A stretch of DNA of 64,000 nucleotides from Vitrella brassicaformis CCMP3155 (Eukaryota > Protista > Chromerida). The position numbers were made by a program, and so were the translations under genes. The notes under the pieces are model-generated. The model was not told the origin of the DNA and did not search any database. It worked only from the letters and a program-made list of their open reading frames with translations. Below, in pieces: positions 1 through 64,000 of this stretch (position 1 is its first letter; the number at the start of each line of letters is the position of its first letter). The stretch is from the NCBI GenBank assembly GCA_001179505.1, contig CDMY01000510.1, forward strand, positions 124,001 to 188,000, given 5' to 3'.

Positions 1-1109
1 GGTGCTGGGCAAGACCGTGTCGACCGTCAAGGCCACGCTCAACAGGCTGGGCCGCGAGCATCCCCTCTACAATAGATTCAACGCGTGAGCACACACTCAC
101 AACAGACAGACAGACAGACAGACCCATGCGACCCATTCAAGCAAATATAGGTGTGTGTCTGTCTGTTGTCTGCAGGGGTGCTCTGCCGTGGAGCGGCAGC
201 GAAGTGCGCAAGACATCGTCTGACCATTTCCGGCGCATCGTAGACTTTGCCCGGAGACAGCGGACAGCCATGGCAGGGACCGTGGTCAAATCGCCGGTGG
301 TCAAGGTGTCGCTGATGCCCGTCATGAGGATCGACTGCGGCATGTACAACATGCGCCCGGCAGAGGTACGCGCCAACATCGCCTCGGCGAGCGAGATGGA
401 CAAGATCGCCCGCATGACGGGCAAAGGCGACACACGCATGAGACGCCTTTACAAGTAAGGAGAGAGAGACCAGGCAGGCCAAGGAGCATAGAGAACCGTC
501 TGTTCTGTTCTGTTCTGTTGGTGCGGTGGGTGCAGGTTGAGTCGTGACGGCAAGCTGTTCACCGACCTGCTGGGCTGCGTGGGCATGGCCAAGAGCCTGC
601 TGCTCCTCATCCAGCACAACAAGCACCGCTTTGGGTGTTGGCTGGAGGGGCCCCTGGAGCAGCCCGACGACCCCCGAGGCGAGAAGCTGACCAAGTGTCC
701 CATGTTCTTCGTCTCAATCAGCGGCGCCTACGACCACCCCACGCGCATCGACGTGCCGGCCAACGAGCAGCGTGTGTCGGTGGCGGGCACCGAGACGGGC
801 GTCATGGATGCCAACGACTTGCCGCGCGCCAACATGTGCATCGCCACGGGGCGGCTGTGGATCGGCTTCGGCAGGTGGGCGCCATCGCCAGACGTCCGTA
901 GTGTGCAGCAGTGGGTGGAGAGGGAGTTGCTGGGTACCAAGTACCGGGGCGAGATCAACCCCATGGGGAACGGCACTCTGGCGGAGGACGACAACTGCAC
1001 CGTGGACGAGATCGAGATATGGAAGGTTAGCGCCTCGTGTCTGTCAGTCCACCGTGCGCGTCTCATGTCTGTCGGTTCCTTCCCCTTTGTGCAGGTCGGC
1101 CTCGCATGA
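1..1109 (+). CDS. BTB/POZ(KCTD-like)-TLDc-like domain protein, 5'-partial, spliced
   Basis: Exons about <1-84, 175-454, 537-1026 and 1095-1109 join at GT-AG sites. HFRRIVDFARR...CGMYNM resembles a BTB C-terminus. RLYKLSRDG..FTDLL..VG..LLLLIQH..HRFGCWLEG....DEIEIWK is TLDc-like. Confidence 0.75.
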
Positions 1110-1587
1110 GGGGTGCCGCCCGCCCGCTGCAGAGACCCTCGCCGCTCTCTCCCCTCTTTAGTAGTCTGTCTGTCTGTCTGGTGCGGATAGCATACGACTC
1201 TTATATGTGCGCGCTGTACGTACCTACGCCAGTGAATGAGTGTTATCGCATTTATTGGACCATTGCAATCGTGGCTTCGGTGTCCTGTATTAGTTTGTCC
1301 TGACGCTGCGTGTGGATGCATGTGTATGTGTGTGTTGCCTGACTGCATGGCTGCGTATCATTGGCTTTATGCAAATCGTGTTTGTGTACGTGTGTTCGTG
1401 TACGTGTGCGTGTGCGTGTGCGATGTGGCTGGTGGCAATAAATCAATTCAATGGAAATCGACGTCTGACCCGCAGATCGACACCCAGACCCTCGCGATGC
1501 GTCTGTCTTCACTACCTCTTGGGCCTACTCTCTGGCGCGCGAGGCAGTTTACGTTCAGCGATGTAAACGGAAGTCTGAAGGCGCGAA

Positions 1588-3216
1588 ATGGCCGCTGTTG
1601 CCGGTGCATTGCTGGGTCTGTGCGTTGCACATTCGGTGGTGTGCATCACCCCGAAAAAGGCCGACTCGAGCGGCTCTCTCCAGACCCAGCTCGATGAAGG
1701 CTACGGATGGCGGGAGCAGCAGCCCGTGGGCGGACTGCGGCAAGGCCAGCACAAGATCCGAGGCGCGACCGGCACCTTGCAACACAGAAATATCACCGGC
1801 AGATCCTTCTTTGCACAACCCATGATCGTGACGGAAAGCCGAGGCGTCTTGTCCCTCCCTGATGCAACCGACCATTCTGAAGGCTTCATCGGTGCCTTTG
1901 ACCGCCCGCCGCCTCCTCGCGCAGAAGCAGCCGCGGCACTCATCACCCCGCTCAATCGCAGCCAAGACGGCAGGCATCAAGATGAGGGCCTGACGGCCGT
2001 CGTCGAACAGGGCGGTGCATCGAGGTCAAGGCGGTTTCGCATGGCGGTTCGGTCGGGAGGCATCTTATCGCCAGGCGATGGGCTTGAAGACGACGGGCAG
2101 GGGCACCACGTGCGGTGGGTACCCAATGCGATGCTACCTAATTCGCCACCATTCCTCTTGACGGCAAGGCCGCCGACAGCTGTGCGGCTCCCTTCTCACT
2201 TTAAGCCAGCGTTGTACGACCAGTTTGACCGGGATTCCCTGAACCTTAACAGGTTCATGTACCGGCAGCCAGGACAGCTGTGCGGCCGCAACTCGTACTG
2301 CGACCCCACTTACGTCACTCAGGAGAACGGCAAGCTGGTCATCAAGCTGCGCTACCTCAAGACGCCTTTGCCGTACACCAAGTCCAAGTACGCGACAAAG
2401 GCAGATGGCTCGCGGGTGAAGGTGCAGCAGACCTGCTATGCCTGGTTCTCGGGCGGAGGCATCATCACAAGACAACGATACACGTAAGCGAATCGTCAGT
2501 CAGTCGGAAAGAGACGACTCTCTGAGGTCCGTCTGTCTGTGTCTCTGGTGTGCTGCAGGTACGGTTACTTCGAGACACGTGTCAAGATGACCAAGACGCC
2601 TGGCTGGCACGAGGCCTTCTGGACATCATACTCAGACGGAGGCAACAACCTGCACCCCATGACATACGGGGCCCGAAGCGAGTTCGACGTCTTTGAGCAC
2701 TTCGGCTCGTTCGGCCCCTCCGAGTTCTACTACGGCGTCTACAGATGGTCGGGGGGCCGAGGCGGCGTGCCCCTGAGACTCGAGCGACTGACCGGCAGCA
2801 GATGGCAGCCCGGCCAACAGGTCGACGTGAGCCCAGAACAGGGGCAGACCACCACCATAGATGCCGAGAAGATGGGCGGAGACCAAGACGACATCAAAGC
2901 CGCAGGCGGCCTCTGTCTCACCAACAACTACCACATCTTTGCCTTGTGGTTTGACAGAGAGCGGGCGGCCTGGTACCTGGACGGCAGCCTCATCCACGAG
3001 GTCAGGGCCAAGACGGACCCAAGTGCGCCGGATGGGCCATACGAGAAGATGCCGAAGAATCTGTTTCACGTGTGGCTGTCGACCATTACCAACTACCGGG
3101 CGGAGGGGGACACCACCAGCCCGCCTGACTGCTACTACGGCAGCAAGGAGGGCAAGGTGGTCCGAGGGGAGGGAGACGTCTTCTTTGACTACATCACCAT
3201 ATACACCATAGACTGA
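1588..3216 (+). CDS. Secreted glycoside hydrolase family 16 (beta-glucanase/agarase/carrageenase-like), 2 exons, ~517 aa
   Basis: Exons 1588-2483 and 2559-3216 join in frame to give GGGIITRQRYT|YGYFETRVKM..PGWHEAFWT. Catalytic ExDxxE motif (EFDVFE), YHIFALWF..AAWYLDG and FDYITIY. Hydrophobic N-terminal signal peptide. Confidence 0.85.
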
Positions 3217-3499
3217 CTGATGGACAGAGAAAGGATCGATGGATAGACCGAGAGAGTGTAAAGAAGGTGGCATGTAGGCAGGCATCTATCTGATAGACTT
3301 ACAAACATGGGCCCTTCTGTGTAAGTGTGTGTGTGCGTATGTGTGTGGTTGATGTGGCCTTGTGTGTCGTCGAGTGAATGCGGTTGGTTGATGTTTTTCA
3401 ATTTGTCAATCACTTTTTGTGTGCATCAATCAAGAAAGGCGGACACATCCCTGAGCGCGCGTGTATGCCGCATGGATGGATGGGACCGAAGTTTTCAAG

Positions 3500-5390
3500 G
3501 CAATTCCATACATGGAAAGTCGATCCGCAATCCATCCATCCATCCATCCACCCAACGCAACCATCGTCAACGAACACACTGTTCACATCCACGTATATAC
3601 ACTCAAACACAGCCAGCCAGCCAGCCACTCAACACACAAATCGCGGCACGGAAAAGCACCGCACACAGCCGCTCTAGGCAGGCATATGAGCGGTTACACA
3701 GTGAGTGACAGAAAGGCAGACAGGGCGTCTGGCGTTTAGGTCGGCATCATAGGTCTCCACCTCTCTGTCCCTGTCTGTCTGCTCTGCCTGTCAACACACT
3801 CTGTATGTGCAATGTTCTCCACTCCCACCCCGCCACTCAATCTACACACACCAGCACCCGCCGCCCAGACCCTCAGCACGCCACACACGACACAATCGGT
3901 GAACCACACACACCCACACACCTTCGCTGCAGAGGGGTACTGTGTACTGTGTACGTGTGTGTGGGTGACGGAAGGCAATGACAGAGAGAGGGCAAACGAG
4001 TCGGGCAGCCCGGACATGGGAAGAGAGAGAGAGAGGTGTCCGTAGGTGGGCGAAGGCGTACCATAGCTATGAGATAAACCAGTCAGTCACACTAAACGAG
4101 CCCAGACAAAAAAGCAGGACAGCCAGCCAGCCAACCAAAAGGGCACACGACAGCACACCAGATGAACAGCCGCACATGTGCATATCAGATTGTGAAAACC
4201 AACAGGCGAGAGCCATTCACACACACACACACACACACGCGGTAGTACAATCAGTAGAGGGTCTCTCTCTCTCTCTCTCTCTCGTGTGTGTGCGTGTGTG
4301 CGTTATCGATGATACCCATCCACTCACCGCTCACCCACCCACCCACCCACTCCGTGAGCCCGTGCGTGTCCATCTACCCGTCCATTCACTTGAGAGCGAG
4401 TCAGTCGAGCCGTTGTCTGTCTGTCTGTTTGTCTTGTCGGTGAGTCCGTCGACTCGCACACATCCCAGGCCACACACACCACCCCTCCCACTCCCAGCAC
4501 TAGTTATCCCATCACTGCCCCCGTACGTCCTCAAGCTCAGTCAGAGAGCGGCCAAAGGTCAGACAGAGCAGCAATGGGGCAACTAACTAGTGCTGGCAGA
4601 GGTGGTGTGGTGTGGTGTGGTATGCGGGTGAATTGCACACAGCCAGCCAAACAAAAAAAAACACCACCCTCCGTCCATCCATCCATCCATCCCGTGCTCG
4701 CTCACTCATCTGCGCAACCATGCCCAGCCCAACCATCGTCCACGAAGACACTGTTCACTGCCAGCCGTCCATTCGTATCTACAGCATAGAATCGGCTCCA
4801 GTCGGCTCCAGCTGCCGGCTGTCTGTATGTCTGTCTTTCTGTCTATCTGCCTGCCAACTCCACCCCGCCACTCAGTCTACACCAGCACTCGCCGCCCATA
4901 TATATCATCACGCCGCACACGACACGCCATCGGTGAAGCACACACACACAGCACATCGACCAGCAGGGGTACTGTGTACGTGACGTGTGTGTGTCGGACG
5001 CAAAGCGCAGGCAGGTGTAGCAGAAAGAGGGCAAACGAGTCGTGCAGCCCGGACATGGGAAGAGAGAGAGATGTGTCCCGTAGGTGGGTGAAGGCGTACC
5101 GTAGCTGAGATAAACCAGTCAGTCACACTAAACGAGCCCAGACAAAGAAAAGCAGGACAGCCAGCCAGCAGCAAACAAAACAAACGACGCGACATTAGAT
5201 GGCCCTATCAATTGGCTGAATCGCCATCAAAGGAAAGCACATTCAGTATCACATGTTAAGTGGGAAGCACAAATGTTAGGCATGGCCAGCACGATGAACA
5301 CCAGGCGAAAGCCAGACCAACAGCCATTCACACACACACCGCAGCAGCACAACCTCGGGTACCCAGGCAACCTCTCTCTCTCTATCGTGT
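3500..5390. repeat. Diverged non-coding tandem duplication (units about 3500-4300 and 4650-5390)
   Basis: Near-identical blocks: GCAAACGAGTCG(G/T)GCAGCCCGGACATGGGAAGAGAGAG at ~3992 and ~5031, and GATAAACCAGTCAGTCACACTAAACGAGCCCAGACAAA at ~4072 and ~5109. Further matching blocks at ~3555/4730 and ~3830/4860. Confidence 0.8.
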
Positions 5391-5697
5391 TGGGGCGGGA
5401 TTGGCACTTGGCGCGCCCCTCTTTATAGTATGTCCCACTTGGCTGATGAATGACGGATCCGTCCATCCATCCACCACCCACCACATCTGTCTGCCAGATA
5501 CTGTACAGTACACTCTCCCTTCCTGTCTCGCTTTCCACCACTCCACCAACCCTCCCTCAAGGTATACATGTGTGTGTGTGCATGGGTGTCATCCATGCAT
5601 CCTCCCGTGCTCCCATCCATCCATCCATGCATCCAGCCAGCCAGCCAGCCAGCCAAGTACGCACACTGCCCCCCCCAACACGCCCGTACGATGCAGG

Positions 5698-8600
5698 CTA
5701 ATTCAGGCGCTTTAGTCGCCCCCTCTCGTCGCGCGTCCACTCAACACCAGCAGCACTAGCCCCAGCACCACGGGAAGCCTCACGTCGGGCCCTCTTGGGC
5801 GGTGATGGACGGCCGTGCTGGCGATCTGCATCCATGGTGGCGGCCGGCTCTCGATGTCGGCGCTTGCGGCGGGCAGCCAGTGGCACATCGTCATCGATGT
5901 CGCCGTCGGGCTGCTGCAATATGGGCGGAGGGAAGCTGAAGACAGACAGACAGATAGCGAGAGTCGTTTGGCTCAATGTCTGTGTGCCTGTCTCGGCGTG
6001 TGGGTGCGTGAGGTACCTACCCAGCGAGTTCGCCGCCATCTGGTGATGGCACCAGGACGTCTTCAGCAACTCCTGCTGCTGCAGCTGCTGCCGCTGCCGC
6101 TGCTGTAGGGGCTTCTAGGTCTGCATGGATAAGCCAACACCACACCACATCACACCACACCACATCACATCACATTACATCACACAGAGAGATTGAGGGA
6201 ATGCATGCATAGCCCGAGATTTTCGATGGTCTGTCCGCTCACCAATATCCATCCCATCGCCACGACCTCCCCAGTCGACACGCCGACCACCACCGGCACC
6301 ACACGCAGCCATATCCCCCTCCCGCCCGTCCGCACACTCACGGGGATCGTCATTGTCGTCCTTTGCGTCCTCGGCTGTGGTTTTGGGCTTCTTGGCGAAG
6401 GCCGCCTCCCGGGCACGGTCCTCTTCCTGCTCATCGTCATCGTCGAGGAAACCGCGCAGACGCCGCAACTTGGCTGCACACACCCAGACAGAGAAGGACA
6501 GTTCAAATGTCAGCACCCTAGCATATGTATTCTCCCTCCCTCCCTCCCTCCCTCCCGCCCCCCTCTCTCTCGGCTTACACTTCGTTCTTTTCTGTCTGGG
6601 CAGTATGTCCTCCTCTGATTCATCATCATCACACTTCATCGGCTCGTCCTTGACCATCCCACCGTCGCCACCACCAGCCGCCGCCGCCGCCGCCGCCGCA
6701 GCTGCAGCAGCGGGCTCACTGCGGGCATCCCCATCCCCCTCCGCCTCCTGGTCCTCTGTGTCCTGAGGATCGTCTGCCGGCGGTTTGGGTCGGGCAGTGT
6801 CGTCGTCAATGAGCATCCTCTCGCGCGGCCTGTGTCCGCCACCCACACTCGCTGCAGCTGCAGGGGCCGCTTCCTCGCGGAGTCCCTAAGCGAGACCGCC
6901 GCCGCCACGCCCAGCTTCCTGACCCTCACCGCCCTCGCCGTCAACGCTGCAGTCACGCATGAAGGGGGACCATGCATAGAGAGGTGGTGAGTGGTGTCTG
7001 CTGACGCCTGCGTACCCGTCGTTGTGTGGGTCCATGTCAGGCTGTCCGCCATTCTTATCATCAGGCGACTCGGCCGCCTCACCGCCGCCGCTGTCCTTAT
7101 CGGCGTCACGGTGGTCCTCGAAGCCATTGTGGGGCAGCTCATCAACCTCATCCATCAGCTGATGCTGCTGCTGCTGCTGCTCACCATCGGCAGCATCATG
7201 GTCGTCCTGTCCGGCGCCCTCTTGGCCGGGCGAGGGCGGGTCGATGTTCATGTCCATGGCTTCTGGCGAGTTGGGGGGCGGCGTGGGAGGGGACATGGGA
7301 TGGTCCTCCTCGTGGCCGCCTGGCGGCTGCTGCTGCTGGTCGTCATCGTCACCAGCCTGCTCGCCGCGTTGTCCGCCTTGCTCGTCACCAGCAACAGCGC
7401 CTCGCTCGCGCGGCCTGTGTCCGTCACCCTGTTGGCCGTTGACATGGTCGCCAGGGGGCGGGTGAGGGTCGAGATCCATTTCCTCGATGGCTTCTGGGGA
7501 GCGTGGGGGCGACGGGGGAGACCGGAGGGGACGGGAGCCTCGGGACGGTTGAAGAGGGCCGGGAGGGTGGTTGCGCGGGGCACGGTTGCTGCCGTCTGCA
7601 AAGACGGTCCTCTGTGCGCGTAGCACCGACGGGCCACCGCGGCTGGCCTCATGCCCACCAGTGATGACGGCTGCCATCAGCTCGCCGTAAACTGAAGACA
7701 CACACACGTGTAGGTATCTTCCGTATGCCCACCATCGTGTGTGTGTATATGTGTGTGTGTGTTTGTGTGTGTGTGCGCGTACCCTCTTCAGCCCACTCCT
7801 TGTGGCAGAGGACATTCTCCACGACGACCGCCTCGAACGCCCACGCGAACAAGGCGTTGACCTTCTTGGCCAACTCGGCCCTCGCCCCCTCCCCCGCGCC
7901 CCCTCCCCCGTCGTGTGCTCCTCGAGGAGCTGCTCCCACCGCTGGCCCATCTGTTGCTTCTGTCGGCACCCATCGGGCAGCTCATCTATCCACCGGCCCG
8001 TCACCTGCAGCTGCCCATCCACCCCCATAACCGATGCCAGTCCGCCTGCCATCCGACGAAGGGCGGCGTGGCCGCCCTTGCCGCCTCGCGGCGGCTCGTG
8101 AGGGTCGGTGGCCTGGGCCCTCACTCGCACGCCAGCGGCCCGCAGAATGGCCTGGCTCTTGATCCTCCGTTCAGCGTCGCGCTTGGCCTTGTCCTTATGG
8201 GCCTTCTCCACCGCTTCCCTCCTCCTCGCCTCCTCGTTTTGGCCGCGATGGCCTCATCACGGGTGGCGTAGGTGGCGACCTTGATCTGGCGGCCTTGGTA
8301 GTTCATCGAGTGGACGGAGGGGCGTCGGGCAGCCGCTGCTGGTGCTCGTGACGGGCGGATGCTGGGGGTGAGGGGGGGAGGGGCAGGCCTGAAAGAACGG
8401 CACGACAAAAGAAGGGAGGGAGAGAAAGCATCTCTGGACTGCCTGCCTCTTTTTCCTTGGCTGGCTTCCAAGTGAACGCACCCCACCGGTGACCCGTTGC
8501 ACTCACCTCTGTGCTGCCGTGAACTGTGCGATTCGTGAGCACGCATGGCGTGCTGGTGGGTGTGGTGCGCGGCGTGGGTGGCGGAATGCATCGCCACGCC

Positions 8601-8922
8601 TTCAGAGGATTGTGCAGCTGAGCTCCTGCCACCTGCAGTCAAGGTACAACAAGGGAGAGTCACATTCAATATGTGAATGCTGCCAGCAATCGGTGTTGTG
8701 CAGCAGTGCATCCCCCTGGGCAGGTGCATTCCTGTTCTCCTGGCTGGTCTGTCGATGCATCGGCGATGCATTCGAGAAAGGGGCCCATACACCCCACTTA
8801 CCCCTCCCGCCAGCACCGCTGCTCTCTCCTCTCTCGCCCCGGCGGTCATCCCTCACGCCTGCTGGCCATCCCTCGTCATCACCATCACCCATCCCCGAGT
8901 CGCGACGCCGGAGGCGGCTCAT
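5698..8922 (-). pseudogene. Decayed multi-exon low-complexity protein gene (AP2-like fragment, coiled coil, P/D/E/Q-rich tail)
   Basis: GC3-rich frames with GT-AG introns, but frameshifts near 8310, 8238 and 7890, and an in-frame TAG at 6886-6888 that separates two ORFs in the same frame (GGGLA*GLREEAAP). Confidence 0.6.
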
Positions 8923-9211
8923 TTCGCCATTGTGGCGCCGCTTGGTGGACCGCGGCTGGTCCTTTCTACCTGGAGGTCACTGGCAGGCCTCTGCCTGCTG
9001 CCAATTCGTTGTCTGCATCGTTCGTTTGTTCGTTTTCACCTCCCGCTGCCAACTCGGATCGCCAGAGAGCTCGCAACGGGTTTTGAGGTGCCGCTGTTGC
9101 TGTTTTTGAGAGGAGGAAGAGGACAAAAAACACATAGCCAGATATCTTCTTGATCTCTTAAAGGCTGAGCAGGAGGTCCTGTTTCGTCGCCCGCGTGTGT
9201 GAAGGAAAAAG

Positions 9212-9908
9212 ATGGATGGGCTTGGTGGTGGTGATGAAGATGCCGAGAGAAGGCAGCTGCTTCATGACGCGCTCAAGCACAACAAGGACTATCAGATCGC
9301 TGAGGGCCTGACGGTCAACCTCTTCGACGGTTTTGTGGACTGGAAGAACTTCCACTGCCTTGGGCAGAGCGCCGACCATCCCTTCCCACACATGGACCCA
9401 AGGGCCAGGACCACACATCGAGGGCAGACCTATGTCGAGAGTGACACTGACGCGGAGGTGAGCAGAAGGAACGGGGCGGAGCATTGATTCGGTTTGATGG
9501 CTGGCTGGTCTGGTTTTGACCATTGCACTGCAGATGCTCATCTTCATTCCCTTCAACCAAAAGGTGACCCTGCAGTCGCTCGGCTTCACCGTCCTCTCAT
9601 CGCATCTCTCTTTCGGCCCCCGCACCGTCTACCTCTTCCCCAACCGATGGAGTCTCGACTTCGACGACGCTCTCACCACCGACCCGGCGCAGACGCTCAC
9701 CTTCACGCGCGAGGATCTTGCGGACGGCACCGCTCTCTCCCTCTCTGCGGCCAAGTTCTCGTGCGTCGACTGTGTGTGGGTGTTTGTGGCGTCCAACCAG
9801 GGCGGCGAGGAGGTGACGCGGATGAGCAAGATGGGTCTGCTGGGGAGGCCGCTGAAGGACGGGAGCCACCAGAAGCTGGGGGGCATCAGGGGCATGATGC
9901 GAGCATGA
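9212..9908 (+). CDS. PITH (proteasome-interacting thioredoxin-like) domain protein, 2 exons
   Basis: Exons 9212-9457 and 9534-9908 give YVESDTDAE|MLIFIPFNQKVTLQSL...GPRTVYLFPN..SLDFDDA...KF..V..VWVFVASNQGGEEVTRMSKMGLLG, the PITH signature. Confidence 0.85.
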
Positions 9909-10148
9909 TACAGACAGACAGGGAGGGGAGGGATGGAGGGAAGTGGGTGGCGAGGACAAAGGTCCCCTGCCACTCACTGCCTTGTCCACCAGTGAGCGGT
10001 TGGTGCTTGTAGAAAGAAGGGCTGCCTGCATGTGTCTGTTGTCATGTCAGCTGGTCGCTTTTGTACATACCTAAGTCAGTCGGCGATCATGATTGTCACT
10101 CCAACGCACGGCACTGATATATGGCTTTTCCCCTTGTCGTGACCTGCG

Positions 10149-10201
10149 CGATGATGACCAAGATACCGTTTCTGCCGCGAGAGGTATCTTGGTAGTCATC
10201 G
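10149..10201. other. Intergenic stem-loop (19-bp stem, 15-nt loop)
   Basis: CGATGATGACCAAGATACC (10149-10167) and GGTATCTTGGTAGTCATCG (10183-10201) are complementary at 17 of 19 positions. Confidence 0.7.
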
Positions 10202-10612
10202 TCAGGGCCGCGAGAAGGCGACTGCCACAGCGCCTAGAACATGGAGTCTGTGAAGAGCTGTGTGTGTGCGACTGGGTCTGTGGCGTAGCACGAGCGTTTG
10301 AGCGTTTTTTGACGGTGACACAACTGAGTGTGTATGATCATCATGGCGGTGTTGTGGCCCATCAATGGTTATCGTATCGTTTTCTGCTTGCTTACGAATG
10401 GCTGTAGAAACGACAAGTACCATCGCCGAGCTGTGTGGATGGTGCTAGTCGTCTCCTCAGTGGTCGTGGGAGCAAGGAGAGAACGGACACCATGTAATTC
10501 ATCCGGACCATCGTTGTTGAAGCTTGTTCGGTCAGTTGAACCAGACACAGAGAAAGACACAGAGAGACACGCACGTACGTAGGCTGGCAGACTTCAGCAA
10601 GAAACGAACGAA

Positions 10613-12310
10613 TCATGGGGCGAGGTGTGGCGGGTCGCGGCACACTCGCTTGTGTGCATTGAAGTCTTTCTTCTGACACACACTCGAACAGTAGCGCGTC
10701 ACCCCACACTTCAGACACAGCAAATCGGCTCCGATCTTCCCGCATGCGCCACACCTCTTCATCACCGTCACACACTCAACCTGCACACACACATACATAC
10801 ACTCATCCATCCATCCACCCACCCACCACTGAACAGACCGAGCCTTATCTTTCTTACGGCTTCCTTGGGCAGTCCGGGGATCGGCCACTCACCCCCATTG
10901 AACCCCTGCACCAGATCCAACGGCGTCCTCCCCAGACCATTCCTACACACAAACAGAGACACCACGCTCACAGGGTGCACAGAAGCGGTCCATTGAGATG
11001 TGTCCGGCCCACCTGATGGCCACTGTGGCCCCACTCTCTTGCAGAAGTGCGACACACGGCCCATCACGCGCCTCCGCAGCAAAATGAAGAGCCGTATAAC
11101 CTGTCGACAGAAGCAAACACGCCATCTGATTTGGGCTGTGTCTCCCGTACCGTTGTCAGCCGCCGCATTGACGAAGGGCACAATCATCGGCTTTTCCCCT
11201 CCGCCAGCCACCTCACCCAGCGCCATCAGGACCATCCTCACAGGCGACAGCCTATCAGCCCCCCGACCCTCCCTGTCCCTGCTCGCGACACCCGCCCTCC
11301 TCACCGCGGCCATCAGCGGAGTCAGGCCGCCCTTTCCCGGCAGAGATGGATCGGCGCCGCTTTGCAGCAGAGCCATGACGGCGATGTCTCTGCCTGAGTT
11401 GATGGCGAGGATCAGGGGGGAGGGAGGGGGAGGGACTGGGGAAGAGAGGGATGGGCTGGTGGGCGGAGTGAGCTCGGTTGCATGCAGCGATGCGTTGCGT
11501 GAGAGCAGCAGCTGGATGAGCTTTGCGTGGCCCTTCTGACATGCGTAGTGAAGAGCGGTCCATCCGTGGTGGTCCTGCTGGTTGACTGATGGAGGGTGGG
11601 CAATGAAAAATAGCTGCTGGACCGCCCTCAGCGTCTCGCCGTCATCACATGAACAGTGGCTACACACCTATGCAGCCAACCAACCGCACGACAAACAACT
11701 ACAGCTAAAGAGATGCACTTCGTGTCTCACCCACCTCATGCAGTGGTGTAGAGCCGGAGATGGTGTCTACAATGGTCGCATCACATCCTGGTGCGTCCGC
11801 AAGGCAGGAAATCATCTTGCCGCCGCCATGCGCAAAGGCATTGCACGCCAGCCAGAGAGCAGTGCGGCCATACATGTCTCGCTGGTTGACGTCATAGTGG
11901 CAGTCGCGGAGCAGATGGCACACCTAGAAAGGGAAGGACACAAAAAAAATGAGAACAGCCATCCATCCATCCATCCCACCCTCTTTGTCCCACACCAGGT
12001 GTTCGTTCTTTGACAAGACGGCAAGATGCAGAGGAGGCGGACTGTCTGGACCAGGCGCAAACTGTCCAAGAAGACGGCACGATGGTTCACACCCTGCCTG
12101 CACACAGCAACAGTGCCTTGTCCTAAATCTGGACTGCAGAAGCTGGTCCTCTTTTCCACTCACCTGGCAGGCGGCGAGGTACGGCCCGAGTGCGTCGCTG
12201 TCATCGCCTCTGCCGTGACCATCTCCATCTGAGCTCAAGAAGGGCAGCCTTTTCAGTGCTCTGGAGAGAAACTCAGGTGTGTCGAGTGAAGCCTTTGCTT
12301 CCAACTCCAT
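10613..12310 (-). CDS. Ankyrin-repeat protein with C-terminal MYND zinc finger, multi-exon
   Basis: Ankyrin motifs DVNQRDMYGRTALWLAC, GSTPLHE, GWTALHYACQKGHAKLIQLLL, GLTPLMAA, GYTALHFAA and GRTPLDL. Last exon has CGACGK...CLKCGVTRYCSSVCQKKDFNAHKRVC (zf-MYND). ATG at 12310. Confidence 0.85.
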
Positions 12311-12511
12311 CAGGGGAGAGAGGGGACAAAAAGAGGATCGCTGGCTAAGCTCGCAGCCCCTGTGCCTCCGAGTCTCTCCTTTGCACTCTGACAGGCCCCT
12401 GATCTCTTCTCCCTTGGGCCGTCGGGGGGCTTTTTGTTCCGTGTAGTTCCTCGAGCTCCTGCCGTTGGGAACAGCCGTTAACAGTACTGGCTGTTCGCAC
12501 AATTGCAAGAG

Positions 12512-13444
12512 ATGAGGGATTCGGCCTCCTCGTCGTCAGCGGCATGGCTGCCATCAGACGACCCCCGTGACGAGTCGTGCCTCCCACCTGAGCTGGCTGC
12601 TGTGGACCAGAAGCGCCTCGTGCTCGAGAGCACCCTCTCGAAAATCGACACCGCCATGGTGAGAGTGTGTGAGAAGAGCACGTCAAATGACCACATCGCT
12701 GGTCTGTCGGTTGTGTTGTCTCGCTGCTTGTCGTTTCAGGCGATGCCAGTAGAGGCTGGAGGGTGCATCAACGAGGACCATCGCCTCCTCTGCGAGCAGT
12801 GTGCCGGTGACCTCCGTGACCTGCTGCAGAGCATCACGGCCGTCCGCGCCCGTATGATGGAGGGATTTGCGCTCTTCGGCGAGGCGTACAGGGCCCTCAG
12901 GTCATCGCAGCCGTCTCTCCCGCGTGAGGCGGCCGTCCACATGGTGGTTCACGAGCGGCACATCCCCCCTCTCCGTCCAGCGGACGTCACGGAGTTTCAG
13001 CTGCTCACTGAGGAGATCGCCAAGGTCGAGCGCACTGCCCAGCGTGCGCTGGCAATGAGACGGCGGGGCGGCCTCAGCCGTCATAGGGCACCAGACCAAG
13101 AGGGGGGGCGCATCAGCCGCCGAGACGTGGACCTGCTGCACTCCCTCCTCTCACAGTCACGGCAGCACGAGGCCTCCTCTCCGCCGTCGACGGGTGGGCC
13201 ACTAGACGGACTGGATGAGCTGAGTGGTCGTGGTGGCGGTGGTGTGCATGGCCGTGACAACGTGGCGATGGGCAGCCCCGCGTCGTCTCGTTCGCGCATG
13301 AGCACTGAGGTGTCTGGGAGACGGGATACGTCTGACATGGACATGGAATATGACGCTATGGAGCAAGACGAGCCTGAGGAGGGGATGAGGGAAGGGGGGC
13401 AGCCACGTAACGATGGGCGGGGAGACGTGCCACCACCGGGATGA
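12512..13444 (+). CDS. Hypothetical helical/coiled-coil protein
   Basis: Long GC3-rich ORF containing a likely in-frame 81-nt GT-AG intron (12659-12739). No recognisable domain. Confidence 0.6.
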   Translation: MRDSASSSSAAWLPSDDPRDESCLPPELAAVDQKRLVLESTLSKIDTAMVRVCEKSTSNDHIAGLSVVLSRCLSFQAMPVEAGGCINEDHRLLCEQCAGDLRDLLQSITAVRARMMEGFALFGEAYRALRSSQPSLPREAAVHMVVHERHIPPLRPADVTEFQLLTEEIAKVERTAQRALAMRRRGGLSRHRAPDQEGGRISRRDVDLLHSLLSQSRQHEASSPPSTGGPLDGLDELSGRGGGGVHGRDNVAMGSPASSRSRMSTEVSGRRDTSDMDMEYDAMEQDEPEEGMREGGQPRNDGRGDVPPPG

Positions 13445-13873
13445 CTGACCGACCGACCGATCCAGACAAGACGGTTCTAATGTACACTAGTCTGGGTGGC
13501 GGGGTGTGTCGAGTCTCGGGGATGGGTGCGGGTGCGGTTTTGTCTGCTGGTGGTGCTGCTGGTGCTGGTGCTGTACATGAATGCGGTGATTGTGCCGGAT
13601 TGATTGATCATGACGGCTGACCAATCTTCTCTGAGACATGGTGTCATTCTTAGCCTGCATGGAGGACCATTCATATATTGACTTTTAGCGCTCTGCCGCT
13701 TCAAAAAGTACAGGTCCGGTCCGCATGTATGGGTCATCCGGCCAACACTGAACACACACGGGTACCGTGGAGAATCGGAGAGACAGAAGCAACAGACAGG
13801 ACATGATATAAAATGTAGGCAACGGTCGTCCTCTGGCTGCCAACGCGACGGCTGGGGATGAATGGATAGCGAG

Positions 13874-14830
13874 TCAGGCTCTGTTCACTGCTGCTGCAGC
13901 GATTGCGATGGGCCATCGGCGTGGTGGCGTCAGAGGGTCGCCCTTCTCGTCGCGAGTCCATTCCACATCACCACCAGCACCACCAGCACGAGCACCAGCA
14001 CCGCGGGCAGCCTCACGACGGACCCTCTTAGGCGGCGATGGACGGTCGTCCTGGTGGTCGTCCGTGGTGTCGGCTGGGTCCCGATACCGGCGCTTCCGGC
14101 GGGCAGCCAGGGGCACATCGTCGTCGAGGTCGCCGTCAGGCTGCTGCGTGCCTGGAGGGAAACTGTAGACAGAAAGACAGACAGACAGAGGGACAGCGAG
14201 AGTCGTTTGGCTGAATGTCTGTGTGCCGTTCTCGACGTGTGGGTGCGAAAGGTGCCTACCCGGCGAGTTCGTCGCCATCTGGTGATGGCACCAGCACGTC
14301 ATTAGCACCTTCTGCTGCTGCTGCTGCGGCAGCTGCTGCCGCTGCAGGGCCTTCTGAGTCTGCATGGATAAGTAAAGAAATACACACACGACACAGAAAG
14401 AGAGGGGGAATGCAATGCATGTACAGGTCGACGCACGCCCGTGGTGTGTGGTTTGTCCGCTCACCGACATCCATCCCATCGCCGTGAGCCTGGCCCGCCT
14501 GCTGGTCTTGGTCTTGGTTGTTCCACCCATCCTCACCCACCTGCTGACCGACGGCAGCACTCTCATCGGCAGCCTCACGACCCTCCTGCCCTCCTTCCTC
14601 ATCGACATCATCCGCCTCATCGGCCTCGCGATGCGCCGCCGGTCCCTCCTGCTCGAGCAGTGGAGGTTCCTGAGGGCCCGGGCCGTCGTGCTTCTGGCCG
14701 TGCTGGGGCGAATCCGGGTTGAGACCACCGCCGATACCGCCGCGCTGGGGGGCGACCTGGCGGGAGAACGGGGAGGGGAGGGTCTGCAGGAAGCGATGCA
14801 GGCAGGCAGGACACGTGATCCTTGTCCTTG
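13874..14830 (-). pseudogene. Low-complexity gene or gene remnant paralogous to the 3' exons of 5698-8922
   Basis: Shares exon ends and intron sequence with 5760-6270 (GDGMD[I/V]| exon end; QQPDGD[I/L]DDDVPLAARRKRR...RPSPPKR.RREA.RGAGA...VEWTRDE). The upstream region at 14870-15000 contains stops. Confidence 0.6.
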
Positions 14831-15256
14831 ACTGCAGGCAGTGTGGTGTGCTACCTACCCGTCCTCGAGGTGCCGCTCATCCTCGGCCCCTCCCTCCGCC
14901 TCCTTGCCCTCGCCGTCACGCTGTTGGCCGTTGTCTTGGTCGCACCCTGCAAGCTAGGTTCTTGATCACCTTGTGGTCGGGGGCTAGGATGAATCGGTTA
15001 CGACATGACATAAAATGTAGGCATCTCCTGTTGAGACACGACAAATGGAAAACAGAAAAAGTAGGCAACGATGACTTGCACTCGCTGAACTGAGTACCGT
15101 GTCGTCACTTGTGTCGCGGCATTGTTCGCATGCAGCCAGCGGACGTAGCAGCGAATACGGAAAGTCCCAGTCATGACAAGATATAAAATGTAAGCAACAA
15201 TGAATTTGTCACTCCCCGCTCTCCGGAATAGATAGAGAGACAAGGTGCGAACAGTC

Positions 15257-15601
15257 TCATGCGTATCGACTGTCGATGGCCAGCCCGTCCTGACGGTCCT
15301 GCCGGCGGAACTCGGCCTCGTAGTAGTGCTCCCATTGCCTTGAAAGCGCCCAGGCGTGCTCCCATTGCCGGTGGTCCGCCTCAGCGTGGAGCTGAACAGC
15401 CGGGGGGTCGGGCTCGATCTGGACGATGACAGAGTCCTCCGGCTCGGGCTCGGGCGGGTGCACGATCAGCACCTGCTGTAGCTGTCGGCCGTCGTCGGGT
15501 AGGATGATGACGATTTGCTCCAGCAGGACGGGGGGCTTCTCGCGGCGTCGCTCCTGGAGGTGCTGCCTGCGGCGGATGAGGTGGTAGAGGACGCCGAGGA
15601 C
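15257..15601 (-). CDS. Isolated coding-like exon (VLGVLYHLIRRRQHLQERRREKPP...), gene assignment unclear
   Basis: Follows a CAG acceptor at the end of a microsatellite intron and has strong GC3 codon bias. It may belong to the neighbouring decayed gene. Confidence 0.4.
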   Translation of the reverse strand, partial: VLGVLYHLIRRRQHLQERRREKPPVLLEQIVIILPDDGRQLQQVLIVHPPEPEPEDSVIVQIEPDPPAVQLHAEADHRQWEHAWALSRQWEHYYEAEFRRQDRQDGLAIDSRYA

Positions 15602-15769
15602 CTGCAGGCACGTGTGCATATGATATATAGATATATATCAGACGCACCACGCAGCAGACATACAGACAGACAGACAGACAGAGAGACAGAGAGACAGAGA
15701 GACACGGAGACATGAGCAATGGGTGGTGCAGTGCAGTGCAGTATGCAGGTCAATGTGAGTTGAAGGCGT

Positions 15770-17770
15770 GCTCTGCTCACTGCTCCGGCGCCCGCTAGGA
15801 GGCACCATGTCACCTGCAAGCCACGCCCTTGAAGCATCCGCATCCGCCTGTTTGCCGAAGGGCGGCTTGAAGGGGCTTCCCCACAAGCCGACAGTGAGTG
15901 CCTGTAACCATAGAAATTCCAGCATTTATAGCTATGAAGTTGGTGCCATCGCCAAAAACAAGTAAAATTGGCCATCGCGTACCTCGTTGGGAACACCAAG
16001 CGCACACCCAAAAACAAGCATCTTGCCAGCGACAAGATCGACAGGCAGCCGAGCAAGTTGCGCGCCGAGCGCAGTAAGCTCGAGACGAGATTGAGCGGCT
16101 CCGTCGGTGAGGTTGTCTGGAGCCTGTGCGCATGAGAAAATCAGTGAATCATCATTGTATTTCCACGCTTAATGACCTTGGTGGCTGATATCCCAATAAG
16201 GTAGCCCAGCGACTCGTCAATCCTCGTTGGACGGGAAGGATCGAGCATTCCTTGGAAAAACTCATCGGGCGTCCTCGTATTAAGGACACACACCAGCCAA
16301 TTTGCCAGATCTCTGCTTATTCGCCCGCAGAATAGCTTGCGTGTCGAAGTTGTCAAGACATGTTGTGCTCCCACCTTGTCAGCAGCCTCCAGCAGACGCC
16401 CGGCTGCAAACGCCCAGCCCGCCCCTTTCGCTGTCTGTCCAGGAATGACACAAACACAAACACAGAGGGATGGCAAATGTAATGCGATTTATTGCCCTAT
16501 CTCCTCACTCAGCGCACGCTTTAGGCATCGAACACGTTCGAAACTCTTCAATCTTGACATACCTTCGAAAGAATCGCGGGTGGTGGAAGACAATGCTTCA
16601 CCCTTGTCTCATGGTCGAAAATCTTGTATGTCTTGTGCTGCATGGTGTCTATCACGTGCCTGCAAAAAGTCCCTAAGTCAGCCGCACTTATCTTTTCTTG
16701 GCGATGTCATTCTCTCACCCGACATCATCAATTGTGATAGACACTGTTTTCCTCACGCCTGGACGACCAAAACAACAATACACGCACCAACTCTCATATC
16801 CGCATCCTTCTTTATTGTACCGTCTGGTGGCTTCTGTAGAACTCTGTTCTGCTGTTCAGACAAAAGACGGCTATGAAGAGGCAGCAGCAGAAAGTCAGGC
16901 GCTTGTTGATTGCCGAGAAGATGTCGTTGGAAGTCGTTGAGGCATGCCTCAATCTCGGCCGCGCCCGGGAGGAAAAACGAGGATGGCTTCTGTGCTGGGC
17001 GTAGAGTTGTAGATGTGGAGTATCGTCTTCGAATCAGCGCAGTGTTGATGTTCATATCCTGTAAAGGGCAAAACAGGTGGCAAGGCGGTCTGTGTATTAG
17101 TGCGTGCACCTATGTATGTGTCTCACTCTCTTGCGGCGGAGCAGCTGCAGTAGTGTGTACTCGCGGTATGGGTCTCCGTTGCTTTTTTCGGTAATCCTGC
17201 CGCAGTTGGTCTTGATCCTCTGCGTGGACGTCGCTCCACACCTCTGAAATGATCAAGAGTGCAGTCTGGCTGCATCAACCATCATCGTAACATTTCCCAG
17301 AAGAAAGACACAGTATCCAGCGACAGAATAGAGAGCGAACAAGCAGGGCCCCCACCTCCTCCAGGATATCCTTCAGTGCTTTGAGGAGGACGTCGGTCTG
17401 CTGAGCCCGCTCGTGCACTTCATCCAGGAAGACGTGGTGAAGTCCAGCAATAAAGGGTCCGATGCCAGCATTCTGTACTCACAAAATGATGAAGGCAAGA
17501 AGTGAGGCGACTCCATTGGCTGACACGCGCTTCCTCACTTCAGGGGGATGCCGAGGTGACGAACAGAATTTTGGTCTGCGCGCTGCATTTGCTGGCATGT
17601 CTGGGAGAGACACCATGTCTACTGAGGCGCCCTCACTACATTCAGTAGGTAGTACCGAATCTTGTAGCCAACCAGCTCCCCGACAGTGCCCATGAGCTCT
17701 GTGATGACCCGCTCTGCAACACACGTGGCGGCCAGGCTGCAAACAAAGGACAACAAGGCCACATCAAGCC
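15770..17770 (-). pseudogene. DEAH/RHA RNA helicase pseudogene, copy A (DHX36/DHX57-like, C-terminal two-thirds)
   Basis: Exons encode LAATCVAERV..GELVGYKIR, HHVFLDEVHER, AILVF/LPG (frameshifted), LLPLHSRL, GVRKTV-SITIDDV (LATNIAET missing), RQRKGRAGR (motif VI), MLDP, LTALGAQLARLPVD..GKML (HA2) and SPFKPPFGKQADAD. No Walker A or SAT motif. Confidence 0.85.
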
Positions 17771-17779
17771 CCACATATC

Positions 17780-19300
17780 TTACTCTGATCCGGTCGTCGT
17801 CGGAATGGTCTGATTCGTCTGCAATTGCCGCTGCAACGGTAGCGGCAGCACTACGAAATGTAGCAGGAATGACGTGTCTTGACCCCTCACTGGCAGCCGC
17901 ATCGGCGCCAGCATCCCCAGCACTGACATAAAACGTGTGGGACGCCTCTTGTATACTGCGCGTACATGGCTTCTTTTCTGGCCTGCTGCTGCGCAAGTTT
18001 GAGGGCCGCATCGTTCCGCGATACCTCAGTACGTAGACAGGACGCCTAGGCCCACACTCGCATACAGATGTCGACGTCAGGTGGTGTGTGTGTCTGGTGT
18101 GGTGTAGAGTCTATTGGTGGGTTACCCTTTGCTGTAGGTTGTCATTGAATATCCTTATGTCATCCAGCTCCGCTCCCAGTGCAAACATGTCCTCAGTATG
18201 CTTCCGCTGACATGAAGATACAGCGAATACAGACAATCCGACGATGACGACTGATCGCTTTATGTGTTTAGACAAACTTACGCGTCATATGACGCATTCA
18301 CCCCTCGGAGCTCAATGCCCACATTGACGGCGAAGCGTTCGGCAGTCTTACGGCGCGAAAGCTCGCTGAAGGATGAAGACAGAAGCAGAGATGAAAAAGA
18401 TCCACACATACGTATTTTCTCATCCAATACTTCTGCCTTTCGGCGGGCTTCTTGTTGCTCCTGCAGTCCTTTTTTCGACGCTGAATGCAGGAACACAAAG
18501 TGACCGTGGTGTCCGAGCCCAGCCATATATCCGTTTGTTTCCCTGACCGCTCCTTGTCGTCCTTTTCACGCCCCAGGTCAGCTGTGAGGCTGCAGGCAGA
18601 ACAAGCAGGGATGCACTACTCCCCTCTATATTTGTTTGCCGCCCTCCCCTACGTGGCATTTGCTCGTGTGAGGCTGGCAATACGTTCCACTTCTCTGAAC
18701 AGACATACCATAAAACGAGGCGTTGGCGCAGTGTTGGAGGTCCTCCTGCAATCCGTTGGCGCGCACCCTCTCCAGCTCTGTGTTGCCATATATAATTTCC
18801 TTCTACACGAGAGACAGCCGACCATAAGAGAGCCATGAACCAACACATGCAGTCTTTCTGCGTGTCAGTGCCTGATGCTTACCCTGAGGGCCGCGTAGTC
18901 ATCGTTGTACTTGCCCTGGCTGCCTGACTCTTCGGCGATCTGTCAGAGAGGAGTCAACCATGATCTTCATCAGTTACTCATCCGTTCCGTATCTCCCTCA
19001 CTGGTGGTTTCCCCCTGATGGGCATGCACACGTACACATGACCAGAAGCGCTCCATCATAACGCATCATTTGATTGTAGAGCTCCTAAGCGTACGGCAAC
19101 CACACAAGATGGTAAGGAAACGGACTGATCCGGGGCAGTGGCATGCCCCTCCCTTGCTTGCCTCCTGCAAACGCTCCGCACGCTGCTGCTCTAGCAATCT
19201 GCCGCCGTGCAAGATCTCCGTCTGTGTGACAGGTCTGCTGAACGATGGCCGTGAATTAGAAGCTCTGTTGCTGTCCACACAGCCGTAGTCTTGGAAGGAC
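17780..19300 (-). pseudogene. Multi-exon coiled-coil gene remnant abutting helicase copy A
   Basis: A series of short GT-AG-bounded segments (IAEESGSQGKYNDDYAALR; KEIIYGNTELERVRANGLQEDLQ; KKGLQEQQEARRKAEVLDEK; NDAALKLAQQQARKEA). Not all splice phases reconcile. Confidence 0.4.
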
Positions 19301-19468
19301 GAGGCGGGCTCCCTCTCCCTTCGTGGCCCTTTCCCTGTCACAGAGCAAGGGCGAAAAGAAGGAGGAAGCGGGAAGAACTTCCTCCTTTTTTGCCCCTTTT
19401 CGCCCCCCGTCTCTGTCGCGAGAATCTCGCCGGTTGATCTCGAAAACAACCTGCCTTTCCCCCCCAAG

Positions 19469-22400
19469 ATGCGTCCCGGCGGGCCTATGAGCCGCACACG
19501 TCCCCCGAGATGCCACCCACAACAGCGAACTGACCGTCGCCTCATCGGATCTGCGCCGAATGCCTCTCGCATCTCACGGCACCAGCCTGAGCATGACCCA
19601 TCCATCCAGCGCTCCATCTGGGCAGCTGCATCAGTTGACCAAGCGCCATCTGATCCTCCTGCTTCGTTGGCTCGCGCGATGCCGGTGGCGCTGCGTCCCG
19701 TGTGGTCTGAGGATTCATGGAACGCGCAGCTGAGGAGGGCGGAGGAGACCATCAGGGCGTCGCCAACGAGCAGCAGGCAGCCCGGCGTGATGCTGATATC
19801 GTTACAGCAGGTGCAGAGCAGGATAGTCCAAACGTCTGTGCGAGGATTCATTGCACATCTTGATGTATTGTGTGCGTTCATCTTCCTCAGCCATCTGTTG
19901 GTGCGGCAAGCCCACTGGAGCCTCTGCTGCCTTTGTTGTCGTCCCTCCCACGCCTCAATCCCTCCCGCACCGACCGCAGATACCGCTCCCTCCTCTCATT
20001 CATCTGGCAGCAGCGCAACACCCTCACGCCAACAGAGCTATGCCAAGCCGCGGCGTCGCTTCGCCAACTGGACGAGCGGCAGATGCTCGAGGCCTTCGGC
20101 GACACGCTAGTGGAGGGGGTGAGTTTCTTCTCATCCGACGTGATGGCATCGCTCTCGCGGACTGTGGCGCACATGCAGGGCGGAAGGGGCGACTCGCACA
20201 GGAGGGGAAGGGAGGAAGGCTTCTTTGAGGCGGTGCTGGACCACATGGTGGTCGAGCCTGACCTGTTCGCGCCGGAGGTGAGGGTGCAACGGACATACAC
20301 CACACCCATGCCGTTCTTCTATGAAATGTTGTGTCTTCCCTTCAGGATTTCGCGACTTCCCTTCTCTCCCTATGCATGTTCCACTACCCCCCTCCCTCAT
20401 CGTCCTCTCCTCCCTCTCCCCCGCCGTTCTCATCGCGGCTCGACACAGCATTCGCTACATGCGACGGCCTCATGGCCAGCGACTCTCTGCCCGCATCCTC
20501 GTTGATCGATCTGCTTGAGGCGCATCGGCTGCGGCGTGGGTACGGTGTGGAGGGCGACCGCGAGATGTACGTGTGTGCGGGGGAGCGGCTGGCAGGGTCG
20601 CTGGACGACTTGGGAGCGGCCAAGGTGCTGAGGGGCCTGCACGCCCTGGCTGACCTGGTGGGCAGGCGGCAGGGGGACGATCGAATGAACAGAGTCTTCG
20701 GTACGTCATGAGAGAGAGACGGACACGCGAGACCATCATGTGGATGTGTGTCAATGGATGGCCGTAGGTCTCTTCTTCCGTCGGCTGGACTCTCTGTATC
20801 TCGACCTCACCGCCAGCGATGTTGCCATGGCCCTAGATGCCGCCACCAAGCTCCTGCCACAAACGCCGTCACGAGGCGATGCGGGTCCCACGAGCCGCAG
20901 AATGCTCAAGCGGCTGCTGGATGGCGTCAAGCGGACTGTGGGGCAGATGGGCCGGAAGCACTGCCTCACCGTCTTGCGCAGCGTCAAAGAGCTGCACAGA
21001 CACTGGTGGGCGTCATCAAACACGCAAATAAATACCAGAACAGTCATCCATGCCGTGCAATTGTTTCATGAACGTGGAGTGCAGGGTCCGCGACGCGGAT
21101 CTGCTGAGCCTGTTGGAGGCGCAGGTGACTCGCGAGCTGATGCACCTGACCCCCGCCCAGCTCGCCTTCGTCGTCAGCAGCTTTGCGCACATGCGCTACG
21201 CCACCCACAGCAGCAGCAGCAGCAGCAGCAACAGCAACGACAGCAAGGCCAATGAGGACTTCTGGGGCCTTCTGCGTGGCGAGGTGGCCGAGCGGCTGCC
21301 GTCCTTCGAGCCGAAGCACATGGCGACCAGCCTGTGGGGCCTCTCGAAGATGGGTGCCATGAGCCGGAGTCTGTTCAACAAGGCGGAGATCTACGTGCAG
21401 CAGAACATCATGGGCCTCTCCAACTGCGACATCGCCCTCACTCTCTGGTCGTTCGCCACCATGGGCATCCAGCCAGCCCCCGAGGCGCTGGCCGTCATCA
21501 CGGCCCACCTGCACAAGAACGTCCTCACCTTCTCGCCCACCGACCTCACACAGACGCTCTGGAGCTTCACGGCCTTCGGTGCCCACATCGATCCGCCATT
21601 GCTGTCGTCCTTCCTGACGTGTGTGGCGCGGCAGCTGCGGCACCTCAAGACAGAGGAGCTGGTGATTGTGGCTGTGGCGTTGACGCGGCTGGGGTATCGG
21701 CAGCAGCCCATCCTGATTGAGCTGTATCGGATGGTGTATGCCGTGGCTGACAAATTGGATGTGCACCAGCTGGCCATGGTGGGGGAGAGAACAGGGGCAA
21801 AGGCAGGCCCATGCATCTCGTGTGTGCCTGTCCCTTGTGCGTAGGTGTTTTTCACATTTGGCATGTCTGGCATTCGTGACGATGCCCTCGTCAAGCGCCT
21901 GTGCTTCCGGATCACGCAGCAAGCCGACCGACTCAACCCACAGGTATGCACATGTGTCCGTCCACTCACACACACAACCAGCCCCACCCCTTCATGTGTG
22001 TGCCGGCTCGCACAGGATTTGTCCAACATCCTGTTGGGCCTTAGCCGTCTGGGCGGCCGTGGGGTGACCCCAAGCTTCATCGAGAGCATGCAGGCATCCT
22101 CACCAGACGACAGTGGACAGCCCGTCGGCCTCTCGATGCTACGGCCCAGCTACCCTGACCACGACGAGGATCAGCATGACGATAATGCGAGGCCGCCAGC
22201 AAAGCAGCTGTGGACGTCAGCATTTGCTGCTGCTGGCGATGATACGTCGTCATCAGCCAGCGACTCACCGCCAGAAGCAATGGCCCTTCCGTCAGGCGTC
22301 AATGGCGAGATGGTCTCCGCTCTTCGTTCACGTATGTTCCGATCCGACATGCTGCGGAAGATGGCCAGCCGCCTTTTGCCGTCCATCTACCTGACATGCG

Positions 22401-23617
22401 GTGCGCTGCAGCCCACCGATGCTCAGCTGCTGATGCTCATGCACTGCATCGTGGGCCGCCTGCCGCCTCCACTCAAGGACAAGTCGAGGAAACGGCGGCT
22501 TGTTGCGGCTCAAGATGATGATATGTCCGACCAGCAGCAGCAGCAGCAGCAGCAGGCCAAGGAGGGAGTGGGGGAGACCAGCACACTGATGACCGCACGG
22601 GCGGGGGAGAGCTTCGCCAGCCGCCCGCCAGCTGACACAGACGACCTTCTCAACTACAAGGACATGGCGCGGCTGCTCATCGGCGCAGCGCATCACCACA
22701 TCATCTACCTGCCCTTCCTGGACCCCCTGTGTACGTCTTTGGCCCCCTGGCTGCCTCGGCTGCACGGCACGACCCTCATATCCCTGGTCTGGTCGCTGCA
22801 CTCGCTGGGCTGGTCGCGGCCTAAGTTTCGGTGGAAGCTCGGAGGGGCCATCAAGCAGAAGACACACAACTACCAGATACCCATCTCCATCGTCATCGAG
22901 GCGGTCCTGCCGCTGGTGCGTTAATTGCGTGGGTGCGTGTGCGTGTGCGTGTGCGTGTGTGGAAGGAAGGAGAAGAGATACCTACCGTACGTATGTCTGT
23001 GTGCCGGTGTGTCGATGTGTATGTGTGTGTGCAGGACCATTTGGGCCTGTATCACCGGCTGGACCCGAAGCTCCAACACGAGATATACAACCGGGTGAGA
23101 TTGAGTGGAATGGAGGAGACTGCCTACCTCTTTATGTGGACGTATGCGCCATCCCCCTCCCATGCGTCGCCGTATGTTACATGTGTGCAGGTTGACAACG
23201 AGACGCGTCAGCGGCTGAGATCGCCGCTGCCCATACCCGAGAAACAGACGGTGGCCATCGATCGAGTCGAAACAGACGGCCCTTTGTATCATGTGTGCTC
23301 TGCATGGTGTGGTGTGTGTCCCTCCCTGCAGGAGAATCACATGATCCGTGAGGCCGAGAAGGATGAGATTCGCATCCACTCGATCGACCAGCTGGTGCCA
23401 ATACAGCCCGACGAACAAGGCGAAACGGTCAGTCAGTACTTGAAACAGCCTCATACACACTACACTCATTCAGACATTATCCTCTGTGTGTGTGTGTGTT
23501 AAGATTCCGAGTTCCCAGGAGTCGTACGATTCGTCAGTGAAGCGGCAGAAGGAGTCCCTTTCAGAGACGGGCCACGAGGCCATCTGGCACTTCATGCAGA
23601 TCGTCAGGAGAATGTGA
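19469..23617 (+). CDS. Heptatricopeptide/octotricopeptide-repeat (HPR/OPR) helical protein, probable organellar RNA-binding factor, multi-exon
   Basis: Consecutive 37-38 aa repeats: FEPKHMATSLWGLSKMG, LSNCDIALTLWSFATMG, FSPTDLTQTLWSFTAFG, LKTEELVIVAVALTRLG, LDVHQLAM|VFFTFGMSG and LNPQ|DLSNILLGLSRLG. Spliceable to TGA at 23615-23617. Confidence 0.75.
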
Positions 23618-23926
23618 CTGACCACGTGAGTGATTGCTGGTGATATATGACTTATACCTGATGCCCAGCCACCAAGCGAGGGAGGCCGTGGGGTGCGTGT
23701 GTCTCTGTTTGCTTGTACAGGGGGGCATGTGATGTGTGTGCGTGTGCTCGAGGCGGGAATGCCTCAATTCTGGTTGGGTTGCTCTGTGCCTGTCTGGACA
23801 GCATTCATGGGACTGACCACATTCTTGAAAAAGAAATATTCGTAAGTCGCACTGCACGCCGGAATCAATCCCTTTGCATGTGCAGCCAGCGTGGTCTCCA
23901 CCTTTCGAGTCTCAATAGTGAATCAC

Positions 23927-24683
23927 TTAAAGGAGTTTGCACCTAGCGTCTTTGGCGATGATGCACTCGCCAATGATGCTTTTCGGGCCTTGTGCAGTGT
24001 AGGCCTCACGCACCAGCATGGACGTCTTGCCCTCTGGCGCAATATAGACCTGGATGCCCCCGTGGAGGAAGGAGCCGCTAGAGGAGATGCCGAGGCCCGC
24101 CATCTCATTCTCGATTTCACCGGCATCATTCTCGGTCACGTAGCCAGATTCGTCGCAGATGTAGACGATCCAGTGCTCGCGGACTGTCACACCCCAGCCC
24201 TTGGGCATGGCCAGCGCTGCAATACACGTGTATCAGGACACGCAGACGCTTACGTCGAAGGCAGAACTTTGCTTCGGGTGGGTCTTTGTAGCAGGGAATC
24301 TTCCACTCAGGATTGGAGAGCACTTCTGGCCACCCGAGGCTGCCTGTGCCGATCGTTGCTAGGTGATACATCGGCTGGCAATCTGCATGGACACAATCAA
24401 TGCATCACCAGCCCCCGATCGCAGAGTCAGACTCTCTGGCTTGCTGCGAGGCTCACTCTTGTTTTTCGAGGCCGTAGCATTCTTCGCCAACGCCTCGCGT
24501 GTCTCATTGGTACTGCTGCCTGCATCGGGTTCAGTGTACCCACAAGGACGGTGCGAAGGCCGTTGTCTCTGACTGACCGGCCATCCTTGAAGTCCTCGAG
24601 GGATCACTGACATCGCCCGCTTTGGTGATCCTCAAGACAGCCACCGCCACAAGGATGACAGGGACATAACAGAAGGCCCGCAT
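23927..24683 (-). CDS. Small secreted cysteine-containing hypothetical protein, about 4 exons
   Basis: Starts MRAFCYVPVILVAVAVLRITKA (signal-like). Phase-compatible splicing gives NK|NCQPMYHLATIG...KFCLR|PLAMPKGWGVTVREHWIVYICDESG...CIIAKDARCKLL*. The first intron (43 nt) is short and uncertain. Confidence 0.5.
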
Positions 24684-25304
24684 TGTCACTGCAGAGACAC
24701 GGGACGGCCGAGACGCGGCCCCCACCCCCACCCCCAGCATGCATGCGCAAACAGCCATCTAGGGCCAGCCGCACATGCGGACTGGCGCTTTCATGCTGCT
24801 GGCAGTGCTGAGCATTCATCCAAAGCGGGTGGAGGAGACAAGCTTGCTGGCCCGAACAGGCCGGAGAGGCGAATTTATCGGAGGACGGGACGCGTGGCAC
24901 TCGGTTGACCCAATGTGTGTCGTGTTTTTTCATCGACGAGTGAGTCAATTAATCGGTCTGATCTCGATGGGGTTCATTACATATATATTCATACGGATAC
25001 CAGGCTGTCCCACGGGCATCTCAGTCGCCCATGTGGATGCGTGAATGTATGCACAAACGAACCCATCCCATCGATGGTCAGCTGCTAATTGACTGATTGA
25101 CCCTTCAAAGCGAGGGTCCCTTGCCCGACCTGCCCTCATCCCCTGCTCCTTCCCCTGTCCACCCGCCCCTCCTCCCCTTACCCATTTCCGAGCCGTGCAT
25201 AACATGACACCCAAAAAATAGCCACACACGTGCCGCCAACCATCAATATCACCCCTCAGGCCACCACACCCGTGGCCCCGCCCATGTGTGTGTGTGTGTG
25301 TGTG

Positions 25305-26888
25305 TCAATCTGGCCCCCCTGCAGAGTCGGCGCCCGAGTCCTCCTCTGACGCACGGCGGATGGTGCGATCGTCTTGCAGCGACAGATGGTACCTCTCCTT
25401 GAGCTTGGACCGATGCGGCTGCCGAGCTGTCGCTACTGGTGACGTCTGTAGATTCCTCAGACGCTCTCGATCTGACACACAACACAGGGGGGTGGGTAAG
25501 TGTATCGGCGCAGACACATATTCCCGCCAATCCTTCCTTACTTGCAGTAGTGACACTGTAGAAGGGCTGCACCTGTTCTGGTGGAAAGGTCTGCTGCCGA
25601 CGCTGAAGGGACGTCAGCACCATGCCGCTGTCGCTGTTGAACCGCTGGCTCCTGGACGGCAAATGCACCACCGACGGAAACGCCGCCTTGTTCCCGCTGC
25701 CCTGCCCCTGCCCCTGCTGTTGCCGCACCCGCAGTCCCGCGCTGCTGTCACCCTGATTCGCCGTCCGCCGAACCGTTGACATCTTTGGTGTGAGGCTGGC
25801 GGTCCTCTGATGGCCCGGGCCCCCCGCGGTCTCCCCCCTCTTGACTGGCCGGCCGTCGCTGGCGATCGGCTCGCCCTCGTCGCCAGCGGCACCAGCACCG
25901 GCGCTGCGCTGCACCGGTGACTGATGCTGCCCTGGCCGTCTGCACTTCTGCAGCACGTGCCAGGCTGATGCGCCCGCCGACGAGACGAGAGCAAAGAAGC
26001 TCGAGGGGCTCTCTGATGAAGGGTCATGTTTCTTGCCCCGGGGGGCGAGTAGGGGGGAGAGGGCGGCAGCGATGTGCCTGACGACAGCCTTGCGCACGGT
26101 GGTGAAGGCTCGGCCAATTCGGATGTGGAGGAACAGGTAGGCCTCGTAGATGCCCCAGACGCAGAGAGGCACCGTCACCAGATAGAAGCCTGCATCCAAA
26201 GACGGAGAACCAACATTCACACGCGCGTCAAAGAATGCCAGGCAGCTGTCTGTGTCAGAACTCTCACGCCTGCCTTTACTGACTGACCAGGCAGCAGCGG
26301 GTTGAGTAGCACCACGACTGAGATGAGTCCCCCGCCCCCGAGCAGTAGCAGCGAGTAGATGAGCGGGTTCAAGAACAGCAGCACCAGCACCACCAGGAAC
26401 ACGCAAAACACCACGCCCACCAGCAGCAGGTAGAACAGGGGGGAGCACGGGTTGAGGAACAGCGCCGCAAAGGCCAGCAGCTTCAAGACGCGCTGCCACC
26501 GGGGCCCTCGCGACATCTGCTCCCGCACCCTGGCCATCAGGTGCGATGACGAGCTGGGTATCTCGTCCTCCTCCTCCTCCCCGTCTAAGAAGTCCCGGCT
26601 GGCCGCCCTCACGTGGTCGCAGCCCACGGCTGAGCGCCGCGTTGGGCACTGGATGGGCGAGACTGCCGGGAGGTAGGACCTGAACGAGCTGTACGCTGGC
26701 ACGGAAGACGGGTGCACGCTGGCTGGCGAAGAATCTGCTGTCGCTGGCGTGACGGGAGGTGGAGAGAAGACGGGAGCGGCGCCGTGTGTGTGGGAGGGGT
26801 GTCGGAGCTGTTCGTAGGCCGCCCAGACGTCTCCGTACATGCGGCTGGGGCAGCTCCTGCCGAGAAGGTCATTGCGACGCTGCCACAT
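25305..26888 (-). CDS. Hypothetical membrane protein (hydrophobic hairpins flanked by disordered tails), about 3 exons
   Basis: MWQRR start. Hydrophobic block LLAFAALFLNPCSPLFYLLLVGVVFCVFLVVLVLLFLNPLIYSLLLL..LISVVVLLNPLLP|GFYLVTVPLCVWGIYEAYLFL. Phase-compatible last exon ends at 25305. Confidence 0.55.
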
Positions 26889-28340
26889 GATGCACGGTGA
26901 GCGAAACGGCGGTACGACGCGAGGACCTTTGTCCAATCAAGCAACAGATGAATGTCGAGCCCTCCACGACACTCCGCTCTTCGTTCACTCTTCGTTAGCG
27001 TTGTGCGAGCCTTTTTGAGTGGGCGCTCATTGGCCACTGGCTAAGAGGTCTGTCATTTTTTGGGCCTGAACGATGTGAATCATAGTACATTCATTACAAC
27101 AGACAGACAATCAGACAATCAATCAATCAGAGGAAGCGTGTCTGCCATGCCGCACATATGTACACGGTACCGTTCGTACACTCATCACCACCTCACCGGT
27201 TGCGTTGCGTTGCATGCACACTCACACTCACACACATCATATCATATATGGCCCGCCTCTTTGTATTGTATCTACACAAACACACAACGAAGGACCAATC
27301 TGCCTGCCTGCCTGGGTCAAAAACAGACAAACGCAGCGAGAGACGAGAGTAGAAGGCAGGCCAAAAACCAGATGGGCAGGCAGGAAGGGAGCAGGCAGAC
27401 ACGCAGGCAGACAGCAATAAAAGTACCATGTGCACGCATGCCATAAGTCCCGGCAGGCAGCACCCGAAAAAGAGAGTGCCGTACAGACCCGCCCGTTCCC
27501 TTTGTCATTGTCATTGTAATTGTATCATCACCAGCAAAGCAGACAGATGGCCGCTTGGGCTTGAAAAAGATACAGCACCACGCACACACACGCACACAAG
27601 GATGATGCACACCACCCACACCTACACCCGATACACACGCCCTCCTCTGTCTGTTGTTTCCCTGCCGTCCTCACGAGCCCTCCCAACACCATGATGGTAC
27701 GGTGAGGGTTGTGTGGCCGACCGCACTCCACTAGGTCAGTAGCAGTCGGCCACCTTGCGGTCGATCTCGACGGTGTCCTTACATGACGGTGACGGCTCAT
27801 TCACAAACGAAATGAGCCTTCCGATACGGTCAACAGCCATAGGAAACACACCTACACCACAGACACCACACAAACAGCCACACCTCAAGCGGATCAGTCT
27901 AGCCTGCAGCTCGTGCACCGTATTTCCTCACCTCTGGGGCCGACGAGCGCTTCCTTCAGCCCGTCGACTTTGCGCTGCACAAACGACAGCAGAGAGGGCA
28001 GCAGCCTGAAGGGAACAATGACAAGAGATGAAAGGAGGGCATGCATAACTGACGTGATTCCTCCTCATCCTTCCCCACCTGCGCTGCTCTGGGTTGCGGG
28101 GCATCATGCTCGAGCTCATCCCTGGCTCGATGATGATGGCGCCTCCGGCCCACGCTCTTCACACACACAGCTTGCGGTCGTTAAAGGTGTGAAGGGTGTG
28201 TTGAAATCGTTTCTCTCTCCCTTTCTCCAGGTCGCCAAGCTCGCATACGTTCCGTGAAACTGCTCGCACCAGAGGGAAGGAAATCAGCAAGAAGCATACA
28301 TTCATTCATCCTTCAAAGGAAGAAGCGTCATCTGCGTGTT

Positions 28341-31010
28341 ATGGCGTCGCCAACTCGCGGCATGCACGGGCTGGCCCGCCTTCCGTCAGATCTCTGGTTG
28401 CTCAACCTCTCCGGCGCTCTCACCGACGAGGAGACCATGCGACTGTCTGTCCTGGACGAGAACTGCTTCCAGACCATCTGCCTGTCCACCCTCGTCATCG
28501 GCCCGGCCGTCCCTCGGCTTCGTCGCGTCCTTCTGTGCTCCCGTGGCCCGCAGAAGATCATTCTCGTGGTCGCCAAGGGCGAGAACAGCCTTGCGACGGA
28601 TGTGCTGCAGTTCTTCGTCGACGCAATGATGCAGCACAGTGACAAGATCAAGACCATCAAGTCGGTCCGGTCATTCGACAAGGGTGGGGAGTACTGGGAC
28701 GCTGGGAGGACGGGCCTGCGGGGCGCGCCGCGGACGTTTCCGGCACTCACCGACACCGAGGTGGGGTTCGTGCCTGTTGTCAAGGCATTCCGCCAATTCG
28801 ACTGGAAGACACCCAGCCTTACGACACTCAAGGCCAGGGCGCGCAGTGAGTGTCAGCCACTGCTGGATCTGACGGATTTTCACCGGCTTGGCGGCTTCCA
28901 ACAGTCGCTGAGCCACCTGCTGGCCCACTCGCCCCTCATCCGCCACGTTGACGTATTCCCTCTGTCCACACTCGTCTGCGGCACGGCACTCGACACACAC
29001 GCAGCCAGTCTGGAGGCGGTGGGCGACATGGTCTTCATCACACACGATCAGGAGATGGAGGGGCTCGTGACAGACCTGCCGCGCGTCCAGCCGCTGGCCA
29101 CAAGGAAGCGCATCGGCATCTTCGACCGGAACCTGGCCTTCGACTCGACCCTGCCGGCCTCGTTCGATTCATCCGGACGGACATCCCTGCGCCTACTGGT
29201 CGAACTGGGAAAGCGCGGTACGCACAGACATATCGTCGTACAAAAGAGAGAGGGGTGGACCATGATATGGCTGTGTTTTGTTGCTGCCTTGATGTCAGGT
29301 TACTGCGCGCTGCTGAAGCGGCGGGATGTCCAGCTCAAGGGAGCTCCTGAGCGTGCTGACAAGTGCCCCCCAGAGGTGGAGGGCTCCATCCGCGACATCG
29401 TCAAGCGAGGCATCTGCCAGGCCGATACCGTCGTGATGAGCTATGATGAACGGTCGCAGCCCTGGGATAATTCCTGGGACCTCACTGATTCGAGTGGCCG
29501 ACCGGTGGTGTTCGACAAGACCAAGTTCCTCATCATCAAGTGTGTCGACTCCAATCGCGGCTATGTCGGCCATGATGCGGTGAGTGAGGAACGAACATGG
29601 AACATCCATGTAAATCCCTCTCTCTCCCTCTCAACCCATGGATGTATCATGCATCTCTTTCTCTTCCTTGCTGTTCGATCTGTCTTGCAGATTGCGGGCT
29701 GGACGGCGGGCGGCTGGACGAGTGTCCAAGTGCTGACGCTGGACAGGGTCGAGTACATGAGCGTCAAAGACCATGTCTGCTGGCACAGGCATCGATTCAC
29801 AGAGGAGGGCATCTACGACAAAGATCCACCAGAGGACGGTCCTGCTGCTGCCGCTGCTGGTCAGGAGGAGGAGTTTCTTAATTCGGATGATGCGGATGAG
29901 TGGGATGAAACGGACGAGGTGGATGATGAGGATGATGAGGATGAGGATAAGGATGAAGATGACCCGCCCCACAACGGCGCTGACACCCACGAGGACGAGG
30001 AGGAGGACGAGGACGAGGTGGGCGAGCAGAGGAGCGACGAGAGCGGCGAGGGAGAGGACGAAGACATGGATGGCGACGAGATGGATGGTGAAGATGGGGG
30101 CGAGGGGGAGGGGAGTGAGGATCAAGGTGAGGAGCATGGCGTGCTGTCGGCTCCCCTGCAGCTGCTGCTCAGGACCATGCCGCCCACACTACACGCCGTC
30201 CGACTCATCAATGTCCCGTGGTAGGCGGCTGTGGTGGGCGCGTCGAGACACCTTGACACCTACGGGTACGTGTGTGTGTGTGTGTGTGTGTGATGCAGGT
30301 GGGCTGTATTCGATGCATTGGTATGTTTGTCTGAGGGCACTGCGGCTCAGCCAGGGGAGGGAGGCAACAAGCTTGTGTGTCTGGAGAAGTTAGAGATCGA
30401 GACAGAGGTGCAGGAGAGCCCCCTGGTGGTGCCTGAGAAGGGTGGCGCCTTGTGGAGTACCATGCAGGAGCGCCTCTCGGTCGGCCAGCTCACCATGCAC
30501 GTCAAGACAGAGGTGCGCTGCACTGCATCAGTCAATGCCACTTTCCTCTGCCATTCTTCTGTCTGTCCGCGACTTCAGTTCGACTATCCTTTGAACGAAG
30601 AAGTGCCTCCCTACTCGGCTGACCTCTTTTCTGTGTACTACGAGCTGATCCTTCTCCTGCAGCCCGACACTGTGGTACTCACCGTCAACACGTCGCGACG
30701 TGAGCAACGACCGAATAATGCACCCATGTATTCGCACACGGCCCCTGTGCTGCTGACTTCCGCAGATGCCAAGCAGGTGGTCTTCTGGAGCGATGACGGA
30801 GACGACATGAAGCCCGACGAGGCCAAGTATCCCTTCCTCAAGGGGCTCACCGGCGATATCCGCGCAAGGTACCGCATGTGCCACTGCGGTGCAAGGGGAG
30901 ACCACCCAGGCCACATGAACTGGACGGACAATCGGATGGATGTGGTGCTCAAGAGGCGCAGGCTGGGTGACCTCAGTGGCCTGGCGGCCGACAAGTGTGC
31001 CATGCAGTAG
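28341..31010 (+). CDS. F-box-like / lineage-expanded hypothetical protein with acidic D/E tract, multi-exon
   Basis: N-terminal LARLPSDLWLLNLSGALTDEETMRLSVL (F-box-like). A long GC3-rich frame with in-frame introns, a D/E-rich stretch at ~29870-30120, and downstream exons to 31010. Exon joins around 30224-30350 are uncertain. Confidence 0.6.
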
Positions 31011-31489
31011 CTCAAGTACATCGGCCGGCCACATTTAGATCGCTGCATTTACTGTAATCCGTATGTGTGTAGATTGGATGGCTTCATCTGTCGTGTGCAT
31101 AGACCCATATCCGTGACGGTGACACTCGTCATGCATATCTATCCATTTGAGCGTTTCTGCTGTGTCGCGCCATCGGTTGGAGGGATCTCTTGGTGTCTCA
31201 ATTTGCATTGACGACCACCGGTCCACACAACACGCACCAATGGATGGATCGTTGGGTCCCATGGTATCTATGGTCACCTCACAAAGACTGACTGCGTCCA
31301 GCGAGCGAGAAAATCACGCAAGAGAAAACCGTCTGTCTGCATACCCTGTCCTGTATGTGTACCGTCATCACCCGACGATCCCCCTAGGCACACGACAATG
31401 TGTAGCTAGCTGACATGAGCCGCCTCCCACATGTCATAGCAATCCCCCCTGCCTGATGCATGCCATGGCTCACACGAACTGTCAGTCAG

Positions 31490-34400
31490 TCAGTCGAGCA
31501 GCTTGTCACGCCACTCCATGACCTCATCAGAGTCGTCCCCGGCCCACGTGGGGTGCAGGTGCGTCATGTTGAACACCGACGCAACCACCTCTGACGCAGC
31601 GCGCACACCGCTGTGGGCCGCACCATGCACACACTGCGCGCCGAATGCGCTGGTCGCCTCGCCCGCAAAGAACACCTTGGACCGTTGTGAGTTGTCGTGG
31701 CTGAAGGGCTCTGGGCTGGAGAGGGCGACGTTGTCCTCGAGGGCGCGGCCGCCCTTCTTCCAGAAGGCATACGAGCCCAGGGAGAAGGGATCTGTGTCCC
31801 AGCGAGTCACCACCTGACACATGCACACACCCCGACAGACAGACAGACAGACAGACATGCATTAGGTCGGTTGAACCCACGGGGGGAGCGTGTGTGGTGT
31901 GGTGTGGTGTGGTGTGGTGGGATGGGTACCCATTGGATGGGCGGCTCGATGGTCTTGGCGATCCGCTCGCCGGCCGTCTCGCCGGCCTCGCCACACCGCG
32001 ACCGGGTAAACATGGCCCGCAGCACTCCCATGACCTCATCTAACACCTGTGCACAGACAGACAACCAAACCCCCACCCCACAGGGATGCATACCACACCA
32101 AACCACCACGACCCCACCCACGTGCGTGCGTGTGTGTGTGTGTGTGTCTGAAGTAAGTGCTGAGTGAGCTACCTGTTGGTCCGATTTGCCGTCCCATTTG
32201 TATGCGCCGAATGAGTGGGCCACGAGGATGTTTCTGCAATGGTCGGGGTCGAATGCGTGCAGATTCATGAACTGGAAAGCCTCCTGCGTCGTGTTGAAGA
32301 AACGAACGGTCGGCTGCCAAAAGCGACTGCATTCATTTCCACAGATATGATTGATGGACACACAACACAGAGTGGCTGGGATGGCTGATATGTGTGTGTT
32401 GCCTGCCTGCCTGTCTGTCTGTCTGTCTGCTGGGGTTGCGTACCGCTTGAACCTCATGCAGACTTTGTTGTGACAGCCTCCACCGAGAAACTGACGGACA
32501 GACAGGCCAACAGACACGAGAAGACAGGAGAGGGTCTCATGGTGTACTGTACTGAGTGCGGTGCGGCAGTGTGTGCGCGTACGTACCTTTATGGCGTCTC
32601 GCTTCTCCTGACTCAGCGGGGGGTCGAACTCGATACGGCTCTCGGTCGTGTTGTCCTCACGCAACACACCTGCACCACACACACACACACACACAACAAC
32701 AACAACCAGATCTGATCTTCTGTATGAGTCTTTCCTTCCTGTCTCGCTAACCGATGGGCACAGTGACGATGACCCCTAGCGCCCGGAGCGTGTGGCCGTC
32801 GGCCGTCTTGACCTCACACACATCAGCAACGTCCCCAGCTACATACCCATGACCAGACCCGCCCCACCCCNNNNNNNNNNNNNNNNNNNNNNNNNNNNNN
32901 NNNNNNNNNNNNNNNNNNNNNNNNNNNNNNNNNNNNNNNNNNNNNNNNNNNNNNNNNNNNNNNNNNNNNNNNNNNNNNNNNNNNNNNNNNNNNNNNNNNN
33001 NNNNNNNNNNNNNNNNNNNNNNNNNNNNNNNNNNNNNNNNNNNNNNNNNNNNNNNNNNNNNNNNNNNNNNNNNNNNNNNNNNNNNNNNNNNNNNNNNNNN
33101 NNNNNNNNNNNNNNNNNNNNNNNNNNNNNNNNNNNNNNNNNNNNNNNNNNNNNNNNNNNNNNNNNNNNNNACCCCTCCCTCGGCCCGCCACTGGCAGCCA
33201 CCACCATCTCTCCCTCTCCCTCTCCCCCCTCCCCCTCCTCCATCTTGACCTCTTGCAACGGCCCCTCCTCCGCTGCTGCTGCTGCCGCTGCTGCCGATGC
33301 CGCCGGTGTCTTCCTTCGTTTGGCCTTGCCGGACTCTGCAGCGGCCTCAAGAGACCGCTTCGTCGCCCCAGACGGCTCCCCGTCCTCCGCCTTGACAGCT
33401 TGGTCGGCCTCGCCACTGGCAGTGACCCTGCGCCTCCGGAGGAAGCGCCTGCCGCCGCGTGTGAAGACCTCCATGCGTTTCCTGTTCCAGTTCTCCGCCC
33501 CCTCAGTCCGGATGCGCTCCAGCTTCTTGGTGAGCAGCAGCATGCCCCACACACAGTTCTCGCCGGTGCGGCTCACATCGGCCTCCACGTAGTACTCGCC
33601 GCCATCTCCGTCAGGGAAGGGGCCAACCGTCACGGCCACCGTCTGCTTGCCGCGTAGAGCGGGGACGGCGAAGGACGCCTTCTCGCTGAGCCCGGCGTAG
33701 GCCTTCTTGTGCCGGTCTGACTGGGGGTTGCAGACGTCGCGGAAGGCCTGTCGGCAGCTGGCGAGGGCCGCGTCTGCCTCCTCCTGCGACACCAGCGGGG
33801 CTGAGGCGCTATCGTCATTATCCTCCTCTTCATCTTGGTCCTGCTGTCCTTCTGACGGCGATGCTTCTGGCTTGGCTGGTGAGGGATATCTGACCCTGGC
33901 CTCCGTGATGGCCGCGGTGAGAGCGTTGAAGTCCCAAGCGCGGCCGTCGGCGGCCTTCCGGTGCACAGTGGCCTCGACGAACCGGTCTTTCTCCTCCTCC
34001 CCCTCCCCCTGTCCCTCCTCACCGAAGGGCCCCACCCTGACGACCACGGCGTCCTTCTCCTTGGCGTGAGGGTCGTATGTGAAGGTGGCCTTCTTCATGA
34101 GGCCCTCATACACAGAATTGTAGAGGGGCTCCGACGGCCGGCAGCGGACGTTGTAGGCCTTGCGGCACGACTTGATGGCGAAGGAGGGAGAGTGCTCGAT
34201 GCTGGCCCGTTTCTTCTTGTTCTTGCTCTTTGGCTGTGGCGACCATGTGCTGTCGGTGGGCCGCTTCTCGCTGCTGCCGCTAGTGGCCATTTTCTTCTGC
34301 TTGTTGGTCTTGGAGGATGGCGACGGCTCGCGCCTCTCGACGAGAATGCGCTTGCCGTCTTCGTCCACGATGGCCACCGACGGCAAGTCCAGCAGCTTGG

Positions 34401-37400
34401 CCCCAAGCTTCCGCACGCGCCGCAGCTTGCCGATCAGGGTGCCCATCTGCCATGCCGTGGGGCCACTGGTGGCGCGATGGAAGGTCTCGCGGATGTAGAC
34501 CTGCCCGTCGCGGCCGTCAGGGAGGGGCCCGAGGGTGACAGTGATGGTCTCCTCGTGCTTGCTGTCGGTGCTGTGGACGAGGATTGCACCGTCCTTGAAC
34601 TCGGCGAGCAGGGGGCTCCTCTTGCAGGACTGGTCGAATGCCGCCCGGAACTCATTGATTACCTCGTCAATGGCCCGTCTGCGCGTCATCATGGGCGACC
34701 CAGTCGCTGCAGGGGGAGGGGTGGGTGGTGGGCGCTTGGCACGACCTTCGGCGCTCTTCTCGGCATCAGCAGACCTCAGTGACTCGCCCGACGCCGAGCA
34801 GTCTCTCGGAGCATCCCTGGCCACGTCGTGTGCACTGCCCCCGCGAGCCAATGCGCGTGCGCCGACGAGCGTGCGGCGGCCCTTCCTGTTGACGAACCGC
34901 CAGGTCCAGCCCTCCTCGGGCGCCACGCCGTTGAAGCCCACTGCACGCGAGACCTTCTTGGCCAGCGGCATCCACACCCACCGTCGCTGCACCTCATCCC
35001 CGAGAAACGGCACCCTCGCCCACACTTCGGCGTATACGTAGTACTCGCCGCCCCTGCCGTCGGGGAAGGGGCCCACCGTCACCTCCACGGCCTCGTGGTA
35101 GCCGCTCTCGGGGCTGTGGGCAAAGGCGGCCTTGTCCGCAAGGCCATGGAAGGGGCTGTCGCTTGAGGCTGCCTGGCACATCTCGCGGTAGGCCTCCTGG
35201 CACAGACGCTCCAGCACTGCGGAAGGGCTCTCGTGTGGCCCCTTCGCATCAGCTGCAGCTGCAACAGCGGCCGCGGCTGGTTTCTCCTCCTTATGATCTG
35301 CCATGCCGTCGTCACCAGCGTCGCCGCCAGGTGGGGCGTCGGGTACCTCCTCGGGTGCGTCGGGTGGGCCCATCAGCTCGGCCGTGGGGCCGATCTTGGC
35401 AGCCAGAACGGTCTGGAAGGGGGCTGGCGCAGCTGCCGCAGCTGGCTCCTCTCTCTTGTCATCCGACGCGGCAGCCAGTGGTGGCGATGGAGCAGCTCGG
35501 GCGGCGCCGATCTTGTCCCTCTCGGCCTCGCCGTCCTCCCTGCCACCGCCCACCAGCGGGCTAGTGGGTGCGTCGGGGTACACTGGGGTCCTGGGCTGCG
35601 ATTCTGGATGGCTGCCGCCGCTGCCCCTCTCGCTCGACTGGCCGCCATCCTGCCGCTTGTGCCTGCCGGCCCTCAGCGTGTTGACGAACTTAATGATCTG
35701 CCCGTTCTCGTGAGGTGGCGGCGCACGGGGCGGCGTGTTCGTCGACACGACGTAAGGGGGCCGCGGGGAAGGGCTAAATAAAACGCCAGCACCACCACTA
35801 CCACCACCACCACCACCACCAGCAGCAGCGGCCGGGGCAGCCTCCTGTCGGGTGCCTGGGTGGTCCTTGTCCTTGTCCTTGTCCTTGTCCTTGTCTGTCT
35901 GCCTGTCTTCGCGCGGTGTGCGGTCCTTCCTCTTGCCGTTCATCTTCTTGATCTGGGAGAGCTTGTCACTGTCACGGCCGAACAGGGGCGTCTTCTTCTT
36001 GGGAGTCTGGGGCCGAGACGCCTCCCCCTCCCTCCTCTCTCCCGCCTCGGCCCCCAACTGGCCGTTGCCACCACCACTGCCGTCGCCAGCGGTCTCTTTT
36101 GGGGGCTGCTGCTGCGGCTGCTGCTGTTGTTGTGGGACAAGCAGGGGCAGAGCAGATGGCATGGCGTCCAGTGATTGTGAGGGGCGCGGCGGCGGCGGTG
36201 GGCGGGACGGCGATAGCCGTGAGCTCTCTAGCACGCCCAGTGAGGCCGCGCGCTTCCGCCCCGGGTGGTCGCGGTCGACGGATTTGCCCGGGTCGTGGAT
36301 GGGTGGGCCGGGATCGGCAACACGCGCCAGGCCGGCAAAAGCCCGCAGAGGGGGCAGGGCTGCCTCGGGCGCCCCGTCTGACGTGCCGGCACGCCTCTCG
36401 TCGTCTGTCTTGTCACTGGGTGGCTTGACGTCGTCTGCTGGGTGCATGTGGGCGTCCTCGGTGGTGGGCGGACCAGGGGCCGCGGCAGCCATCGGCTCAT
36501 CGGCTGCTGGGGGCGGGTGTTGTGGTGGGGCCGGCATGATCTCGTCATCGCCGCCCGTCTGGCCGACGTCGCCTTCATCAGCAGGGGGCATGGGGGCATC
36601 TGGGGCTGCCAACGGCTCATCGACGGGAGACGCGATGGGCGCGTCATCCCTCTCCCTCGACACAGGGGCGTCGATTTCCATGTCTCCTGCAGCAGCGGCA
36701 GCAGCTGGCTCCGGTGCTGCTGGTGGCTCTTCGATCAGAGGAGGGATGACTGCAGGCTGAGCAGCAGCCGCAGCAGCTGCAGCTGCAGCTGCTGGTGGTG
36801 GTGCTGCAGTAATGGCTACTCGCTGGACCACCTGAGAAGACAGAGAATGGAGACGTCGGGTGCATGCCATGCAGCCCAACCCCCTCCAAAAGGCCTGCAC
36901 GCGTTACGACGTACCGATCTGAAGCGGATGCATGGCAGCAGATCAAACTTCTTGACCAGATGGTTCGGGAACCACTCGTAACCCTAAAAGATACACGCAA
37001 CACACATGTGTGACACACATAGGTCGAGGGATGAACGTAATGTCAAGACGTGTCCGTGTGTGGTCGATCGATCGCATACATATGCGTTGAGTCGGTCTCC
37101 GGGGTTGTACGGGAGCCACGCGGTGCCGTGTGTCCACAGGAGATGCTGCTGCGACGGCGTGGGCAGGGGCTGCGACCGCACGCTCTCCTCGAACGTCTTG
37201 ACCCGCGCGTCGTATGTCTGCCCGGCACTGAGGAGACACAAACCATACAATTAGACACAAATCATTAGAGCATGTGGCTTCGCTTACAGTCTGTAAGTCT
37301 TGGTGATGAGAGACTTTGATCGGTTATCCGCTCCCACCCTGCCGCCACTGGGGGCGCTGTCACTCTTCCCTTGATGAAGGGAGGCCACAGGTGGGCCAGC

Positions 37401-39788
37401 CGGAGCCGCCTTGGTGTAGATGGGCACGTCAAGGGAGCGCTGGGGGTCGATCTCGTCCAGCCTGCAGACGTAGCCATGGGTCCGCTGGGCCATCTTGAGG
37501 ACCATGTTGCGGTCCACCTCTGTCAAGGGCTGCGGATACACGTCAAATATGTAGCTGTTGACACACATGTGACCCACACACAACACACAACACACGAACC
37601 AATGCTGGTATGCTGTCTGTGTGTTTGTATGTGTTGATGGAGGGTTACCTGAGTGCGGCTTCGAGTGTCTGTCTGAAGCTGTTGAGTCGCCTGGCTTTGG
37701 CGAAGAGCTGGAGCGGTGGATTGGGCGTCTCCCACCACTTGAAGGGGATGGTCTGGGTCTCCTTCTTGACGTGGCGGCTGCGGTGGGGCAGCACCGACTC
37801 CTCCAAGACAGACTGCAGGCATGAATGCATCAAACAATCGCAAAGGGAAAAACACGATGCCCATTCATTCTTCCTCCTCCTGTGTGCGGATGGTACCTTT
37901 CTGATGTTGTCCAGGTAGCTGGCGGCAGCCTGTGTGCGGGCCGCCTCGTCCTGGATGGGCAGGTCGTCGTCATCCTCAAGCTGATACTGACATGTCAAAC
38001 ATACACACACGGGCATACACACAGAGACTCCAGTCCAGCCAGCCACGGATGTGTGTGTGTGTGTGTGTGGATGGGCGAGGCGCACTACTACCGAGTAGAT
38101 GTGTGCCATGAGGTGGAAGGCAGCGTCCATGAGGTCGTGTGCCCGCAGCACCCGCCACTGCTGAATCCGCTTGCCCGTCGTGTGGTCGAACCAACGCGCG
38201 CTCTGCATCGGCTCCCAGTTGCCGTCTGCTTGCAGCAAGACATACACGCACACGATTGATTGCTTGTATGCTCTTCTGTCTGTCTGTCTGTCTGTCTGGG
38301 TGTGTCTGTATGGTACCGAATGATGGCGCCGTGGGTATGCCCTCCTGGACGGCGGCCTGCCACACGTACTGCTGCTCGTCGGGCTCCCACACCAGCCAGT
38401 TCGCCCCCAAATCAACCTGACACCACACAACACACAGCACACTCGCCACACGTGTCGATGATGCTGGATGGATGTGCTGATTGGTTGTCTGGCGGTCGGG
38501 TGGGTGGGTGGGTGGTATACCTTGGCCTCGTCCAGCCCCTCAACGGCAGGAAAGGTGTGAGTCAGCACACGACCACCGTACCTACAAACCCACACACGTA
38601 CATCAAAGACAAGGAAGCGACAAGAATGACACACAGTGGGGAAAATGTGCATCCCTCGCAAGCTGACCTCTCCCTGGCCTCGAGGATGAGCACCGAGAAG
38701 CCCCGCTTCCTCAGCTGAGCAGCCGCACTCAGCCCCGCCACTCCAGCACCAACAATTATCACATGATGGTCCACACCATCAGGCAGACGCGGCGGCTCAA
38801 ACGCACTGTTGTGTCCAGGATGGGGCGGCCTCGGTCCCTTCACTCGTGGCTTGTTCCACTTGTGAACGATCTCCTTGGGCGCGGGGCGAAAGTCACTGGC
38901 AGGGATGGGCAGCGGGCCGCCCTGCCGTGTGCGATCATAGTGGATGAGGAATGACATGTGCTCGTCGGGCTGCTCCCGATGGGCCATGAAGTCGTCTTCC
39001 TGGTAACCCACGTCGGGAATCCTCCGTGCCGAGTCAGCCCCGCCCCTCGGCGACCGCATGCCGCCCTCCTCACCGGCACCACCCCTCCCCTCTCTCCTCC
39101 TCATGCCCTTGACGCTCCGGTCGGTCTTGTTGAGCCATCTGTCGAGCAACTCCTCCTCGCTCTCGTCGCTGCCGTGGTCGCTGAAGTAGGGAGGGGCGTC
39201 GGATGGGACGTCCAGGTCCGATGGCAGGTCGTCCTCCTCTGACGGGGAGGGGGAGGGGGAATTGGGGGCGAGGGGCGGGAGGAGGGCGTCAAGGTCGTCA
39301 AGGTCGTCAAGGACGTCGGGCAGGGCAGCCGCAGCAGCTGCGCTAGACGCCTCACCTAATGATCAATAAAAACACAGACAGAGAGACAGACAGACAGACA
39401 GGATATCCTCAGACCCACACACCACACCCCCTCCAGTAGTCTATCTAATCTATCGCCCATTCCAATGATTCCCACCTGCGTCGGTGTGGTCAGGGAATAT
39501 GGCCATGGCTCTGTGCACCTCCAGCTCGTCCCACACGAGCTGCTCCATGTGGTCCAGGAACCGATCATAGTTGTCCAGCTGCTTCGAGTGCCGCATCCTC
39601 TCAATCGCCTCCTCGCCGCCCCGAGGCGTCCCATCGGCACCTGCCAGCCACTTCCGATAGGTCTCGTCAAGGGTCTCCCCCGGCACCAGGGGGTTCCGCT
39701 GTGCCCCGTTGGGAGCGATAGATGGGTCTGGCTGATGAATGCCGCTGTCCTCGGCCTCCATACGGTCCATCTCGTCCATCTCATCCAT
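31490..39788 (-). CDS. Flavin-dependent amine oxidase (LSD1/KDM1 or polyamine oxidase family) with a giant internal insertion, multi-exon
   Basis: HVIIVGAGVAGLSAAAQLRKRGFSVLILEAR (FAD dinucleotide fold), GGRVLT, VDLGANW, CEVKTADG..VIVTVPI|GVL, IEFDPPLS, GCHNKVCMRF (conserved Lys), TRWDTDPFSLGSY and VFFAGEATS..CVHGAAHSGVRAA. No SWIRM domain recognised. Interrupted by an N-gap. Confidence 0.85.
32871..33170. other. Assembly gap (300 N)
   Basis: Run of N inside the amine oxidase insertion exon. Confidence 1.
33428..35220 (-). repeat. Four copies of an unrecognised ~100-aa protein domain within the amine oxidase insertion
   Basis: Copies at ~34862-35220, ~34330-34676, ~33895-34190 and ~33428-33782 share C..A[YF]...C, L..KA.F, V.V.[VL]GP[FL]PDG.[GD]G, Y[VI].[AE].[VF].R, and W...L..K motifs. 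Confidence 0.8.
35863..35895. repeat. (GTCCTT)n hexamer repeat encoding a (KD)n tract on the minus strand
   Basis: Five tandem GTCCTT units; translation DKDKDKDKDKD. Confidence 0.85.
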
Positions 39789-40082
39789 CCTCGCGGCTGG
39801 CGTCAACGATCTCACAAGGGGGAGGAGGGCGAGGGGAGGGAGTGGTCCGTCGATAAGCTGCGGCTTGTGCTGTGCTCACAGGGTCAGATGCGGCCTCTCA
39901 CGCGGCCCTGCCTATGGATAGACACAAACTGACGTCAGCAAGTGCCGTTTCTCTCTGAATTCATTGCTCTCAAAACTCCGTCGGGTGCTGCGTGCTACGG
40001 AAGACCAAGAATACCGAGAGGATGCCGCGAATCGTTTGCGAGCCACATGGCATTGCGAGCTTGGGGAAGAAAAGGGAACGAA

Positions 40083-42705
40083 ATGGCTTCCCCTGTTAGT
40101 CCCATCTCCCTCCCTCCCTATCCCCAGCCGCACGTGGCCAAGACCACGCCCTCGTCCTCACGCGACGCCGCGAGCCACCACTTGATGTCATACTCTGATC
40201 TGGAGCACGTCCGCACACTCGCAGACGGATGGCAACGTTCTCTCGATGTGAGTAGGCAGGCCACGGGAGAGAGAGGGCGGCAAGAGGGATCACCGAGAAA
40301 CTCATGCGGATTTGCTTGCCTGGTTGTTTGTTTGTTTGTGTCAGACGTGCATCGAGTACTGGGAGGCGGGTCTGCAGGAGGAGGCGGGCCAGATGCTCTC
40401 CAAGACCAAACAGGAGATGGACTTGTTCTTCGTAAGCACCCAAACACACACACACACAACACACCACACAAGAGTGAGCACCTGTTGCTGTTGTGCGTTA
40501 ATTGCGCAGGAGGAGGTGACGAAAGCGACACCGTGGGAGCACGTGTCGACCCCCAAGAGCGGCGTCATCATCGAGGACGCCTCCGAAGACAAGACCATCC
40601 GCGAGTCCAACACCTGCCGATACATTCTCAACCTATGCCCCATGCCACAAGCGGCAGACGGGCGACGCCGTCCCAGGGGCGGCAAGGGCCCACGGGCGAT
40701 GCACCCGGTCTTCCAGGACGAGGCGCTCGTGGACATCCTCAGTGCCCTCTGCCAGCGGCTCAATGCTTGCCCCGTCCTCGCAGAGATCCGCCTTGCGGAA
40801 CAGGCAGACGAGGAGATGCTCCTGGAGGAGGCCAAGGCAGGCGTGCGCAACGAGGAGACCCCCGAGACCGCCGACACGCCGTCCCAATCCTTTGTGGCCG
40901 ATGGGGCGGGCGGGCCGCCATCGCCGCAGCTTGACCCCTTTGGATGGGATCACCGGATGTGCGAGGCGGAGAGCGAGGCAGAGGAGTTCCGGGAAGGCGG
41001 CTTCCGGCTGATTCGGCCGATCCGCGGGTGCGACGAGGACAGGGAGCGTCGTGAGGGGTTGGAGGATCTGGAGCGGCTGATCGGCGAGGTGGAGTGGCTG
41101 CTCGAGGCGGAGCAGGTGACGCTGGCCTACAAGCGGCTGCAGGCCCTCAAGCGGCGGACCGTCGAGCACCTCAAGAAAACGGGCGGCGGCACACCCACCC
41201 CCTCTTACACCTTCCTCTCGACGAGCCATAGCCAGCCGCCCTCGCCCACCCTGTCATACGGCCATGACGGATCCCCACAGCACAGCCCCACCCACCACGG
41301 CAGCACGCGACGGCGAAGGCCCAACCTGCGGTCGCAGCTGGAGCGGCTGGGCGTGGCAGGGGCGCACAGGAAAGTGCTGGACGAGAACACTGTCAAGAGG
41401 CTCAACTACCGGATGGCCCGCATCGAGGGGGTCAACGAGCTCATGATGGCCTCGCCAACCGACCAGGCTTGGCGGGCCGTCTCCCACGACGCATACGACT
41501 TCAGGTGAGCAAGAGAGAGAGGAGAGGAGAAGACACATCGATGACAGGGATGGGATGGATGTGCCTGCTGGGCGTCCGTCCACTCTGTGTGTATGTTGGG
41601 TATGTATGTTGCAGATGGCGTTTTGACGAGGACGGGACGGCGATAATGATGATTGAGGGTGTGCTCAACTCGGACCTGTTTTCGATCATGTGTCTCATCT
41701 ACGAGTGCGACTACCACAACAAGTGGCTGCCATTCCTCACCGAATCGTCCACCTACCACATAGTCGGACGCCTGCAACAAATCGTGGTCCACGGGTCAGT
41801 GAGCCAGCCAGGCCACACAGACACACGCACACCCACCCCCTCCAGTAGCGACCTGCCTGCCTGCCTGGCTGCTTGCCTCAATCAGATATGCGCTGCCGTG
41901 GCCGTTCGAGCCGCGTGAGGCCGTGGCTTATGGGTTTGGCACAAACGCGCTGGAGGACCCCGACTTCCACTGCGTCATGGTGGTGGCGTGGAGCGTGCCC
42001 AACGAAAAGACCTACTGGGACGCACCGGTGCCTGGCGCGAGGGACGGCGTCATCAGAATGAATGTGTAAGCCCTTAAGGCACGACAAGGAAGGCAGTGAA
42101 GTGAGTGAGCATTGCACCTCCACGCCTCCCTCCTCGTGTGTGTGGGTGTTCAGTGAGCATTTTGCGTACTACTTTTACCCCGAGAGTGAGAAGTCGACTC
42201 GCATGAAGGTACTGCTCAAGATCGACCCCAAGATCGCATTCGTCCCACTGTGGTAAGTGTGGGCAGACACACACAGACACACAGACAGACACACAGAGAG
42301 GGTCAGAGAGCAGACTGAGACGCGCCAGACCTCTCTGTCTGGTTTGTGTGGCTGTATGTGTGTGCAGGTTGCAGAACTACATAGCCCGCTTCATCTGCCA
42401 GTGGATGTTCAGAAACATCCTCAAGTACGTGGCCGCGCGCAGAGAGGCTTCCAGGAACACATACGCGCCCACATGTGTGTCTCTGTGTGTCTTTTTTGTG
42501 TGCCTCTGTGTCTTTTTCCCTGTCTGCTATATATAGGTGCATCAAGAACTTCAAGGGCAGCGTGTGGGAGAAGCGGATGAAGGAGCGGCCAGAGGTGTAC
42601 GAGTGGATCAGGCGGGAGGTGCAGAAGTTCTACGAGAGCGACACATTCAAACAGAGGAAATGTGCGGCAGCCAGCACAGACACCAAGGGCAAAGGGGGCA
42701 GGTAG
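40083..42705 (+). CDS. START/SRPBCC-like lipid-binding domain protein with long N-terminal extension, multi-exon
   Basis: Spliced C-terminal half reads IEGVLNSDLFSIMCLIYECDYHNKWLPF...YALPWPFEPRE.V.YGFG...DPKIAFVPLW|LQNYIARFI, as in START-fold proteins. Ends GGR* at 42705. Confidence 0.7.
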
Positions 42706-43866
42706 GAAGGGTTATATTATTGACGGAGGAAATTGACCAACCAAGGAGGGAGTGAGGGAGGGAGGGAGGGAGGGAGTGGGTCGCTGGTCGGTAGGTCGGT
42801 GGGGGGTGGGTGGTTTTCCTCCTTTCAGTTCGTTTCACACACATTCCATACGCACACTGCTGCTGGTTTTGATGATGATGATGATGATTTGTGAAGGTTG
42901 CGTGCCCATCCCCATCCTTCCGTCCATCTTGATCAAAGTGCTTTGTGTGTCCCATGGTGCCTGCCTGCCTTCCTGCCTGTTCGCACAGGGGTACCACTAC
43001 AGTTGCTACGCGCCTTCTGGCCAGCTTAGCTGTGAGTGGTACGCTTATGACCGACCCATCCATCAGATCGACCGATACCCAATTCATAGAGTGAGCCTTT
43101 GCTTTTGCCACGTGTCTGTCCAAGTGAGTGTAGTGTGCCGGTTCAGTCGTGTTGCGTTCGTTCGTCGTGCTGCGGGGCTGTCAAGCGTGAGTGCTTTGTC
43201 TCACCTTTTTCAATGCCTGGATGCCACTGTGAATGGATGCAATGATTGGAATGGAATGGAATGGGGTGTAGTGAAGGTGGGTGAGGGAGATGTGAGAGGG
43301 GGGCTGTGCGGGGTGGGGGGAAGAGGCTGTGTTGTGGTATGGTGAGACGGGGTGGTGGTCACTTGAATCTGCGAGTGAGCTAACCAGCCAGCCATAGTGG
43401 GTGGACGCGATGCAGTGTCGATGGATGGCATGGGTCTGAATTTAGAGTGTGTGACGTTGCGTGGGTTCAGTCGTTCCCTGGGTCAAGGAAGGAAGGAAGG
43501 AAGGACGGACAGCCAGGCAGTGTTAGACAGTCAGCCAGGTCCGGTCTGCTTGCTGTGTGCGTCGTTTTGTATCTCATGACATACATGCATGTATGTTCGA
43601 TCGACATGGTACCTATCGATTTGTGCACTGTGTGCAATGCATTGCATGTACCTATCAAGATCGGAAAAATACCTGTCTGACATGACAGCCAGCCAAAGTG
43701 AAACCTGTCTGGTCCATACGTAGCTGTACAAGGGTGCATGCAGCGACCATCCATCCAACCAGCCCCCCTTTCCCCCTCCCCCGCCACCAGCAGCCACTCT
43801 CTATCCCAAGCATCACTTCCGCTCACCCAACAAACCAATACACCCACCCGTGGGTTCACCCCTCCT

Positions 43867-44238
43867 TCAGTTCCACATGTCGCGGCGCATCCCTCCAGTT
43901 TTACATGTCGCGGCCCTGCCCGTCATTTTGCGGTTCTTGGTGGCGTGCAGGGCCTCGCGCTCCTCGGCAGCCTTCCTGATGTTCTCGCGCATCTCGCTCC
44001 TCTCCTCGGCCGTCAGCTGAGGGGGCGCCTGTCGATGGACTCCGACGGCTGCGATGGACCCGCCCGGCTGCCTCGGGGGGTCGAAGTCGCGCGGCGTCGA
44101 GGCGGTGGTTGTCAAGGCGGTGGTTTGTGCCACCGTCGACGCCTTCTGAGTGGTGGTGGTGGCGACGCAATGGATGAGCAGCGCGACCCCAAAGAGCACC
44201 CAAAGCGCCAACGCAACGGCGAGGATTTCCCACACCAT
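43867..44238 (-). CDS. Small single-pass membrane protein with VCP/p97-interacting motif (SelS/VIMP- or SVIP-like architecture)
   Basis: Single 123-aa ORF. N-terminal TM ILAVALALWVLFGVALLIHCVA. RENIRKAAEER matches the VIM consensus R-x5-AA-x2-R exactly. Confidence 0.65.
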   Translation of the reverse strand: MVWEILAVALALWVLFGVALLIHCVATTTTQKASTVAQTTALTTTASTPRDFDPPRQPGGSIAAVGVHRQAPPQLTAEERSEMRENIRKAAEEREALHATKNRKMTGRAATCKTGGMRRDMWN

Positions 44239-44531
44239 GGCCGGAAACTGACCAAGGACGACAATGGTGGGTGGTCTGCCGTGGTATGGCTGTAAATTCC
44301 AGCCTAAAGGGGTACTATCGCAAGCTGACGTGTGATTGTTGGGATGGTTGGGTGTCAGTCAAAATTTGCGGCTCGGTTTAGGGCCCTTCTTTTCCGTGAA
44401 ATCGCCGCGGGCGGAGAAGAGAGGAGACGAGAGCAAGACAAGAGAAAATGGGTCTTCTCCCATGTCTAATCTCCCACCGACAACCCTCGTCCCTATTGCC
44501 TGAGCATCTACACTCGAGAATCTGAGTCACA

Positions 44532-45530
44532 ATGCCGTCTGTGGTGTATGTGGTGGACGCTGAAGCCCCTCAGCTGCACAACGAGGAAGCGTCTCACACT
44601 GGTGCTGCGGCCAAGTGCGCTCCTCCCGTTCTGCCTTTCGACTTCTTTGGGTTGAAGGTTCTTCTGAGCAAGCCTTTGACCAGGGTGAGGAACACGCCAC
44701 ACGAATGCACGACAGGGTTCATCCTATCCCGTGCTTTGTCTTTGGTCTTTGTTCTGCCTTCCTTCTGCCTTTAGGTCGAGGGCAGTGACTTCTATGGGTT
44801 CATCTTGACCCACCAGCTGCTGCTCTTGGCTCCGGTGGTCTTCGCGGTCCCCCAACACTTCCGTCTTTATGACACGTACTACTACTCTGACATCTACTAT
44901 TTTTATGAGGCCCCATTAGCCCTCATCATCGGCCTCTCTATCGCAAGTTTGGTCCTCTTGGCCTTCTGCTGCTGGTCCTTCTTCGCAAGGATGTCAGTCC
45001 TGGCGCCTCGCAGCGGTGCGCACTTCCCTCACAGCAAAGCGGGGTGGCAGCTGACGACCCACATCATCCAGCTAATCCTACTCAGCAGTTTCCTTTATTT
45101 CGTTCCGTGGTTTGACGTACTTGTCTCGGCGATTCTCTCTGAGGCTCGCTGGAACAACAATGCCCCCTGGGTCCTGTGGGTAGTTTTCACGCTCGTCCCC
45201 ATCGGTGTTGTGGGATTGTGGGTATTGCTTTTCGTGCTGGTCACTCGGTATCTGGGAACGTATGCCATCTCGGGGGAGCATGCGACTGCACTGGCCATGG
45301 CCTGGAGCACTGTGTACTGCGACACTATGCGGTGTGTCGCTGTGCCCTTTCTGTTTGTGGCGGCACTGTCTAAGAGTTCCTACTCACTCCTCTGGGTTTT
45401 CGGTCTGGCCATGGCCTTGTGCTTGATCGTGGTGCTAATCCGTCTGGTGCTGTCGCTTTTTTCGGCGAAGCCCGCTTCATCTCATGGCAGACCATTGCCC
45501 GCAGCCCCTGCTCCGCAACCATATGTGTAG
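44532..45530 (+). CDS. Multi-pass (about 6-7 TM) membrane protein, 2 exons
   Basis: Exon 44532-44684 splices in phase to 44775-45530 (LTR|VEGSDFYGFILTHQLLL). Six to seven hydrophobic segments. Confidence 0.7.
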
Positions 45531-46307
45531 GAGCGGTGAGATGGATGGATTGGTGGGCTGCTTGTGGGTCGTGGTAGTCCGTGAGTGAGCAGCGTGCATC
45601 TTTGGTGAAGTACGTCTGTGTGTGTCCATGTGTGCGTACAGCTGATGTGGTGGATACTGATGTGTATTTGTGTGAGTGTGTGAGTGGATCGGCTACGGGC
45701 CTGCTGGCGGCCGACTGGGATACAAGCGGCAGATAATTCATGCTGCCGTCTGTCGATAGGTCTGTCGGCCTTCGTGTTGGGTGCTGCATGTCTTGCCTGC
45801 ATGATGTCTGGAGCAGAGACGTACGTGACCTATGGTGCAGCGACTGTATTGATTGCAAGCTGACGCGTCGATTGGTGGTGTGGATGCGTTGGTTGTCAGT
45901 CAAAATTGAGACGCAGGCATGAAGATCAATCCATCTGTCGATGCAATGCATGCACTCACTCGGTCTGTCATGTGTGTACAAGGCCGCGTCTTCCGCTGCC
46001 GCTGCCACACTGGCCCTCTTCTGTCAGTCATCAGCCCGACTTCACCTGAAAAATACACAGACGTCCATCCATTGATTCACTCACTCATCCGTCTTGCCCG
46101 GTGCCACCCACCCACCTCATAGACAGCGATCTCCTTTGCGGTTAACATGTCGTCCGCCGCCAGTGTGCCCTCGCCGTTGCTGTATTGCTCCCCGATGTAG
46201 CCGGCCGGTAGGTCATCGTTCTCCACCCACTGATGCATCCTGCGCATTCATCTACAGTACAGCTCATTCATCGACAGTGTCCTTTTTACCCTTAGACAAA
46301 GCGGTAC

Positions 46308-47465
46308 CTAGACAATCTTATGTGGACACAACGGTGGCACTGGCAGTCGAACTAATGGCTGTGTCCCTGAGGGATTGTCATGGTAGAACTGCGGTCCCGC
46401 GTACACAAACAGAGCAGGATAAAGCGGCGAGAGGCCCAGCAACACCGCGTGAGTCAGCAACATCCCCACCGGCGCCGGCAGCCGCTTGTCGAGCTTGAGC
46501 CGCGCCTCCAGATAACATCCGACGCCGTTGAGAACGAAGAACATCAACGCCGGAAAGGGGCTCGCACTGAACGTCACGACGGCGACGTGCATATGCAGAA
46601 GTCCACTGACGAGGAAGGCAGCCATGGCAGCGCCGGCCGAGGAGAGGCCGGGTTGCTCCTTGAGCGGTGTGAACACGGACTGGTGCAGCAGGGTCGATAC
46701 CAGGCGGTTGTATCGGCGGCCCCAGAACTCTCGGAGGGAGGTCGACGTGATGGCCCAGTCGTTGAATGGCAGCATTTCGTAGCGGTCCAGGCTGAGCAGA
46801 GATACCAGTGCCATCTGCATGTCCTGGACGAACGTCATCGAGAAGAGATTGACGGCCCAGATCAGCATGAATTGCAGGGTCAGCCAGTAGTCGCTGCGAA
46901 GAGCATTGCCGCCTCCTTCAACGCCTTCCAGACACCCCACAAGCCATTCCTCCGACATAGCTGCAATCGACTGTTTCGCCAGCGCCCCGACAGCGAGCGT
47001 CGCAGTGTCCAGCAGCCAGGCAGGCCGAGATCTTGCAAGGTGATCACCGCCTTCAGCCGCTTTGCGCCGACTGATTGGCAGGAAGAACCAGAGAAAGCCC
47101 AACGTGTAGTCAGTCAGCTTCAGGTGACTTCGAGCTTCATGTGGCAGCATCACTTGGTGGACCAACCGAATAGATAGCATCCACAGCAGGGAGCAGGTCA
47201 TCATGGAGACCACCGAGCCGCTCTCGAGGTCTTTGCAGCCGAGGAAGATGAGTAAGGTCGTCATCGATAGCGCCAAACCGCCTCTCATCCAAGCATTGGT
47301 GAGACGACGCACCACGAAGTAAGAGAAGGCCAAAAGGGCGACGCAGGCGATTGGGATGCTGTATGCGAGGGTCATGCTCACGACATAATGTAAGCGGGGC
47401 AGATGCGCAAGTGGGTCAGCTGTGTACTGACCCACTTGCACTTGCGCGGACTGGACTGGACTCAT
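46308..47465 (-). CDS. MBOAT-family wax synthase-like O-acyltransferase (MBOAT_2), single exon
   Basis: PFNDWAITSTSLREFWGRRYNRLVSTLLHQSVFTPL and AAFLVSGLLH (catalytic His), with multiple TM helices. Confidence 0.85.
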   Translation of the reverse strand: MSPVQSAQVQVGQYTADPLAHLPRLHYVVSMTLAYSIPIACVALLAFSYFVVRRLTNAWMRGGLALSMTTLLIFLGCKDLESGSVVSMMTCSLLWMLSIRLVHQVMLPHEARSHLKLTDYTLGFLWFFLPISRRKAAEGGDHLARSRPAWLLDTATLAVGALAKQSIAAMSEEWLVGCLEGVEGGGNALRSDYWLTLQFMLIWAVNLFSMTFVQDMQMALVSLLSLDRYEMLPFNDWAITSTSLREFWGRRYNRLVSTLLHQSVFTPLKEQPGLSSAGAAMAAFLVSGLLHMHVAVVTFSASPFPALMFFVLNGVGCYLEARLKLDKRLPAPVGMLLTHAVLLGLSPLYPALFVYAGPQFYHDNPSGTQPLVRLPVPPLCPHKIV

Positions 47466-47648
47466 CACGGTCAACCACGACTGCCGACAAGCGATGCCAT
47501 TTCCTGTCGTTGATCAGTTCATTCCAGCTCGCCATCCCTCGGCTTAGCTCGCATCCGCGGGAGAGATCTTTTTCACCGTCAGTGAGGTGGTGGTGTTTGT
47601 TCTGTGTGTCTGTTGCAGTGCTTCTCGACGAGCGGGGAAGGGAAGGAT

Positions 47649-48910
47649 ATGGCGCTTCCTCCCTCCCTGTCGCCCTCGAGCATTCTGCACTTCTGGTTTG
47701 GCAGCATGTGTGACACTGAGCTGAGGGACCCCTCCCACTGCGGCGTCTTAACGACACGGTCGGGCGCTGCAGCGATGCATTGTACCGCCTGAAAGAGGAA
47801 GATGCGTACAGGCATGCAATGTGATGTGTGGCTTGTTGGTTGGTCTGGTGGCAGGGGCTGCTGTTCGTGGGGCTTCAATCCGCTTCCTAGCTTCGAGAAA
47901 GCCCTGCAGGAATCCGCACACCTCATTACGTGGGTGGCAAATTGGGAGGGCAGCCGACCGAGACAGACAGACAGACAGACGCGTGTACCCTTGCGCATCT
48001 ATCGTCTGCTGCAGTGCGGTGAGCAATGGTGTGGGCGGCGATGAGTGGACGAGTGCCTTTGGCCTGTTGGCGCAAGTCATCGTGCTTGACCAGTTCACTC
48101 GCAGCATACACAGAGGTGGGTCAGTCAGCCGACACACATCATCTGACTGTCAGACAAATCATGTCATGGCTCGTCTGTGTGTCTTGTGCATGTGTGCAGG
48201 AACGAGAGAGGCGTTTCAGCACGATGAAAGGGCCGTCGAGCTTTCGCGGCAGGTAGGTACATCATCCCTGCCATGGACCGACCATTCACTCTGTCAGTCA
48301 TTTCATGGTCTCTTTCGTTCAATTGCGCAGATGGTCGACTCTGGTTTGCTGCATCAGCTCAAGGGATGGCAGAAACAATTTGCAGGTGGTCGAGTGAGTG
48401 CAAGAGGGAGACGCATGCCAGCCGGCGTGGCGTGGGGTCGGACCAAAAGTGCTCTGTGTATGTATGCCCCCACCCCTCAGTGATGCCGCTGATGCACTCG
48501 GAGTGTCTCGACGACCAAGACCTACGTAGGCAGGCCAAAGGACATAGTTGCATAATTGTGGCCACGTTGGTGTCTGCTGGTTGTTCAGTGGTGTCGCTGC
48601 TCACCGAGTGGTCGAAGAGTGAGCCGCTGTTCAGACGACAAATCGACTTTGCCAAGGCACACAGGCATGATTGCATGCGACACACGCACACACATAACGT
48701 CATTCGGGTTTCCATAATCGTTTGTGCAGGGATGTGGTTGGGCGTTTCGGTCGCAGGCCCCAGCGCAACTTCGCGTTGAACCGGGAGTCGACGGCCGAAG
48801 AGCTGGCATGGTTCGTCAGTGACGAGATGCCGCAGTGGTGCGTCACACAGATTCCCAAACAGACTTTGGAGAGACTCAAGGCAGACAAGGACAAGGGAAT
48901 GCTGAAGTGA
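47649..48910 (+). CDS. DUF924 family protein, multi-exon
   Basis: ILHFWFG; LLAQVIVLDQFTRSIHR|GTREAFQHDERA; MPLMHSECLDDQ; AKAHR|DVVGRFGRRPQRNFALNRESTAEELAW. Confidence 0.85.
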
Positions 48911-49618
48911 CGCGACGTTGGTTTGCACTGATGGACACTTACTTTTTCCGCGCGCCGATGACACTTGTTCTCGCGCTGAGGGATGGATGGATGGATGGGC
49001 TGAACTGTGCTGTTGGTTTACTCTTTTGAGTACACAAGCGACGCAGATGGGCAAGCTGCCGGGCGCGGGCGGGTATGGGTGTGCGTGTGAGTCAGCCTGT
49101 GTGGCAAGCGTCCACACACATAGAGACGCATGTGTAGTGCATGTGCTCACCAGCTTACAGCTGTTTGACACTTGATGTGTGCCTCTCAGTTCACCAATTC
49201 AATTGAGAGACGGCCCATCCTCCAACAGCCATGCAGAGGCAACACCATAGGCCAGCGCACATCACATACAAAAGGCCCTCATCAGTCTTGGCGCTCACGC
49301 CCAGTGCTCTCCTGTCCACTCCACCAATGACTGCTACCCTACGTCCACCAGACTGAATGGCATACGTCTGTCTGTGTGTCTGTGTGTCTGTGTAGGCGAC
49401 ACACGAGAGAGAAACTATACACACACAGGTGTGTATGCCCACTGGTCAAGCCAGCCCGCGATACGATCCACCACACGAAAAAGGCAAACATGCCCGACCG
49501 ATGTGTCGACGGCCGGCCTATCGCCACTGTGGCCAAGGCGGCAAGGGTATACAGGGTGGAAAAATGAGCTGCAGCATTAGAGTGGCGCCACCATCCCTCG
49601 CCCGGCCACGCATTTTAC

Positions 49619-51460
49619 TCAGTCAGTCTGATCCGCAGCGGGCCGCTCGTAGGGCCTGTACTTGATCCACGCAGCCTGCATGTCTTTGGCGCTCAACGGA
49701 AGAGGCTCGCCGCCTGGTGGAGTGGACACACCGCAATGAGGGAAAAGAACGGGTGATCAGGACTTCTTGCTGGGTCTGTGTGGTGTGTGTGGTCTGTGTG
49801 ATGTGTGAGTACATACCGGGGGGGAAGGCCTCGCAGTGCTCGACACACTTGTCCAGGAGCGAGTGCATCTCAGACACAGACTTGGCCCTGATGAATAAAG
49901 CAATAAGCCACATGAACGCATCTATCTAGTGAGGGCACGCGGTCAGTGGTGTGCTCAGCCACGCACACCCTCCCTCCCTCCCTCCCTCACTTGTATCGCT
50001 GTCCGTGGCTGGGCAGCACCCACAGGAAGGAGAACTGCTTCAGCACCCTCACCGACTCAATCTGCGTCGACCAGTCGTACCAGCAGGCGGCTCGCAAGCA
50101 GGTTAGCGATCGGCTGCGGTGCGAGTAACCCAGGTGGTCGCCGGTCATCAACAGGCGATCCTTGTACAACACACACTGACACCAAGAACCACACCATTTC
50201 ATTTGTCCCACTCTGCTCTGTCCTACTTGACCACTCCCACCCCATTCAATCAATGCATTCGCTCACCATGTGACCTTTGGTGTGTCCCGGCGTGTGTACG
50301 AGCTTGACGTCTGGGTCGCCGTCAGGGAGGGATGACACTGGCCCCTTGCCACGCACCCAGTGCTCCAAGCCATAAGTAGACTCGAAGTAGACAGACAAGT
50401 AACACGCCTGAGCAGACAGACAGAGCCGAAAGAACGAAAGGAAGGACCGACCAGGTTGGCATGGTGGTCCATGCCAACATCCATCCATCAACCGGGTGCA
50501 CCACCCGCAGCCCGTGCATTCATATCGCACCGCACCCACCTCGTCTGAGTGCAGCACCCCTTCGCACCCCGTCTGCTTCCTCCAGAAGCGGAGGCCGCTG
50601 ATGCTGTCCCTGTGTGTCATAATCAGGTACTTGACGCCACCTTGCTGCATGACGAAGTCCACCACCTGCTTGGCCTGGCTGGCGGGCTCCACCATGATGT
50701 TGCCCCTACCCTCACGGACGATTAGGTAGCTCTCTGAGCCGATTGGGGGGGTGACGGCGCCCAGGCAGTAGAACTGATAGCCGTCGCCCGAGTCAATGAG
50801 CTCGGGGAAGCCCTCCCACTCGCTGGTCTCCTGCATGAGGGCGGCGGGCAGCTTGGTCCAGTGGATGGCCTTCGGGGGACAACTGACAGCGTTAGCGAGG
50901 GAACGAGTGTGTTAGTGCTGGCGTGTTGGTACAAGAATGTGCTCGTGTGTGAGAGATCTTCTTACTTTTCACTGCTCGTCTCGTCTGAATGAACTCTTCG
51001 CGCGTGGAGGGCTGCTTCTTGACGTATGCACCTGCAGACACACACACACATCCATCCACCATACGAACGAGCAAGTACTGAAGTCGGTCCACCTATCTGC
51101 CCTCTCCCGCTTACGACTCATCTCAATCTCCCCAAATACAGACGGGCATGCGTTGCGGCAACATCCGAGCCCCATACAGAGGTCAACATTCACCTTAACA
51201 GCACCGTACTCGCCCGCGGGCGGCGCGGCAGGTTGCTGGATCTTGTACTTCAGCAGCTCCTCCTGCTCCCTCCTCGCCGCACGCCTGCATGTCAGCATGC
51301 GAACGACAACCAACGGAGTCATCTGACGTATCGCTTTTGCCACCAGGTGTTCACCGACGTACCATTTGCTGTGGATGTAGAGGAGTGCTGAGCCAGCGCC
51401 GACGGCAGCAGCAGCCAATGCTGCGTAGCGCCAGTGTTTGTCAGCACTCTCGGACGACAT
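49619..51460 (-). CDS. Membrane-anchored ferredoxin / metallo-beta-lactamase-fold fusion protein, multi-exon
   Basis: N-terminal TM anchor; VNVDLCMGLGCCRNACPSVF...QPST...CPPKAI (single-cluster ferredoxin); SYLIVRE.RGNIMV, GGVKYLIMTHRD, HTPGHTKGH, LMTGDHL, CWYDW..Q and WVLPSHG (MBL fold). One splice junction (50883-50965) is 1 nt out of phase. Confidence 0.8.
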
Positions 51461-52229
51461 TGCACCAACTGATGCTTTTGCCAGAGTCGCTCCAGCAGAT
51501 CAGTCCAGTCCAGACCAGATCCCTTATTCCAAACAGAGGAAGGCGACAGCACGGCTCCGCCGAGCTGTGGAATGGCAAAGACTTGGTGTGGACGTTTTCA
51601 GCTCGCATTCTCCTTAAGTTTTCTGCCATTCAAGTCAGGTAGGTGGAGCCGTGCTGTCGCATTCCAGACTTGTGGCATAAGCCACGAGATCTGCGCTGGA
51701 GGAACTTCGCTGAGCTAGCATCCGTCAGTTCTGTACCTCTCTTCTCTCTTTGCAACGGGCCCATTTTACCCTTTCCAGAAGCTCGAGATCAACCGTCGAG
51801 ATTTTCGCACAGACAGAGACGGCAAGGAGGACGAAGATTCAACTTGGGGCGAAAAGAGGCCTCGGAAGGCGGGCAAGCTGGGACGCGTGAACCTGACGGA
51901 AGATCTGCTGGCGCAGCAAGAGCAGGCAAGGAGGTTCATCTTCTGCTGCACCCCTCGGGGGCCGCCAAAGGATGGCGTACCGAGGACGGCACGGATCGAC
52001 TGGCGGCCAATGATTCAACGTCGGGCAAGACTGCAGTACGAGGGCATCCCCGCCAAAAAGCAGACTCTGACCAAGACTCTGACCCACCAATCGACCAGAA
52101 TGGACAACAACCGCACGATAGCTGCCTCGTTATTTCATCGTGGCCGTCTCCCCTAAGCTTGTCTGCAGGAGGTGTTGCTGCTGGCTCGAATTGGCATTCT
52201 TTGGGCACCTGCCTTGTCTGCGTTTGGCA

Positions 52230-53958
52230 CAGAGAAAGTGTCACTCAAAGTGAAGCGGTTATGGCGAAGCTGAGCAGCCGTGGTACACAAACGCTGCATT
52301 CGTATGCCCCTTCACACAACTCTGCTGTGCCACATCAGGGGCTGCCAGCCTACGAGGACAGAGCCAAGGTGGTCTCACCGTCATCACTGGCGAGACAGGA
52401 TGCGGTAAGATGAGCCAGCACTGCTACTGTGACGAGATAGACGTCTCCGTCGTCACTTTCCTTTCACTGCAGGCAAGACGACACAGGTGCCCCAATACAT
52501 CCTGGGAGTGAGTTGTTTGCACTCATCGATGTGCTGCCGTATATGTGCGTCCGTGTGTGTGCGGTGTCTGCACAGGCCTGGGCGGACCGCGGCGAGGGAG
52601 ATGACCTCAATACCATGGTCATCCAGCCTCGCCGGTCAGCAGAGGGTGTATGAAGAGTGAGACAGGCAAGCCACACTCAATGCGGCTTTCTGTGGCCTTG
52701 TTGTCCTTTGTTTGCAGCCTGGCCGCCACGTGTGTTGCAGAGCGCGTCAGCACAGAGCTTATGGGCACTGTCGGGGGAGCTGGCTGGCTACAAGATTCGG
52801 TACTACCTACCGAGTGTAGTGAGGGCGCCTTTGCATCTCAGTAGATATTGTGCCTCTCCCAGACATGCCAGCAAAATGGAGCGCGCAGACCAAAATTCTC
52901 TTCGTCACCACGGCATCGCCCTGCTGAAGTGAGGAAGCGCCCGTCATCATTCATCATTTTGTGCCTCATTCCTCACTTCAGCATTTTGTGAGTACAGAAT
53001 GATGGCCACGTCTTCCTGGATGAAGTGCACAAGCGGTCCTCCTCAAAGCACTGAAGGATATCCTGGAGGAGGTGACGGCCCTGCTTGTTCGCTCTCTATT
53101 CTGTCGCTGGATACTGTGTCTTTCTTCTGTCGTTTTTAGCGTAGTCCTTCTGTCCGCCACAGTCAAGGAGAACGAAATCAGCGCCTACTTCGACTCGTGA
53201 GCCTCATGTAATGTCATGTCTCCTTGCGTACAAATGGCGTTTCGCACATGTCTCATTCTTTTTTGCGCAGTGCGCCGATTCACTTAATGCGCGGCCGCGC
53301 ACACATCGTCACGCAGAAATACCTGGAGGTGAGGGCAGAGAAAATTACCCCCAACTCACTGTCTCTTGAATCGGCACTCTGCAAAACATGAATGCAGGAC
53401 GTGATTGAGGAGACAGGCTATTACCATGAGGGTCCGTACGCCGACAAAACCGCGCCGGACTGCACTCTTGATCATTTGAGAGGGTGTGGAGCGACGTCCA
53501 TGCAGAGGCTCTAAGACCAACCGCGGCAGGATTACCGAAAAAGCAACGGAGAACCATACCGCGAGTACACACTACTGCAGCTGCTCCGCCGGAAGAGAGT
53601 GAGACACATACATCGGTGCACGCACTAATACACAGACCGCCTTGCCACCTGTTTTGCCCTTTACAGAATATGAACATCAACACCGCGCTGATTCGAAGAC
53701 TGATAGTCCACATCTACAACTCTACGCCCAGCACAGAAGCCATCCTCGTTTTCCTCCCGGGCGCAGCCGAGATTGAGGCATGCCTCAAGTTCGACTTCCA
53801 ACGACATCTTATCGGCAACCAACAAGCGCCCGACTTTCTGCTGCTGCCCCTTCATAGCCGTCCTTCGTCTGAGCAGGAAAACAGAGCTCTACAAAAGTAA
53901 CCAGACGGTACAATAAAGAAGGATGCCTGTATTGTTGTTTTGGTCGTCCAGGCGTGAG
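52230..53958 (+). pseudogene. DEAH/RHA RNA helicase pseudogene, copy B (N-terminal two-thirds)
   Basis: LPAYEDRAKVV (then frameshift) TVITGETGCG|KTTQVPQYIL (Walker A), IQPRR|LAATCVAERV, HVFLDEVHKR (deletion after), LLSAT, LMRGRAHIVTQKYLE and AILVFLPG, ending in a premature TAA at ~53898. DNA near-identical to 16755-17770 on the opposite strand. Confidence 0.85.
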
Positions 53959-54179
53959 CTACTTGTGATATCATGGCGACCGAGGCCTTATTCCCCCAAC
54001 ATCCCGCGGCCTGGCGTCCCGCCCGGCAGCAGCAGGAATGCCAGACGAATCATCGCTGCCTACATTTTATATTTCGCTGTCCGTGTCTCAAGAAGGACCG
54101 TGTCTCAGCCCAACGAGAAGCATCTGCCTCCGAATAAGTAAACCCACCCAACAAAAGGGAAGCGAAGGAAGTGCCCCGT

Positions 54180-54414
54180 GTCTCACAAGGGCTTCCAGCA
54201 CATATCAGGAGAGAAATCACTCCACCGTGTCAAGCGGCAAATCGCCAGTGCTGCTGGTGGTGGTGGTGGTAGTGGCCTGCAAAATGCAGGGATGGCCCAA
54301 ACGGCCGCCGGCGAGGTGGGTGCTGGCTGTCGTGTGGATGGTGAGGGTGCTGGTGAGGATGCCAAGGCGATGGATGAGCTCAAGGAGAGCTATGCGACGC
54401 TAATGGAACGGTGA
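54180..54414 (+). other. Possible orphan exon (…AGEDAKAMDELKESYATLMER, followed by a GTGAG donor)
   Basis: Coding-like composition and a canonical donor, but no partner exons identified. Confidence 0.25.
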
Positions 54415-54933
54415 GCGATAGAGGAAAGCTCTCTTGATTGGTTGGTTGACGCATTCATTCTCTCTACACCGCATTGGTGTCTGTCTGTCTGTCTGTCTGC
54501 GTGTGTCGATGTGTAGCCGGGTCGTGCCTATATATCGTGTTACTCTTAAGTGGAAGGATTGCCAAGAGTAACACGATATGATCTGAAGCGGGTCGACCAA
54601 GAGTCCGTCGACCCGCTATCCTATTCTGTCTTTCGATGGCGCCCCCTATTCTGTCTGTCGATGTGTGTCTGACAGCTAGGTGACCCATGTGATAGGAATG
54701 TGCTGGGTGTGCGAGTTGCCGGGAGTTGCCTCTCTTGTGGGAGTGATGGATACATTGCTTCCTACGTTTTCTGCGTGTTCGCTGCTCGCATTCGTGAACT
54801 CGCTGCATGTGGAGAATGCTGACTGAGACATGTGTGACGACATGTGTCCTGTCAAACAGTCATCGATCAAGCCGCTACTGTCTACTGTGCCCCACGAGAA
54901 CAACCATCCTTTGCGCACGTGCGTCCCATCAAG

Positions 54934-55068
54934 CCACAGCCCCTCACCGCGCTTGTCGTGACGGCATGAAACTGTCAGTGACGCGGCACCGGCACGGTCA
55001 CCCGCATCTGCTGGACAGCAACAGAAGCGACCGACCATACCGAGACGTCCAACAGATACACGCCATCA
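54934..55068 (-). repeat. Dispersed ~135-bp non-coding repeat (copy 1)
   Basis: Its reverse complement matches 62994-63129, including an exact TGCTGTCCAGCAGATGCGGGT core and CCGTGCCGGTG. Confidence 0.7.
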
Positions 55069-55226
55069 TGAACAGCCAGGAGTGAACCCATTTCCACCAC
55101 ACGAACCACAATCCATCCATCGATCCATCCATGCCCATGCCCATCATGCCATCACAGTGCCTCTGTCTTTCTCAACAGCTCACAGCGCAACACAACACAC
55201 CACGCCACACAGATGAATGCCATCCA

Positions 55227-57146
55227 TTACCCACTGTCATCCCCCCTGTCTCGCTTTTTGTCTTTCTTGCTGCGTTTCTTGTCCTTTTTGCGCTTCTTGT
55301 CCTCCCGCCCGTGGTGCTTCCGCTTCTTCTTGTCCTTGTGGTGGGAATGGCGCTTCCTCCGAGACTCGCGACCTGACACCAGCCAGTGACACACATACAT
55401 GAGCGTGTGGGAGTGTGTGTTTTGATGTTGGTTTGGGCTTACGGTCAGACGAGCTGTCTGAGCTCTCTGACGAATCGGACGACTCATCTCGCCGCCTCTT
55501 GTCGTGGTCTCTGGGTCTCTCCTCGTGAGCGCGCTTCCTCTTGCTGCCCTTGCCCTCAGCCCCGGCGGTCTCGTCTCTCCGCTGCCCCAACAGCGCCTCC
55601 TCCTCCTCTCCGTCTGGCGGCGCCTCCACCATGGCGTACTTCTTGGAGCCAGCCTTGCTGCTTGCATAGCACTCATGGGCCATGTGACCAGACCTGACAG
55701 CCACACACACGACCAAGGTGGCAGACGGATATCCATTGTTGTGCATTGGGGTTTGAGTTGGGAGGTGGGAGCGTACCCGCCACATCGAGGGCAGTTTGTG
55801 TTGTACACAGCTCCAAGGCGGATCCTGTCGCCGCCACCACCGCCTGGGCCGCCTCTGCGGTCGTCGGCATGAAGGTTCTCGGGATCTGACAGACAGAGGA
55901 ATGAACAAAGCACAGACACTTGGCCTCCGCCGGTCGCCCACCCACCCACCCACCCACCCACCACCCACACTCGCTGACCTTTGTCTTCTCCGCGCGTCTG
56001 CCCGACGTATCGCATGTCGACGCCGTAGCGGCCGTCATCCTCGACATTCACCACCTTGACGAATACCTCGTCGCCCACCTCCAGCACGCTCTCGATCTCC
56101 TCGATCTTCTCGTGCGAGATGCGGCTGATATGCAGCAGACCGTCACGGTCGTAGCCATCGATCTGCACCAACGACAGACACGACGGACACAGAGGAGAGG
56201 AATGCAATGCATCACTCATGCAGCTGCAGATGGCCGTGGTGTGAATTTGTTGTGTGGCTAACGCTGATGAAGGCGCCGAACGGCTGGATGGTCTTGACCC
56301 TGCCCTTGTGAATGGTGTGCAGCCGTGGCGGCTCGGTATTGCCACGAGGCTCCCTTCTCCCCCTGCCGCCCTCTGTGTCGCCATCCTGCCCGCCTCCTCC
56401 CAGCCGAATCTGGTTCGCACCAGTGGCGCTCGAGGGCGGGCCTCGCGACTCTCTCCGCCCACTGGCGTGAGCATTGTCGGGATCTGACGACATGACAGAG
56501 GGACAAATCGCCTGGACGGTATGTATATTGGTGTTGGCTCGGCACTCACCTCCGTCTTCGCCGTCCTTTTGCCCGACGTACCGCATATCGACCCCGTACT
56601 TGCCATTCGGCTCGACATTCACCACCTGTGGAATACACACACATGCACGCACACACGCGATGCGTGTTGAGCTGTCATGCGACTGGCTGTGACTGGCTGT
56701 TTGTCGGTCTCACCTTGACGTACACATCATCGCCGACGTGCAGGACGTCCTCCACTCTCTCTGTCTTGTCTGTGGAGATCCGGCTTATGTGGAGCAACCC
56801 ATCGCGGTCATAACCGTCTACCTGAACACACACACAGGCAGACAGGATACGCCATTACCCTTCGTGTGCATGGTGGGTGAGTCCATCGGCTCACTCTGAT
56901 GAATGCACCGAAGGGCTGAATGGTCTTGACCTTCCCCTTGTGAATGGAGTACAGCGGTGGCGGCTGGACGTTCCCGCGAGGCTCGCGGTCTCTCCGCCCT
57001 CCTCGGCCATCGTCAGCTCTACCACCAGATGGCCCGTCACGCCGATCTCTGTCCCTGCCTGATGGGTGGTCACGGAATGACCTGCCGAACTCCCCTCCGA
57101 GGAACCCGCCGCCGAGGCCATCGAAGTCGCCTTCCTCTAGATCCAT
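55227..57146 (-). CDS. S1 RNA-binding protein with two S1 domains, a CCHC zinc knuckle and a Lys-rich tail (pNO40/ZCCHC17-like), multi-exon
   Basis: Two copies of P.L..IHKG.VKTIQPFGAFI.|.DGYDRDGLLHISRIS.......L.VGD.V.VKVVNVE..G.YGVDMRYVGQ. CPRCGG|SGHMAHEC is CX2CX4HX4C. C-terminal KDKKKRKHH...KKDKK. Confidence 0.9.
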
Positions 57147-57147
57147 C

Positions 57148-57179
57148 GATAACCACCTGACGGTGATAACCACCTGACG
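57148..57179. promoter_or_regulatory. 15-bp direct repeat in the 100-bp gap between two divergent genes
   Basis: GATAACCACCTGACG at 57148-57162 and 57165-57179, separated by GT. Confidence 0.5.
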
Positions 57180-57246
57180 ACTCGGAAGCTCGCATCCGAA
57201 ATAATTTGCAGGCAGAAATTATAGTACAATTGAGGCTGCCTGACTG

Positions 57247-58772
57247 ATGACGTTCGGTATCGCCTTCACCGTCGAATTAGCGGAGCAGTTCTTCATCCTC
57301 CACAACACGCTAAGATGCCTGTAAGCAAGCCAACACGCACAAAGATGGCCGGGCCCTGCCTGTGTGTCCGCACTGTGTGTTCCCCGCGGTTGATTGCAGT
57401 CACGACGCCCCGCCATTGGCGTGGGATTGGTACGTGGGGACGTCAGGGCAGCAGTGGGCGGACAGGGGGATATTCGAGCACTCAGAGTCATACCAGCTGG
57501 AGCCGCCCGCAGGGCCAGCCGGAGAGAACTTGGCACTAGGTGACCGACCGCCTGAACGGCTGGCTGGACCACTGTGCGGGGGCGCTTCGCATTGGTGATG
57601 GCGTGATTGTCTTTGTTTGAGTCAGGTCATGAGGATGCACTGAAGGCGACACAAGCGTGGTGAGGGCGAGATGGGATGGGATGGCATTGACACGGCATGG
57701 AATGAGTGTGTCTGACAGGTACGATGAGGTGGAGCAGTGGACGCCAGGCAGCGGCTTCTCATCAGGCACGGGGCACTTGTGAGCAACGAAAGGCACTCAC
57801 ACAGATCGATCACACACACATAGACACACACACCCCCAATGGCATACACATACACGTACCCCTTGGCAGCACGGCGATGGTGTGGAAGGGCGCCAAGTCG
57901 TTTGGCTGTGGCGTCAAGACCGATTCATCGCGGGGCGGCACGCTGTACGTCTGCCGATACAAGGGCGATGACGAGCTGGGCAAGAACACACCCAACATGC
58001 GTAAGCGACAAGGGAAGGCATCGATGGATGGATGGATGGACGGGCGTGCGTCGGTTGGCCTGCACTGCAATGCACTGCAGAGGGCTACTTTGACGAGATG
58101 GTTCAGGAGAGGAACCCTGACAAGACCGAAGAGGCGTGCCGGCAGCAGACTGAGGAGGAATGGGGTATGCCCTGCACACCCACCACACACAACCAACACA
58201 CAACCAACACACACAACCATCTCTCCCCTCCCTCATCATTGTGCTGTCTGTCGGTCCTTCTGTGTTCATTCAGTGAAGCTGCTGGAGGCGGGCATAGGGG
58301 TGCCACCGTCCCTGAGCACCTTCGAGCAGAACATGCTCTCGCCCCTCCGCACAGCAGACGCGTGTGCGGGCACAGGCGTCACACCACAGACTTGTGTCAA
58401 TCTCAACCTCCGACTGAAGAAGTACCGGACGACCTTCGAGCCTCTCTGCGCGTCGGACGATCCGCCAGAGAAGGGGTGCGGCACACTGGGGGAGATGTGC
58501 TGCCTGAGGTGCAACCTCAACGGCAACGATCCTGAGTACACCGAATGCCCAGCAGGTCAGTCAGTCACCAAACTGCTTTTCTGGATGGATGGATGGATTG
58601 GGGGTGCCCTGTTTGTGTGTCTGTGTGTGTGTGTGCAGGTGAGAAGGGTCTTCCGACAGAGCCCAGTGAGCACTTCAGTGAGGAGGAGTGGGAGCGGATC
58701 ATCGGCGAGATAGGGCGGGGGGAAGGAAAACTGCGGCACATTGACCTGCGGCAACCTGCACCGCTCTCCTGA
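57247..58772 (+). CDS. CAP (SCP/PR-1) domain protein with C-terminal cysteine-rich module, 8 exons
   Basis: LHNTLRCL|HDAPPLAWD..QQWA...FEHS...GENLA.G|..AW|YDE....GHF|TAMVWKGAKSFGCG...YVCRY, with all junctions phase-compatible. Confidence 0.9.
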
Positions 58773-59810
58773 CGGAGGAAATTGACCAACCAAGGAGAGA
58801 GGGAGGGAGAGAGGGAGGGAGAGAGGGAGGGATGGAGGGGGGAGGCGGGCAATGCTGCCCCGCCCCGTTGGTCATTTTTGCGGTGCGTTGGCGTAGTCCT
58901 TTTTCGTCTCCTTTTGGTCAAGCGGTCAGGCAGGCAGTGTCCCACAAACGTGTCTGTCTTTTGGACACGGCTTGGCTTGAATTCAATGTCGATAGACCTC
59001 ACCCACCACACACACACACACACATGGTCACAGTGTCTGTCATGCTCACGTGACGTGCAAACACCACCAAGAGAGTGAGGGAGAGAGGGCGAGGGATGAT
59101 GGTTTTTCGTAGGTGTCAGTCAGTCATTTCATGTCGGTCGTCCGTCCGTTTGGTTTTTCCGTGCACACGTGCGTACAGTCCACTTTTTGGTGAGTCGACC
59201 CTCTCCATCCTTGTCACACATCGCTGTCTGTCTGCCTACCTGCCTACCAGGTGTCAGTCAATTCGAGCCTTTCTCCTCTCATTGATTGTGTTGTATAGCC
59301 CATATTTCCCCCCCATGGCCCCCTCCCCCTCCCACCTCCATCTGTCTCACTCACTTGTCTGTCTGTGTAAGGTTGGTTGACACGCCGATCGGATCCATCA
59401 TCAGTGGGGGCTGGGTGGGTGGGGGGGAAAGCCGACTGTCGTCCGACAGGCCGACATGTACAGTACAGGGCATTCACTCGCTGACTCACTCACTGACTCA
59501 CTCCCTCACTCACTCAGTCACTGCATTTATACGGACGGCCCTTGTCGTGGTGTTGTCATGTTTGGTCTGATTTGGTAGTCAATTGTAGCCGGCCGATTCC
59601 GCCCAACAGAACAAACGACACACACGTACAATCAATGGCTTAGCAGACAGAGACAGAATGACTCGATGGCCCAGGTCCAAATGTCTGTATGTCCAAATGC
59701 ACACACGTACACGTCTGCCTATCACACAAACACAAACACCATCAGCGGAGGGAGACAAAGGGGCACATAGCATAGCCATCCATACCATCATCCACCATAC
59801 GACTGGCTGG

Positions 59811-61129
59811 CTATCTCCACGCAGCAATCACCATAGCAGCCACACTTATCATCCCAACCACAGGGGAGAGGGCGCCAATCCGCCGTGTGGCCGCGTCAGG
59901 CGGCTGCTGCAGTGCCTCATTGCAGGGGTAGTCGAGCAGCCCGTCCTGCATCCCGCCGTAGGGCATGCAGTTGCCCGTCCCCTCAGGGTCACACTTGCAC
60001 ACAAACGGGTAGTCGTCAGGGATGACTATCGTATACCCCAAAAGCGCCCCCGTCGCGCCACTCGCAAGACCTCCAAGAGCTCCGGCAAGTGAGCCGATAA
60101 TCTTGGACTGAGATTGCGATTGAGACTGTGATTGCGACTTGGCGGCCAGCTGAGACCCCACTTGTGCGAGAGCACCGCTTCCTCTGCTCTCTGCCCTTCT
60201 CTCATTGTTGCCTGACGACGATATGCCGTCGAATGCCGGGCCGAGCACGCCGCCCGGGCCGCCCCAGTAGTCGGCCGCAATGGCGTAGTACCGGTTGTGC
60301 CTTCCCCTTCTGGCGCGGTTTCGGTAGTGCCGTCTCCGGGGTAAAAATGCGCCGTGCCTTGTCCGCTGACGGAAGAAAGATGACGTGTCGTTGAAGGAGA
60401 AGAGGTCACGCAGTCGGAGGACTGACAGAACGAACAGAGAGAGACACAGAGTGCGTGGATCGGTCCGGTTCCAGCCACAAATGGGCAGTAAGAATGAATG
60501 TTGTGTCGGTGTGTCTCTGTCTCGTGTCGCTCTTGCTTACATGAGGGGAGGGATAGAGACAGCCTCTGGCTCCACTGCTCCTCGGCGTCGACAGGCTGCG
60601 GCATGGCCGGCCCCACCTGCCCAGATGCGTCGATGAACGCCTGACCAATGGCAGGAGCCGGCGCACGGCCGTCGTTCCAGCCAAAATCCTGCTGCTGTGT
60701 GCTGCGATGGGTCGTCCATGAAGGGGCTTGCTGGTGGGGGTGGTACGGGGCTGAAGTCAACCGATGAGGCGAAGTTGAGTAGCCCCAATGTCAGCTGACG
60801 AGTCCCTGATAGTGAGAGAAATAAAGGGATACCAAGCATGCGTGTGTCCTAGGATGGTTGGTTGCAGTGAGGGATGCATGGTCGCAGTAAGTACCTATTT
60901 TGGGGTACAGCGGGGCGTACTCATGGTCCCTGGTGCTGCCCAGGTCCCTGTCCAGCGACACTGCTGTGCTCATCCCCACCCCTGCAATGCGTTGCAAACA
61001 ACCACACAACAACAACAGGAGAGGGAGTCGACGTACTTGCAGTGCAGTGGCCGTCTGCTTTGTGTGTGGCTGGAGGGGCTGCTCACTCTGAGTGAGGAGA
61101 GCCGTGAAGAAGAGGACGAAGGACGCCAT
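59811..61129 (-). CDS. Putative secreted / GPI-anchored surface protein, multi-exon
   Basis: MASFVLFFTALLTQ start. The last exon has an (SQ)n repeat, a Gly/Ala-rich segment, CKCDPEGTGNCMPYGG...YPC and a hydrophobic C-terminus (SPVVGMISVAAMVIAAWR). Middle exons are uncertain. Confidence 0.55.
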
Positions 61130-61221
61130 TCGAGGAGTCACCTGTTTCGTGCGAGCTAGTAAGCCCCGGAGGAGGAGCCCAAAGATCTGCTCTGAAAAAG
61201 GCAGCGCTGCATCAAGCAACG

Positions 61222-62487
61222 ATGGGAGATCGCGAATACATCATCACAGGCGGCTATTGCCACCCCCCGTCAGACCCGGCGTCCAGCACTCACGCCCGAA
61301 GCCGCTTCAAAGGCAAGTCCATCATCGTCACAGGAGGCGCCGGCAACTTCGGCAAGGCATGCGCCCTTCGCATGGCGTCAGAGGGCGCTAAAGTCGCCCT
61401 GTTCGACCTGGTGGACCCCAGCAAGGCCAAGGAAGAGATCCAAGCATCGAACCCCGGCTGCACCGTCTTGGGTGTGCAGTGCGACGTGACAAAGAACGAT
61501 GAGGTCGAGAGGGCGGTGGCGAGCGTGAAAGAGGCGTTCGGGCGGGTAGACTACCTGTTCAACAACGCGGGCTACCAGGGGGCGTTCAGGCCGCTGCCCG
61601 ACTACCCCCCTGACGACTTCCGGAGGGTGCTGGACATCAACGTGTCGGGCGTCTTCCACGTGCTGCGGGCCGTGAGTAATGTCATGAAGAGCCAGGAGCC
61701 ACAAGGTCGCCCACCCACACAAGGAGGGAGAGCGAGGAATGGACCGATTGTGTGTGTGTGTGTGATGGGTGGTTGTTCTGCGTCAGGTGGCTCGATAGTT
61801 CAGACGGCGAGCATGGCGGCTCACTCCGGCCCGCCCAACATGGTGGCATACGGCTCCTCAAAGGCTGCTGTCCACCACATGACACGAATCGCCGCCAAGG
61901 TGGGCCGGTGGGCAAATACCGACGCTCCCCACGCGCCATCAGCTGACTGTGTGTGTGGGTGGGTGGGTGGGTGGGTGTGCGTGTGTCAGGACCTGGCCCC
62001 CCACGACATCCGTGTCAACTCAGTTTCGCCTGCGTTCACCGGTCCTGGCTTCATGTGGACGCGGCAGGTGGAGCTGCAGGCCGAGGCGGGGTCGATACAC
62101 TATGGTCAGTCAGTCGCGATGGATGGAGCCAACTCCCACCACACCACACAAAGAGAGCCATCCATCCATCCATCCATCCAGCCTGTGTATGTGTGTGTGT
62201 GTCAGATAAGGACCCCAAGGTCGTTGCACAGCAGATGATCGGATCAACACCCCTGAGGAGGTGGGTCGAAGTGACACACACACACACACACACACACACA
62301 GAGAGAGAGAGAAAGAGGGAGAGACATTGCAAGTGTGTTGCTATATCATGAACGTGCGTGTGTGTGCGTTTGCGCGCACAGGTATGGTTCTGTTGACGAG
62401 GTGATCGGCCCCGTGACCTTCCTGCTGAGTGACGACGCCTCATACCTCACCGGGATCGATATCCAAGTCACGGGCGGGATGAACTAA
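61222..62487 (+). CDS. Short-chain dehydrogenase/reductase, xylitol (polyol) dehydrogenase-like, 5 exons
   Basis: TGGAGNFG, CDVT, FNNAGYQGAF, TASMAA..GPPNMVAYGSSK (YxxxK), DLAPHDIRVNSVSP..GPGFMWTRQVELQA and DPKVVAQQMIGSTPLRR|YG closely follow the Gluconobacter xylitol dehydrogenase sequence as I recall it. Confidence 0.9.
62279..62312. repeat. Intronic (CA)n(GA)n microsatellite, representative of dozens in the window
   Basis: Directly visible dinucleotide runs. Similar (GTCT)n, (ATCC)n and (CCAG)n tracts mark most introns. Confidence 0.9.
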
Positions 62488-62993
62488 CTGATCAGCTGAC
62501 GGACTGACGCACCCACCTGTTGCCGAGAGAGAGAGAGAGACAGACAGCCAGCCGATGCGATGTCCCGTTTTCTGTCCACTTTGTGTATCTGTTGTGTCTT
62601 CCCATGCACTCACTGCACGTGTATGTGTATGTGTATGTGTGTGTGTGAGTGAGGCGGTAATTCATCATTCATTCGCGAGGGCAGCCCAGCCTGGTAGAGA
62701 GAGAGAGAGAGAGAGAAAGAGAGGTCTGTCGTGTCGTGTGGGAGTGAGGTCTTTATGTGGCGGTCGGCTTGCGGCGAAGGAAGGCATGTGTCTGTCTGAG
62801 ATGCGAGGCTGGACGGGATGGCCAGTCGCTTCTGTTGCGATCCAGCAGACGCGGTTCACCCTCCACCCACCCACGTGTCAGTGACAGGTGCTGCATGCCT
62901 CTGTGATTCGTGATTTCAGTGGCCAAGCTGAGGGCGTTCCGGTTTCCGTGTTATGTGTGTGCGGAGCGGCATGTGTGGTGCTCTCGTTGGTCT

Positions 62994-63129
62994 GATGCGT
63001 GTATCTGTTTACGAGGAAGACCTGCAGGGTGGGTCGCATCTGCTGTCCAGCAGATGCGGGTCGCCGTGCCGGTGGCCGCCGTTGACAGATTCATGACATC
63101 AAGACAAAGTGACCGATGAGGGACTGTGG
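62994..63129 (+). repeat. Dispersed ~135-bp non-coding repeat (copy 2; partial third copy at 62825-62860)
   Basis: Homologous to 54934-55068 in inverted orientation. 62825-62860 repeats GTCGCTTCTGTTGC..TCCAGCAGA.GCGG. Confidence 0.7.
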
Positions 63130-63624
63130 ACACACACGAGTGAGACACAAATCAAACTGAATCAGGCAGGGAGAATGGGCATTCAAGAGATCAGTCATGC
63201 GTGGGCAGATCTGCAGAAGTCTTGCCATTCGATCATACACACACACACACACACACACACATGCACCTACACATCCGTCGGCTCACCTTCCGCCCACCCC
63301 TCTGTGCCCGTGTCTGCACAGCAGTTTTTCAGTCTGCAGACGATGGTTCTGCCCGTTGTTTTTCTCGGGCTTCTCAGCTGTTGCTATAGCTATTCAGCTC
63401 CATTCTTTAAGCGGTCGCGTCACTCGCAATGGAGAGAGAAGAGAGAGGTCTCACGAATGAATGGCATACACAAGAGAGAGAGACACGGTCAGTGAGTGAC
63501 ACAGAACATCGGTACGTGGCTAGCTATCTATGTATTTACAATGGCGGCCGCACCGCCCCCGTGTCTGGTGTCTGCCTGTCCATCTCATCTATCTTATCTA
63601 TCCACGTGCGCTTGTCTCTATCAG

Positions 63625-64000
63625 CTACGCCTTGGTCTTCTCTATCGCGTTCCTCGCAAGGTGGAAATGCCCAACCAACGCACCCAACTGCACACACACA
63701 CACACACAAACACGCACGCACACACACACGCACACACGCACACAGAGCACCACCGACATATGAGAGGCCTCCCAGTGTCGGCCTGCGCGAGTGGGCGCGT
63801 GCCTGTGTCTTCTCCGTTGCGCCCTTGGCGAGGGCCGCCCTGATGTCGCCATACACAGCACACACACATGACGACGGTGTGTGTGTGGTGTGCTGTCTGG
63901 TGGATGGGGGCTCACTCACTCTATCTCGGACAGGCTTGAGAAGAGGGGGAGTCGGGCCGTGTTGGGCATCTGGGTGCGGGACAGCTTCTCAAACACCCCT
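63625..64000 (-). CDS. 3' exons of a gene that begins beyond the window
   Basis: Segments GVFEKLSPHPDAQHGPTPPLLKPVRDR|, YGDIRAALAKGATEKTQARAHSRR and LGALVGHFHLARNAIEKTKA* are separated by microsatellite introns. Confidence 0.45.

What the first reader, a model, noticed from the sequence alone, without database searches (positions are those of the whole stretch)
33428..35220. Four tandem copies of an unrecognised ~100-aa globular domain inside a flavin amine oxidase
Within an otherwise low-complexity insertion are four alignable modules: R1 RLCQEAYREMC..FHGLADKAAF..AVEVTVGPFPDGRGGEYYVYAEVWAR..WVWMPLAKKVSR; R2 EFRAAFDQSC..TITVTLGPLPDGRDGQVYIRETFHR..AWQMGTLIGKLRRVR; R3 SCRKAYNVRC..YEGLMKKATF..AVVVRVGPFGEEG..RFVEATVHR..AWDFNALTAAITEAR; R4 SCRQAFRDVC..YAGLSEKASF..TVAVTVGPFPDGDGGEYYVEADVSR..VWGMLLLTKKLERIR. 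The pattern suggests helix, three strands, helix, with basic NLS-like linkers (KKQK, KSKNKKKR, RRRR). I do not recognise the family. If the enzyme is an LSD1-type demethylase that lacks SWIRM, these modules could be a lineage-specific chromatin or nucleic-acid targeting system; this is inference.
Basis: partly seen in the sequence, partly recalled or inferred. Interest (0 to 1): 0.85.

Follow-up and report, generated by a model that had tools for sequence, protein, structure and literature searches.

The report
Orphan repeat domain inside amine oxidase
In the alga Vitrella brassicaformis, a free-living relative of malaria parasites, an expressed flavin amine oxidase carries four copies of a small protein domain that matches no known family or solved structure, looped out of the enzyme and probably serving to target it, though neither the enzyme's substrate nor what the domain binds is known.

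Summary
The repeats are real: four ~105-120-aa copies (minus strand, 35232-33439), 26-35% identical, pairwise z 10-25. They lie in one large exon of an annotated 2131-aa Vitrella brassicaformis gene (CDMY01000510.1) whose other exons form a divergent flavin amine oxidase with its FAD motifs and the equivalents of LSD1's catalytic Lys and Tyr. The ~1200-aa insert sits at a beta-turn of the FAD subdomain, not at the LSD1 Tower site. No SWIRM was detected. Spliced contigs show expression; nothing spans a 300-N assembly gap after repeat 4. The domain has no Pfam or PDB sequence match. It recurs in 11 other proteins, all Vitrella where named, one with an AP2-shaped domain. AlphaFold models of two copies are confident (pLDDT 89, 92) and share one topology: helix, short helix, three strands, helix, hairpin. 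Best structural Z is 4.7-5.3, with weak dsRBD-like rows and no AP2. Best reading: a multivalent targeting array on a nuclear oxidase; ligand and demethylase activity are untested. The scan very probably noted this domain before at other Vitrella loci; its insertion in an oxidase is what is new here.

The parts
31490..39788 (-). Whole gene: divergent flavin amine oxidase with a large insert; annotated as one 2131-aa product
   Evidence: NCBI gene call at L012 13150-21448 = window 31490-39788, with Amino_oxidase hits; locus identical to the window
39476..39788 (-). First exon; acidic N-terminal extension, no Pfam hit (no SWIRM)
38668..39355 (-). Exon ending in the FAD-binding GxGxxG motif
   Evidence: Pfam NAD_binding_8 E 1e-8; oxidase profile positions 20-52
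36915..38581 (-). Eight small exons of the N-terminal oxidase half (GGR and DLGANW motifs; the last carries the GY..L..K.D motif)
   Evidence: GT-AG boundaries; three joints seen in spliced contigs; profile positions 55-76 and about 217-231
33171..36831 (-). Large exon (1220 aa up to the gap): 533 aa of low-complexity sequence, four modules, acidic tail
   Evidence: acceptor at 36831 confirmed by a joint; open frame
34867..35232 (-). Module R1
34342..34680 (-). Module R2 (model pLDDT 91.5, pTM 0.81)
34198..34341 (-). Basic linker (net +10 in 48 aa) with KSKNKKKR, NLS-like
   Evidence: the NLS role is inference
33889..34197 (-). Module R3 (lacks the C-terminal hairpin by alignment)
33439..33786 (-). 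Module R4 (model pLDDT 89.1, pTM 0.81)
32871..33170 (.). 300-N assembly gap between the insert and the C-terminal oxidase half; true length unknown
   Evidence: also N in the NCBI record; 300-N runs in other loci of this assembly; no contig spans it
32752..32870 (-). Oxidase resumes (strand before VIVTVP), in a different frame from the one before the gap
   Evidence: profile positions 246-267; exonic in a spliced contig up to the gap edge
32444..32669 (-). Two exons including the NK motif lysine, equivalent by motif to LSD1 Lys661
   Evidence: profile positions 273-305; role of Lys661 from PMC3184146; the equivalence rests on the motif
31490..32326 (-). Last three exons, including GSY (aromatic-cage Tyr by motif), FAGEAT and VHGA motifs, and the stop
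   Evidence: Pfam Amino_oxidase E 5e-11; PDB LSD2/FMS1/LSD1; spliced contigs

Best explanation
The modules belong to a Vitrella-restricted alpha/beta domain family that this lineage reuses in regulator-like proteins. Here four copies were inserted, on a long disordered tether, into a surface beta-turn of the FAD-binding subdomain of a flavin amine oxidase, leaving the catalytic core able to fold. They most likely work as a multivalent targeting array that brings a nuclear oxidase to its site, doing the job that SWIRM and Tower do for LSD1. The likeliest ligand is nucleic acid, contacted through the conserved basic and aromatic residues of strand 3, helix 2 and the last strand. Shown: the repeats, their family, the predicted fold, expression, the insertion site and the catalytic motifs. 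Inferred: nuclear location, ligand, targeting role and a methyl-lysine substrate.
For: The family has 23 further copies in 11 proteins, Vitrella where named, and more at the same loci. One carrier, CEM39533, holds an AP2-shaped domain (TM 0.62 and 0.60 to AP2-bearing clusters). Three carriers share a C-terminal helical domain that looks SAM-like (best Pfam E 0.045). The best-conserved positions include Arg75 (basic in 96%), Trp82 (100%), Lys90 (73%), Arg95 (64%) and Arg116 (22 of 22). Nucleic-acid-binding dsRBD-like folds (HPF/pY, TARBP2) recur among the weak structural rows. A strongly basic linker lies between R2 and R3. Oxidase exons map in order on a bacterial oxidase profile on both sides of the insert. 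Unchecked scan notes report other Vitrella oxidases fused to AP2-type domains.
Against: Module net charge averages +0.5, which is unusual for a nucleic-acid binder. The dsRBD KKxA motif is absent from all 26 copies. Structural Z of 5.3 or less is background. The SAM assignment is below threshold. The oxidase cannot be assigned to LSD1 rather than polyamine oxidase. It keeps Trp in DLGANW like bacterial oxidases, where LSD1 has a smaller residue (my own knowledge). No read or contig spans the gap. There are no binding or localisation data.
Confidence: 0.4

Rival explanations
1. The modules are protein-binding adaptors. They bind each other or a shared partner and so link the oxidase to the AP2-shaped and SAM-like carriers of the same domain, building a Vitrella-specific regulatory complex much as the Tower recruits CoREST to LSD1.
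For: Neutral net charge; presence beside a separate AP2-shaped domain, which could supply DNA binding by itself; small proteins made of little but the module (182 and 212 aa); no nucleic-acid-binding signature.
Against: The most conserved polar residues are Arg and Lys. There is no PB1-type acidic motif in the window's copies and no ubiquitin-like or PB1 row in the structural searches.
Confidence: 0.3
2. The enzyme is an ordinary small-amine (polyamine-type) oxidase, or is inactive, and the array is a tolerated passenger in a permissive loop with no coupling to catalysis.
For: FMS1 polyamine oxidase scores as well as LSD1 and LSD2; no SWIRM; bacterial-type DLGANW; Vitrella proteins often carry long inserts.
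Against: Four copies at 26-35% identity all keep the family's core and two give confident models, which implies long selection; the repeats have high GC3.
Confidence: 0.2
3. The module is a very divergent member of the dsRBD-like fold with an added hairpin, and binds structured RNA. It is then a new family but not a new fold.
For: Same alpha-beta-beta-beta-alpha core; HPF/pY 3tqm Z 4.4 and 4.7 over 74-79 residues; TARBP2 dsRBD Z 3.4 over 69 of 75 residues.
Against: rmsd 3.0-4.0 and Z tied with unrelated folds such as signal peptidase complex (Z 5.3) and cystatin-like proteins; signature residues absent; no Foldseek hit at E 1e-3 or better. This reading overlaps with the best explanation.
Confidence: 0.15
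4. The repeat exon and the C-terminal oxidase half belong to two genes joined only by gene prediction across the assembly gap.
For: No contig spans 32871-33170, the frames differ across it, and contig depth is higher on the 3' side.
Against: The two halves complement each other without overlap (profile positions 20-231, then 246-452). The 3' spliced contig is exonic right up to the gap and the 5' frame is open to its edge. The 300-N run is a fixed placeholder, so the frame offset means nothing. Either half alone could not bind FAD.
Confidence: 0.06

Closest known systems
LSD1/LSD2 (KDM1) histone demethylases
   Same: Flavin amine oxidase core with the catalytic Lys and aromatic-cage Tyr motifs; accessory modules and a large insertion in the oxidase domain (PMC3184146); the last exon's best PDB hit is LSD2, E 3.5e-6.
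   Different: No SWIRM detected. The insert is ~1200 aa at a beta-turn of the FAD subdomain, not a two-helix Tower. The modules are unrelated to known LSD accessory domains. Activity is untested.
Polyamine oxidases (yeast FMS1, maize PAO) and bacterial flavin amine oxidases
   Same: Same fold family and motifs; FMS1 E 2.5e-5; exons map in order on a bacterial oxidase profile.
   Different: The bacterial relatives fetched are 389-528 aa and have no insert at this turn; this protein is 2131 aa or more with four folded modules and a basic NLS-like linker.
dsRBD-like fold (dsRBM, HPF/pY, RF-1 hydrolase domain)
   Same: Helix, three-strand meander, helix in the same order; recurring weak structural rows.
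   Different: Z 3.4-4.7 only; extra short helix and C-terminal hairpin; GPF lies between strands 2 and 3 instead of GPxH between strands 1 and 2; no KKxA motif.
AP2/ApiAP2 DNA-binding domain
   Same: Three strands followed by a helix; expanded in chromerids (PMC4501334); one carrier of the module also has an AP2-shaped domain.
   Different: No profile similarity (hhalign probability 0.6%), no AP2 row in the top 50 structural matches, and twice the length.

Membership tests
Flavin amine oxidase (PF01593) | FAD-binding GxGxxG, GGR, and C-terminal FAGE / HGA motifs in order | tested here: met
Flavin amine oxidase (PF01593) | Conserved active-site Lys and aromatic-cage Tyr | tested here: met
   NK and GSY align to the profile; equivalence to Lys661/Tyr761 (PMC3184146) rests on the motif
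LSD1/KDM1 demethylase | N-terminal SWIRM domain | tested here: not met
   no Pfam hit in exons 1-2 ahead of GxGxxG or in the annotated product; a very divergent SWIRM split over two exons is not excluded
LSD1/KDM1 demethylase | Helical Tower insertion in the oxidase domain | tested here: not met
   insert lies between profile positions about 231-240 and 246 and is alpha/beta plus low complexity; Tower position from my own knowledge
LSD1/KDM1 demethylase | Oxidase sequence groups with KDM1 rather than PAO | tested here: inconclusive
   LSD2 30.6, FMS1 27.9, LSD1 25.3 bits on the last exon; other exons too divergent
LSD1/KDM1 demethylase | Demethylates histone methyl-lysine | not testable with these tools
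   needs an assay
dsRBD | alpha-beta-beta-beta-alpha fold at significant structural similarity | tested here: inconclusive
   Z 3.4-4.7, background level
dsRBD | GPxH loop and KKxA motif; Pfam dsrm hit | tested here: not met
   KKxA 0 of 26, GPxH 1 of 26; no Pfam hit
AP2/ApiAP2 | AP2 profile or structural match | tested here: not met
PB1 / ubiquitin-like | beta-grasp fold and acidic OPCA motif | tested here: not met
   no such row in the top 50; motif in 1 of 26 copies
Ribosomal eL28 | Sequence or fold match | tested here: not met
   E 0.46 with 4 sequences vanished with 26; not in the structural rows
MBD / WRKY | Profile or structural match | tested here: not met
   no Pfam hit; not among the listed structural rows; a match under Z 3.2 would not be listed

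The most novel reading that the evidence does not exclude
A SWIRM-less, self-targeting histone or protein demethylase that finds its sites with an array of a new nucleic-acid-binding fold unique to Vitrella, one of several Vitrella oxidases that replaced partner proteins with built-in targeting domains.
Probability: 0.15. Interest if true: 0.85.

Novelty: new variant of a known kind. Interest (0 to 1): 0.55.

Why it matters
The domain is an undescribed, confidently modelled family without a clear solved relative, so it is a candidate new fold or new binding module. Its capture by an amine oxidase at an unusual loop gives the family its first link to an enzyme and so a concrete assay. If the enzyme is a demethylase, it would show how relatives of apicomplexan parasites can aim a chromatin enzyme without SWIRM, Tower or CoREST. 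The reach is limited because the family was found only in Vitrella.

Tried and rejected
Pfam on the single copies, the whole exon and all 26 family members: nothing significant. PDB sequence search: a weak eL28 hit disappeared with the deeper profile. Word-index protein searches with the modules found nothing; these are limited by length and shared words, and one search also missed this gene's own 2131-aa product, so the blanks are weak. Metagenome and viral contig scans with R4 found nothing (close relatives only). Foldseek against PDB and BFVD gave no E at or below 1e-3; the ESM Atlas gave a best TM of 0.50 and only sub-0.9 feature scores. Four of the 14 HMM hits (P0004, P0005, P0011, P0014) were rejected as sums of weak matches to threonine/valine-rich Ig-like repeats. 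PB1, AP2 and eL28 readings were rejected (see membership tests). SAM identity of the carriers' C-termini could not be confirmed. The AP2-like look of segments in CEL99614 and CEM30101 was not confirmed. A tree of 26 copies is unresolved, so the order of duplication cannot be read. Paper searches found no description of the domain or the gene.
Full report
Source and gene. The window is Vitrella brassicaformis CCMP3155: the locus fetched through the neighbouring protein is identical to the window and comes from contig CDMY01000510.1. NCBI calls one minus-strand gene at window 31490-39788 with a 2131-aa product and Amino_oxidase hits. That matches the ends of the exon model I read from the sequence: about 950 aa of small exons plus one large exon of 1220 aa up to an assembly gap. 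I searched the model only exon by exon, by reference; the joined search was left out.

The observation. The four quoted modules lie in the large exon. Pairwise alignment scores are 71-143 against shuffle maxima of 43-63, identities are 26-35%, and there is no fifth copy in the window. GC3 is 0.87-0.88 in the modules and about 0.7 in the flanks. The linkers are 62, 48 and 34 aa; the middle one is basic (net +10) and holds KSKNKKKR.

Expression and continuity. Runs X1 and X3 have no recorded type, but their contigs skip GT-AG introns, so they derive from transcripts. In both, one unbroken contig covers 33307-35779, that is all four modules. Another joins the 5' part of the large exon to the upstream oxidase exons, with a break of about 85 bases at a low-complexity stretch (35780-35862) where the genome is contiguous and the frame open. 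A third covers the C-terminal exons and, in X3, reaches the gap edge at 32870. Nothing spans the 300 N. The run is also N in NCBI, and 300-N runs occur at other loci of this assembly, so it is a placeholder and the frame offset across it carries no information. One gene is very likely but not shown.

Where the insert sits. Against a profile of five bacterial and archaeal oxidases fetched here, the exons map in order: 20-52, 55-63, 69-76, then after the insert 246-267, 273-290, 292-305 and 384-452 (the short exons score weakly on their own). The last exon before the insert aligns with the GY..L motif at about 217-231, and the large exon opens with residues that fit the next strand. The insert therefore replaces the turn between two strands of the FAD-binding subdomain. 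By my own knowledge this is well after the LSD1 Tower site. LSD1 is defined by SWIRM, oxidase and Tower, with Lys661 and Tyr761 central to catalysis (PMC3184146). The Lys and Tyr motifs are present; SWIRM was not detected. The last exon matches LSD2, FMS1 and LSD1 at 30.6, 27.9 and 25.3 bits, which does not separate demethylase from polyamine oxidase.

The domain family. A profile of the four copies, run against 1.84 billion representatives, returned 14 proteins. Ten are true: nine annotated Vitrella proteins and one MMETSP transcript product whose organism is not given; an eleventh carrier came from a cluster listing. They hold 23 further copies, some partial, and their loci hold more. None of the nine carriers scanned whole has a Pfam domain. 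CEM39533 also has an AP2-shaped segment. Three carriers end in a shared helical domain that looks SAM-like but stays below threshold. The window's copies are no closer to each other than to copies in other genes, and the tree is unresolved. R1-R3 align in one piece with three consecutive copies of CEM39532 (E 1e-22), which hints that an array was captured whole; that is a hint only. The family was not seen outside Vitrella, but the one exhaustive search used only a four-sequence profile.

Structure. With the 26-copy alignment, AlphaFold2 gave R4 pLDDT 89.1 and R2 91.5, both pTM 0.81, and the same order of elements: long helix, short helix, three strands, helix, beta-hairpin. The two models share one alignment, so they are not independent, and I could not superimpose them. 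Foldseek found nothing at E 1e-3 in PDB or BFVD. VIA-align over 48,161 chains gave best Z 4.7 and 5.3, below the 7-8 that is typical for models without a clear match. The ESM Atlas gave TM 0.50 at best. The recurring rows are dsRBD-like proteins (HPF/pY, TARBP2, release-factor domains), cystatin-like folds and chimallin; none stands out. AP2 is not supported by profile or shape. A weak match does not prove a new fold.

How it most likely works. A long disordered loop leaves the FAD subdomain and carries four folded modules and a basic, NLS-like linker, so the oxidase core can fold while the array reaches elsewhere. The best-conserved polar positions are Arg75, Lys90, Arg95 and Arg116, next to an invariant Trp82, and one other carrier has an AP2-shaped domain. 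I therefore favour a targeting array that binds nucleic acid for a nuclear oxidase (0.40). Protein binding (0.30) is nearly as likely because the modules are neutral overall. A passenger insert in a small-amine oxidase (0.20) and a two-gene artefact (0.06) follow.

Earlier notes and literature. Two notes of this scan describe what is very probably the same domain at other Vitrella loci (s1-242733, s1-201635). Three describe other Vitrella oxidases fused to AP2-type modules (s1-215902, s1-221679, s1-242753); I did not test those. They are leads, not support. No paper found describes this domain or gene; the chromerid genome paper documents ApiAP2 expansion but has no occurrence of 'demethylase' or 'chromatin' in its main text (PMC4501334).

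Verdict. The feature is real and the domain undescribed. The system is best filed as a new variant of a known kind, an amine oxidase with accessory modules, in which the modules are an orphan, apparently species-restricted domain at an unusual insertion site. Interest 0.55.

Noticed in passing
window 28341-31010 (+): The neighbouring 755-aa gene belongs to a family of four Vitrella proteins (56-92% identity to the query region) with no Pfam domain; three lie on contigs of the same length, probably one.
   Followed up: partly
window 37080-37450 (-): About 100 further residues lie between the helix-like DR..LK motif and the GY..L motif, probably a second, smaller insertion in the oxidase; judged by eye from the exon translations.
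   Followed up: no
window 39788-40083: The oxidase gene and the next annotated gene start head to head, about 295 bases apart, which suggests a shared promoter.
   Followed up: no
L008 1108-10860: Three nearly identical small genes (CEM29677, CEM29682, CEM29684) carry paired copies of the module, so the family is still duplicating.
   Followed up: partly
L009 192-1716: An MMETSP transcript has the module and a SAM-like C-terminal domain in different frames, so the listed 231-aa product is probably cut short by a frameshift.
   Followed up: partly
L010 7474-14477: A 182-aa single-module gene lies next to a gene with a weak PHD hit and is followed by further whole and fragmented copies.
   Followed up: no
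window 33333-36492, run X10: A 2025 marine sediment metagenome holds this gene. Contigs over 34184-34742 and 35070-35664 have no differences, while one over linker 36278-36492 has 9 in 215 bases; depth is low and strains may differ.
   Followed up: partly
P0006 (CEL99614), P0007 (CEM30101): Both carriers have several short segments of three strands and a helix that look AP2-like by eye, and two helical C-terminal domains; neither was confirmed.
   Followed up: partly
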